In this document: positions 1 through 64,000 of the stretch, in pieces | Layout of the letters: each line of letters begins with the position of its first letter | Numbering within the stretch: position 1 is the first letter of the stretch | DNA from: Gracilinanus agilis | Lineage: Eukaryota | DNA: 64,000 nt | Reading direction: 5' to 3' | Assembly (NCBI RefSeq): GCF_016433145.1 | Contig: NC_058130.1 | Location: 90,590,655 to 90,654,654 of the forward strand | The notes under the pieces: model-generated | The model's database searches: none | Told to the model about the DNA's origin: nothing | What the model saw: the letters and a program-made list of their open reading frames with translations, nothing else | Position numbers and translations under genes: made by a program

Positions 1-128
1 GAACTCTATCCACTGCACCTCCTGGCTACAGGTCTAGCTAAGGGCATTTACACGTTACATCTAATTGGTGAGCATCACCCAAGCTTATAATGAGAAGAAA
101 CTTAATAAAAGCCAATGCCTTTAGTAAA

Positions 129-588
129 CGTTTACCTGTCGCTCCCTAGATTTGGAAGGGACACATGCCATCATTAATTACTGACCAATTGGGGCGGGTA
201 TATATCACTGCCAAAGTCTACAAACTCCACGGCTTATGGTTACAGGAAAATACCTTACCTGACAGCTACTTAGTCCCAAAATGGAGCTGCTCGTCTTGCC
301 TTAGCGTTCTTATTCCCACTGCACAACTGCATTCAATGTGACTCCGCAGCAATATCCTCTCCGCTGGATGCTGCCACGCACTTCTGCTTCAAGATAGCAT
401 CGCCAACGGTGCGGGAGAGGAGAGAAAATTCCCGCTCCCCTTGCCGTGCCCTCCGAGGGGCACAAAGGGGCAAGTGAAGAACGCATTTTGCAAGGCTGAG
501 TTCTTTCTCCATAGCTGGAATATTTTCTCAACTCTACCAGAGCCAGGTCTCCCATTTTTATGCCCTCACCCCAAATCCATTGCCTCCG
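129..588. promoter_or_regulatory. Orphan CpG-enriched promoter-like element
   Basis: 17 CpG in 460 bp versus about 1 in the next 600 bp; CCAAT at 185, GGGGCGGG at 191 and TATATAT at 199 are directly abutted. Confidence 0.4.
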
Positions 589-1238
589 TCAAACTTCAGC
601 CAGATTTTCTGACTCTTTCATAAGCAAATGACCCCTCAATGTGTCTGCCCTTCCCAGAATACCAAATGCAGCCACATTCTTACATGTCCCTAATCGTTAT
701 TTGCCCCTGACACCCTCAGAGTCTGAAAGCTACTCTAATTTCATCCTTTGGGGATTTTGTTTGATTGGTTTGATGTCTCCTATCAATTTCCTCTTCCCCC
801 TTCTTTTTAAAAGAATTTATTTGTTTTGTTGGAGCTGCTGGGTTGCTCAATGGTTTGAGAGTCAGGCCTTGGGTTCAAATCTAACCTCAGACACTTCCTA
901 GCTGGATGACTCTGAACAAGTCACTTAACCCCCCTTGCCTAGTCCTTACTGTTCTTCTGCCTTGGAACCAATACACAATATTCATTCTAAGGTGGAAGGT
1001 GAGAGTTCAAATATATATATTTTTTAATTTGTTTATTTGGGACAGCTAGGTAGCTTGATGGCTTGAGATGGACCAGACCTGGAAAAAGGAGATCCTAGGT
1101 TCAAGTCTGGCCTCAGATGTATTCTAGCTATGTGACCCTGGGCAAGTCACAACCCCAACTGCTTAGCCCTTACTGTTCTTCTGCTTTGGAACCAATATAT
1201 TTAGCATTGATTCTTAGAAAGAAAATAAGGTGTTTAAA

Positions 1239-1323
1239 GAGCGGGGGGGGGGGGTGAAGGGGAAAGTAGGGGCATAAAGTATGTAAACAGGTTAAAAATG
1301 AATATTAATAAATGTTTAAAAAA
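1239..1323 (+). mobile_element. Very short retroposon 3' tip (L1-type), copy 1
   Basis: G-tract, AATAAA, A-tail; 21-bp TSD with 2 mismatches at 1218-1238 and 1324-1344. Confidence 0.7.
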
Positions 1324-1459
1324 AAAGAAAAGAAGGTATTTAAAAAAATTTTGTCCATCACATTAAAACTCCCAGGTATCTCCCTCCCTCCTTCACCTCC
1401 CTGCATTAGAGAAGCCATCATTTGACAAAAAGATATACGTACATATAAAACTAGGTCTT

Positions 1460-1580
1460 AACCAGTGGAAATGTGCGTTGGCCATGGGTGGGGGGAGAGC
1501 AGGGGGGGGGTGAAGGGGAAAGTAGGGGCATAAAGTATGTAAACAGATTAAAAACGAATATTAATAAATGTCTAATAAAA
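1460..1580 (+). mobile_element. Very short retroposon 3' tip (L1-type), copy 2
   Basis: Shares ~80 near-identical bp with copy 1; perfect 13-bp TSD AAAACTAGGTCTT at 1447-1459 and 1581-1593. Confidence 0.8.
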
Positions 1581-2149
1581 AAAACTAGGTCTTGTTTGCT
1601 TCTGTTTATTGGTTCTTTCTCTGGAGGTGGACATACACAAGTCACTCTTCAGTATTTCTGTTGTATGTAATGCTCTCTTGGGTCTGCTTGTTTCACTCTT
1701 CATAAGTTCATGTGGGTCTTACCATGTTTTTTATATATGCTTTATGTCTTATTATTTTTATATGTTTTATATATGTTTTAACCTGCTTACATGATGAACA
1801 TGGAGTTGTGAATTACATGAGAACACATGTAACTCTATGATATTACCTGCTGTCTTGGGGAGGGAGAGAACATAGATCACAAAATGTCAGAAAACAGTTA
1901 TTAAGATTATATCTACAGTGGGCAGCTGGGTGACTCAGTGGCTAGAGAGCCAGGCCTAGAGACAAGAGGTCCTGGGTTCAAATCTGGCCTCAGACACTTA
2001 CTTCCCAGCAGCATGACCCTGAGCAAGTCACTTAACCCCCATTGCTTAGCCCTTAGCGCTTTTCTGTCTTAGAACCAAAACACAGTACTGATTCTAAGAT
2101 GGAAGATGAGGGTTTGAAAAATAATTGTATCTACATGTAAGCTGGAAGA

Positions 2150-2510
2150 AATATAGATATAAAAGAAATATATATAAGAAATATATGTAAAAGATAAATG
2201 TAAAAGAAATATATATGTAAATAATATATATGAAAGAAATATATGTAAAAGCTATATAAGAGAAATATATAAAAGAAATATATATGATATATGTAAAAGA
2301 TATATAAAAGAAATATATGTAAAAGCTATATAAGAGAAATATATATAAAAGAAATAGATATAAGAAATAGATATGTAAAAGATATACAAAAGAAATAGAT
2401 GTAAAAGAAATATAACTATAAAATATATACATAAAAGAAATATTTTTGTAAAAGAAATCTATACAAGAAATATGTTAAAGAAATATCTATATAAAGAATA
2501 TATATGTAAA
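2150..2510. repeat. AT-rich compound tandem repeat (AAAAGAAATATAT-type)
   Basis: Repeated AAAAGAAATATA / AAAAGATATA / AAAAGCTATATAAG units extending from a SINE/L1 tail. Confidence 0.9.
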
Positions 2511-4697
2511 AGAAACAAATGACCAAAAAAATCAAGCTGCTTGTCATTTCTTCCGGCACAGTAGCATTCCGTCATAATCATATGCCACAACTTGTTTAAC
2601 TGTTCCCCAACGGATGGGCACAGCATTTTTAAGGAATCCCTTTTTGGTGCATGGATTAGCATGACCAAAGAATTCATTGCCTTGTGGCCACTCTGCAAAT
2701 GAGGAGGATTTCTGTCCTTGGGATCAGCCTGGACCCCAGAGAGCAGATGCAGTCCTTGCTGTTGTTGTGTTGGTTCAGGCTTGTGATTTCTTTAGTGGAG
2801 GAAATTCCCAGGAATGTCTACAATTGCTCTGCAAGGGATGATCTCACAGTCATCTGGGATTCGGAGGGGTTAAGTAACCATCCGCAGGCCCAGAGTCCCT
2901 TTGTCTCCAAGGCAGAACTCGAGCCTTTTTAGCCACTGTGGCTCTCACTTGGCTGACTTTAGAATCGTCCTTCAAGGTTTATAAAGTCTCTTTTCCTAAT
3001 AGCAATACTAGAAGCAGCACACAGTATGGTACCCATTTTACAGACTCAAGCACTTATATAGTGCCTATCCCAGAATAATAGGATTGTAGGTTTAGAAGGC
3101 ATCATCTAGTCCAAGGGCAGCAAGGTAGCTCAGTGCATAGAGAGCCAGGCCTGGAGATGGGAAGTCCTGGGTTCAAAATCTGGCCTTAGACACTGCCTAG
3201 CTGTGTGACCCTGGGCAAGTCATTTATCCCCTGTAGCCTAGCCTAGGAGCCAATACTTAGTATTGATTCTAAGACAGATAAAAAATTATTTAGTCCAATC
3301 TTCTTTCTTCTTTTACACATAAGGAAAACTGAAGCCCATAAATGGAAAGGGATTTGCCTACAATCACTCAGAAAGTGAATTATAGAGACAATTTGAACAC
3401 AGATCTCTTTTCTTGACTAAACCCAATGTACTTCCCACCACACAATAATTATGCATTATAATATTCAGTGATCTATAGACTAGACCTTTCTTGGGGATGG
3501 AGTGTTACAGAGATAATAATGATAATATTTATGTAGCATTTTAAGGTTTGCAAAACAATTTACAAATATTACCTCACTTAATCCTTGCAGCAACCCTAGA
3601 AGGCTGATGCCATTACACTTAAGGAAACTTCAGCCAACAGAGATGAAAGTCACTTGTTAAGGGACACATAGCTAGTGATTATCTGAAGCTGGATTTGAAC
3701 TCAGGTCTTCCAGACTTCAAGTCTAGCATTTAATTCATTTTCATCTTTTTCTTATTTTGAAAGTCTATAATCCATTTGATTTTGGGTGCTCTTACAACAA
3801 TGGCCAATATGGAAGTGTGTTTTACAAATAATACATGTATGGCCTAGATCAAATTGCTTACTCTCTCTGAGCAGAAGGAAGGAAGTGAGGGAGGGAGACG
3901 GTTTAGATCTTGTAATTTTGGAACATATATGTTAGAAGGGGGCAGGTGAGTGGCTCAGTGGATGGAGAACCAGACCCAGAGATGGGAGGTCCTGCGTTCA
4001 AATCTGGCCCTCAGACATTTCCCAGCTGTGTGACCCTGGGCAAGTCACTTCATTCCCATTGCCTAGCCCTTGCCATCCTTCTGCCTTGGGACCAACATAC
4101 AGTATTGATTTCAAGATGAAAAGTAAGGGTTTAAAAAAAAAAGAAAGAAAATGTAAGTTAAAAATTACTATTCTATGTAATTGCGAAAATAAAATATTTT
4201 TGAACAAAAAAGAAAGTCTCTACTCCAGCCTTTGTTTCCTTTTTTATGTTCCAGGTGGTAACTCTTGGATCCTCCTACAACATCCATCTGATCCTTTACC
4301 CTGAATGAAAATCCCATGTTTCCCAGGAAGCCTCTCCTGACCCCTCTTAATTCCAGTACTTTCCCTTTTAAAATTATAATTTTTATATATGAGTATATAA
4401 ATAAACATGTAAACATATTTATTTATATATTATCTATCTTACATATATACATAAGAACATATATATATACATATATATATATATATAACAAAAATTTGAA
4501 TTCCTCTTTATCCTCCATATAGAACTTGCTTTGTAGTTATTTGTTTGCCTTCCTCACTAGACTAAGTTCCTTGAGGGCAGGGACTGTTTTTTGCTTCTTT
4601 TTGTATCCCCAGTTCTTAGTATTGTATCTGCCCAGGGGAAGCCCTTCATCAGTGTTTATTGAATTGAAGACTACAAAGGGAAGGGTAAGACAAAGGC

Positions 4698-6329
4698 TCA
4701 GGAAAGCCTGTGCTTCGTGGGGGTCTCTGGTGGTCCTGGAGCTTCATGGGAGATGATGCGCTGATAATGCTTCACCAAGAAAGACGACTCCTAGAGCAGC
4801 CATGGGGCCGGGAGAGCTGGGGTCACATCCTTGCTCCAATACTTGTTATTACGGGCTGTGGGGAAGTTAGTTGACTTCTCTTAGGTTCTTTATTCATAAA
4901 ATAAATGGGAATAACATACTCAGACTCCAGATTCTCTGATTCTAAAACTGGGGCTTTTAGTGGGCCACATCGCAGGGTTCTAATTTTGGTGGGACACCCA
5001 GGCCCATGGCTCCAGGCCCTGCTTTCAGGGCTACCACCTTGGTACATTCGGAGGAGAATAAAAATGTCTCTGGGCTCCACTAAGCAGAATTGGAAGGAGC
5101 CAGAGGGTGAAAGGGATGGGGAGTCAACTGAAACTGCTTCAGCTCCTCCATTTTTCCAAGCCTGAATCTGACTATTCCCTCTGCTTTAAGGATGTTCCTT
5201 ATCCTCTTAAAAGGATGCTGGAGGAGGCAGTTGGGTAGCTCAGTGGATGGAGAGCCAAACCTAGAGATGGGAGGTTCTAGGTTCTAATCTGACCTCAAAC
5301 TCTTCTTAGCAGTGTGACCCTGGGCAAATCACTTAACCCCCATTGCCTAGCTTTTGCTACTCTTCTGCCTTAGAACCAATACACATTATTGATCCCAAGG
5401 CAGACGGTAAGAGTTTTTTAAAAAGAGAAAAAAGGACGCTGGAAGCTATTCACATAAAATGCTTCTGGCCCAGGACAAACACACAGCCCGAGGCCATCTT
5501 TTGGAGATCAAGTCAGTAAAGACCACAAAGCCGTATGGTGAGGAGGATCTCAGGGAGGTGGCCAGGAGGAAACTTTTTCCAGTGGAAAATTTATTTCTTC
5601 CTAATCCTGAGATATATGGATAATATATCCTCTGGATGGACCAGAAGGATTCTACTGTCATCCCAGAGGCTTACTGAGTAGGAAAGTGGGTGGCAAGACC
5701 CCAACAATGACCTGAGAAGCCCAGACTACCCACCACATCATTTTGTGTTCCTTTGCTTGTGAGTCCAGGTCTGGGGATGGCTAGAAAGACTAGGGTTGGC
5801 AGGTAAGAGACAATGGGCAAAGAAAGGCAGGAAGAAGCCTGGCAAGCAGAAATTGGATAGACACATGGCTGGTGGGCAGACCAAGGTCTGGTGGGTCTGG
5901 CAAACAAGAGTCCTTTCCAGGCAGGGATTGGTGGTCAGGAAGCTTGTTTTCCAATAGCAGATGGGGCCGCTGGGCAAGGAAATAAGAGTGGGCAGAGGGA
6001 ATAGGGGAAAGGGGTTAGTAGCCATGGGAGCTGCTCAGGAAGGGGACCTAACTCAAGAGGCAAGTGTATCCGGGTCTGGCAAAGAAGTAGACTGGTAAGG
6101 AGGGGCAGATGAGGGACCTGAAAAGTAAAGGGAAGAGGGGTGAAAGGGAAGGTGTCTGGGCAGAAATCAAGCAGACGGGTAGCAAATGGGATTAGCTGGG
6201 AGAGGAGGAACTGGGCATCTGTTCCTACCTTTGTTCCTCTGAGCTAGGCCTTTAAAATGGCTTAAACAGCCGTGACACAGAGTCCTGAACTGTCCCAGTT
6301 TCTTACTTAAAGAAAAATCCAGCGAGAAG
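4698..6329 (-). other. Candidate unannotated spliced gene or lncRNA (exons 6329-6229, 5606-5454 or 5673-5454, 5079-5038, 4790-~4650)
   Basis: Canonical acceptors with polypyrimidine tracts and GT donors in repeat-free, CpG-retaining sequence; minus-strand AATAAA at 4660-4655. No homologue recognised. Confidence 0.35.
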
Positions 6330-6914
6330 CTGGAAAGACAGGAAGGGCCAAGCTGGTAGGGAGGAGAGCAGGAGAGGAGGCTGAATCAGGGATTAGCTAA
6401 ATTGCTCCAATTATGGAGATGCAAATTCAGCATCTCTTCTGCTGCTGGCCTTAGTCCCCTGGTATCCCATAGCAGTACACCCTGGACGTTGGGATGAAGA
6501 GTTGCCATTTTTAGCCTTCATGTAAATACCACTTTGGAGACCAACTGTGCAAGGCATTTGGGGGGGGGGGGAAACCAATAACAACCACCACCCTTTTTCC
6601 AGGGTAGAAATATAAGGCCCAGGGGAAAAGACCAGATGATTAATACTGGAATAGACTTTAAAAATCATCTACTTCAACATTCCATATTAAAAATGGGGAA
6701 ACTGAGGTCCTTAAAGGTTAAGTGGCTTGTAACGGTTACATAGGGTAATATGTAGGATACGAGCTGGGATTTGAATCTGGGTCTCTGACTCTGAGGCACC
6801 CAGATGCCTCAGTGGATAGAGCCATTAAGCCTGGAGTCAGGAAGACCTGAGTTCAAATCCTGCCTCAGGTACTTACTATGGGAGACTGGACAAATCACTT
6901 ATCCCTTTTGCCTA

Positions 6915-7130
6915 GGAAGCAGCTAGGTTGTTCAGTGGATGGAGTTCAAATCAGGTCTCAAGCATTTAGCAACTGTGGGACTTTGGACAAGTCACTTAAC
7001 TTCTGCCTATCTTAATCTGCTGGAGAAGGAAATGGCAAATCATTCCTGTATCTTTGCCAAGAAAACCCTGGAGACAGTATGGTCCATGGGTGAAGAAGAG
7101 TTGAACACGGCTGAACAATGGAACAACAAC
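6915..7130 (+). mobile_element. Mar1-type SINE (CORE plus RTE-derived tail); further copies at ~9985-10135(-), 17448-17665, 32915-33145, 55735-55945
   Basis: CTGGAGAAGGAAATGGCAAA...ATCTTTGCCAAGAAAACCC and an AACAAC tail. Confidence 0.8.
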
Positions 7131-7599
7131 TATTCTGACTCCAAAGGTAGTGCTCATTGCACTGCGCCATAAGATGTAATGATAACCACAACAACACTTT
7201 TTTCTGGAGCAATTTGAGATTTCTGGCAACCTCTTCACAGCAGCTCTAGGAGAGAGACCTTTTTTGAAAATGAGAACCTTAAAGTTTAGATGGCTTACAT
7301 TTGATCATAAGTATCAGAATCAATATTGTAACTTAACGGGACCCTACCTACCTTCCCTCCCCCTAGTTAGTTGGGAATTCCTTGGAAGGAAGGAAAAAAG
7401 CATTTATTAAGTACCAGGCAGTGTGCTAAGCTGTGGAGGTACAAATACAAATACAAATACAAGCTAAAAAGAAAGTCCCTGCCTTCAAGGAGCTTACATT
7501 CTAATAGGGGGGAAGAGGACAAACAAAAGAATGCTTAAAAAAAGGCAATGCAAGGTTCAACTATAGAAGTAAAGGAATCCCAGATAGGGGCATGGATTT

Positions 7600-8520
7600 G
7601 AAGTTCAGAGGAAGTCAGAAAAAAGGTCTGGGAGGGAAATATAGGCAGGTCAAACTTGGGTCCTATACAAAGTGGAGGGTCTGGGAGGAACTCACCAGTG
7701 GGAGAGAGGGAGGGAGTGGGGTCTTGAGAAGGGATTTTCCAAATGAGAAGGTCATGAGGAAGGGAAGATGGATTAGGAAGTAGGAGGAGGTAGGAGCTAA
7801 GAAGTACACCTAAGGCCCTATCTGCTTCTTTCTTATGAAAAAGGCCCTCCAGTCCTTTCTCCACCAAATAAAAATCATGTATTGCCTACTAGTATGCAAG
7901 ACTAGGCATTATAGATATAAAAACAAAAAATTAGAATCTCTGCTCTCAAGAGGCTTATGTTCTTTTGGGAAATATAACATATTCACAGACAAGCAAAAAT
8001 AGGATGTATGCTTGTAGTATAGAATAAATTCAAGGGAAGTACCAAACAAATAAGTTTGTATTTCTTCATCTGTATACATGGGGAGCCATTGAAGCTTCTT
8101 GAGTAGAGAAGTCAGGCACTATAATTTATGATGAGGATATATCAAAAAGTTGAGTGACTATTCAGAGAAACTAATGAGGAAGCTATTTCAATAGCAATAG
8201 GCAAGGGGTAATGAAGACCTTCTCTAAGGTGATTGTGATATGAGAAAAGGGGGTCAGATAGGAGAGATACCGAGTAAGTGACATGGAAGATACTTGGTAA
8301 CTGATTGGATATGGCAGGAGAAGAGGGAAATGAAGATTTGAGAATGATCTCTGAGGGGAAAACTTGAGTAAATGAAGGAATGGGAGTACCCTTGACAGAA
8401 ATAGGGAAGTTAGGAGGGGTGCCTTTAGGTGTTGAGTTTGAAGTGTAGATGAGCCAACCAGGCAGAGATGTCCAGTAAGGACCAGAGCTTGAAGATGAAG
8501 AGTTCTAGATGTAAAAAAAC
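7600..8520 (-). mobile_element. L2 LINE fragment
   Basis: Minus strand reads LDISAWLAHLHFKLNT, like the L2 RT C-terminal motif; heavily diverged. Confidence 0.65.
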
Positions 8521-8649
8521 AGGAGTCACTTTTGTGAGGGGAGAAGATAGTTAAGATAGTTGAGATGTGAGGTGGCACTATTTTATGCAGGCTTGTCTAG
8601 TTTCCCTTAAAGGGAAAGGGGAAAGCCTTTTTTGGAGTCATTGATTTGG

Positions 8650-9985
8650 CTGCCTTTCAGCTCAGGGCTTCAATCTCTTTAATTTTAGAGGCTCCATTTT
8701 CTTCACCTGGGTATTTTTATGATCCCCATTTAACTAGTCACTCCTATGTCTGCCTCTTTGGAGTGGAACTTGGAACAGGTTATATAGCTTTGGAAAAGCT
8801 AATGTGTACTATCCAGCAGGCTCTTTTCCTGGATCCTTATGATCCCATGGAGCCAATGTTCTTAGGGGTTCTAGAAGGACAAGACTAAATGGAGCCTTCA
8901 TCGGTTACCAAGAAGTAGCTAAAGTCAATGACTATTAAGGTTTTAGAGTTATAAACTCCCTGAAGGGGCCACTCCTTAAACTACTTTTGAAAAACAGTTA
9001 TTTGCCCTTGTTTCTACTGAACTGGTGATGCAGGGTCATACCATTACCCTTCATTAAATTTCCCTTTAGGAGCTGAGCAATGTAAGATGGTCCCTCTAAC
9101 AAGATGGGGAGCCCTCCTTTGTTAAATAGAAATGGGACATTCAAGATCAGGCTTCCATAGACCCCTTAGATGTTAGTTGCTCTTCATGAACAGATTGCGA
9201 CTTTGCCAGAGGCTGACCCCTCCACCCATTCTAGCCCTAGCACTTTGCTTATTCTATTAGCCCCACTGATTCCTACCTATAAGGACTTAGCTCTTGGGGA
9301 ATGATATTTTTCTTGATTTCCTGATGGCTCTCACAATTCTGAGAGGCATACACCACTGGACACCAATGGCCATTAACCCAATAATAGGAGACACTCGGAG
9401 GTACTAGGATCCTGGCAAGTCTTCCCAGCGAGCCAACCTCTGAGCTATATGGCTACTGAATGAGAGCCAGGAGGGATGGGGGCAGGCAATATTTTTTTCA
9501 TACTGATTCCTAGGTAGTAACTATAAGCTAAGCTGAGTGATCTGGAGTCTGGAGAAAACAGAACAGGACAATTAAAAACTCCCCGCTTTTGAGTCAGAAC
9601 CAATGATGGACTTCTGCTGATGCTTTCAGCTACAGAGTTGTTTGAAAGGCATGCTAGTACCCATCAGAGATATCATATATATTCTTCATTCTGCTGGACT
9701 GAATAATCTGGTTGATGAATTCAAGAAAATAGCAGAGATTGGAGACTGGGTCTATTATCAATATGAACATAAAAGGTCATAAAGCTACATCAATTAGCAT
9801 AGAACCATATGATTCCTAAAGATAATATGTGGCTATTTCTGCTCCTCTTGGCAAATGAAACATCTGCTTTTGAAAGCTTGCTATGGCATGATTCCATATG
9901 GCTCTTGACCTGGCCCTGATTGGTAAACTGATTATATTAGCTCTCTTCCCCCATCTTAAGTCTCGGTTTACTTTAACAGCTTTTG
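8650..9985 (+). mobile_element. Degenerate class III (ERV-L-like) retroviral pol fragment: RT connection, RNase H, integrase start
   Basis: Colinear broken-frame motifs HFLHLGIFMIPI*LVTPMSASLEWNLEQ (8695), QQALFLDPYDPMEPM, TFEKQLFA (8983), K*KWDIQDQA (9124), GKSSQRANL*AIW (9414), HTDS* (9499) and W*TDYISSLP (9921). Confidence 0.85.
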
Positions 9986-11438
9986 TTATTGTTCAATCCT
10001 TTTAGCTATGTCTGATTTTTCATGACCCTATTTGGGATTTTCTTGGCAAAGATACTGACTTGCCATTTCCTTCTCTAGCTCAGTTTACAAATGAAGAAAC
10101 TAAAGCAAACAGGGTTAAGTGACTTGCCCAGGGTGGTCACACAGACCACTTTTGAAGACCAAGCCCATATATTTCAAGTGTATAAGATAGTTCTAAATCA
10201 GCAAATAAAGATTTTTCAATTCAGGACAAAGCAATTTTGCACTTTGTCAAAGGGTTAACCTTATGGGGAGGAGATCTCAACCTCTGGGAAACAGCCACTG
10301 TGATTAGTCAGAATTTTCATTTCTTGTTCCTCAATTTAACCAATATTTATGGGGTCACAGGTCACACGAGGAAGTAGAACACTTCAGAAAGAATCCTGGG
10401 TTTTGGAACCAGAAAATTTGGAGTCAAGTCAGCCAGCCAAGCAGTCAATAAACACTTTTTAAGCATTTACTATGTGCCAAGCACTATGCTAAGTACTAAG
10501 CTCAGCTCTATCATTTACTAGTTGTGACCCTGGGCAAATCATGGAGAGGGCAGCACTGAACATAAAAGATCCAGGGTAATAAAATCAAGTTTCAAGTAAA
10601 GAAGGTGGATGGGCCAGTAGAGAAGGTAAATTCCCAACTACATCGTCTTGGTCTTTCACAACTTTTGCCTACCCCCAAAACCAATGTCAGTCTCCTAGAC
10701 TATAGGAATAGGTGCTTCTAGAAAAATCTTATTCTCCAGTCAGAGAAGAACAAACCAGAGCCAAGTATTAGAACTGGATCATGACAAGTAATTGCCTCTT
10801 GGATGGGAAGCCAACATTAGCTGGGGTTTGGGGGCAAAGAAGTAGGAGTGGGTCTTCAGCCACCAAGCCACTGATGGATCTTTGGATCTTAGCGTCATCT
10901 TGACTTCTTGTTGAGGGCCCAGGCTAATGAATCCTTGAGTGACCTTAGCACCTTAGAATCAATCTCTGGAGCGGACTTAGGAAAAATGGATTCCACTGTG
11001 GCTGGAGGCAAGAATGGCATTGTTCTGCAAAGAGTATGAAACTAGATAGGAGTCAAGAAATCTTCTTCTGAACTCTACTCCTAGTTGTGTACATTTTGAA
11101 AAGTCTCTTCCTGTCTCTGATTTTTTTCCACCTTTGTAAAATGAAGAGTTGAATGAAATGATCTCTAAAGGCTCTTCTAGCTCTGAAAATACTTGAAATC
11201 TATGATTGATGCTAGAGTGATCAGCTAACCAATCAATAAACATTTACTAAGTGCTAAAGAGGAAGGAAAGAGTTTTTTAAAAAAGTGTCCCTAGGCTCTG
11301 TCACATAAATACTCTGGTAGTCACATGAATACTCTGGTAGGAGAGAAAAAGTTTGGATTTCCAACAGGTCCCATTCCCTAGGTTATCTGGTCTCTAGTAG
11401 CTGTTCTCCTCACCCACCTTAAGGCTATGATGTAGAGC

Positions 11439-11452
11439 GTTGCCAGGGTAAC
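11439..11452 (+). promoter_or_regulatory. RFX X-box (GTTGCCAGGGTAAC), putative germ-cell promoter element
   Basis: Matches GTNRCC-N(0-3)-RGYAAC and lies 43 nt upstream of the Kozak ATG at 11495. Confidence 0.6.
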
Positions 11453-11494
11453 CTTGAATAGAGGGGCAATGAAGAGATAGAACCTGCAGGAGCC

Positions 11495-12752
11495 ATGGAA
11501 TCTATCAAGAAAGCAAGGGGGTTCCACATTACCAGGAACCAAGTCCTGTTCCCTGAATCCCCAGTCATCTGAAGAGTAGCTCATGGTGTCCAGCTGAGAT
11601 GGCCACAGCCCCAGGTGCCAGTCTTTGTAAGTTGTAAGTCCCAAACTAGAGTCCGTCCTGAGAGTCAAAGCCCATTCTCCTGTCCTCTGGCAGCAGTCTA
11701 AGAGTAGCTACTGAAACCAGATTATGGGGCAATGACTCCAACTGGGCCTAAACTCAATGGGTGCAAGATGGGAGGTAAAGCTACCCCAGGCAGCACTGAA
11801 ATACCCTAGTTACCAACCTGGGGTCAATGGGAAGGATGGACCTATGAGCACAAGGGTCTTTGTGGTGTAAGCAGGGAAGTTGGGATCAATTTTATACCTG
11901 GATACCCATCCCAATGGTAGCATTCAAGAGGCCTCCACAATGAGATCCCCAAGGGTTATGTCTAGTCTTATGAAATTGCTACCACCACTATGCCCATTCT
12001 GGTCAAGGGTAAAACCTACCAGGATCACACCCAGCAGCAATACATGTGGGTAGTTGCTCCCAAGAACCTCCCTATGAAGGATAAGGAAATTAAGGAATTA
12101 GCCAGAGTCCTTACTGGTCAGAGTATAGTCAACTCTGGCTAAAAGAAATAGTCCACTGCTGTTGGAGATAATAGACAAGTCAACTTTGCCATACACGTTC
12201 ATGGAACACCCAATTTAAGGTCAGGCTAGGAACCTGATGCTAATTAGTGCCAGTCCTACCATAAGCCAAGACTACTTCTACTGGTTTAGGACAAATAAAA
12301 TAACAAGGCAGTACCTGGAGAGGCAGGCTTATGTTGTCCTTAGATGTTGCCCATGATACCTACACCAACGTCATTGGTATCCATGGTAATGCCTATGACA
12401 GCTGCTCCAGGGGTGTCCATGACATTGCCCATGATAATGTCCAAGGTAGGATGTTCACCCCTAAAGAGCCTCCAACCACATTGGGGAGAGAGTTTATATA
12501 CTCTCATCCCAACTACAACTTTCTTTCCAGTGGAGCCAAAACCATCAAGAAGTCCAACATCAAAAATCCAAGCTCCACTTACTCCCAAAATCTGAACCCA
12601 AAAGTCATTTTTGCCATCACCCCCACCAAGGCTGGGCAGGACGACAAAGACATAGACATTTGCATGGTATCTACTAATGAAGAATTTATTCAGGGCTCCA
12701 ACTCTGAGAACCAGGCCATCTGCATTAAAGACAAAAAAGTCTCCATTACCCC
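11495..12752 (+). pseudogene. Probable decayed 5' part of the ancestral ACTL11 reading frame
   Basis: Kozak gccATGG at 11495, repeat-free sequence with coding-like composition, and broken open runs (11736-12050 with one TAA in the main-ORF frame; 11966-12139; 12304-12858; 12344-12595). Stops occur in all three frames. Confidence 0.45.
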
Positions 12753-15086
12753 ATGGCCACATGCAGCATGGATGGCCAGGAGCTCTGCTCTAATCAACCC
12801 AGTCAATTTCAGGCTTCCTATACCCTGGGCTCCTACCAGCCAAACAAGAAGGGCATGATATTAGGCATATGCACTAGTCAAGCCAAATTTGGGGTTGTTT
12901 GTGAGGGAACTAACTTCCATGGGGAGGCTCACTGCAAGGAGACCCACAGGAGCCTTCCTCTAGAGGCACAGCCCTTCTACATCATGGACAAAGTGGTCTG
13001 TCCTCAATCTCCAGCTACCCTGACCACTAACTCCCAGAAGGTTGAATGTCCTAGCAAAGACCAATCTTGGGCTACCAGAACAAGTCCCTCCCAAACATCT
13101 AAGATCAGAGACAGGGAAATCTTAAAGTCAATCACAAGAAACAACAATGCAGACCTGGAAGAGAGGGGCAAGTCTAAAAACCCTGTGTCCACAAAAATTG
13201 GACTGCTTAGTGGTGCTATACCCCTGGAGCCAATCTGCTTTGTTGGGCAAAATATTCTAACCAAACAGAAGGAAATCCACTGGCCCCAGGCAGCACCAGA
13301 CAAGGGTAATCCTACATCTTCCTGGGCCATATTATCATCAGACATCTCCAAGAGTTTATCAACTAAGGATCCCAGCTACGGTACCACATATGATAGCCAA
13401 TGCCAGGAATCATTCTCCTACAGTTCAAATAAAGAGGAAGGGAACATGGTCTCTTTCAGTGAGATCAGTACATCAGAGAGTATTTCTAATATAGCTGAAG
13501 TCTCCAGAAAAATCAATACTGAGACTGTCCTAACTGATCCCCAACTTATCAAGGAATTAACTGCACCTATGATGATCAACGTAGGTGATATCCAATCTTC
13601 AATGGAAAATAAAAACTCATCTGTGCCTCTACCCACTCATGTAGGTGTATCAAAGGTGCCCCTTTCATCAGGAATCTCTTTCTATACTGGAAAGCATGGG
13701 ACATCTCAGGTCATGGCAAGCCAGAATACTAACACTAAGCCGACTCAGAATGTGGCCGGCAATGTCAGCTATGGAAAATCCACCACTAAGACTCTGCCAT
13801 TTAACACCTACTGCCGACCTGGTGTCACTTACAAGATATTGCCCATGACTGAGGTGGAAAAGGGGCCTCATTGTGTAAAATATTCCCTCACAGAGTCAAG
13901 TGAAAACCACTCAATGGGCAAACACTTTGGGGCTTTCCAAGGATCCCATCATGAGCTAGTCTCCACCGCTGATTTCCAAGAGCGCCCCCCTGCCCAAATG
14001 ACCTCAAGCCACACAACAGCCTCCTTCAAAAACTTGGCTGCTGTGGTGATAGACACAGGAACAGGCTACAGCAAGTGTGGTTTGGCGGGGGAGGATCGGA
14101 CTCGGGCTGTAGTGCCTACCCGGGTGGGGAGACACCTGAACTCTGAAGGGGACAAAACCCCCTACTATATCACAGAGGATGCAGAGGCAGCTTGCTCTAC
14201 ACTGATCCGTGGGGTGGTCACTGACTGGGATGCCCTAGAAGTCCTCTGGAATCACATCTTCTATAGCAAATTGTGTGTGGAGCCTGAAGAATTAGCTGTA
14301 CTGGTGGCTGATTCACCGGTCTCCCCTCGTACCAATCGTGAGAAGGTAGTTGAGCTCTTGTTTGAAAATTTTGGGGTACCTGCCATGCAAACTGTCCATC
14401 AGGCATTACTCACCCTCTATGCCTATGGGCGCACCACAGGACTGGTCATGGGCAGTGGGCATGGCACTTCCTATGTGGCTCCCATTATTACAGGTGAACT
14501 GGCACCGCTGAACCTTTACCGACTAGACGTGGCTGGGAAAGACCTCTCTGAATACCTCTCCCAGCTACTTTTGGCTGGTGGGCAGCCACCACCTAAGATC
14601 GATGTTCTGACCCATATGAAGGAGACCTGCTGTTATGTGACCCTCGACATGGTCTCTGAACTCTGCCAACCAGAGAGCAAGAACCGGCTTGACTTTGTCC
14701 TTCCAGACAAGCATGTCCTCTCCCTTGGGGCTGAACGGTTCCGCTGCCCTGAGGCCTTGTTTAAGCCTGATGTCCTGGGCCTGGATCAGCCCAGTCTACC
14801 TGGACTGGCCCAGATTAGCATTAGCCAACTGGAGCCACACTTGCAAGAACAACTGTTGGCTAATGTGGTTCTGGAAGGTGGGACCACTCTGCTCAATGGT
14901 TTCTCTGAAAGGGTCCAGCAAGAACTAGGGTCCACAGCAAACGTCTTATCCTTGCCTCATCGTGCCATGGCTGCCTGGCTAGGAGGTTCCATCATGGCCT
15001 CCCTTGATTCCTTCCAGACTCTCTGGTTGAGCAGAGGGGAATACCAGGAAGAGGGCTCGTGGGCCATCTATAAGTATCACCTTTGA
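12753..15086 (+). CDS. ACTL11: Intronless actin-like protein (ACTL11 orthologue), 777 aa: ~428-aa Ser/Thr-rich N-terminal extension plus actin fold (~14037-15083)
   Basis: Uninterrupted 2334-nt ORF. Actin motifs VVIDTGTG, NREKVVELLFENFGVPA, GAERFRCPEALF, VVLEGGTT and AAWLGGSIMASL. The single exon and position just upstream of CAMKV match mouse Actl11 / human ACTL11P (recalled synteny). Start codon uncertain: 12753 or the stronger-Kozak ATG at 12768. Confidence 0.85.
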   Translation: MATCSMDGQELCSNQPSQFQASYTLGSYQPNKKGMILGICTSQAKFGVVCEGTNFHGEAHCKETHRSLPLEAQPFYIMDKVVCPQSPATLTTNSQKVECPSKDQSWATRTSPSQTSKIRDREILKSITRNNNADLEERGKSKNPVSTKIGLLSGAIPLEPICFVGQNILTKQKEIHWPQAAPDKGNPTSSWAILSSDISKSLSTKDPSYGTTYDSQCQESFSYSSNKEEGNMVSFSEISTSESISNIAEVSRKINTETVLTDPQLIKELTAPMMINVGDIQSSMENKNSSVPLPTHVGVSKVPLSSGISFYTGKHGTSQVMASQNTNTKPTQNVAGNVSYGKSTTKTLPFNTYCRPGVTYKILPMTEVEKGPHCVKYSLTESSENHSMGKHFGAFQGSHHELVSTADFQERPPAQMTSSHTTASFKNLAAVVIDTGTGYSKCGLAGEDRTRAVVPTRVGRHLNSEGDKTPYYITEDAEAACSTLIRGVVTDWDALEVLWNHIFYSKLCVEPEELAVLVADSPVSPRTNREKVVELLFENFGVPAMQTVHQALLTLYAYGRTTGLVMGSGHGTSYVAPIITGELAPLNLYRLDVAGKDLSEYLSQLLLAGGQPPPKIDVLTHMKETCCYVTLDMVSELCQPESKNRLDFVLPDKHVLSLGAERFRCPEALFKPDVLGLDQPSLPGLAQISISQLEPHLQEQLLANVVLEGGTTLLNGFSERVQQELGSTANVLSLPHRAMAAWLGGSIMASLDSFQTLWLSRGEYQEEGSWAIYKYHL

Positions 15087-15098
15087 TAGTCATGGGAG

Positions 15099-15104
15099 CA
15101 TAAA
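15099..15104 (+). terminator. Possible variant poly(A) signal CATAAA of the actin-like gene
   Basis: 12 nt after the stop and followed by GT/T-rich sequence; no AATAAA nearby. Confidence 0.35.
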
Positions 15105-18100
15105 GTTACTCTGGGAGTCAAAGAGGACTCTGGGTCTCTGGGTTTCTCTTGGGGTCAAAGGATTCCAGGGTGGGGGGACAGGGCTTCAAGACACATAATG
15201 GCATGACTTTGCTACCAAGTGCTCCGACCATACCGGACAGAGGATCTTCTCTTCTTTTCCCTAACTTGCTTGTGATATACTTTCCCCAACTCTATTCCAT
15301 CCTCTCCATCTGGACTCATCCTCCAATCCCTACCAGATGTGAGAGGAAAGATAGGGTCTTACCATCAAACCTGGTATCTTCAGTCCTTTGGGAAAGTATG
15401 ATTCCCCCCCACACCCAACACATTCCTAGCAGACTGGGTTTCCTCTACAGCTCCTGATTTGGGGTCACAAAGGGGCTGGTGCCTTGCAAGAAATGCAAAT
15501 CTGTCTTCTTCCCCCTAAAGAACAACCGACCGGGACCTTTAGGGCCCAAGGAGCTGCTTCTTCTCTGGGATTTGCCCCCGTTGCCCAGGCGACCAGCACA
15601 ATTACCCTTGATTGCCAGCTTGTTGCTATGGAGATTTCAAACACAAAGTAATAACCCACACAGCATGCCAAATGACTCATAGCTGGGGGGTGGGGACAGA
15701 GGGAGAGGATCCTTCCTTTCTGATGGCATGCAGGATTGTGGGGGAGGTCCCCAAGCTTTTCACCCCTCCAGATCTAGAGAACATGGCTACATTCTCAAAA
15801 CACCAAAGAGCTCCAACCCAGAATCTAGCCAGTCAGCCAAGGGACCATGACCCAGCTTCCTTCCTGCAAGAACTTCTGCCATAGCTCTATTCAGAACCAT
15901 ACAAGACTTCATTGGCCCGGAGGCAGTAAATCATGAAGAATTCATGTTGAGGGATAAGTAGGGATAAGGGGGAGCCATGGGAGGAAGAGTGGGTGAGTGT
16001 GGCTCCTCCCAGGTCAGCACACTTTAGGGATATTTAATCAATGTGTGGAAGGGGCAAATGAAAAAGCAAAGGTGGTAAATAAATACCAAAGGACAGAACC
16101 AGAAAATGTGGGTAAATAACAATAAAATGGGGACAAATATCAGGGAATTGGAGTGGAATGTATTAAAGCAGATTAATCGTGTCAAGTATGAGCAATGGGA
16201 TCAAATTATGAGAAAAAAGGTGCGAATACCAAAAAGTTGGATAAAAATGCCCCAAACCAAAGTAACTGGCAAATGTTAGAGTGGGAGCAAATAGCAGGGA
16301 ATAGGGGTAAATACTAAGACATGAAGAGTAAATAAGGGTAAATTGAGTAACACAGAATTGAGTAAATATAGGGGGTGGAACATAAAGGAAGCAAGAAATT
16401 GGGGCAGAGTAGGAGAAAATACCAGGGAATTAAGAGTAAAATACCAGAGGAAGACCTAGGTTCAAATCCTGCCTCCTTTACTTAAATATTTGTGTGACCC
16501 TCGTAAAGTCATTTAACTTTTGTACTTCTATTGGCCCATCTGTAATACTGGATTCGGTGGCCTCCCCAGTCTCTTCCAGCTTTGAATCTAAGAACCTAGA
16601 AATGGGGCAGTAAACAACATTGAATGAAAGAGTAAATGGCAAATATCAAAGACTGAGTGACAAGAGCAGGAGCAAAGGCTTTTCTCTTAAGTTCTCTTAT
16701 GTTTCCAAAACACCAGGCCCAGACAGTGGGAGATTTTAAAGGTTCTTTTGTGAGTGTGTACTTAGGACCAGCCATAAGTTCAAACATAGGGTCATGCTTG
16801 CAACTCTTTCCTAAGACTAGGCACAGACCATCCTCACAGAGAGGACTGCTCCTCTCCCTGTCAGATCTCCCTGCCCTCCATTTTGAAGGACCCCTGGGAA
16901 AAGGACATCTACCTCCTCTTACTACTTGCAGGAGGACAGAGGGGAAATCTCTTTTCTAAGAGACAAGCAGAGATTGAGCTGATTATGCAAATCCCAGCAA
17001 AGAGCTGGGATAACGCATCTGTAAACCTGGGCAAGTTTTGAAAATGGTGCCCCCCACTCTGTACATTATTGCCCTTCCCCCAATCTGCCACCATCAGAAG
17101 CTTTGAACTTGCATGATTAACATACAACTCTACCTAGCACAAAATAAATATGTGCCCTGAAGAGAGGAAGGTTCGGGCATTAAACATATATGCTTTTATT
17201 AAATAACACTTTTAAAAATTTTCCTTGCCATATACATATTCTCTTCTGTGCTGTGCTCTGAATGTCTGCCCACCTTACTTATACACCTAGAAGCCAGGCC
17301 CCTGGAAGTTCAGACCTAACTCATTGCCTAACTCCAGGCAAATCCATTTCTCTCCCTTTGGGGATCAGTTTCCCCATGTGTAAAATGTAGAAGTTAAACT
17401 ATATAAATTTTTAATTTTTTTCTATAGCTAATATTATTTGAAATCAAGAGGCAGCTAGGTGGCCCAGTAGATAAAGTGTCAGGCCCGGTCAGGAAAAACC
17501 CAAGTTCAAATCCAGCCTCAAACACTTCCCAGCTATGTAACCCTAGGCAAGTCACATAACCCGTTTGCCTCAGTTTCCTCACCATCCTGGAGAAGGAAAA
17601 GGCAAACCACTCCAGTATCTTGCCAAGAAATCCCTAAAAGGGGTCATGAAGCACTGAGCAACAACATGAAATCAAGAAGCCCATTCATGTTATTCCCCTC
17701 CATGTACTCTTCAATCTATCCATACTGACTAGCTTCACCATTTCTCACACAAGATTCTCCAACTCCCATCTCTGAGCTTTTGAACATGGTCATCCCCCAT
17801 GGTAGAATTCTGTCTCTCCTCATCTTTCCCCTCTTAAAAGCAATAGCTTCCTTCAAAACTCAACTAAAACATTACCTTTTTTTAAACCCTTACCTGCTAT
17901 CTTAGAATCAATACTGTGTATTGGTTCCAAGGCAGAAGAGTGGTAAAGGCTGGGCAATGGGGGGATGTGACTTGCCCAGGGTCACACAGCTGGGAAATGC
18001 CTGAGGCTAGATTTGAAACTAGGACTTCTGGCTCTCTAGGCCTGGCTCTCAATCCACCGAGCCACTCAGCTGCCCCAAAACATTATGTTCTGCAGGAGGA

Positions 18101-21100
18101 TTTTCCAGTCCCCCCACCCCTATGCTGTTAATGCTTTCCTCTCTAAGGTTACTTTCCATCTACTTTGTACACATCTTGTATTTATTTACATGTTGTCCCT
18201 GTATCTGGTAATTGTCCACATTATAGTGGAATTGTTGAGTTGTCCTGCAGGGCAGGGACTGGTTTGGCTTTTTCTTCATATCCCCAAGTGCTTAGCATGG
18301 TGCCTGGAACATAGTAAATGCTTACTTAACAAAAGTCTGCTTTATTGATTCATTAAGGTATATATGACTAAATAGTAGGGCCTTTTCCTGAGAAATGTTA
18401 TTGGAGAGGGAAGCAGACAGAACACAAATTCATTGTATGACTGAAAGGAGAAAAAAGAGGACTGTATCAACCCAGACCTAGGAAAGAAAGGCACACCTTG
18501 GAGCTCTTGAGAATACGCTTTTCAATTTTAATATAGAAAATGAGATCTATTCTAACTGCAGGTCAAGCAATAGAGGTGATGGGGACTGTATTCATTACCT
18601 GACACATAATAGATAGTTAAATACTTTTCAAGTGAAGTTAGGAATGGTCAAATGCAGGATCCTTCGATTCCTTCAGAAGTTGGAGCTGGCTGCCTGGCAA
18701 ATGGAAAGAAAGTCATCCTCTCCTGGGTTAAAGAGGCTTCTTGATAAATACCTAGAGAGGATTACTGGGAAACAAGGTTGGTGCCTTCCTAAAGCCAGGC
18801 AATGAAGGATGGTGTGTATTTATTTTTTATTTTTATTTTTTAGAACCCTTACTTTCTGCCTTAGTATCAATTCTAAGAAGAGTGGCAAAGGCTGGGCAAT
18901 GGGAGTTAAGTGACTTACCTAGGGTTATACAGCTAGGAAATGTCTGAGGCCAGATTTGAACCACATCCTCCCAACTCCAGAGCTAGCACTCTATCCACTG
19001 GGCTACCTAGCTGCACTGAGGACCATAGGCTTTAGAATTGGAAGGAAACTAAGAGATAATTTAATCCAGCTCCTCCATGAGAGATGAGGAAACAGGCTCA
19101 GACATGCAAGCTAAATTTCCCAAGGTCACACAGAGAATAAATAGCAGAGCAAGATTCAAACCCAAGGCTTTTGCCCAGCCATGCCCAGGCTAGAGCGAGA
19201 GCATAGAGTTCTCATATCCTCTTATTTGACAGCGAAGAATCCAGCTGTGGAGTGATGGGTGCCCAGACCATAAGACCTGAGAGTGGAACTGAAGTGGAAC
19301 TTCAGCCTTCTTCCTGAAACACTCTTACCAGAATTCCCTGCTTTCTCAGTGGTTAAATTCTGGAGAGGCCCTTGTTTTCATATCCCTTCAGTTCAGGGCT
19401 GCTTGGGTGGTAGTTATGGCAACACTGACTTGCAGTCTTCATCCCCTAAGCCCTTCTCTCCTCTCCCTGTCCAATTCAACAAGAAGCTTCCAAACATGCG
19501 GTATTTTAGTTCTCTTAAGCCGTGACTGGTCAGACCTTCTATCTCTGCTCTGTCCCCCAGCCCCCAAGAGCTTAAAACAGTTTTATTCACTTGGTTCTTG
19601 CTGACCTCTGGGCCCCACCCAAGTTCTAAGAGGGAAAGCCCAATTTCCTGATAGTCGAGCTGCTCCTGTAACCTTAGATAATTTGACATATCAGTCATGC
19701 TTTGTCCTTTTCCCTCTCCTGCACAAACTAGAACTAAACCCAAGGTCCCTGGAATTAGTCCTCATTTATGATGTGAATGCGCGTGTCTTAGAGATGGGGA
19801 AGGGACAGCCTTGGGGATTTATTTGTGCGTGCAGTCATGCACATACAGAAGTGCACTTTCAACTGGATGCCCAGGGAGCCAGAGAGAAGCAGGCACACGT
19901 ACACATACTCGTGCCCTCACAGGCATGATGGCACATAGATATATCAAGGGTCAACACTCACTGCATGCCTATTGTGTGCAGATTCTCCACATATATCTAT
20001 TCATATTTCTAGAAATGTGTCCTCATGTCTTCCCCCTTTTGATCTCTGAGAAACTAAATAAGGGCAGCCTTGACAGAGTGCCTCCACTTAAGTCTTCTCT
20101 AACCCAGTTGAGCCCCCAAATCCTGGCTTCTTCCCTGTCTCTCTCTTTCCTATGGACAACAGCAAGGTAGCTGGGAGAGAATGTGCCAAACTAAGCACAA
20201 AAAGCCAATGTCTACCAGAGAATATCCTCTATGTGTATTCAGTGTGAAGATGGTCAATCCTATTCACACATACACAAAATCACCACATTGTTGTCATTAG
20301 TAGCAACATGCCATAGTAGCCAGAAAGTTGGATTTGGAGTCTGCTCAGACTCTTACTAGCTGTGTGATCATGGATAAGTCACTAAATCTCTCATCTTCAT
20401 TTTACTTATCTGTAAAACTTGGGCTTAGGGGCAATTAGATAGTTCAGTGATTTCAGATCCAGGCCTAGAGACAGGAGGTCCTGGATTCAAATCAGGCCTC
20501 AGATATTTTCTAGCTATGGGACCCAGGACAAGTCACTTAATGCCCATTGCCTAGCCTTTGCCACTCTTTTGCCCTGGAACCAATACACATTATTGGGGAG
20601 GGAAGGCTTTAGAAAAACAAACTTGTACTACCTGCCTTATAGGGTTGTTGTGAATACTCATCATTCAGTTCTTTAAGAGTTTATTCACTAGAACAGTGGA
20701 AGACACTGTATATACAGACAAAAACAAAACCATCCTTGATCTCAAGGAACTTACATTCAACTGGGGGGAGAGAAACAACATATAAATATATAAGTAAATG
20801 CAAAATAGAAAGAAAGTACTTTGGTAGATATAGGGGGCACATAACTAAGGGATTCAGAAAGACCTCATAAAAGATAGGACTTGGCCTGAATCTTGAAGAG
20901 AGCTAGGGATTCCAGAAATTGAAGGTAAGAAGGAAAAGCATTTTATGATGGAGGACAACTTATACAAAAGTGGGAGAAAGAATGTCATACATGAGGCACA
21001 GTAACAATTTGATTTTAACATGAAGCAGTGGGAAAAGGAATGTGAAATCAGAGGAGGTGTTTGTATTTTGTCCTAGTGGCAATGGGGAATTACTGAAGTT

Positions 21101-21222
21101 TCTTAAATAGTCATGATGTGGTCAGACCTGTGACTGATGTATGTCAATTTGATAACTGGGAGAAAGATGAATTTGAGATAGGAGAAACTAATGAATGCTG
21201 GGGAAGCAATCAAGAGAGGAGA

Positions 21223-22195
21223 GGTTCCCCAATTGATAAATGGGGAAGGGGCATGAATAGGTAGTTTTCAGATAAAGAAATCAAAACTATCAATAAGTGC
21301 ATGAAAAAGTGTTTAAAGGTCTCATGATTAGAGAAAGGCAAATCAAAACAACTCTGAGGTACCACCTCACACCTAGCAAACTGGCCAATATGACAGCAAA
21401 GGAAAGTAATAAATGTTGGCGAGGATGTGGCAAAATTGGGACACTAATACATTGCTGGTGGAATTGTGAATTGATCCAACCATTCTGGAAGGCAATTTGG
21501 AACTATGTGCAAAGGGTTTTAAATGACTGCCTGCCCTTTGATCCAACCATACCACCACTGGATTTATACCCCTAAAGAGATAATAGGAAAAAATATGTAC
21601 AAAAATATTCATAGTAATGTTCTTTGTGGTAGCAAAAAACTGGAATATGAAGGGATATCCATCGATTGGGGAATGGCTGATCAAATTGTGGCATCTGATG
21701 GTGATGGAATACTATTGTGTTCAAAGGAATAATGAACTGGAGGAATTCCATGTGAACTGGAATGACCGCCAGGAATTGATGCAGAGTGAAAGGAGCAGAA
21801 CCAGGAGAACATTATACTCAGAGATGGATACACTGTGGCACAATCTAATCTACTAGCAGCAATGCAATGATCCAAGACAACTCTGAGAGACTTATGAGAA
21901 AGAACGCTATCCACATCCAGAGAAAGAACTGTGGGAATAGAAACACAGAAGAAAAACATATGATTGCTCACATGGTTCGATGGCGATATGATTGGGGATG
22001 TTGATTTTAAATGATCACTCTATTGCAAATATTAATAATATGCAAATAGGTTTTGAACAATGATATATGTAAAACCCAGTGAAATTGCTCGTCAGCTCTA
22101 GGAGGAGGGAGAAAGGAGGGGAAGAAAAGAACATGAATAATGTAACTCTGGGAAAATATTCTAAATAAATAAATTAAATGTTTAAATTTTTAAAA
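21223..22195 (+). mobile_element. 5'-truncated L1 (ORF2 C-terminus plus 3' UTR) inserted in an older L2-like fragment
   Basis: IKTTLRYHLTP...CWRGCGKIGTLIHCWW Cys-rich domain, A-rich tail, 11-bp TSD AAGAGAGGAGA at 21212-21222 and 22196-22206. Confidence 0.92.
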
Positions 22196-23851
22196 AAGAG
22201 AGGAGAAGTGAGAAAGAACTGAATTTGGGCAGTGGCTGTGTGAATGTGTAGAAGCAAACAGATACAGGAGATATTGTGGAAATAGATTGAGCAAAACATG
22301 GCAGTTAATTAGATCTGAAGGATGAGCAAGAATAAAGAGTTACAGATGATTCCTATATTGTGAAGCTGAGTGATTAGAAGGATGGGTGGTGCCCTTGAAA
22401 GAAAAAGGAAAGTTATATATAACTATATTTATGTGCATTGTTATGGCAGGTCATCTGTGCTTGTCAAGGACAGCAAACTAGAAACCAAAAGAACTTCCTT
22501 GGTAACATTTAATGAAAATGAAGTTAGTTTTCAATTACCTGCATGTGGATTATCTGAATAACACAGACTCTCCTCTCTGGGCACTTGCAAACTCATAGAA
22601 GGAAAGACATATGCAAATAACTTTTATATAAGGTAGAATTAAAAGAGCAAAAGAGAGATCTAGGCAAAGTGATGAGAATTTTAAGAATAGATCCCACTGG
22701 GCCACCTTCCTCTGCCATCAGTCTCTGTGAGACCAAGAAAGACATGCACTTTGTAACATTAGTTAGAATCAGACAGGATGGGGAAGATGTATCTACTTCC
22801 TTTCAAATTGTTTAAAGCATTCTGAAGCCAAAAGAAGTGTTTCAGAGGATTATATGATTCCATGAATAATCAGCATCCTGAATTTTCTCTTATTGGAAAA
22901 TTGAGATCTGGTTGTATTTATTCAGTGTATATATCTAGTATGGTTCATAACCCTCCCCCAAAGCAGAGATGGTGTCCAGGATTCTGGATCATGTGACAGC
23001 ATTGGTGACCAGTGATACAAGTGACCTTGGACACAGGATAGGATGAAGAAATCAGGGAGATATATAGAGATCATAGCAACATCTCTCTCCCCACATTATA
23101 CTTTAGTTATGCTCCGATCTGCCTGGAGATAAAGAGGTGGATTAGATAACTTACATAAGGGCCTTTAAACAGCAGGCTTCAGTCTCTTCACACCAGAGAA
23201 CTGGCCTTCCATATTCCCACCTCTGGTTTTTCTTCTCCCTAGAATGCCCTATCCCTTTCCTTCTAAATTCTATCTGTGCTTCAGGGCCTGGCTCAAATCA
23301 CAGACTCCTCAATAAAGGCTTCCTAGACCACTCCAGTCTACAATGATCTCTCCCTTTGATGAAATTTTACAGTCTTCACTTTCTGTAAGACTTATGAGGC
23401 ACTGAGCATACAAGGTTTGGTATTACCCCTAATCTTGTTTTGTCTTGCTACTGAGAAAGGCACTGACCTCTTGTTTACCTGAATCCTCCATGGCTGGGAA
23501 CCTAGATCAAAGTACATGTCTAGTAAAAGCTTATTGATTGATTAATCATTGGAAATGAAAGTCATCCTAAAGTCTTAATGTAGTTTTAAGCTATTAGAAC
23601 CTAAATCTATTTTTTTTAGAACCCAAACCTTAAAGCTTCTACTCGCCCTAAGACTTTTGGGACACAGTGTAGAACACACTCTTTACCATAATTTAAAATA
23701 TTTTTTTTAACTTGGAAAATTAGTGCCATACCAGGGAGTCAGATTTCTGTGCGCTGTGGTCACACCATCTGAATCCTCAACAGGGCCCAAGGCAAGAAAC
23801 CCAAGGGGGAAAAAAGCAGTTGAAAAGGTGGCAGGCACTGAGAGTGCCTGC

Positions 23852-23872
23852 GGAGCTGTCCAAAGTGCTGAA
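23852..23872 (-). promoter_or_regulatory. RE1/NRSE (REST) site upstream of CAMKV
   Basis: Minus strand reads TTCAGCACTTTGGACAGCTCC versus consensus TTCAGCACCACGGACAGCGCC (17/21, canonical spacing), ~1 kb upstream of the CAMKV CpG island. Confidence 0.75.
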
Positions 23873-24854
23873 CCGAGGGCAGCTGGCTGGAGGTTGCCAG
23901 GATACAATTCAATCCCACAGTCCTTCAGAAACTTGTTCTTTCTTTCAGGTCTTTAAAAGTCCAATAAGGCGGTTCTCAGGGCATTTTTTTTTAAACCCAA
24001 TTTACACAACGCTTGCTCTCTTCTCAGTCCTTTCCAAAGTGCTGTCTCATAATACTATCGGGGGGATGGAAGAAGAGGTGATAAGGGACGATTAGTATAA
24101 CAACTCTACGACAGAGTCCCTAAATGTCACTCACATACTCCCCTCCTGATGCCAATGCGATGTATGAACATATCTGTGTGGATCCACACACAATATTCAC
24201 ATGCTCAGACATACGTAAAAACGCCCACCAATTCGACGCACATCCATAGAGACATACCCATTAGCATCCCCAACACACGCTGATGTGCGTCAGCACAGAC
24301 ACACTAACTTAGACTACATGCATGTTTTATGTCTTTGTCTATGCGCACACCAGTCCGGACTCTGCCTCAGGGCTTCCTCTCCTCATCCCAAATGCCCAAG
24401 TCCCTCCTCATCCCTGGCATCTCCAGGACAAGACCTCTTCGTTGTCCCAGTCTCTGACTAGGGACTGAGAACTGGGACAAGGCTAAAGCAGTCTGAGCCC
24501 CCTAAGGAGGGCGTCCTGGCTTGCTGAGCTGCCCTGGTCAAACCTTATCTCTCGGTCTTAGTTTCCTTTTCTGTATATTGGGTACGTGGAGGCTTAACCC
24601 TGCCTGCTCCCTGCTGCATAGCAGGCTTTAGAATTCTTCCCTGAATCGCGAGTGAAGGAGGGACTAGAGGGCTGAGGTAAATCGAAAGTTGGGGAGTGAG
24701 GTCCTTTCCTGGTCCAGGACTCGGACACTGCCAGAACCTCTCCTGAGAACTAGGGTTGGTGAAAGGACTAGGAATACAGGGTGAGTCACCAGTACATTCT
24801 GATTTCTCCCCACCCCCCATCCCCTACCCGGCTCCCTGACTCCAGACTCCTCCC

Positions 24855-25180
24855 CCACGGGGGTGGGCCCGAATAGGATAAAGCTCCACCCCCTCTGACC
24901 CGCCCCCGGCCCCCGGTGCGAATCTTGCGCTGGGGAGCGGCGGGCGATGCTGGAGGCGCGCGGAGCTGGGGAGCGGCTGGACTCGGCGCCGCATCTCCCC
25001 CGCCCCGAGCGGACTCTGCCCTGCCACCAACTGCGGCGTCCCTGGACCCTCCGGAGCTCCTTGAGCCTCGAGTCGGCGGCTTCCTCCTAGTGACAGGACA
25101 GGCGCTGCAGGTGGGTCTCGGAGACCTGGGACAGAGTCGGAGGTACCGGAGGCTTGGTCCTAAGGGAGTAGTGGGTACCT
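24855..25180 (+). promoter_or_regulatory. CAMKV: CAMKV CpG-island promoter
   Basis: Abrupt GC/CpG enrichment, GC box CCCGCCCC at 24899-24906 and a GATAAA TATA-like element at 24877-24882. Confidence 0.75.
24920..25110 (+). other. CAMKV: CAMKV non-coding exon 1 (5' end approximate)
   Basis: Lies in the CpG island and ends at donor CAG|GTGGGT (25110/25111). The first coding exon has an acceptor 13 nt before its ATG, so an upstream UTR exon is required. Confidence 0.65.
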
Positions 25181-25246
25181 CCGGGCTGGATGGGTTGGGG
25201 GATTAAATTCGTTGAGGTTTGGGGGCAGAACAACCGGAGTGTAGGG

Positions 25247-25247
<1 letters not shown>

Positions 25248-25293
<46 letters not shown>
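25248..25293. repeat. (TG)23 microsatellite
   Basis: Direct read. Confidence 0.97.
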
Positions 25294-25295
<2 letters not shown>

Positions 25296-27244
25296 GGGGG
25301 AGGGGGAAGGTGAATGGTTGTTCCGTGGCTTTCCGGGGGCCCTGGAGTGGGAAGAATTGGGTCCCGGGAGGGGGGGTGCAGCGGAGACTAGCTGTGAGAG
25401 CCGAACTGAGCAGCCTGTCAGGCTGACCACGCGGGCTCCCCACGGGTGGGGGAGGGGTACTCCTAGCCTTCAGAGGGTCTGGGAGCAAAAGTTCTCGGGA
25501 GCAGCTCCCCCGAACGACAGGTGCTCTGCCATATCCCCTCAACCCTTGGCCCCTGTGGGCACACGGGACCGAAGTCCTGGGTGCAGAAAGGCTAGTTCAG
25601 CTAAGAGTCAGCTGTCGGCTGACCCGCTTATACTCCCAGAGCAAAATTCAATTATCTGAGCATTTGCAGAGTAGCACCTACTGTGTGCAGAGCACTTTAA
25701 CGTCCCCGGAGGGTCTGGTCTACCCAATTCCCTTCCCCTCGTTCGGCTCCCCAAGTTCCATCTCCCCCAATCCCTTCCTGTATCTCTGGAGGGATCCCCC
25801 AATCCTCTTTTCTCTCTATGCTCAGACCAGGCACTAATTTCCATGACAACCGGGAGTTCTTTATTGGTGACAAAACGCCCAGGGGGCTGGAAGAGAAGAT
25901 TTGGGTGGGGGCTGGGAGAGAAGGAGTTAACCCATTTTGGAATTCGGGCTGAGGCTCCTCTTCCCTGCTCTTTGGCCCTGACCCTCGAGGCAGCCACCTT
26001 GTTCCAGCAGCAGCCCAAGGTCTCATTTGGGGCTGGGGTGCTCACATGTAGGCCAGGTGCCCTGGAGTGCGGTTGTCCATGTGTTCAGGTCGGTGAGGGG
26101 GAGAGAGGGGCGTGGGTGCAGACACATGTGCACAAGTGAGATGGGGGGGGGCTGCCAGGCACATGTTCGAGCTGTGGGGGGCCTAAGGGCTGTGCATTTG
26201 TGTACCACTGTGCATATATGTGCAGGTAGGGGCGCCATCTGGGAGGCAATTTTCCTTGAGTGGAGGCTGGGGGAGAATTGAGAGGGGGGGGGTGGGGAGA
26301 AGAGGCCTAACTGACCTATGGACTAGAGAAGAATCCTCAGGGTCTCTGGGTCCTCAACTTGTTATTAGGAGAGCTGTACATTGGGTGTATGGATGGATGG
26401 GGAGGGGGAAATGTGAGAAGGGAAGGCAGGTTGTTTGTCTTTGGCAGCATGCCCAGCTGTGAACTTCCAATTAGGCCCCTCCCTAGTGTCTCCCACTTTC
26501 TGTCCTGGGGAGTTTCATTTCTAGAAACATTACCCCTCCCATCCCTAGAATCCCTGACAGCCAGCCATTCATCTATACTACCTTTGTCCTCACCCTACTG
26601 CCCAAGGAATTGTGTCCCACTACCTTCTGAGCTAACTCCTTTTCCCTTGGATTGGAACCCCCTCCCTCCAGGAGAGGAGCTTCCTTTTTCTGTATATCAC
26701 CCTCCCCAAACCTGGTAACCGTGACCAGGAATATGATAGTCCTTCTTTCCGAAGAACTGGGAGGGAGGCCAGAATGGAGGGAGCTCAGAGGCCTGAGCTT
26801 CTCTGTGTGTCCCAACTCTTCCATAAGCTCAGGCTGTTCTCTCTCTCTTGGAATGTGAGGAAGCCGGGATATGATGGGGTGGAGTCTGCCAGCCACCGGA
26901 TGGGACACCTTCCCACTCCCCAATCCTACAAAGGTTGCATGATCTCCTGGACAATGATTACAGGTAGAAAAGAGTAATTAAGGAGCACTGACCATCAGAA
27001 CATGGCTATAGCCCCTCCAGCAGTGAGGGTGTAGGTCTTGGGGGGCCATTGTTTCCTGAAATACAATTCCATACTGGAAGTTAGGTCTTGGGGCCCTGCT
27101 CTCTTCCCCCTTGGAAACTAATTTTGAACTCACCATTCTGGATGTTAAGTGGTGGGGTTGCTGTCTGGGGGTGGATGGGTAGGCAGGAGGAGTGAAGGAT
27201 AAGAGATATAGAATGGATATCCTCCCTGTCCTCTTTTCTAGGGG

Positions 27245-27247
<3 letters not shown>

Positions 27248-27295
<48 letters not shown>
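27248..27295. repeat. (TG)24 microsatellite
   Basis: Direct read. Confidence 0.97.
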
Positions 27296-27298
<3 letters not shown>

Positions 27299-30200
27299 GA
27301 GGTGGGGTTTGGTGGCTGCTCTAGAAAGACCACTGTGTTAGAGGAGGCCATATTGCCTTTCGGTGACACTACCCTTCTGCAGTGTCCTTCTGTCTGTCTT
27401 CTATTTCCTTTCTAGAACCTCAATTCCTGCCCCCACTCCCTCCCCCCACACACACACTGGTGTATAAGCAGAAAGTCTTTTATTCTTGGGAGCAGAGGTA
27501 CCAGGCAGGGGAGAAATTGAGGCACAGGGAAGGAAATGAGATTATGCAACTGTCATTCCTGTACTTGGAGCTATGGAGAGACTAATTCATTTTCTTTCTT
27601 TAGTTACACCTCCTACTAGCCCCTCTGAGGAGAGAGCCCCATACTCAGAGTTGGAGCCTGAGGTAGCCCCAGTGACCTTAAGCTTTGTTTTCACCCAGCC
27701 TGAAGCTTTTCAGCCACACCTCCCGTTTTTGTAGTTCTTGCTTTTAGGGGGAAAGGGAAGGCACAGTCTGCAAGGCCTTAAGACTGTATGATTTTAGGGA
27801 AAGTGTTCTGGGCAGATTCAGTATGGGAAGAATAGGTCTAGTATAGGGTCTGGCTCAGATCTAGACAGACTCTTAAGCTCTCTTTTTCCCTCCCCACATT
27901 CTTCCGACATATTGAAGGTGACAACAAATCCTAGTTATTTTTCCTCCTGAATGCCTGTGATGAAAGGCAGGAGAGAAAGTAGGACTAAAGTGAGTGCCGA
28001 GGGTGATGCTATGATATCTCACAGATGAATTGGGATTGACCTGTCCCTGTTTTTCCAATTCATGGTCATACAGTGTCAAGCCTCAAGTTGCTTTGCCATC
28101 CTCTAGGAGACATTGAGGTACCAGGGTCTAGAACAGTTTAAAGCAACTGGCTGCTCTTCCTGCCCTTTAGATGTGTCCAGCTTGGTTTGGAAATTTGTTT
28201 GGGACCTAGCTCCTAGCTCCAAGGGATGAGAGCCCAGTGGTTTTCTCTCCCATTCCTCTCTACTCTTCTGTCAGATTGGGGGGCACAAAGAGAGGGAGTG
28301 GCCAATACTAGAGAGAAATATAAAGGCACCAGGCACTTCAGTGCCCCCTAATTACTCTTTTCTATATGTAATTATTGTCTAGGAAATCATTCACCCTTGT
28401 AGGATTAGAGAATGGGAAGGTCTGCCCTTTCTATCTTTGAGATCTGGAAACTTCCTATGCTGTTCTAGAGGTTCCCTACCTTAAGTGCTCTGAGATCACA
28501 GCTCTGATGGCCTTCCTCTAAAGAAAATTGCCTATTCTAGCTCACCCTCTCTCCCTTTTCCCTCCTCCCCTTTGCCTTTCTCTCTCTAGCTCTCTTAGCC
28601 ATTCTCTCATTTTCTCATTCTCTCTCTCCCCAGTTCCTTTGACCACTCTCTCTCTACTGCTTTTGCTCTTTCTGGACACAAGTCCTAGTTGGTATATTCT
28701 CTTCCCTCCCTCTCCCCAGTTCCTTGATTTTAGTCACATTTTCCCTTGCTTTCATACACCTGTCCTCAGAGCTCCATCTCTTTCTGTGTCTCTCCTTTGC
28801 TTCTCTTTACTTTCAATCTCTGCTTTTCTCCATTCTCCTACCACCCAGGTTCCCTTAGAATAACAGAAATGAAGAGTTAGAAGGGAATATTATCTAACCT
28901 TTGGCTCCGCCTCTCCTTCCACCCCCTTTCTCATTCCTTACCTCCTCCCCCCTTCTAAGGTAGCTGGGCTGTGTTGTGAGAAGGAAACCTCACCCAGTAG
29001 TGATAGAGTTAGATACTCTACCTGATGGCAAACACATCCTAGGCAAGAGGGGATTGGCTCTCATGCCCATCAACACTCTCTTTCCTACTCTTTCCCTTCT
29101 TTGAAAACTTCTATTGCCGTCAAGACCCTTGCTCGTGTTTCCTGATGGATGCCCAACCTCTCTTTCTTCCCTGCCTTCCAGCAGATCCCCTATCATGCCC
29201 AAGTGAAAAACATATGTGGTGGTGAGTGAGGGCTCTCCCTAACTTCCCTGAGGGATGAGAACTTCCGAGGTGGCTAAGGGAGCAAAGATCAGTTGATGAT
29301 GTCATGGAGGGCCAAACCTTTAGTCTTAATCTTCAACTTTCTTCTTCCATCTTTTTGGGGGGAGTTATAGAGCTACTTAAAGGAGCAGGACCTGAGGCCT
29401 GGTCCCTCTCCAAAACCATTCAGCCCTATGCTCTGGGGAAATTGAATAGTTGGGAGGCTGGATTCAGAATAATCAACCAAAGCAAGTGAGAATGAAACCC
29501 TAGGACTCAGAGCTGAAAGAAACCCTAGAGACCATCAAGAATAACAGCTTAATTTTATAGAAGAGGGAATTGAGGCCCAAAGAAGTCAGATGGCTTATTT
29601 AAAATCACACAGGCAGTAAAGAGCAGAGAAGACATCAGAATTTGGGTCTTTGGATCCCTATATCCAGTGACCTTTTCATGACATCATTCATGATACCTAC
29701 CGGACTGATGAAAAGTCAGGAGTCTTGCTTCACCCCTTCTCTCTTCTCCTGGGAGGAAGCTGCTGCTGCCTGCACTTTGGACACTAACCCCTCATTACTA
29801 TAATCAGCTGGAAGGGAAACTGGATGCATCCCTCTGACTTGAACAGGCCTGAACTGTGCTCTGTAAACATAAAGTATACAAGGGGAGACAAGGAAGTTCA
29901 TATAGTCAAAGCAGGTCAGTTGTCCCCTCTTGGAGGTAAGGAAGGCCCCAAGTTGTCTGAAGAAAATTGGAGAGGAAAGAGAAAGCTGCCTGTTGTGTGA
30001 AAACCCCAGAACAATATGGACTGGGTCAATTCCCTGTGGAGATAGGATAGGGGTTCCTGGGTCCCTAGAGGTTTTTCAGGGTAGGTGGGGGAGGCCACAG
30101 GCAGAGACAATATTCACAGCTGCCACTAAATCAGGAGGTGTCGGTAACAGCAACCACAGTGAGAAGGGAGCAGGGGGCCCTCCCTTCTTCCCTCTTTCCT

Positions 30201-33200
30201 TCTCTGCCTCCCTCCCTGTGACCCAGTGGGAGGGGGAAGCAGTTGGCAGTGGCTAGATACGCCAGCTCATGCAGGGATTGACCCCCAGGCAACCCCAAAT
30301 TAAGAGAATGGTTTTGGGGGAAAAAACAGACATAGAGAGGAAGAAAGAAAAGGAGTGGTCAAAGAGATGCGGTAGATCACAGGATTTAGACAGGAAAGCC
30401 ATCTTAGAGATCATATGGTTTGACCCCTCCCCCCTTTTACATGCAAGAAACTGAGACCCAGAGAGACTTGCCCTCAATAACACAGATAGTATAAACAGAG
30501 CTGGGACTGGCATCCTGGAGAGAGATGAGGGCAGAAATAGACTAGCCCAGAGAGATGTGCCCTCCCAGAGCTAGCTAGGCCAAGAATGAGAATCCAGAGG
30601 TTCAAGCCATGGCTGCTCCCCTTTCCCTTGGTAAAGGATCCCTAGAGATATGAGTCACTTACCTTCACCCCAGGACAAGTCTCTGAATCAGAGCATCTCC
30701 TTTGGGCATCTTGGACAAAGAGTTTCTCCCACATCCCTTGGGCCTCAGAGGCCTTCTTAAATAATCCAGAGCTTAGGAAGGATTTGGTCAGGCTCATGCC
30801 CTTGACATTGTCCACATCTAGAGCTGGGTTAGAGGTGGTTCATTCTCCTGCGTCCCCTTCACTCCATGCACCACATTAAGGGAAGGCCAATGGGCATTTG
30901 GCAGGGAGTACATCTTAGGGCACGAAGAATAGACTCAGCTCCTGAAGGCAAGGATGCTGGTAGGGGCAGTCTTTGAGAGGATCATTGGGGTACCAGGATT
31001 TAGATCTGGAAGGACTTTAGTCCAACCCCTCATTTTACAGTTGAAGAAACTGAGGCCCAGAAAGATTAAATGACTTGGAAAGTCAGTCTGAAACTAAGAT
31101 AGATTAGAATGGGTTAGGGGATCATCTAGCAGGGGAAGAGGAGGACTGGGGGGAAGGGATAGTATTAGATTAAATCTTCTCTCCTCCGCCCTTTCCAGCT
31201 TCTCATTTATTCTATTTTTCCCTTTCCCTTTCCCTTTTGCTTTTTTTTTTTTTTTAAACAAAACAAACCCTCTGGGCAGTAGCACACCATTAAAATACAC
31301 CATTAAAATATGGAAAACAACCTTCAGCAACAGGCTGGATGTATCCCTGAGAAACAAAGGAGCAGGGATCAGTGACAGCCTGCCTCCCCCTAGTCCTCTA
31401 GGCCCTGCCTCCTCTCTTCTCTCCTCTGACTTTCACAGTAAAGAAACAGAGCCTGGCATGTCAAAGTGCACACCTGTACCTGGGGTGAGTGTATATCCAT
31501 TTGTCATACGGAACTGCCCTTTGTGGATTCCCTGTAGCTTTGTAGTGGAAGATGGAGAGAGAAGTCTGGTCTCAGGAGGGTTCTGTCTTTCACAATGGGA
31601 AAACTGAGCCTGGCATGTAAAAGTGCCTGCATGCCTCTGTGAAATGCATGTTGTTTGGCTGTACATGTCTCTCTTGAGTTGCTATCCAGTCCTATGGTAG
31701 ATAGAGATAGAGAATTTCGGTGTCAGGAATATTTAGGAGCTTTCTATACAGGGACATCTAATCAGGGTCACCCTGCAGCCTAAAGGGAAGCCTGGAAGCA
31801 GCCGCTGACCTCTCCGAATGGGAGGGAGGAGGCTGACTTGCTACTTATTTCATGTGCTGATGGTGGCCTTAGGTCCTATGTGCCACCCCATGGTTGTGAT
31901 GATAGCCTGGGTACCAGGTTTGGTAGTGAATAGGGATTTTTCCTGGGTTATCTTCACAAATTCCAGGGAAAGGGGGATTGGAGTGGAGTGGTGAGGTAGA
32001 GGGGAGACCAGACCAGAGACCAGGTTCCAGAGGTGAGAATAGGCAGGGAGGCAGATGAAGGAGGCAGGGAGGGAGGTTTGGTGAGTGCTTAACAAGGCAT
32101 TAATGCAGTTGGGGAGCAGATGGTGAGAGTGGGCGAAGAGTGGGGAGGGGGAGGGGGCATGAAGAGGGCCTCATTGTTACCCTGGGAAGAACCAAAATGC
32201 TCCCTGTTGTCTGGCTCACTGTTTTGTTCCAGTGTCTGAGACTGGCCAGGCTGCAGCAGGAGGGATTTGGTTAGAATGAAGGAACCAATTTCCCATAGAG
32301 AGGGCCTTGTCTGTGACATACAATGTCTGCCTCAGGGATCCTTTCCTTGGGGAGGCCAAAGACCTTCAGAGAAGCAAAGTCCTCCGACTGAGGGTGAGGT
32401 AGGGACTAGACGAATGACCTTCTCTCCCTTTGTCCTGAGTGGGTAAAGCTGGCAGAACTTCCTGAGGACCAGTTGAGGGGAAAGCCTCTATCTCCTCATA
32501 GCAGATGGAGTTGTATTATCTCAGGTCATCAAGATGGGCTTTCCAGGAAGCTGAGGAAGGAGAGATTTGGGATAGAGAAGGTTTTCTTGACTATGACAGT
32601 CTGTTTACATCAGTAGGTGTCTTAGGCAGAGTGTGGGTTTCTATATGAGGAGGAAGGATCATTTCCTGTGGATACTCATTCTTTAGAGGCAGTTGTGGCA
32701 TGGTAAATAAGGTGCTGGGTCGGGGGGGGGGGGTCAGCAAGACCTGAGTTCAGATTTTGTCCCTAATATTTACTGGCTGACCACAGACAAATCATTTAAC
32801 CTTTCTGAGCCCGACACCTTCCTAAGATCCATCTCCTGAGTTTTAGAAGGGCTAGATCTGCAATGGTGAGAAAAAGTCCTCACAATTGAAGTAACAGACT
32901 AACAAATTCATAAGGCAGCTAGATAGTGAAGTAGATTAGAATGCCAGGCCTGGAGTCAAAAAGACCTGAGTCCAAATCTGGCCTCAGATACTTACTGTGC
33001 AAATAGCCATTTAACCCTGTTTGCCTTAGTTTCCTCATCTGAGTTGGAGAAGAAATGACAAACAACTTCAGTATCTTTGCCAAGAAAACCCCCAAATGGT
33101 GTCATGAGTTGGACACGACTGAAAAATGACAGACCAACAACAAAATCATAGACACTTGACTCACCATTTGGAACATCATAGAATAAGACTATCTCAAGCT

Positions 33201-33704
33201 ATAAGAAACCTTAGAGATTGTCTTGTCCAACCTCCTCTAACCCCATTCTGTAGATGAGAAATTTAATGCCAAGAAGGAAGGAATTCAAAGTTATACAATA
33301 GGAAGAAGATAAAATTAGCATTCAAACCCAGATCCTCTGACTCCAAAAGCCATTATTCTTCCCCTTATTCCATCCTACCAGACTCCTTCCCCGCCTGCCA
33401 TTTTTCTATCTCCACAGTTTTATTCTGAAGAACCCATTGATTGCTCAATGTACAGGAGTCACAGGTTGGAGGGAAGGCAGAAATGTATCAAACCTGCTCC
33501 CTCCCCTAAAGAAGCTTCCAATTGAATAGGAAGAAGACAGATATAAACAGCACAGAGACCAGGAAGAATGTAATCACTGACATTAGAAAAGCAGGGAAGG
33601 CAGTGGAGGGCTTAGAACAAGGGATCTTAACTTCTTCTCCGTCATAGACTCCCTTTGGTAAACTGGCAAAACCTACAGAACCTTCTCAGAAAAATGTGTT
33701 GTTC

Positions 33705-34096
33705 TTTTTTAAGAGTGGGTCTTCCTATTGTGCCAAAACTATGAGTGAAGCAGCCACTCACAAGCCCAGTTCTATTGCCAAAGGACATGGAAANNNNNNN
33801 NNNNNNNNNNNNNNNNNNNNNNNNNNNNNNNNNNNNNNNNNNNNNNNNNNNNNNNNNNNNNNNNNNNNNNNNNNNNNNNNNNNNNNNNNNNNNNNNNNNN
33901 NNNNNNNNNNNNNNNNNNNNNNNNNNNNNNNCTAGGCTGGTGGCTCCCTGTTACTTGGAGCTCATCATTTTGATACTAAACTTGGTGTAGAGATCCATTC
34001 AGCTTTAGCCCCTACTGCAACTCAGATCTTCCCAGCCCAAGTGATTGAACAGCCCCAGCAACAGGGATTACACGTGGGCTCACCACCCCCAACTGG
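33705..34096 (-). pseudogene. 7SL (SRP RNA)-derived retrocopy, interrupted by an N gap
   Basis: Reverse complement follows the 7SL 5' Alu domain and S domain (CCAAGTTTAGTATCAAAATGATGAGCTCC ~ CTAAGTTCGGCATCAATATGGTGACCTCC), then the 3' end and an A-tail. Confidence 0.8.
33794..33931. other. Assembly gap (138 N)
   Basis: N run. Confidence 1.
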
Positions 34097-34894
34097 ATTA
34101 ATGTTGTTGGGTTTTTTTTAATGCATAAAATAAAATGCATAGGATTACAAAAGAAACCCATTATGTAAACAGTAATTAAAGTATGTTTTTAAAACAAGTT
34201 CATGGATCCCTAGAGAGGATGGAGAACTGTATCCTGCTTGTATGGTTTCATGTAGAGGCATTATTTGCATCGAGACTGGAAGGAAATGCAGGCTTTTAAG
34301 AGACTAAGGTTTGGAGGAGGCTATTCTAGTCAAAAGGAATAGCAAGAGCTTAATGGACAGGGCAGACACCCCTCTGGGGGAGGGAATGTGGGAGTAGAAG
34401 AAATAGAGGGAGACAATACCATTGCTAGGACTCATTGAGGTCCAGGGTTATTATCACCTCTATCCTCCACCCCAATTGCTTATGCAGTTGAGACTTGATG
34501 GATCACATCAATGGAAATGATACTCTGGAACTCAATGGGGTTGAGGGCCTGCATTCAAGAAAGCTCTCAGTTGCTGCCTTGACTGTTCTGAAGTGTGATT
34601 ATAGTCAACTCTGTGCTAGTGCTAGGACTGATGAGCTCATCAATCAACAAGCATTTATTATTTACCTACTGTTTGTTCTATGCTAAGTACTAAGGATGCA
34701 AAGACAAAAATGAGGCAGCTTTCAAGGAGCTTACCTTCAATGGATGGTGATAGTGATGGTATGTGTGTGTAAGTATATATGAAATAATACAGGGTGATTT
34801 GGGAGGGAGGCTCTAGCAGCTGGGGAAAATAGCAAACGCCATTTCTGAAGATGATGTATAAGCTGAATTACAAAGGAAACCAAGGATTCTAGCT

Positions 34895-36877
34895 AGGGGT
34901 AACTAGGTGGCACAGTGGCTAGAGAGCCAGGACTGGAGTTGGGAGATCCTGGGTTCAAACTAGTCTCAGAAATTTCTAGCTGGGTGATCTTGGGCAAGTC
35001 ACTTAACCCTACTTGCCTAGCCCCTACTTCTTTTCTGTCTTAGAACCAATACTAAGGATTCTAAGGCAAAAGGTAAGCATTTCTAATAAATAAATAAAAG
35101 AAACTGGGGGGTTCTAGCTGGGGGAAGCTAGGTGTCACAATGGATAGACTATCAGGCCTGGGTTCAAATCTGGCCTCAGCCATTTCCTAGCTGGGTGACC
35201 CTGGGCAAGGCACTTAACCCCCATTGCCTAGCACTTACCCCTCTTCTGCCTTGGAACTGATACTAGGTATTCTAAGACAAAAGATTTAAATTAAAAAAGG
35301 AAACTAGAAATTTTAGCTAGGGGCAGCTAGGTAGCACAGTGGATAGAGTGCTAGACCTAGAGTTAAGAAGACTCTTCTTTGTGAATTCAAATCCAGCCTC
35401 AGACACTTGCTAGCTGTGTGACCCTGGACAAGCCACTTAATGCTGTTGGCGTCTGTTTCCTCATCTATGAAATGAGCTAGAGAAGGAAATGGCAGACCAC
35501 TCCAGTATCTTTGCCAAGAAAACCCCAAATGAAGTCATGAAGAATTGAACAGAACTGAAACAACTGAACAACAATATTCTAAGAAGCAGGGATGAGAAGG
35601 GAGAATGTTTCAGGCATGAGGGAGAGCCAGTACTCTGGAGAGACAGGTCTTAGGATGCTGTGTATGAGAAACTCTAAGAAAGTTTGTTCGGCTGGGCTAA
35701 AGATCATGTACAGGGAAATGATATAAAAAAAACCTGGAAAGGTTGATTGGGAACAAGTTGAAAAGTGGGAAAAGCTGGAGGCAAGGAGGTTCCTAAAACA
35801 GTGGATATTCTCTAAATATATATATATATATATATATAGTATTTGTTCCAAGGCAGAATAGTAAGTAATGTAAGGTAAGGGCTAGGCAATTGGGGTTAAG
35901 TGACTTGCCCAGGGTCACGCAGCTAGGAAGTGGTCAAGTCCAAATTTGAACTGAACACTTCTTGTCTCTAGGCCTGGCTCTTTATTCACTAGGCCAGCTA
36001 ACTGCTCCTTCTCCAAACCCTTTTTTTTAAACCCTTATCTCCTGTCTTAGAAGGAGATCTTTTCCTAGATTTCCTAAATTTCTTTTCCAAGGCAAGAAAA
36101 AGGTAGTGGTTAAGCAATGGGGCTTAAGTGACTGCTTGCCCAGGATCACACAGCCATTAAGTATTTAATTCAGATTTGAACCCAAGACTTCATGTCTCTA
36201 GACCTAGCTTTCAATCCACTGAACCACCTAGTTGCTTCTTCTCCAAATCTTTTAGTGTCTGACTTTGGCTTACAAAAAGAAGGTGCTCTGTCAATATTAA
36301 CTGAATGGAATGGGAATTATACGATAGGTTTAGCCTTGTTTTATTACATCTTCCTCTGCTGCCTTATGGAATGGAGAATAGCCTTCGGCTCTGGAAAACT
36401 ACTCTGGCCTTCCAGATGGATGGAGCTAACAAGAAGAAAAGGCTGCCAGGAAAGCTTGGGTGATGGTATTATACATCTGTCATACAAGGGCCAGCCTAAC
36501 TATATGCAAAGAAGTACATCATCAAAGGATTCCTATGAGTGATGAATTGCTTTGGCCACTATAACTCAACAAAGACTGTCTTCTAAGTTGTACTGTTAGA
36601 CATTAATCTGTCCCATCCTGTGCAGGGAATTCCCAGATGGAGAGAGAGTACAGTGAATTTACCCTTCCCCAGTTCAGGGGTGGCAAGGAAGAGCAGCTTG
36701 TAGGACTGGGCATGAGAACTCTGGTTCAGCTTGAAATCCATACTCCTGCTTCCAGTTACTTCCATTTCCATATACTCTTTAACTGTTTTTTTTTTTAATT
36801 TAAAAAAATGTTAATTACTATATCTGGGTTCTTTTGGTCACCTTCCTTCCCAAACATATTCTTCAAATCTCTACCTT

Positions 36878-36939
<62 letters not shown>

Positions 36940-37087
36940 TCTCTCCTTACTTGTCAATTCTAAGACAAAAGAGGGGCAAAGGTTAGATGATTGGAGTTAA
37001 GTGACTTGCCCAAGGTCCCACAGCTAGGAAGTGTCTGATGTCAAATTTGAACCAAAGTCTTCCCAACTCCAGACCTGGCATACTATC
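34895..37087. mobile_element. Dense SINE cluster in CAMKV intron 1 (sense 34895-35090, 35120-35295, Mar1 35320-35575; antisense 35835-36010, 36025-36235, 36945-37087)
   Basis: SINE head, CORE and tail motifs on both strands. Confidence 0.8.
36878..36945. repeat. (TC)n microsatellite, interrupted
   Basis: Direct read. Confidence 0.95.
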
Positions 37088-37281
37088 NNNNNNNNNNNNN
37101 NNNNNNNNNNNNNNNNNNNNNNNNNNNNNNNNNNNNNNNNNNNNNNNNNNNNNNNNNNNNNNNNNNNNNNNNNNNNNNNNNNNNNNNNNNNNNNNNNNNN
37201 NNNNNNNNNNNNNNNNNNNNNNNNNNNNNNNNNNNNNNNNNNNNNNNNNNNNNNNNNNNNNNNNNNNNNNNNNNNNNNNNN
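37088..37281. other. Assembly gap (194 N)
   Basis: N run. Confidence 1.
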
Positions 37282-39489
37282 TCTCTCTTCTAGCAAGTCA
37301 TACCCTCTAACAAAGAATTAAAATGAAAGAGAAATAAGAGCTTTTCAATAAAATTAACTGGGAGTCTGACCCCAGAGTCCTCCAATTCTACAAAGAAGGG
37401 GAGTGGTGCCTTTTCTAGAACTATTTGCAGAGCTCTGGACCCAGAAGTACCCTAGATCTCGTTATGATCCTGTTCCAGGGGAAACCTGTATCAAAAGTTT
37501 TTCAAAATCCCAAGTATCTATAGCCATTAATGGATGGGTAATCCCCAGTTGTCATCATATAGAAGGCAAGCAGCTGAGGCAGGAGTTTTCAGGAGAGTAG
37601 GGAGAACGGAGGTTAAGAATAACTCAATTTGTGTAGCTCATTCAAGTTTTTCAAGTGCTCTCCTCACAATAGCCCTGGGAGGTAGATAGTAGGAATCTTG
37701 ACCCAATTTTACAAATGAGGAAACAGACATCAAGGGACTTGATCACAGTCACATAATTACTAAGTTCCAGAAGTAGCATTCAAAGCTAGGGCTAAGGACT
37801 AGACAGGCTGAACACACTGACCACTATACCACAGTCTTTCCCAACAGATTATGGATCTTTGTTGATGTTATAATCAACAGGTTAGACTCCTGACAAAGGA
37901 CTTGATCCCCTGTTTCTGTAGCAGTGATCACAAATGTCCTATTGGATCCATTATAACTGATATGAATAGATAGGATACCATCTAAAACCCTAAAATGTAT
38001 ATATATCACCACTTTTCAGAGGTGGAGCGAGGAGTGCAGACTTTGGATTTCATTAGTGTAAGGCACTCTCATAAAGAAAACTCCCTCTTTTTGTGGATTG
38101 TCGACTCTTCTGGCCTTGTGGTCTAAGATTTATCTGGGGACACTGAAAACTTCAGTGACTTTCCCAGGTTGCAGAGTCAGGATGTACCAGAGGTTAGACT
38201 TAAAATCAGTCTTTCCTGACTCTGAATTAGACTCTCCACTATTGGAGAGGATTTAATGACTGGGAGCCCAGCCAGAGGAGACTGACCAGGAGATCTTTCC
38301 TACAATGATCCATGGAAGGAAATAGGAGTGGAAGAGAAGACCAAGAAAGGGGTGTGAAAGCTGTCTTCAAGTATCTGAAGCGTCATTGTGTGAAACACTG
38401 GTTAGGTTTATTCTGTTTGGTCCCAGAGGACAGGACGAAGAGGAATTGGATGATAATGACAGATATTGGCTGAGTCCAAGAAGGAACTTCCTAATCACTC
38501 TAGCTATGGTATTCCATGGTACCAACTCCATGCCTTTGCTCATATTACTCACACCATCATACATTTATATAGGAATGTACATTTGCAAAGTGCTTTCCGA
38601 ATATTATCACATTTGAGCCTCACAGCAACCCTGGTGGGGTTATTATCCCCATTTTACAAGTGAGGAAACTGAGGCATAGAGAAATTAAGTGACTTGCTCA
38701 GGTCAGGGGCACATAATTAGGAAGTGTCTGAAGAAGGATTCAAACTTAGATGTTTCTGACTCAAGAGTCCAATATTCTATCCACCACTCTTTCCTTTCTA
38801 TCCAAATCTTATTTCTGCTTCAAGGCTTCGCTCAAGTGCCTCTCTCCCTCCATCAAGCCTTCTTTCACCTCTCTGCCTCCTTTGAACTACCACAATAGCT
38901 TGTTTGTCTCACTCGTATCTTGCTCCTTAAGGGAAGGGACTTTTTATTTATTTATTTCTCTATCTAGCTATTTAGATATTTATGTCTATTTCTTTGTTTG
39001 TTAATGATGTGTGCATTTCAAGACCACCTAGCACAGTGCTCATGGTAGGTGTTTTAAAAAAGTTTTTTAGAATGAGAGGGTAGGAAACAAAACCAATTAG
39101 CAATGTCCCAAGATGGGAACATTGGGAGGTGGGTGTTATGGAAAGGCGAGGAGGAAATAAGAGACCATCTAATCAAACCTGTCCATGACCCAGAATTAGG
39201 GATGATGAAGAACCTCTTCTAACTGAGATTCTGGACTCTGACCTTTCAACCTAGACCTCTAAACATTGGGATTATTCTACTCTAGCAGATGCCCCAAAGT
39301 ATGAACTCTCCAAGTTTTACTTTGGCAAGATAGTCCTGTTTAGAATTAATCTTATCATGGTTGTTCCTGAGACAGATAATTGAGAGCTACTGGAAATCAC
39401 CCTTTCTCCCTGGGTTCTCCAGAAGCCCAAGTACATTGTTGGCCTCCCAAATGCCACAAAGGGCACCTAGAGTTTGCTGCTTTTTTTTT

Positions 39490-39686
39490 TATTTAAACCC
39501 CTACCTTCCATCTTGGAATCAATACTGTGTATTGGTTCCAAGGCAGAAGAGTGGTAAGGACTAGGCAATGGGGGTTAAGTGACTTGCCCAGGGTCACACG
39601 GCTGGGAAGTGTCTGAGGCCAGATTTGAACCTAGGACCTCCCATCTCTAGGCCTGGCTCTCAATCCACTGAGCTACCCAGCTGCCC
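39490..39686 (-). mobile_element. Young antisense tRNA/CORE SINE; similar copies at 17880-18075, 18840-19015, 42110-42305, 54010-54225, 60200-60395, 62795-63000
   Basis: Reverse complement of the SINE consensus seen at 40529. Confidence 0.85.
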
Positions 39687-40089
39687 TCTGCTGCTTTTTA
39701 TTGACTGAACACTCTCTTATCAGTTGGACCCACTGGTATAGCCCTCTAATATTGTTCAACCCATTTTATAGATAGAGAAAACCGAGGTCCAAGAAAGAGG
39801 TTAAAGCTTTCAAGGGACCTCTAAAATCTTTTCATATCCATTGTCTTTATTTCAGCCTCACAACAACCCCTTTGAGGTAGACATTATAATAATAATTATT
39901 ATTGTTTCCATTTTCATTTTTAAATGAAGAAATGGGCTCAGATAGGCATAGTAAACTCCACAGCTAAGTTCAACAAGCCTTTATTAAGCGTTTGCTTTGT
40001 ACCTAGTTTTGTACCAGGCACCATGGATAAGAAGATGGAAATGACATAGTCTTTGCCCTCAAAGAGCCCATAGTCTAAAAGGAAGAACG

Positions 40090-40092
<3 letters not shown>

Positions 40093-40142
<50 letters not shown>
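40093..40142. repeat. (AC)25 microsatellite
   Basis: Direct read. Confidence 0.97.
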
Positions 40143-40145
<3 letters not shown>

Positions 40146-40305
40146 TAAATGTGACATGTAGAATGTGAAATGGCCAGAGAATATCCAGTGAGGGAAATGG
40201 GTAAATAAATGGCCAAAGCCCAGGTCTATGCTTTTGGTTCTATCTCAATAAAGTATGTTCTATGCCAGGGAAGGAGAGATTTTGGAGATTAAAAATCAAT
40301 CAGGG

Positions 40306-40920
40306 GGGGCAGCTGGGTAGCTCAGTGGAGTGAGAGTCAGGCCTAGAGACAGGAGGTCCTAGGTTCAAACCCGGCCTCAGCCACTTCCCAGCTGTGTGAC
40401 CCTGGGCAAGTCACTGGACCCCCATTGCCCACCCTTACCAATCTTCCGCCTATGAGACAATACACCGAAGTACAAGGGTTTAAAAAAAAATTAAAAAAAT
40501 GTTTAAAAAAAAAAAATCAATCAGGGCAGGGGCAGCTGGGTAGCTCAGTGGATTGAGAGCCATGCCTAGAGACGGGAGGTCCTAGGTTCAAATCCGGCCT
40601 CAGACACTTCCCTGCTGTGTGACCCTGGGCAAGTCACTTGACCCCCATTGCCTACCCTTACCACTCTTCCACCTATAAGTCAATACACAGAAGTTAAGGT
40701 TTAAAATTAAAAAAAAAAATCAATCAGGGCAGCTCGGCAGTTCAGTCGCTAGATAGACTTGGAGACGGGAGGTCCTGGGTTCATATGTGGCCTGAGACAC
40801 TTCTAGCTGTATGACCCTGGGCAAGTCACTTACCCCAACATTGCCTAGCCCTTACTCTTCTTTTCCCTTGAAAAATGATACTTAGTATTGATTCTAGACA
40901 GAAGGTAAGAGTTTTTTAAA
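40306..40920 (+). mobile_element. Three head-to-tail tRNA/CORE SINEs (40306-40511, 40529-40714, older 40727-40920)
   Basis: GGGGCAGCTGGGTAGCTCAGTGG heads with B-box-like GGTTCAAA; shared TSD AAAAATCAATCAGGG(CA) at 40291, 40512 and 40715. Confidence 0.92.
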
Positions 40921-42966
40921 ATCAAATCATTCAACTTGAAGAATGAGGGAAAGGTAATAGCATTTATTAAGCACCTGCTATGTGCCAGGGACTAATTACT
41001 CCTACAAATATTATCTCATTGTGTTTATATGTATTATTTTTCAGATGTATATAGATACTGCTATAATTAATAAAATTGAATTTTTATGTTAGAATCTAAT
41101 GAGGATCTGTTCCAAGGCAGGAGAGTGGTAAGGGCTAGGCAACTGGGGTTGAGTGACTTGCCCAGGGTCACACAGCTAATAAATGTCTCAGAGAAAAAAA
41201 ACAGTTATTATCTCCATTTTACAATTGAGTAAAATGAAGCAGACAGAGGTGAACTGACTTGTTCCAGGGTCACATATCTAGTAAGTGTCCAAGGCTGGAT
41301 TTGAACTTAGATCTGGACTAGCACTCTGTCTATTGTACCACTCAGATGCCTCTGATTAAAATGAAATCCCTACTCTCCAAGAATTTATATTCCAATGGAG
41401 GTAGCAAGTACATATCTAAGCATATACAAGAATAAATGTAAAGAGAATAAAGACAAATAAATTGAAAAATATTAAATACAGGTCAGGAAGCCATTTAGGA
41501 AGAAACAGCTGGGAGGCTCAGGAAAGGCCTCATCAAGAAGGGGGTATGGTATGTAAGCTGCATCTTGAAGGAAGAGAAGGCTTTTATTAGGTGGAAGTGA
41601 GGAGGGAGTGCATTCCAGGCATGGAGGATGAACAATACAAAAGACATGTGTGCGAGGAAGAGAGCAAGAGGGCCAGTTTGGGGAGAGCAGTGGGCAGGAG
41701 GATGAGTAGTGTGCAACCAGGCTGGAAAGCTAGGCCTTCTCCCTTCTGACCAACTATGGGGAATAGTCTCCAAATCTTTCATTCTCTAAACATCTTAAGG
41801 TGTTTCCCCTACTCCCATCCAGAACCAATTGGCCTTTCCCTAGGAGATGAGGGTATAAGAGAGACTCAGGACCTTGCTTCTTCCTTTCTCTTGGGAAAAG
41901 GTACTCAGGAAGGATTCTCTTCACACTAGACCATATGTTGCTTACTTCTGAGGTTCTTTCCATAGGCTAAGTTATCCCAGCAAGAGGGGGATCAGATATG
42001 GAAGTAGGGAGGGAGAATAGTTTCCACCTTAGTGGAAGGAGAATGAGGGCTATACTACTGGCTCTCCTAGCAACTTTTTTTCCTTTTCTATTTCTATTTC
42101 TCTCTCTTTTTTTAAACCCTTACCTTCCACCTTAGAATCAATAATATGTATTGGTTTTAAGGCAGAAAGCTGGTAAGGGCTAGGCAATGAGGGTTGTGAC
42201 TTGCCCAGGGTCACACAGCTAGGAAGTGTCTGAGACCAAATTTGAACCTAGGACCTTCCATCTCTAGGCCTGGCTCTCAATCCACTGAGCTGCCTAGCTA
42301 CCCTCTCCTAACTACTTAAAAAAAATACCCTTCCTTTTTATCTTTGTAATAGCTCCAAGATAGAAGGGCCAAGGGCTATGCAAACAGGGTTTAGTGACTT
42401 GCCTAGCTAGACTAGTCATGCAGCTAGGAAGGGTCTGGAACCCAGGTTCTCCTGACTGCAGGCCAGGTCCACTCTCCACTGAGCCACCCTAACTCTAGGA
42501 CCCCTAAGTTTAAGAAAAGGTGCTTTTCTGCATTGGAAAATGAAAATCTTCACTGCAGATTTTCTCTGTCAATGAAATTGTAGGTCAGGTAAAAAAAATG
42601 TATTATGTATTTATATCCCATGCAACAATTCAAATATTTATCAAAGGTATCTTGTGTACAGAGGCTGGGAGAAATGCCCATTTTAGAGAAGACTATCTAT
42701 GAGGTTAGCCTGGTATTTGCTCTCTTAGTGTAAACTGAGGTTGGGTCTGACACACCAGGTGGCACCTTGTACTGAACCATTCACAAAAAGCTGTTTTAAA
42801 AGGTGACCTTGTCTTATTCAATAGATTTGTTCCTGAAAAAGTTGCATATAAATAAAATTTATGTAAATCAAATCCTATTTTAAACATTCCTTTAAAAAAG
42901 CCTGGGTGTGGCCTATTCGGAAGCATCTCTGACTTCAGAGGCCTCAGTTTGAATGTTGACTCAGCT

Positions 42967-43270
42967 ACCCTATCCAACAGGGGCCCTGCTACCCACCAGG
43001 ACCTCTCAGGGGCTCTGCAGCCTGTTAGCACTTCTCAGGGATTCCACTATCCACCAGTACTTATCAGAGACTCTGCTATCTGCCAGTACCTCTCAGGGGC
43101 CCCATTACCCACCAGCACCTCTCAGGGTCCCCCTTATCTGCCAGCACCTCTCAGGGGCCCCATTACCCACCAGCACTTCTTAGGGGCCCTGCTACCCACC
43201 AGCACCTCTCAGGGGCCCCTCTACCCTCTAGCACCATTAAGGGGCTCTGCAGCCTGCCAGCACCTCTCTC
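42967..43270. repeat. 29-bp GC-rich minisatellite, ~10.5 diverged copies
   Basis: Units start at 42996, 43025, 43054, 43083, 43112, 43141, 43170, 43199, 43228 and 43257; consensus ~CCAGCACCTCTCAGGGGCCCCRCTACCCA. Confidence 0.92.
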
Positions 43271-44616
43271 TCTCTGGGCTCTGTTTCCTCACTTGTAAAT
43301 GAGGGCATTGGACTTATATGATCTCTGAGGTCCCTTCCACATCTAAAATCTGTGATCTAAATCCAGACAGAAACAAATCCTGTAAATTAAAGGGCCTGTA
43401 TTATAGCAAAGCCTTTCTAGAAAAGAAGAACCAAGGCCCAATTTCCTTGCTTTGTAAATTTGGATGAAAAAATCTGCAGGTTTTTTCACTCAGGGCTCAA
43501 TGGTACAGATTTCTGGATGGCATTTGGGGCTTAGCTGCCATTGGTGTGGGTGGCAGCCGTAGGACTAGGTCTCTGTGGACAGAGGCAGGGAGGAATGTGC
43601 CCAGCCTAGGCAGGTACTGGGTTCAGGGAAGGAGGTAGTATATTTGAACCAGTCTCTAAGTCAAAAATACCTCAAGTCAGACTTCTGGGTTGGGAGTTAC
43701 CAATTCCTATTTCTGGGCTCTGCCCAGCCTCAACCTGGCATAGAGAACACACTTTTCAGAATTAGCATGTTGCTCAGAGAAAAACCGTGCTGTAGTCAAA
43801 AGTGGCCTTGGAGTGTGGGGCAGCCGGGTAGCTCAGTGGATTGAGAACCAGGCCTAGAGACAGGAGGTCCTAGGTTCAATTCTAGCATTGTGTGACCCTG
43901 GGCAAGTCATTTAGCCGTTACTTAACCCTTAGCATTCTTCTGCCTTGGAACCAATACACAGTATTGATTCTAAGACGAAGGTCAGAGTTTTTAAAAAATG
44001 GCCTTTGAGTCAGGAGATCTGGGTTCAAATCCACACTCAGACACTTATTAACTCTGTGACCTGGGTTTGTTCCTTGACTTTTCTGAGTATCAGTTATAAA
44101 AATGGAGATGATAATATTTACTTGACCTACCTTACAAGGTTGTTGTTTTTTTAGGAGAAAGCTTTGCAAAGCTTAAAGTGCTACAGAAATGGAGTCTATT
44201 ATTATTATAGAACAAATGGTGGAGCAGTCCTAGCCCAGAGAGCTAGAAGAAAAGCAATTAGAGTTCTAAGATTGGGAGGCATCTCAATTTTGTCTGGACA
44301 ACCATGAATTGTCATCAAGAGATTGACTATGGGATCTGTGGAGTTACCCATGCTTGAACCCTGTCCTCAGAAAAAAACTATACTTTTAGGGTATCTAGGT
44401 ATAGAGATGGGAGGTCCTGGGTTCAAACCTGGTCTCAGACACTTCCTAGCCATATGACCCTGGGCAAGTCACTTAACTCCAATTGCTTAGCCTTTACCAT
44501 TCTTTTGCTTTGGAACCAATACTTTGTATTGATTCTAAGGTGGAAGGTAAGGGCTTTTAAAGGAAAAAAGAAAAGAAAAATCACACATTTGTCCTTCCTA
44601 CAGACCGGACCTGGCA

Positions 44617-51149
<6,533 letters not shown>

Positions 51150-51169
51150 GCCGGGCAGGGGGTTGGGGG

Positions 51170-51517
51170 NNNNNNNNNNNNNNNNNNNNNNNNNNNNNNN
51201 NNNNNNNNNNNNNNNNNNNNNNNNNNNNNNNNNNNNNNNNNNNNNNNNNNNNNNNNNNNNNNNNNNNNNNNNNNNNNNNNNNNNNNNNNNNNNNNNNNNN
51301 NNNNNNNNNNNNNNNNNNNNNNNNNNNNNNNNNNNNNNNNNNNNNNNNNNNNNNNNNNNNNNNNNNNNNNNNNNNNNNNNNNNNNNNNNNNNNNNNNNNN
51401 NNNNNNNNNNNNNNNNNNNNNNNNNNNNNNNNNNNNNNNNNNNNNNNNNNNNNNNNNNNNNNNNNNNNNNNNNNNNNNNNNNNNNNNNNNNNNNNNNNNN
51501 NNNNNNNNNNNNNNNNN
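51170..51517. other. Assembly gap (348 N) at the start of the CAMKV 3' UTR
   Basis: N run flanked by G tracts. Confidence 1.
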
Positions 51518-53153
51518 NGGGGGTTGGGGTGGGGGGGAGGGTGAAGGGGTGGGTGGGCATGGGGGAGGGTCTCACTGTACATAGAGTCACTGGCATGACA
51601 ACCCCTGTTTCTTGAAAGGGCCACAGCCTGGCCATGCCATGCGGCAGCCTGTGGTCAGGGATGTGGCCTGTCCCCCCTCCCCTGTGGAGTGGATCCCTAG
51701 GGGCTACAAGAGAGCTGTCGCTTCCTCTGTATGTGCGAGTGGGTGGGGGAGGCCCCGGCTGGCCCCAGCCCCTGCATGGACTTTTTTGTGGCTTTTTTTG
51801 TCTTTTGCTGACTTCTTTTTCTGTTCCTTGCTGGACATTGCTCTAGGAACACTGCACCCCCCCAGTCCCTTCCCCTCTTCCCTTGGGGTTCCCCCAGGCC
51901 CCACAGGTCTTGTCCACTCCCAGGTCCTAGCCTTTGGCGGGGGAGGCTTCCCCTGAGAGCTGGTCATGTGATGAGGCTGTGGAATGAGAGATCAAGGCGA
52001 CCCCCTCAGCCTCTCTGGTGAATGTAGGGTTCCCCCTTTGCACATGGAAGGGAAGGTTAGGGGGTAGGAAGCAACAGAAGCCTTGGTACAGGGTATTTAG
52101 GAGCGCAGAGTGCAAAGCAAGCAATCCTGTCTACTACCCTCCGTGCCCCAAGAAATTAGAAAAAAGGGGGGGAATGAGGTAGAAAATGTGGAACAGCAAT
52201 GGGTATACAGAAGGAGGCTGTTCTAACTTAACTTTCACCCTGGCCTCCTTGGAAATCTTTGCCATCCTTGCTTCTAAGTCTCATCCTCCCAGACTCCTGA
52301 GAGCTTTGAAGCAATCCTGAAAAATGCCCCAGTGGGCCAAGGGATCAAGAGAATAACACTGGATTGGGCAGCTAAATTGGATTGAGAAGCACCAGGGATG
52401 GCTTGAGTTGAGGCCTGAACCCTCATCATGGGAATGAGCAGAAAGGCTGAAGAGGGGAAAGAGGGATGGATTGGAGGGGTGAGGCCAGAAGGAGGGGCCA
52501 GGTGCTATGGCCTCTGTACTGTGGTCAGCCTGAGCCCTGCAAGAGAGCAGGGGCGGAAGTTCAGTAGGTCTCCAAAAGTCCCATTTGTTCCAGCCTAGCC
52601 CCCTTCTCTCCTTCCAGGCTGCCAACCCACTACCCAAACCTGGTAGTACCCACAGTATATTGATTTCCTATTGTTTCTATATTTTGGGGATCTGCCTCTT
52701 CTTGAATTGATTTCTGGATTACCCATTTCACCAACAATATGGAGGTAGAAAAATTCAGTGTTCTTTAGTCCTGTCCCGTCCCCCACTAGGGCTTGGAGGG
52801 AGGTCTAGAATACAACACCTTGCTAACCTTACAGGGGTCCTGGAGAAATCCCAAGTTTCTTTTTCTGAAAGAGGAGAATGTGGGCTAGGTTCTATTTTGT
52901 CCCTCACTCTAAGGAGATAAAGATCAAGGAAAGAAACTTGGCAGGTACCCTTTGTAAGAACCTGCTGCTAAGGGCAGGGGCAGCTATGCCAGCCCCCTGC
53001 CCCAATGTCCCTACCCCAGGCTGTGTCAGGCTTCCTGCCCCCGCCTGAGGGTTTCTGCAATGGTTGTGCCCCAGCTCCCCCTGCATGCCCGTGGGTTTGC
53101 TGTGGCGTGCAGAGGCCAGAAGCGCTAGACCGCGCGTCTTGCTGTAACTGGCA

Positions 53154-53159
53154 AATAAA
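53154..53159 (+). terminator. CAMKV: Probable CAMKV poly(A) signal AATAAA
   Basis: Canonical hexamer at the end of ~2 kb of repeat-free 3' UTR-like sequence; SINEs resume from ~53480. Confidence 0.7.
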
Positions 53160-56100
53160 TGTCACCCTGCCAAAGCCTCCTGCCCACCTGCCTCACTCTG
53201 TCCCACCGCGCCGCCCCAACCTGAGGCCTGGCCCCCGGGTTCCATTTCAGCATTCAAACAGAATTGGGGTACTCCAACAGGCAATGGGGTAAGCTCATCT
53301 TACTGTACTTTTTAAGCTCAGAGAAGAAAGGCATCATCAGTGTCCTGGATCCCTACTAACTCTATCCATCACCCTGACATTATCAGAATTTGGTTAATTT
53401 GTGTCATGGAGACCACCCCGCGCTAAAGCTAGTATTTTAAATATTCTCCTTTCTCTTTGCCCAAAAGTTTCTGTGTTGGGGACAGCTAGGTGGCCCAGTG
53501 AATTGAGAAGTAGGCCCAGAAATGGGAGGTGCTGGGTTCAAATCTACCCTCAGATACTTCCTAGCTGTGTGATCCTGGGCAAGTTACTTAACCCGCATTG
53601 ACTATCCCTTAGTGCTCTTCTGCCACTTGTACTGTTTCTAAGATGGAAAGTAAGAGTTTTTAAAAGAAGTTTCTGTGCATTAGAGAACCATCTTAATGTA
53701 GGAATTAGGCTCATGGGGCAAGGTGCAATGAATGGTATTAGGTAAGCTTTTCCTTATGCTATTTGATAGATGATAGGGTCAAATCAAAGGATTGCAATGA
53801 TAGGATCAGATAAAAGAATTGCTTTAGGGAAGCCCATACAGATTTTTGACTCATGAGTTGCTTCTTCATCCTGATCAGTTCTCTTGGCTCCCATCCCACA
53901 CCCCTCTAGGTCAGTTAGTCAAAAAGCATTTATTATGGGCCAGGAACCATTGTAAGCACTGGCCATACAAACACAGAAACAATTCCTGTCTTCAAGGAGC
54001 TCAGCTTTTTATTTTTAAGAATCCTTACCTTCCATTTTAAAAATCAATACTGTGTAAGGATTCCAAGAATCCTTCCAAGACGGAAGGGTGGTAAGGGCTA
54101 AGCATTTGGGGTCAAGTGACTTGCCCAGGGTTATACAGCTAGGAAGTGTCTAAGGTCAGCTTTGAACTCAGGATCCCTTTTCTCTAGACCTGGCTCTCAA
54201 TTCACTGAGCCACCTAGCTGGCCCATGGAGCTCACCTTCTAGTGGGGAAGACAACATGTAAATTTGTAGGTATAGACAAGATCTTTGCCAAGTAGGAGGA
54301 AGATAGTCAAAGAGAGGAAGACCTGTAGAAGGTAGGGCTTAAGCTAAGCCTGGAAAGCCAGGGAAGCTAAAAGGTGGAGGCGAGGATGGATTTTATTTCA
54401 GGCAGTGCGAAGGCACTGAGAAAGATGGAGAATTGTGTTTAAGGATAGGTAAGCGGGCTACCCTCACTGCTGAATTTTGGCTATGTCAGCTTATGGGTTA
54501 AGGTAAACTTGGACCACAGAAGTGGGGATAACATAGTTCATTGAAGTGCTGAACTGGGCCACGATTCTATGTTACATCTCTATTGAAAATGAAAATGAAG
54601 CCCATGACCCATGCCAGGAAACTTTCTTCTCTACCTATGCTGTGCATTCTTTCTCAAACAGGATCTTGAGCGGTTTTGTCTGATGCATTTGTTAGGGCTA
54701 TGTTAGCATCCAGGGTCATAGGTTGTTAAAAATGGGGAAAGGATGTGTTGGCTTTAAACTTAATCTCCTGTTAGAGTTATTCCTCTTTCAAATCAATCTG
54801 GGTCTCCTTGGTGTTTCAGACCCTGAGAGGGAAATTCCAACAGCATAACTGAAGCTAGAGACTAGAAGAGAAGGAGAAGAAGGAGATCATGGCAGTATCC
54901 CAGATAACCTGACAAGGAATTTTGCCTCTCCTGGGCATCATTTTCTTCATCACTAAAATGAGGAAAGCTGGACTAGATCATTAAGGTCTCTTCAAGCTCT
55001 ACATCTTAGACCTGTTGTATCCTCAAAGACGTGTATTGAAACTTTAGCATTCCTGTCCCCTGCAGGGGCTCCATAATTCTTGTGCTATAGAGGGTCAGTA
55101 GCCTAAGACTTTGTGGGCTCAAGACTCATAAAAGGTTTAGGAACACCTAGAACAGAACTATCCTCCTGGAAAATGATAGCCTGCTGACTGGATAGGTAGG
55201 GTTAGCCCTCTAGTCTCAGTTTACCAATTCAATTCCATTCAGTTGAGCATTGACTAAATTAAGCATTTATAATTAATAAGCAAGTTCTTCATGCTATGGG
55301 ACCAATTCTTCCCAGAAGCCTCTCACTTTTCCCTCAAATTTTCTTCCTGGAGGTATCACACACAACCAAACCTAACGTACTGGTTTAGTGGCTTGGTCCA
55401 ATAGAGACAATAGGTCTCTGAATCACAGACAGCCTAGCTATAAACATGTTCCTGACCAGCCTGAAGAAGGAAGGAAGGGCATGATATTCCCACTGGCTGG
55501 GATCCATGTCTGTTCCAAATGTCTTTCCTCAAAGAGCACTGATTTGGGCACATAGCTTTTCCTCTCTACTATCAAGGAGTTAACTAGATTTTGCTAAGTG
55601 GGGGAGTGCCTACACTCAAGCCTTGAGTACCTTGTAGGGAGGAGGTCAGTTGTTGAACTTAATTCAAGTGATTGGTCTTTAGACTTTCCACCATCTTCAT
55701 GCAATTATTAAGTACCTATGTAGTGTCCAGCAGACAGGTAGGTGGTGAAGTGGATAGAATTCAGGGTCTAGAATCAGGGAGACTCATCTTCCTGAGTTCA
55801 AATCTGGCCTCAGATACTTGCTAGCTGTGTAACCTTTGGAAAAGTCACTTAACCTTGTTTGCCTCAGTTTCCTTATGGGAAAAACAGAGGGCAAACCACT
55901 CCAGTATCTTTGCCAAGAAAACCCCAAATATCACAGAGTCTACTGAAATGTCTAAGTAGCAAAAGGAGTCAGGCCCTGGGGATACAAAGAAAAGCAAAAA
56001 ACAAAATAGTCACTGCTCTCAAGGATCTCACAATATCATGGGATAAAACCTATATAAAAAAGAAAAACTGTCCCAGGTCATCAGCTGAGGCAAGGCTGGA

Positions 56101-56387
56101 CATGTCAGATTGAGGCCCCTATCGATACAGAATACAGAAGCCCTTAGGTTCGAGGTAAATGGAAGGAAGGAAGGAAGGAAAGAGATAAGCATGTCAGAGC
56201 TGGAAGGAAGGAAGGAAAGAGAGAAACATGTCAGAGCTGGAAGGAAACCTGGGCACAATTTAGGCCAACTTCTTTATTTCACAGATGGAAAAAGTGGGGC
56301 CCTTAGAGGAGAGGTGACTGGTCCAAAAGTTACGCAGAATTAGAATCCCAGTCCTCTTTTCCCTGGATGCCTCCCTACCCCCTAGGA

Positions 56388-56713
56388 TGGTGATGGCAAA
56401 CCTATGACATGTGTGTCAGCAATGACACAGCCATTTTCAATGACATGTGGCCACATGCAGTATGGGGCTGCATGCTGAGGATGAAACATTTGCTGTAGTG
56501 TAGTGTACATACTGCACTATAGATGACACTTCTAACTATATTAATTTACCTATTTTGGTTTATTAAATAGTTATATATTACAATTACACATTTTTGTTAA
56601 ACTATAAATATCGCGAAATTATGTTTTTTTTTCTCAAAGTGACACGCCACCCAAGTTATACTCTGTTTTTGGCAAATTTTGACACACCAAGGTCAAAAGG
56701 TTGCCCATCACTG
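56388..56713 (+). mobile_element. 326-bp hAT MITE, OposCharlie1 (OC1)-like
   Basis: Imperfect 16-bp TIRs TGGTGATGGCAAACCT and AGGTTGCCCATCACTG; subterminal TGACAC motifs; CTAG in the left flank, but the 8-bp TSD is poorly matched. Confidence 0.7.
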
Positions 56714-57149
56714 GGCTGGACAGTGGGGAGTTAAGTGACTTGCCCAGGGTCACACAGCTAGGAAGTGTCTGAGGCTAGATTTGAACCCAAGACCTCCCAT
56801 CTTTAGGCGTGGCACTCTATTCACTGTGCCACCCAGCTGCCCCAGACAAGCCCAATGTGACACAGACAGAAAGCAGCAGAATGAGAATCCCAGCCCAGGT
56901 TTTTCATCTCTAAGTCCAGATCTCTTTCCTCTGGACCCCCCCCACCCCCGCCAAGAATTTAGTGACACTTGGGGAGCATCTCCTTCCCGTTTCAGATGAG
57001 GAAACTGAGGCCCAGAGAGAGAAAAGGAGTTGCCCAAGGGAAGTCAAAGGGAGGAAAGGAAAGGGCGAAGGATAGAGCTAAATTGCTCAAATCAGGAACT
57101 AAGCCGCTGCAACTGGCACAAGAGCTGTCCAGGGGCAGCTGGAGCCCAG

Positions 57150-57700
57150 GCGGGCCACGCCTCCGCCCCTGATAATCCCACCCCCTCCCTCCTCCGCCAC
57201 CCCCTCATCCTACAGGCCTCGCGTAGCTCTATATTCAGATTTCGCGCCTCGTTCCTCTTTCGTCACTTCCGCTTCGCGTACGGAAGTCACTCTGACGGAG
57301 CCAAATTTGAAGAGAGACTAGGAGTTTACGTATCCTGTGGCTACTGCTCGGGTTACCGGGAGTCTGCGGGCCTGAAGGCCCGCTCCTTTCCCTCAGACCC
57401 TCTTGGTTCAGGCCCCAGACCAACGCAGTTCGCTTTTGACCGGCGCCTCGCGCAGAGCTGCCGGGGCCAGAATGCCGATCCGCGCGCTTTGCACTATCTG
57501 CTCGGACTTCTTCGACCACTTCCGAGATGTGGCGGCCATCCACTGCGGGCACACCTTCCACCTGGAGTGGTGAGTGCGGACAGGCCGGGGGTGGGACCTG
57601 GGGATTACCTCGTCCAGTGCATTGGTGGCTCTTGAGGAAATTGAGGCAGGCTGCGGGGCGAAACGAGGGGCTGCCCAGGGGTCTAGGAGCAGAGCGGGGA
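57150..57700 (+). promoter_or_regulatory. TRAIP: TRAIP CpG-island promoter with E2F, inverted ETS pair and CHR motifs
   Basis: TTTCGCGCC at 57240-57248; ACTTCCG at 57265-57271 and CGGAAGT at 57281-57287; TTTGAA at 57306-57311. Confidence 0.8.
57472..57569 (+). CDS. TRAIP: TRAIP (RING E3 ligase) first coding exon; remainder beyond the window
   Basis: MPIRALCTICSDFFDHFRDVAAIHCGHTFHLEC matches the TRAIP N-terminal RING; 98 nt, donor TG|GTGAGT. Confidence 0.95.
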
Positions 57701-59239
57701 CCCAGATCCAGGCCTCCTGGCCTTTCCTTCGGCTTAGAGTTCATCGAGAAGCAGCCAATAGATCCTTGGATGAAGGGTCCAGAGAGCCGGGACGAGAGCC
57801 AGCCCTGCCCCTTAATTAATTAAGAACCGTGGCTTGAACCCTTGTCACTTGAGCCTGGAGCAAGCACATCTCATCTTTCTTTATCCATCTCCGACTTTTT
57901 CCCCCCACAAAGCGCTATATTTTTTTTTCTGTTGTGATCTTGTTTTTTAATTCCCAATTCATGTAATAACAATTTTTAACATGTTTTCTGTAAATTATAA
58001 GATCCAAATTGTCTCCTTCCCTCCCTCATCCCCTAGAATCCAGGGCCTAGATGGTCAAGCAATTTGTTCTGAGTTATATATCTCCATCTCTTCTTTTTAT
58101 AATTTAATGCTTTATTTTCCCCCAATTACATGTAAAAACAACTTTTAACATTCCTTTTTTTTAAAAATTGAGTTCCAAATTCTCTCCTTTCCTTCCTCTC
58201 CTCCCATCCCTGAGATAGCAAGGAACTTGATATAGGATATATATATTTGCAGAAATACAAAACATTTCCATATTAGTCATGTTTTTGTTTTAATTTTATT
58301 TTCCTTTATTTCTTCTTGATGGAATTCCAGACCTGCTCTTTACTACCTAGGTAACTTTAATCTGTTACCTTTAAGTTTCTGAGCCTTTTCCCTCTAATAT
58401 AAAATGAGAAGATCCAGTTGGCTGATCTCTAAGGGTCTTCCCACCTCTTACCTATGAATTTAGGTCCTTTGTGTTATACCTGAGAGAGGAGTGAGGAAAG
58501 GGAAGTTTTCAGTGGGGGATAGCCGCCCCTTCTGATTGCCAATGCCAGCTCCCAGAATCTATGCATCCTTTCTGAAGCCACTTACTAAAATTGTTGCTTC
58601 TGACACATTTGGAGCCCCTACAATAGATATGGTATAGAACTAAGATATTTTGCCTTCTGTCCCAGAATATTACTTTGAATAAAATCAGTTCCTCAAGTTT
58701 CCTCCTTTGTATGTATGTATGTATGATTTTGTGTTGAGAATATTCTTCCCATCAATCACATTTCCTTTATACAAAAGAAGCTGGGTGTATATATATATTG
58801 AAGCAAAGTTTTACCATGTCAGTCTGAACAAGAGTTTCATTTTTTTCCACAGTAGAGCATCCTTTGAGGGGGCTGATTTTTGGGCTGTTTCATTATGTGA
58901 AGAGTTTAGAATAGGCTTGATTAAAAGGATCAGGTAGCAAACAGATTTATACTGGTTTATTCTATTTAATACTGGACCCAGTTGCATTATTTATGTTCAT
59001 GAACCATACTGAACATCAAATACCACCATAGTCTACCACTAGGGAAACCCTGGAGCACCATTGATCAGAAGCAACACAGGTAGTTACTGTTTGTCCAGTA
59101 TATGAGATTGTTGGCAGGCAAGAATCTTAAAAAAAAAAATTTTTATTTTAGTTTTGCAATATACTTTTCATATTTTTTATTTATTTCATGAACTATTTCC
59201 CACTTACATGTAAAAAGTTTTTATCATTCATTTTTTAAA

Positions 59240-60031
59240 TTAATTTTTATTTAGAATATTTTTCCATGGTTACATGATTCATAATCCCTCCTCCCCTGCT
59301 CTCTTCTCTCCCCTCCCAAAGCTGATAAGCAGTTCCACTGGGTTATACATGTATCGTTGTTCAAAACATATTTCTATGTTATTCATGTTTGCAGTAGAAC
59401 CATCCTTTAACATCAAAACCCTAATCACATCCCTATCACAATACATGATTGAGCATAATTTTTCTGATGCATTTCTGTTCCCACGGTTCTTTCTCTGGTT
59501 GTGGATAGTGTTCTTTCTCATAAATTCCCCTGGATTGTCCTGGATCATTGCATTGTTGCTGGTAGAAAAGTCCATTACATTTGATTGAGCCACAGTGTAT
59601 CAATCTCTATGTACACAACAGTGTACTATGTTCTCCTAGTTCTGCTCCTTTCACTCTGCATCAATTCCTGGAGGTCATTCCAGTTCACATGGAATTTTTT
59701 TGAGCACAATAGTATTCCATCACCAACAGATAGCACAAATTGTTCAGCCATTCCCTGATCAAAGGATATTCCCTTATTTCCCAATTTTTTTTGCCATCAC
59801 AAAGAGCTTTATCTCTTTGGGGTACAAACCCAGCAGTGATATGGCTTGATCAAAGGGCAGGCAGTCTTTTAACGCCATTTGGGCATAGTTCTAAATTGCT
59901 CTCCAAAATGGTTGGATCAATTCACAACTCCACCAGCAGTGTATTAGTATCCCAATTTTGCCACATCCCCTCCAACATTTATCATTTTCCTTTACTGCCA
60001 TATTGACCAGTCTGCTAGGTGTGAGTTTTAG
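59240..60031 (-). mobile_element. 5'-truncated L1, antisense in TRAIP intron 1
   Basis: Reverse complement resembles the 21.3-22.1 kb L1; 15-bp TSD CATTCATTTTTTAAA at 59225-59239 and 60032-60046. Confidence 0.9.
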
Positions 60032-61381
60032 CATTCATTTTTTAAAATTTTGATTTCCAAATTCTTGGCATCCTACCCTTTCTCACTCCTTGAGAAGGCA
60101 ATTTGATATCATTCATACATGTGAAGTCATGAAGAACATATTTCCATATTAGCCATGTTCAGACAGCAAAATTCTTTTTTAAAAGATGATTTATTTATTT
60201 ATTTTAGACCCTCACTTTCCGCCTTAGAATCAGTACTATATATTGGTTCCAAGGCAGAAGAGTGGTAAGGGCTAGGCAATGGGGGTTAAGTTACTTGCCA
60301 TATTCACACAATTAGGAAGTATCTGAGGTGAGATTTGAGCCTAGAACCTCCAGTTTCCAGGCCTGGCTCTCTATCCACTGAGCCACCTAGTTGCCCTCAG
60401 CAAAATGATCTAGGACAACATTAGACCAGTTAGGCAAAAAACCCTCCAAGAAAAGATTTAGGAAAGGTCAGGAAAACATAGCCCAAAGGAATAGGACCCA
60501 GCTGTCGATTTCTGAGAAGTGATCGAATCAAATAACAAACCATAGAGCATAGTCAAAGAGAAAATGGCTCACTTAGGTCAATAGCAGCCTAGGAAGCAGG
60601 GGAGCTGGTCCAAGAGTGACAACTAGCCTTGCCGGTAAGTTCTCTTCATAATTATTTGATAAAGATGGAGGCTACCATCTGTACAGGAAGAGCCATTTTG
60701 TCAAGACTATGATGTCATTAACTATGAAGAACAAAGAGATACAAATACAAGTTTATATTATTTTACCTGTTTCAAGCCTTTCGAGAACAATCTACTTTGT
60801 CCTAATCACGGCCACCTTCTACATAGACTGTTCTGTACTTTATTAGTTGTCATTGTTTATATTATTTAAGTTATGCTTCAGTTGAGAATTTTTTAGCTTA
60901 TCTTGTACACAATTGTTTTCTTACTCAAAACTAATGTTAAGATAGAATAACTAAAATATCTTCTTTAGACAACACTTTACAGTTTACAATGTTTTCTTAC
61001 AATGGCCCTACAAGGTAGAGAATATAATAAAATCTGGTTTGTAAATGAGGAAACTAATATCCAAAGAGACTAAATTATTTGCTTGTAATTAAATAGCTGG
61101 TAAGCGTCATAGATGGGATTTGAACCCAGGGCCCTCAAATTCCAAATCCAGGGCTTTTTTTCTCCATACTATACATGTTTGTTAAACTAAGTAGGAAGGG
61201 CACCTAGGTAGCTCAGGGGATAGATAGTCAGGCCTAGAGGTGGGAGATTCTAGGTTCAAATGTGGCCTTGTACACTTCATAGCTGTGTGACCCTAGGCAA
61301 GTCACTTGATTCCAGTTGCCTAGCCCTTCTCTTCTGCCTTGGAACAAATACTTAGTATCAATTCTAAGACAGAAAGTAAGG

Positions 61382-61668
61382 GTTTTTTTTTTTTTTTCTT
61401 ATTTTTTAATTGAAATTTTTTATTTAATTAGTTGATTTAGAATATTTTTCCATGGCTACATGATTCATGTTCTTTCCCTTCCTCCCCCTCCCACCCCATA
61501 GCCAATGAGTAATTCCACTGAATTTTACATATGTCATTGATCAAGACCTATTTCCATGTTATTAATATTTGCATTAGGGTGATTGCTTAGAGTCTACATC
61601 CCCAGTTATGTCCCTATCAACCCATGTGATCAAGCAGTTGTTTTTCTTCTGTTTCTACTCCCACAGTT
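61382..61668 (-). mobile_element. Short L1 3' UTR insertion into a SINE tail
   Basis: Poly-T start, L1 3' UTR similarity, 12-bp TSD CAGAAAGTAAGG at 61370-61381 and 61669-61680. Confidence 0.85.
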
Positions 61669-62999
61669 CAGAAAGTAAGGCCCCCAAAACAAACAAACAA
61701 ATAAATATATGAGCTTGTTACACAATACCAGAAATCATTGCAGTTTAGGGAAAAGTAGCAATGGTAGGGGAATTAAAATTTCTGATTATCCAGAAGTTAT
61801 TTCCTTCCACATGATTGCAGATAGCTTACACAGATCTTTACCCATAGTTTTTGTTGAGCACACAATGCAAACAGAGTCATACTGAACACCATAGGCCTGG
61901 ACCACAAAGAAAAATTGGACTGTGGGAAAAAGAAGGCTGTGAAATTAAAACATCCATTTTATCAGCAAAATCATTTCTTTGTACTTTCCAGCTGCTTAAT
62001 ATGAAGTGAGAACAACAACTCTAGTGTTTCTCACATTTTTCTTCTGAAATGCAAAGTGTTTAGAGCAGACACTACCTCATTCTTCCTTGCAACTTTTTTT
62101 GTATGGGAGGGAGATGACAAGTATAGTTCTCCCCATTTCTCAGAAACTAAGGAATTTTTTTAAAAAGAAAGAAAAACTGGTAGAATTTGGATAAGAATCA
62201 GATCTCCCCCTGCCTGTTAGGAGACACCTTGCCTCCATGTTCCTAATTGACTCAAATTATTAGCTGTTTGACTAAGGATGAATCTTGAATGCAGACTTTG
62301 CTGTTCTTCAAAGGTCTATCTTCTTTCTCCAAGGGGTTAGAGTGTAAGATTGTGGGTCCTGACTTGGTTGTAACAAAAAGTATTGTAGACTTAGAGCAGA
62401 GATAGAATCTGCATTAGTCTTTGTAACAAGTTACTTGAGTGCTTCTTACTGTCTATTAAGTGAAATCCCTTCTCCTTAGCTTAGCATTTGACACTCCCCA
62501 TAACTCCATCCCAACCAACGTCTTCAGTTTTATTCTAATGCTACTCCTTTCTGATACAGCCAAGCCAGAAACCTCACCATTCCTCAAGGACCTTTTACTA
62601 CCCCTGTGGCTTTGGCTCACACTGTTCCCTGTACTTTGAATGTATTACATAGTAACAGACTCAAAACAGGAGTCATCCAATTAATAAGTATTTATTAAAT
62701 ACCTCCTATGTGCCAGGCATAATTCAAAAGTGAGAAAGCTCCTCAAATAGCATCCATCTGAGGCAGCTCCTATCCTCAAGGGGCTTACATTCTTTTTTTT
62801 TTTTTAAACCCTATTTTCTGTCTTAGAATCCATACTAAGTATCAGTTCCAAGGCAGAAGAGCTATAACAGCTAGGCAGTGGGGGGTAAAGTGACTTGTCC
62901 AGGGTCACACAGCTAGGAAGTATCTAAGGCCAGATTTGAACCCAGGATCTCATGTTTCTGAGTCTCACAGTTTGTCCACTGAACCATCTTGCTGCCCCA

Positions 63000-63323
63000 G
63001 AGACTTACATTCTACTAGGGGTTCAGGAAAAGTCTCTTGAAAGGGGTAGCATTTGAATTGAACTTTGAAAGGAACCAAGAGTTGCAGAAGGGGCAGAGCA
63101 TTCCAGATAAGGTGATCAGCTTTTACAGAAGGGCAGAAGGAGGAGGCTGAATTTCTCAGGCAAGGTCATTTTGACTGGAATATAGAATGAGAGAAGGAGA
63201 GTATCATACCAGTATAGCCTAGAAAGTTAGCTAAAGTCAGATTGTAAAGGACTTTAGTTGCTAGAGGAGTTTGTATTTCAATATGAAGACAGTGGGGAGC
63301 CACTGAAGCTTCATGTCTGACCA

Positions 63324-63375
<52 letters not shown>

Positions 63376-64000
63376 GTTATATGGTCAAATATGCCAGGAA
63401 TATCAGTTTGATGGCTGGTGGAAAGTGGATTAGAAAGGGAAGAGACCAGAGAGAGCAAGACCAGTTAGGCTCTTGAGAAAATTGTCTGAGCAAGATGGGA
63501 CGAGGGACTAGACTAGGTTATTTTTGCTGAAAGTAGACATGAGGGGACAGATAGTGACTGAGATACATAGAGAAGGTAGACTCAAGATATACCTGCAACT
63601 GGATGGGAGAAGATGAGAGTAATGAGTCAAAGATGAATTTAGGTTGGGATCCCCATTGACTAAAAGGATGATGGTACTCTCTGTAGAAATAGGGAAGTTA
63701 GAATTAAGGTGGGCTTTAGGGGGCAAGATAATGAAATCTGTTTTAGACATGTTGAATTTCAGATGCCTATGGGAAATCCAGGTGGACATGCCAAATAAGT
63801 CATTGGAGCTTAGGAGAAAGATGAGGGCTCTCTCTGTAGACCTGGTAGTCATCTGCATAGAAATTATAGTTGAATCATTAGAAGCTTATGAGATTACCTA
63901 GAGAAAAAAAGAGAGATTACTGATTTGGGATGTTCATGCAGAAGGACTAATATATAGAGGATGAGAAAGAGAACCATAACAGAGAAGTGTCATGAAAATT
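63000..64000 (-). mobile_element. L2 LINE fragment
   Basis: Minus ORF 63508-63858 contains STWISHRHLKFNMSKTDFIILPP, like the L2 ORF2 motif WMSxRHLKLNMSKTEL. Confidence 0.8.
63325..63374. repeat. (CA)25 microsatellite
   Basis: Direct read. Confidence 0.97.

Follow-up and report, generated by a model that had tools for sequence, protein, structure and literature searches.

Intact short ACTL11 in Gracilinanus agilis and other marsupials, and a probable loss of its N-terminus in the marsupial stem

In 64,000 nucleotides of Gracilinanus agilis DNA (the window, by which we mean the whole stretch analysed), we found an open reading frame at 12753-15086 of the + strand that by its sequence is the intact marsupial orthologue of ACTL11. 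According to the annotated gene models, marsupials in general normally have the 777-aa form that begins at this Met, and the 1.26 kb on the 5′ side of the frame seems no longer to code for ACTL11. We think it rather probable that the N-terminus was lost in the marsupial stem, and favour this reading over a gain in eutherians. The difference is one of gene structure between clades, which is already implicit in public annotations, and its biological reach is modest.

The coding part of the window is composed as follows.

12753..15086, + strand: ACTL11 coding sequence, one exon, 777 aa plus stop, no internal stop
12753..14033, + strand: non-actin region at the N-terminus (aa 1-427), the homologue of eutherian residues ~356 to ~880
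14034..15083, + strand: actin-fold domain, aa 428-777, with PF00022 and beta-actin matches

The initial annotation had described 12753-15086 as fully open and as ACTL11. Both statements were confirmed, the first by the lack of any stop over 777 aa and the second by the actin fold together with the ACTL11-specific non-actin region. The 777-aa protein has a complete C-terminal actin fold: Pfam Actin (PF00022) matched aa 428-774 with E 4.4e-86 (profile positions 4-407 of 410), and beta-actin chains were matched by phmmer with E 4e-84 over residues 4-371. Marsupial LOC models gave the best database matches; next came eutherian proteins that carry the name ACTL11 or Actin-like 11. A profile of the non-actin region retrieved only 24 proteins among 1.84 billion representatives, all of them ACTL11-like, and the marsupial representative scored E 2e-111 in this search. 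Several short Logan/ENA fragments among the matches of the non-actin profile look primate-like. The coding sequence is a single exon with a continuous ORF in the window, Antechinus, Sarcophilus, horse and one rodent. An in-frame stop lies 24 nt 5′ of the start Met in the window and directly 5′ of the Met in Antechinus. ACTL11 is a sperm/testis actin-like protein.

The 777-aa ORF is, as judged from substitution patterns, under purifying selection, as the initial annotation had supposed for the shorter protein. Compared with Antechinus, the actin domain has a dN/dS of 0.05 and an aa identity of 91%. For the N-terminal region, the comparison with dasyurids gave a dN/dS of 0.53-0.60 and an aa identity of 52%. 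The protein is thus, in these comparisons, a fast-evolving 427-aa N-terminal region joined to a strongly conserved actin fold. A unitary pseudogene, like the human ACTL11P named in the initial annotation, was also considered and rejected, as 777 codons are read without a stop and the actin domain is constrained to the degree given above. The ORF is likewise undisrupted in six full-length marsupial models.

In seven other marsupial species from four orders, all gene models begin at the same Met, MATC(S/K)(M/I).. Six of these models have 773-778 aa:

Monodelphis LOC100028132: 778 aa, 92% identical to the window protein
Macrotis model: 777 aa
Antechinus and Sarcophilus, both named 'actin-like protein 7A': 776 aa each
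Trichosurus X1: 777 aa
Notamacropus X1: 773 aa

The model of Vombatus (wombat) has 559 aa and an internal gap. The window protein is 69% identical to the Macrotis and Antechinus models, which are from Australian species. In start Met, architecture and essentially length, the annotated marsupial models all equal the window protein, without a difference in kind, and the window simply holds another didelphid copy of the marsupial gene. The initial annotation had proposed that this lineage lost its N-terminus and had named a start near 12753 in other marsupials as evidence to the contrary; such a start is what the seven species have, and the truncation is not specific to the lineage. The upstream regions of the two dasyurids, Antechinus and Sarcophilus, are likewise closed. 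The species' own annotation contains only a 457-aa model starting at Met321 of the 777-aa ORF, so the models at the ACTL11 locus are unsettled.

Eutherian ACTL11 has about 1,200-1,290 aa (horse, 1,233 aa; Mus caroli, 1,209 aa; pig, I3LJA4). It is an orthologous single-exon gene with the C-terminal actin fold in common, and is 54-57% identical to the window protein, the best local alignment covering 62-65% of the query. The window protein does not have the eutherian architecture, a long N-terminus of ~880 aa which begins MEVTKKVGGPDP; this architecture defines the eutherian form, not orthology. In the alignment, the marsupial start Met falls at about horse residue 356. The non-actin regions are homologous from residue ~356 on and only ~22-25% identical, with 427 aa in the window compared with ~525 aa in eutherian ACTL11. 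The window protein therefore does lack an N-terminal part, as had been noted, although about 355 aa are missing and not about 400 aa. Among the missing residues are the motifs KVLVGWGKG and RKSRWLPYFLSGE and the phosphosites Ser85-Ser263. The eutherian N-terminal extension is a real protein, because it is one open exon in both horse and rodent, has a dN/dS of 0.53 over residues 1-355, and carries the phosphosites at Ser85-Ser263 of boar sperm ACTL11 (PMC8322956). Sperm protein evidence for ACTL11 comes from pig only (PMC8322956).

Upstream of the start codon, the window can be divided into the following segments.

11483..11680, + strand: conserved block 1, a promoter-proximal region or a first non-coding exon with a relic start
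11681..12329, + strand: poorly conserved, length-variable spacer, a candidate intron or decayed sequence
12330..12752, + strand: conserved block 2, adjoining the start codon on its 5′ side, with 12 stops in the ACTL11 frame and non-coding in this frame

From 11495 to 12752 there are 57 stops in 1,258 nt (15, 23 and 19 in the three frames), and the first 283 codons of the ATG-11495 frame contain 13. The initial annotation had called the first ~1.25 kb coding-like, which holds only marginally. Dinucleotide shuffles had 65.6 +/- 5.0 stops (P = 0.049), and the longest open run of 149 codons in 11495-12752 compares with 86.6 +/- 21 codons in the shuffles (P = 0.015). The open runs that it had listed are present (11736-12053 with one TAA, 12344-12595 and 12304-12858). 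Its term 'repeat-free' agrees with a comparison of this segment with the rest of the window, which gave zero matches.

Block 1 matched positions 5173-5323 of the Antechinus locus with 77% identity over 158 nt in blastn and has a p-distance of 0.242. Block 2 has a p-distance to Antechinus of 0.194, compared with 0.293 for the N-terminal coding region and ~0.32 for the 3′ flank, and its indels of 2, 1, 5, 1, 6, 1, 1 and 3 nt break any frame. The spacer is ~650 nt long in the window and ~245 nt in dasyurids, and contains 34 stops over three frames; it had no Antechinus alignment in blastn (E<1e-3) and no copies elsewhere in the window. This comparison of upstream DNA was made with the two dasyurids only. 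Tandem duplication of 65 nt around the start codon was examined as the cause of a frameshift and discarded, its alignment being no better than those of shuffles (P = 0.41 and 0.66). We also discarded block 2 as an internal promoter with X-boxes, as there were none with <=1 mismatch in 12300-12760 or the dasyurid equivalents.

Homology of 11495-12750 to the N-termini of orthologues, which the initial annotation had said must be shown by alignment, did not emerge in 11573-12752. A tblastn search with 60+ eutherian ACTL11 proteins against 9000-15200 gave nothing significant there; the upstream matches all had E>0.06 and fell in various frames and on either strand. A profile HMM built from eutherian residues 1-400 was searched against the window and the two dasyurid loci, each as six-frame fragments, and returned only noise without upstream clustering. 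When block 2 was used in nhmmer, only E 2.5 and E 17 were obtained, at the collinear 'KEPPT' spot. Blastn of horse against the upstream regions of the window and Antechinus gave zero matches. Rfam contained zero RNA families matching 10501-17500, and Pfam gave nothing credible for six upstream ORFs on both strands. Because tblastn, the profile HMM and nhmmer detected no homology, we infer rather than observe the 'decayed 5′ third' of the initial annotation.

The 5′ end of the upstream region has a different character.

11439..11452, no strand: perfect palindromic RFX-type X-box GTTGCCAGGGTAAC, a candidate core promoter element 42 nt 5′ of ATG 11495
11495..11572, + strand: candidate ancestral ACTL11 start, now a 25-codon uORF (GCCATGG, MESIKKARG...)

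RFX2 sites occur near the transcription starts of spermiogenesis genes (PMC4498915). The strict pattern GTNRCCNNRGYAAC has 2 sites in 64 kb, compared with 0.14 expected, and one of them is 11439-11452. In horse and rodent, the X-box (GTTGCCATGGCAAT and GTCACCATGGCAAT, respectively) is found at 3949-3962 of the sequence compared, 38 nt 5′ of the species' own ACTL11 ATG, with 1 mismatch each; the X-box is degenerate in the dasyurid copy. Thus eutherian ACTL11 and the window both have an X-box-type motif ~40 nt 5′ of an ATG opening ME..KK (MEVTKKVGG at the eutherian N-terminus, MESIKKARG in the window). In eutherians this ATG starts the ACTL11 protein, whereas in the window it reads 25 codons, MESIKKARGFHITRNQVLFPESPVI, and then meets a stop at 11570. 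The initial annotation was right about the Kozak context of ATG 11495 and its distance of 3,592 nt to the end of the actin-like stop. As 3,592 cannot be divided evenly by 3, ATG 11495 is in frame 2 and out of frame with the actin ORF in frame 0. The ATG is kept in Antechinus and Sarcophilus with the peptide MESMKKA. In an nhmmer search of 185 kb on both strands, the top match of a eutherian -120..+120 promoter/start profile was 11422-11520 (E 0.02); this match is short, and was not seen in the dasyurid sequences. Coding-type constraint was absent from the ATG-11495 frame of block 1 (pN/pS 1.54). ATG 11495 is plausibly the ancestral ACTL11 start, because it is kept in dasyurids, its X-box distance is similar to that of horse and rodent, and the eutherian profile has its top match here.

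The initial annotation had also suggested an intron between GTAAGT and TTTCCAG that removes the decayed part. The relevant features are as follows.

11627..11639, + strand: two overlapping GTAAGT candidate splice donors, at 11627 and 11634
12512..12530, + strand: candidate splice acceptor, a polypyrimidine tract and TTTCCAG ending at 12530
11599..11637, + strand: second upstream ATG, GAGATGG, 12 codons if unspliced, leading into the +1 frame if 11634 is spliced to 12531
12304..12858, + strand: 184 codons open in the +1 frame, running across the ACTL11 start, with a weak coding signature in 12501-12752

The motifs are present, and the acceptor is kept in dasyurids, which have TTTTTCTCTAG at the place aligned to 12530; at the two donor places they have GTAGTT and GTAGGT. 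However, zero of the four donor/acceptor pairings tested yielded an upstream ORF reading into the actin frame, and no usable acceptor was found between the in-frame stop and the Met. An intron from 11627 or 11634 to 12530, if it is used, could only shorten the 5′ leader.

If the N-terminus was lost, the therian ancestor would have had a long single-exon ORF. In the marsupial stem, before crown marsupials radiated, the first third of this ORF would have lost its frame, and translation would then have shifted to the internal Met that equals eutherian residue ~356. The therian promoter, with its X-box at 11439-11452, and the ancestral ATG 11495 would have been retained, the ATG now opening the 25-codon uORF. 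An unspliced leader would carry 32 upstream ATGs, which leads us to expect either a leader intron of about 11634-12530 or transcription that starts farther downstream; by one of these the ribosome may gain access to the Met. We infer the direction of the change, because the ACTL11-specific region was found in therians only and leaves no outgroup; an exhaustive HMMER search did not find it outside therians. It is also conceivable, and we regard it as unlikely without dismissing it, that the therian ancestor made the short protein from a long leader. A small uORF (MExxKK...) after the X-box would then have fused in frame in the eutherian stem and given the 355-aa extension. This would agree with the lack of detectable homology between leader and N-terminus past the first ~9 codons, with the absence of the extension from any outgroup and with its fast evolution (dN/dS 0.53). 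The marsupial leader blocks are, moreover, conserved as non-coding, like a long-standing functional leader, and block 2 seems more conserved than neutral decay predicts, which speaks against loss. The failure of 11573-12752 to align to any eutherian N-terminus, and the short promoter/start match of only E 0.02, also speak against loss, but after ~160 My non-alignment is expected under loss too; even the shared non-actin region has diverged to the low identity given above. A gain would further require that ~1,065 nt of leader become a single in-frame open run, which is improbable: obtaining 355 in-frame codons would need ~17 stops removed, and by this reasoning parsimony favours loss. The motifs KAPAKVLVGWGKG and RKSRWLPYFLSGE of the extension are, in addition, strongly conserved across eutherian orders.

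Two further readings concern the upstream DNA itself. That its stops are assembly errors, or that further upstream coding exons exist and the protein is not truly short, is very improbable. Nothing positive favours it, save that the species' own annotation is inconsistent. Sequencing slips cannot account for 57 stops together with many indels that break the frame, two independent dasyurid assemblies are likewise non-coding upstream, and all seven marsupial gene models share the start Met. The stop 24 nt 5′ of this Met has no usable acceptor after it, and the four pairings fail to extend the frame. The other reading, to which we give a small chance, is that the upstream part is still translated in didelphids, either as a two-exon overlapping uORF (120 codons from ATG 11599 to 12858, with 11634 spliced to 12531) or as a separate product of 12304-12858. 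The 184 open codons of the +1 frame are longer than expected from shuffles (P = 0.015), and the splice from 11634 to 12531 would link ATG 11599 to exactly this frame through the acceptor kept in dasyurids. Compared with Antechinus, 21 of the 46 mismatches in the +1 frame of 12501-12752 are synonymous (12.8 +/- 2.8 expected, P = 0.0036 uncorrected); compared with Sarcophilus, 18 are synonymous (11.4 expected, P = 0.015). The pN/pS of this frame is 0.31. The excess is found in the +1 frame only and in 12501-12752 only, and after correction for ~6 tests P is ~0.02, which weakens it, as does the non-significant three-base periodicity of the mismatches (P = 0.13-0.19). In Antechinus and Sarcophilus alike, two 1-nt indels and one TAA interrupt the frame, ATG 11599 is kept in Antechinus but destroyed in Sarcophilus, and the peptide had zero Pfam families and, in a word search, zero protein homologues among 5.8 billion clusters. 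Such a product might be what is left of the old N-terminal frame, or might regulate the translation of ACTL11, and it fits either direction of change. It is a speculative and rather improbable idea that in didelphids the 250 nt 5′ of the ACTL11 start are translated in the +1 frame now, or were until recently, as the last piece of the ancestral N-terminal frame, out of register and gating translation of the spermatid mRNA.

If the N-terminus was indeed lost in the marsupial stem, the retained promoter and start codon would illustrate concretely how an initiation site can shift and leave a relic uORF behind. Marsupials offer a seeming natural deletion experiment, in which selection maintains the proximal non-actin region and the actin fold without the first ~355 residues that eutherians conserve and phosphorylate in sperm. 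This suggests that the core function can do without the extension, or that the extension serves a purpose specific to eutherians in the head or tail of the sperm. ACTL11 is almost unstudied; in the library searched, only five papers mention it and none treats its evolution.

ACTL7A, ACTL7B and ACTL9 also have an actin fold after a non-actin N-terminal extension, are intronless and are expressed in sperm or testis. They are separate paralogues, and their extensions comprise tens of residues, compared with 427 aa in the window protein. The conventional actins ACTB and ACTG1 have the full-length actin fold in common with the window protein, which differs from them in being divergent and in having the N-terminal region. 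ACTL11 proteins carry the wrong name (7A, 7B or 10) in some databases.

The ACTL11 locus is intact and under selection, and it encodes about 355 N-terminal residues fewer than the eutherian protein; this state is marsupial-wide. In a word search, the best matches were marsupial models, every one with the identical start Met; next came some 75 eutherian proteins, approximately 1,150-1,295 aa long, several of them named ACTL11 or Actin-like 11. We therefore regard the gene as the didelphid ACTL11 orthologue.

Marsupial ACTL11 models (identity is to the window)
Monodelphis: 778 aa, 92% identity
Macrotis: 777 aa, 69% identity
Antechinus: 776 aa, 69% identity
Sarcophilus: 776 aa, from cluster look-up
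Trichosurus isoform X1: 777 aa, from cluster look-up
Notamacropus isoform X1: 773 aa, from cluster look-up
Vombatus: 559 aa with an internal gap, start Met as in the other marsupials

The 777-aa architecture was common to four marsupial orders. The initial annotation attributed the loss of the N-terminus to this lineage, but the other marsupial models share its start Met, an outcome that it had itself named as refuting this view. Judged from these models, the "truncation" belongs to the clade as a whole and not to this lineage. The reach of this result is modest, as it concerns a clade-level variant of a known, little-studied sperm gene.

The intact 777-aa remainder and the selection on it were both borne out. 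The reading frame at 12753-15086 (+) was open for 777 codons and ended in a complete, C-terminal actin fold (PF00022, residues 428-774, E = 4.4e-86); beta-actin chains matched the protein at E = 4e-84. Nei-Gojobori comparisons of the window with Antechinus and Sarcophilus gave dN/dS of 0.05 for the actin domain (91% amino acid identity) and 0.53-0.60 for the N-terminal 427 residues (52%). Antechinus compared with Sarcophilus gave 0.00 and 0.34, respectively. By these substitution ratios, the short form is kept by selection. In the species' own genome annotation, the gene is represented by a 457-aa model (P0087) matching residues 321-777 (13713-15086, Met321 to stop) at 100% identity. Thus, the existing annotation takes an internal Met as the start and leaves out 320 residues that are present in the other marsupial models.

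In our alignment of marsupial and eutherian ACTL11, marsupial MATCSMDGQELCSNQPSQ lay opposite eutherian ..KSQRSSQEICSSQPNQ.., which places the marsupial Met1 at about horse residue 356. Eutherian residues 1-355, which contain MEVTKKVGGPDP..., KAPAKVLVGWGKG and RKSRWLPYFLSGEDG, had no counterpart in any marsupial model. This extension is real protein sequence, since ACTL11 is one uninterrupted exon in both horse and a rodent, dN/dS between the two was 0.53 over residues 1-355, and phosphosites at Ser85, 93, 152, 171 and 263 were reported in boar sperm phosphoproteomics (PMC8322956).

ATG 11495, the candidate ancestral start, does lie in a GCCATGG context, and 3,592 nt separate it from the last base of the stop codon. 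This distance cannot be divided by three, which puts the ATG and the actin reading frame in different frames, and the ATG opens 25 codons only. Stops occurred in each frame of the 1,258 nt between ATG 11495 and ATG 12753 (15, 23 and 19), and the earlier count of 13 stops over the initial 283 codons read from ATG 11495 was confirmed. Compared with dinucleotide shuffles, 11495-12752 had fewer stops (57 vs 65.6 +/- 5.0, P = 0.049) and a longer maximal open run (149 vs 86.6 +/- 21 codons, P = 0.015). Its description as coding-like is thus marginal. The alignment check proposed for a decayed N-terminus found no eutherian homology upstream. Using tblastn, all long eutherian ACTL11 proteins gave upstream matches with E > 0.06 only, scattered over both strands and all frames. 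A profile HMM covering eutherian residues 1-400, searched over all six-frame fragments from the window and from the two dasyurid loci, stayed at noise level with no upstream clustering, and blastn against the horse locus gave no upstream match. A missing alignment is weak evidence here, because between the clades even the shared non-actin region has only 22-25% identity. Decayed coding sequence is only a putative reading of the intervening 1.2 kb.

Two upstream blocks aligned with the Antechinus locus (L001).

Upstream features and p-distances to Antechinus
11439-11452: perfect palindromic X-box GTTGCCAGGGTAAC, 42 nt upstream of ATG 11495
11483-11640 (by eye to about 11680), + strand: block 1, 77% identity to the Antechinus locus, p-distance 0.242
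Spacer between the blocks: about 650 nt here, about 245 nt in dasyurids, non-alignable
12330 onward, + strand: block 2, beginning 423 nt before the start codon and aligning to the Antechinus locus, p-distance 0.194
N-terminal coding region: p-distance 0.293
Actin domain: p-distance 0.168
3' flank: p-distance about 0.32

On sequence comparison both blocks are constrained, yet not as an ACTL11 reading frame; the indels of block 2 relative to Antechinus (2, 1, 5, 1, 6, 1, 1 and 3 nt) are frame-breaking. Farther upstream, 10151-10408 and 10876-11255 showed 75% and 72% identity to Antechinus.

Block 1 includes ATG 11495, and the ATG with MESMKKA... is retained in both dasyurids, where its uORF has 18 codons (Sarcophilus) and about 100 (Antechinus). 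The eutherian N-terminus reads MEVTKKVGG. The motif calls (11439-11452 and others) use what we take to be the X-box consensus. Strict sites numbered two in the 64 kb, with 0.14 expected, and 11439-11452 is one of them. In horse (GTTGCCATGGCAAT) and rodent (GTCACCATGGCAAT), an X-box lies 38 nt upstream of the ACTL11 start codon. An nhmmer profile built from horse and rodent -120 to +120 was run on the entire window plus the two dasyurid loci, 185 kb when both strands are counted. Its best match was 11422-11520 (+) in the window (E = 0.02), from the X-box through the ATG, and blastn-short gave two collinear second-best matches at this site. In spermiogenesis genes, RFX2 sites occur very near the transcription start (PMC4498915). 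It is quite probable that 11439-11520 is homologous to the promoter and initiation codon of eutherian ACTL11, although the match is short and the dasyurid X-box degenerate. A further perfect palindromic X-box was seen about 2.6-2.8 kb upstream of ACTL11 in horse (L002, 1171-1184) and rodent (L005, 1444-1457), which suggests another RFX-regulated promoter nearby.

Loss of the N-terminus in the marsupial stem is the reading we lean towards, both because the two clades have the start codon and promoter in common and because a leader is improbable as a source of 355 in-frame codons. A eutherian gain, in which a uORF fused with the main ORF, seems rather unlikely. In an exhaustive HMMER search, a profile of the ACTL11-specific non-actin region matched just 24 proteins among 1.84 billion representatives, all eutherian-like or marsupial, with no outgroup ACTL11 among them.

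If the leader began at the X-box promoter and were not spliced, it would contain 32 ATGs. Ten ATGs fall in about 110 nt at 12343-12451, within repeated CCATGA/CCATGG units that are kept in dasyurids; TTGCCCATGATA occurs there twice, spaced 78 nt, and the units did not match the X-box pattern. The intron proposed initially had its GTAAGT donor at 11627 (another is at 11634, GTAGGT in dasyurids) and its TTTCCAG acceptor ending at 12530, conserved in dasyurids (TTTTTCTCTAG). From these candidate sites, it is plausible as a leader-shortening device. It did not extend the protein: none of the four pairings of donors 11627/11634 with acceptors 12342/12530 gave an upstream ORF continuing into the actin frame, which has stops at 12675 and 12726.

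Splicing 11634 to 12531 would link ATG 11599 to the +1 frame, which is open over 12304-12858. Within 12501-12752, this frame had an excess of synonymous differences from Antechinus (21/46, expected 12.8 +/- 2.8, P = 0.0036) and Sarcophilus (18, expected 11.4, P = 0.015), and its pN/pS was 0.31 vs 0.9-1.3 in the other two frames. As evidence for a real ORF, these values are no more than suggestive. Against it, the frame is disrupted in dasyurids, mismatch periodicity was not significant, P becomes about 0.02 once corrected for about six tests, and the peptide had neither a Pfam family nor a protein homologue.

Downstream, 475-600 nt after the stop codon, a roughly 130-nt element occupies 15560-15690 (+). 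Its counterparts are at horse L002 7963-8091 (83% identity, E = 2e-32), rodent L005 7926-8064 (80%) and Antechinus L001 about 8745-8825, a conservation above that of most of ACTL11. It contains two X-box-like motifs, GTTGCCCAGGCGAC (strict match, 15580-15593) and GTTGCTATGGAGAT. It probably serves a neighbouring gene as an RFX-bound promoter or enhancer, or else acts as a 3' regulatory module. The 3' flank (15093-17453) aligned to Antechinus over 2.4 kb at 68% identity, with AATAAA/ATTAAA signals at 16078, 16121, 16162, 17143, 17179 and 17198. Isoform X2 of possum and wallaby differs at the C-terminus, so alternative 3' exons may lie in this flank.
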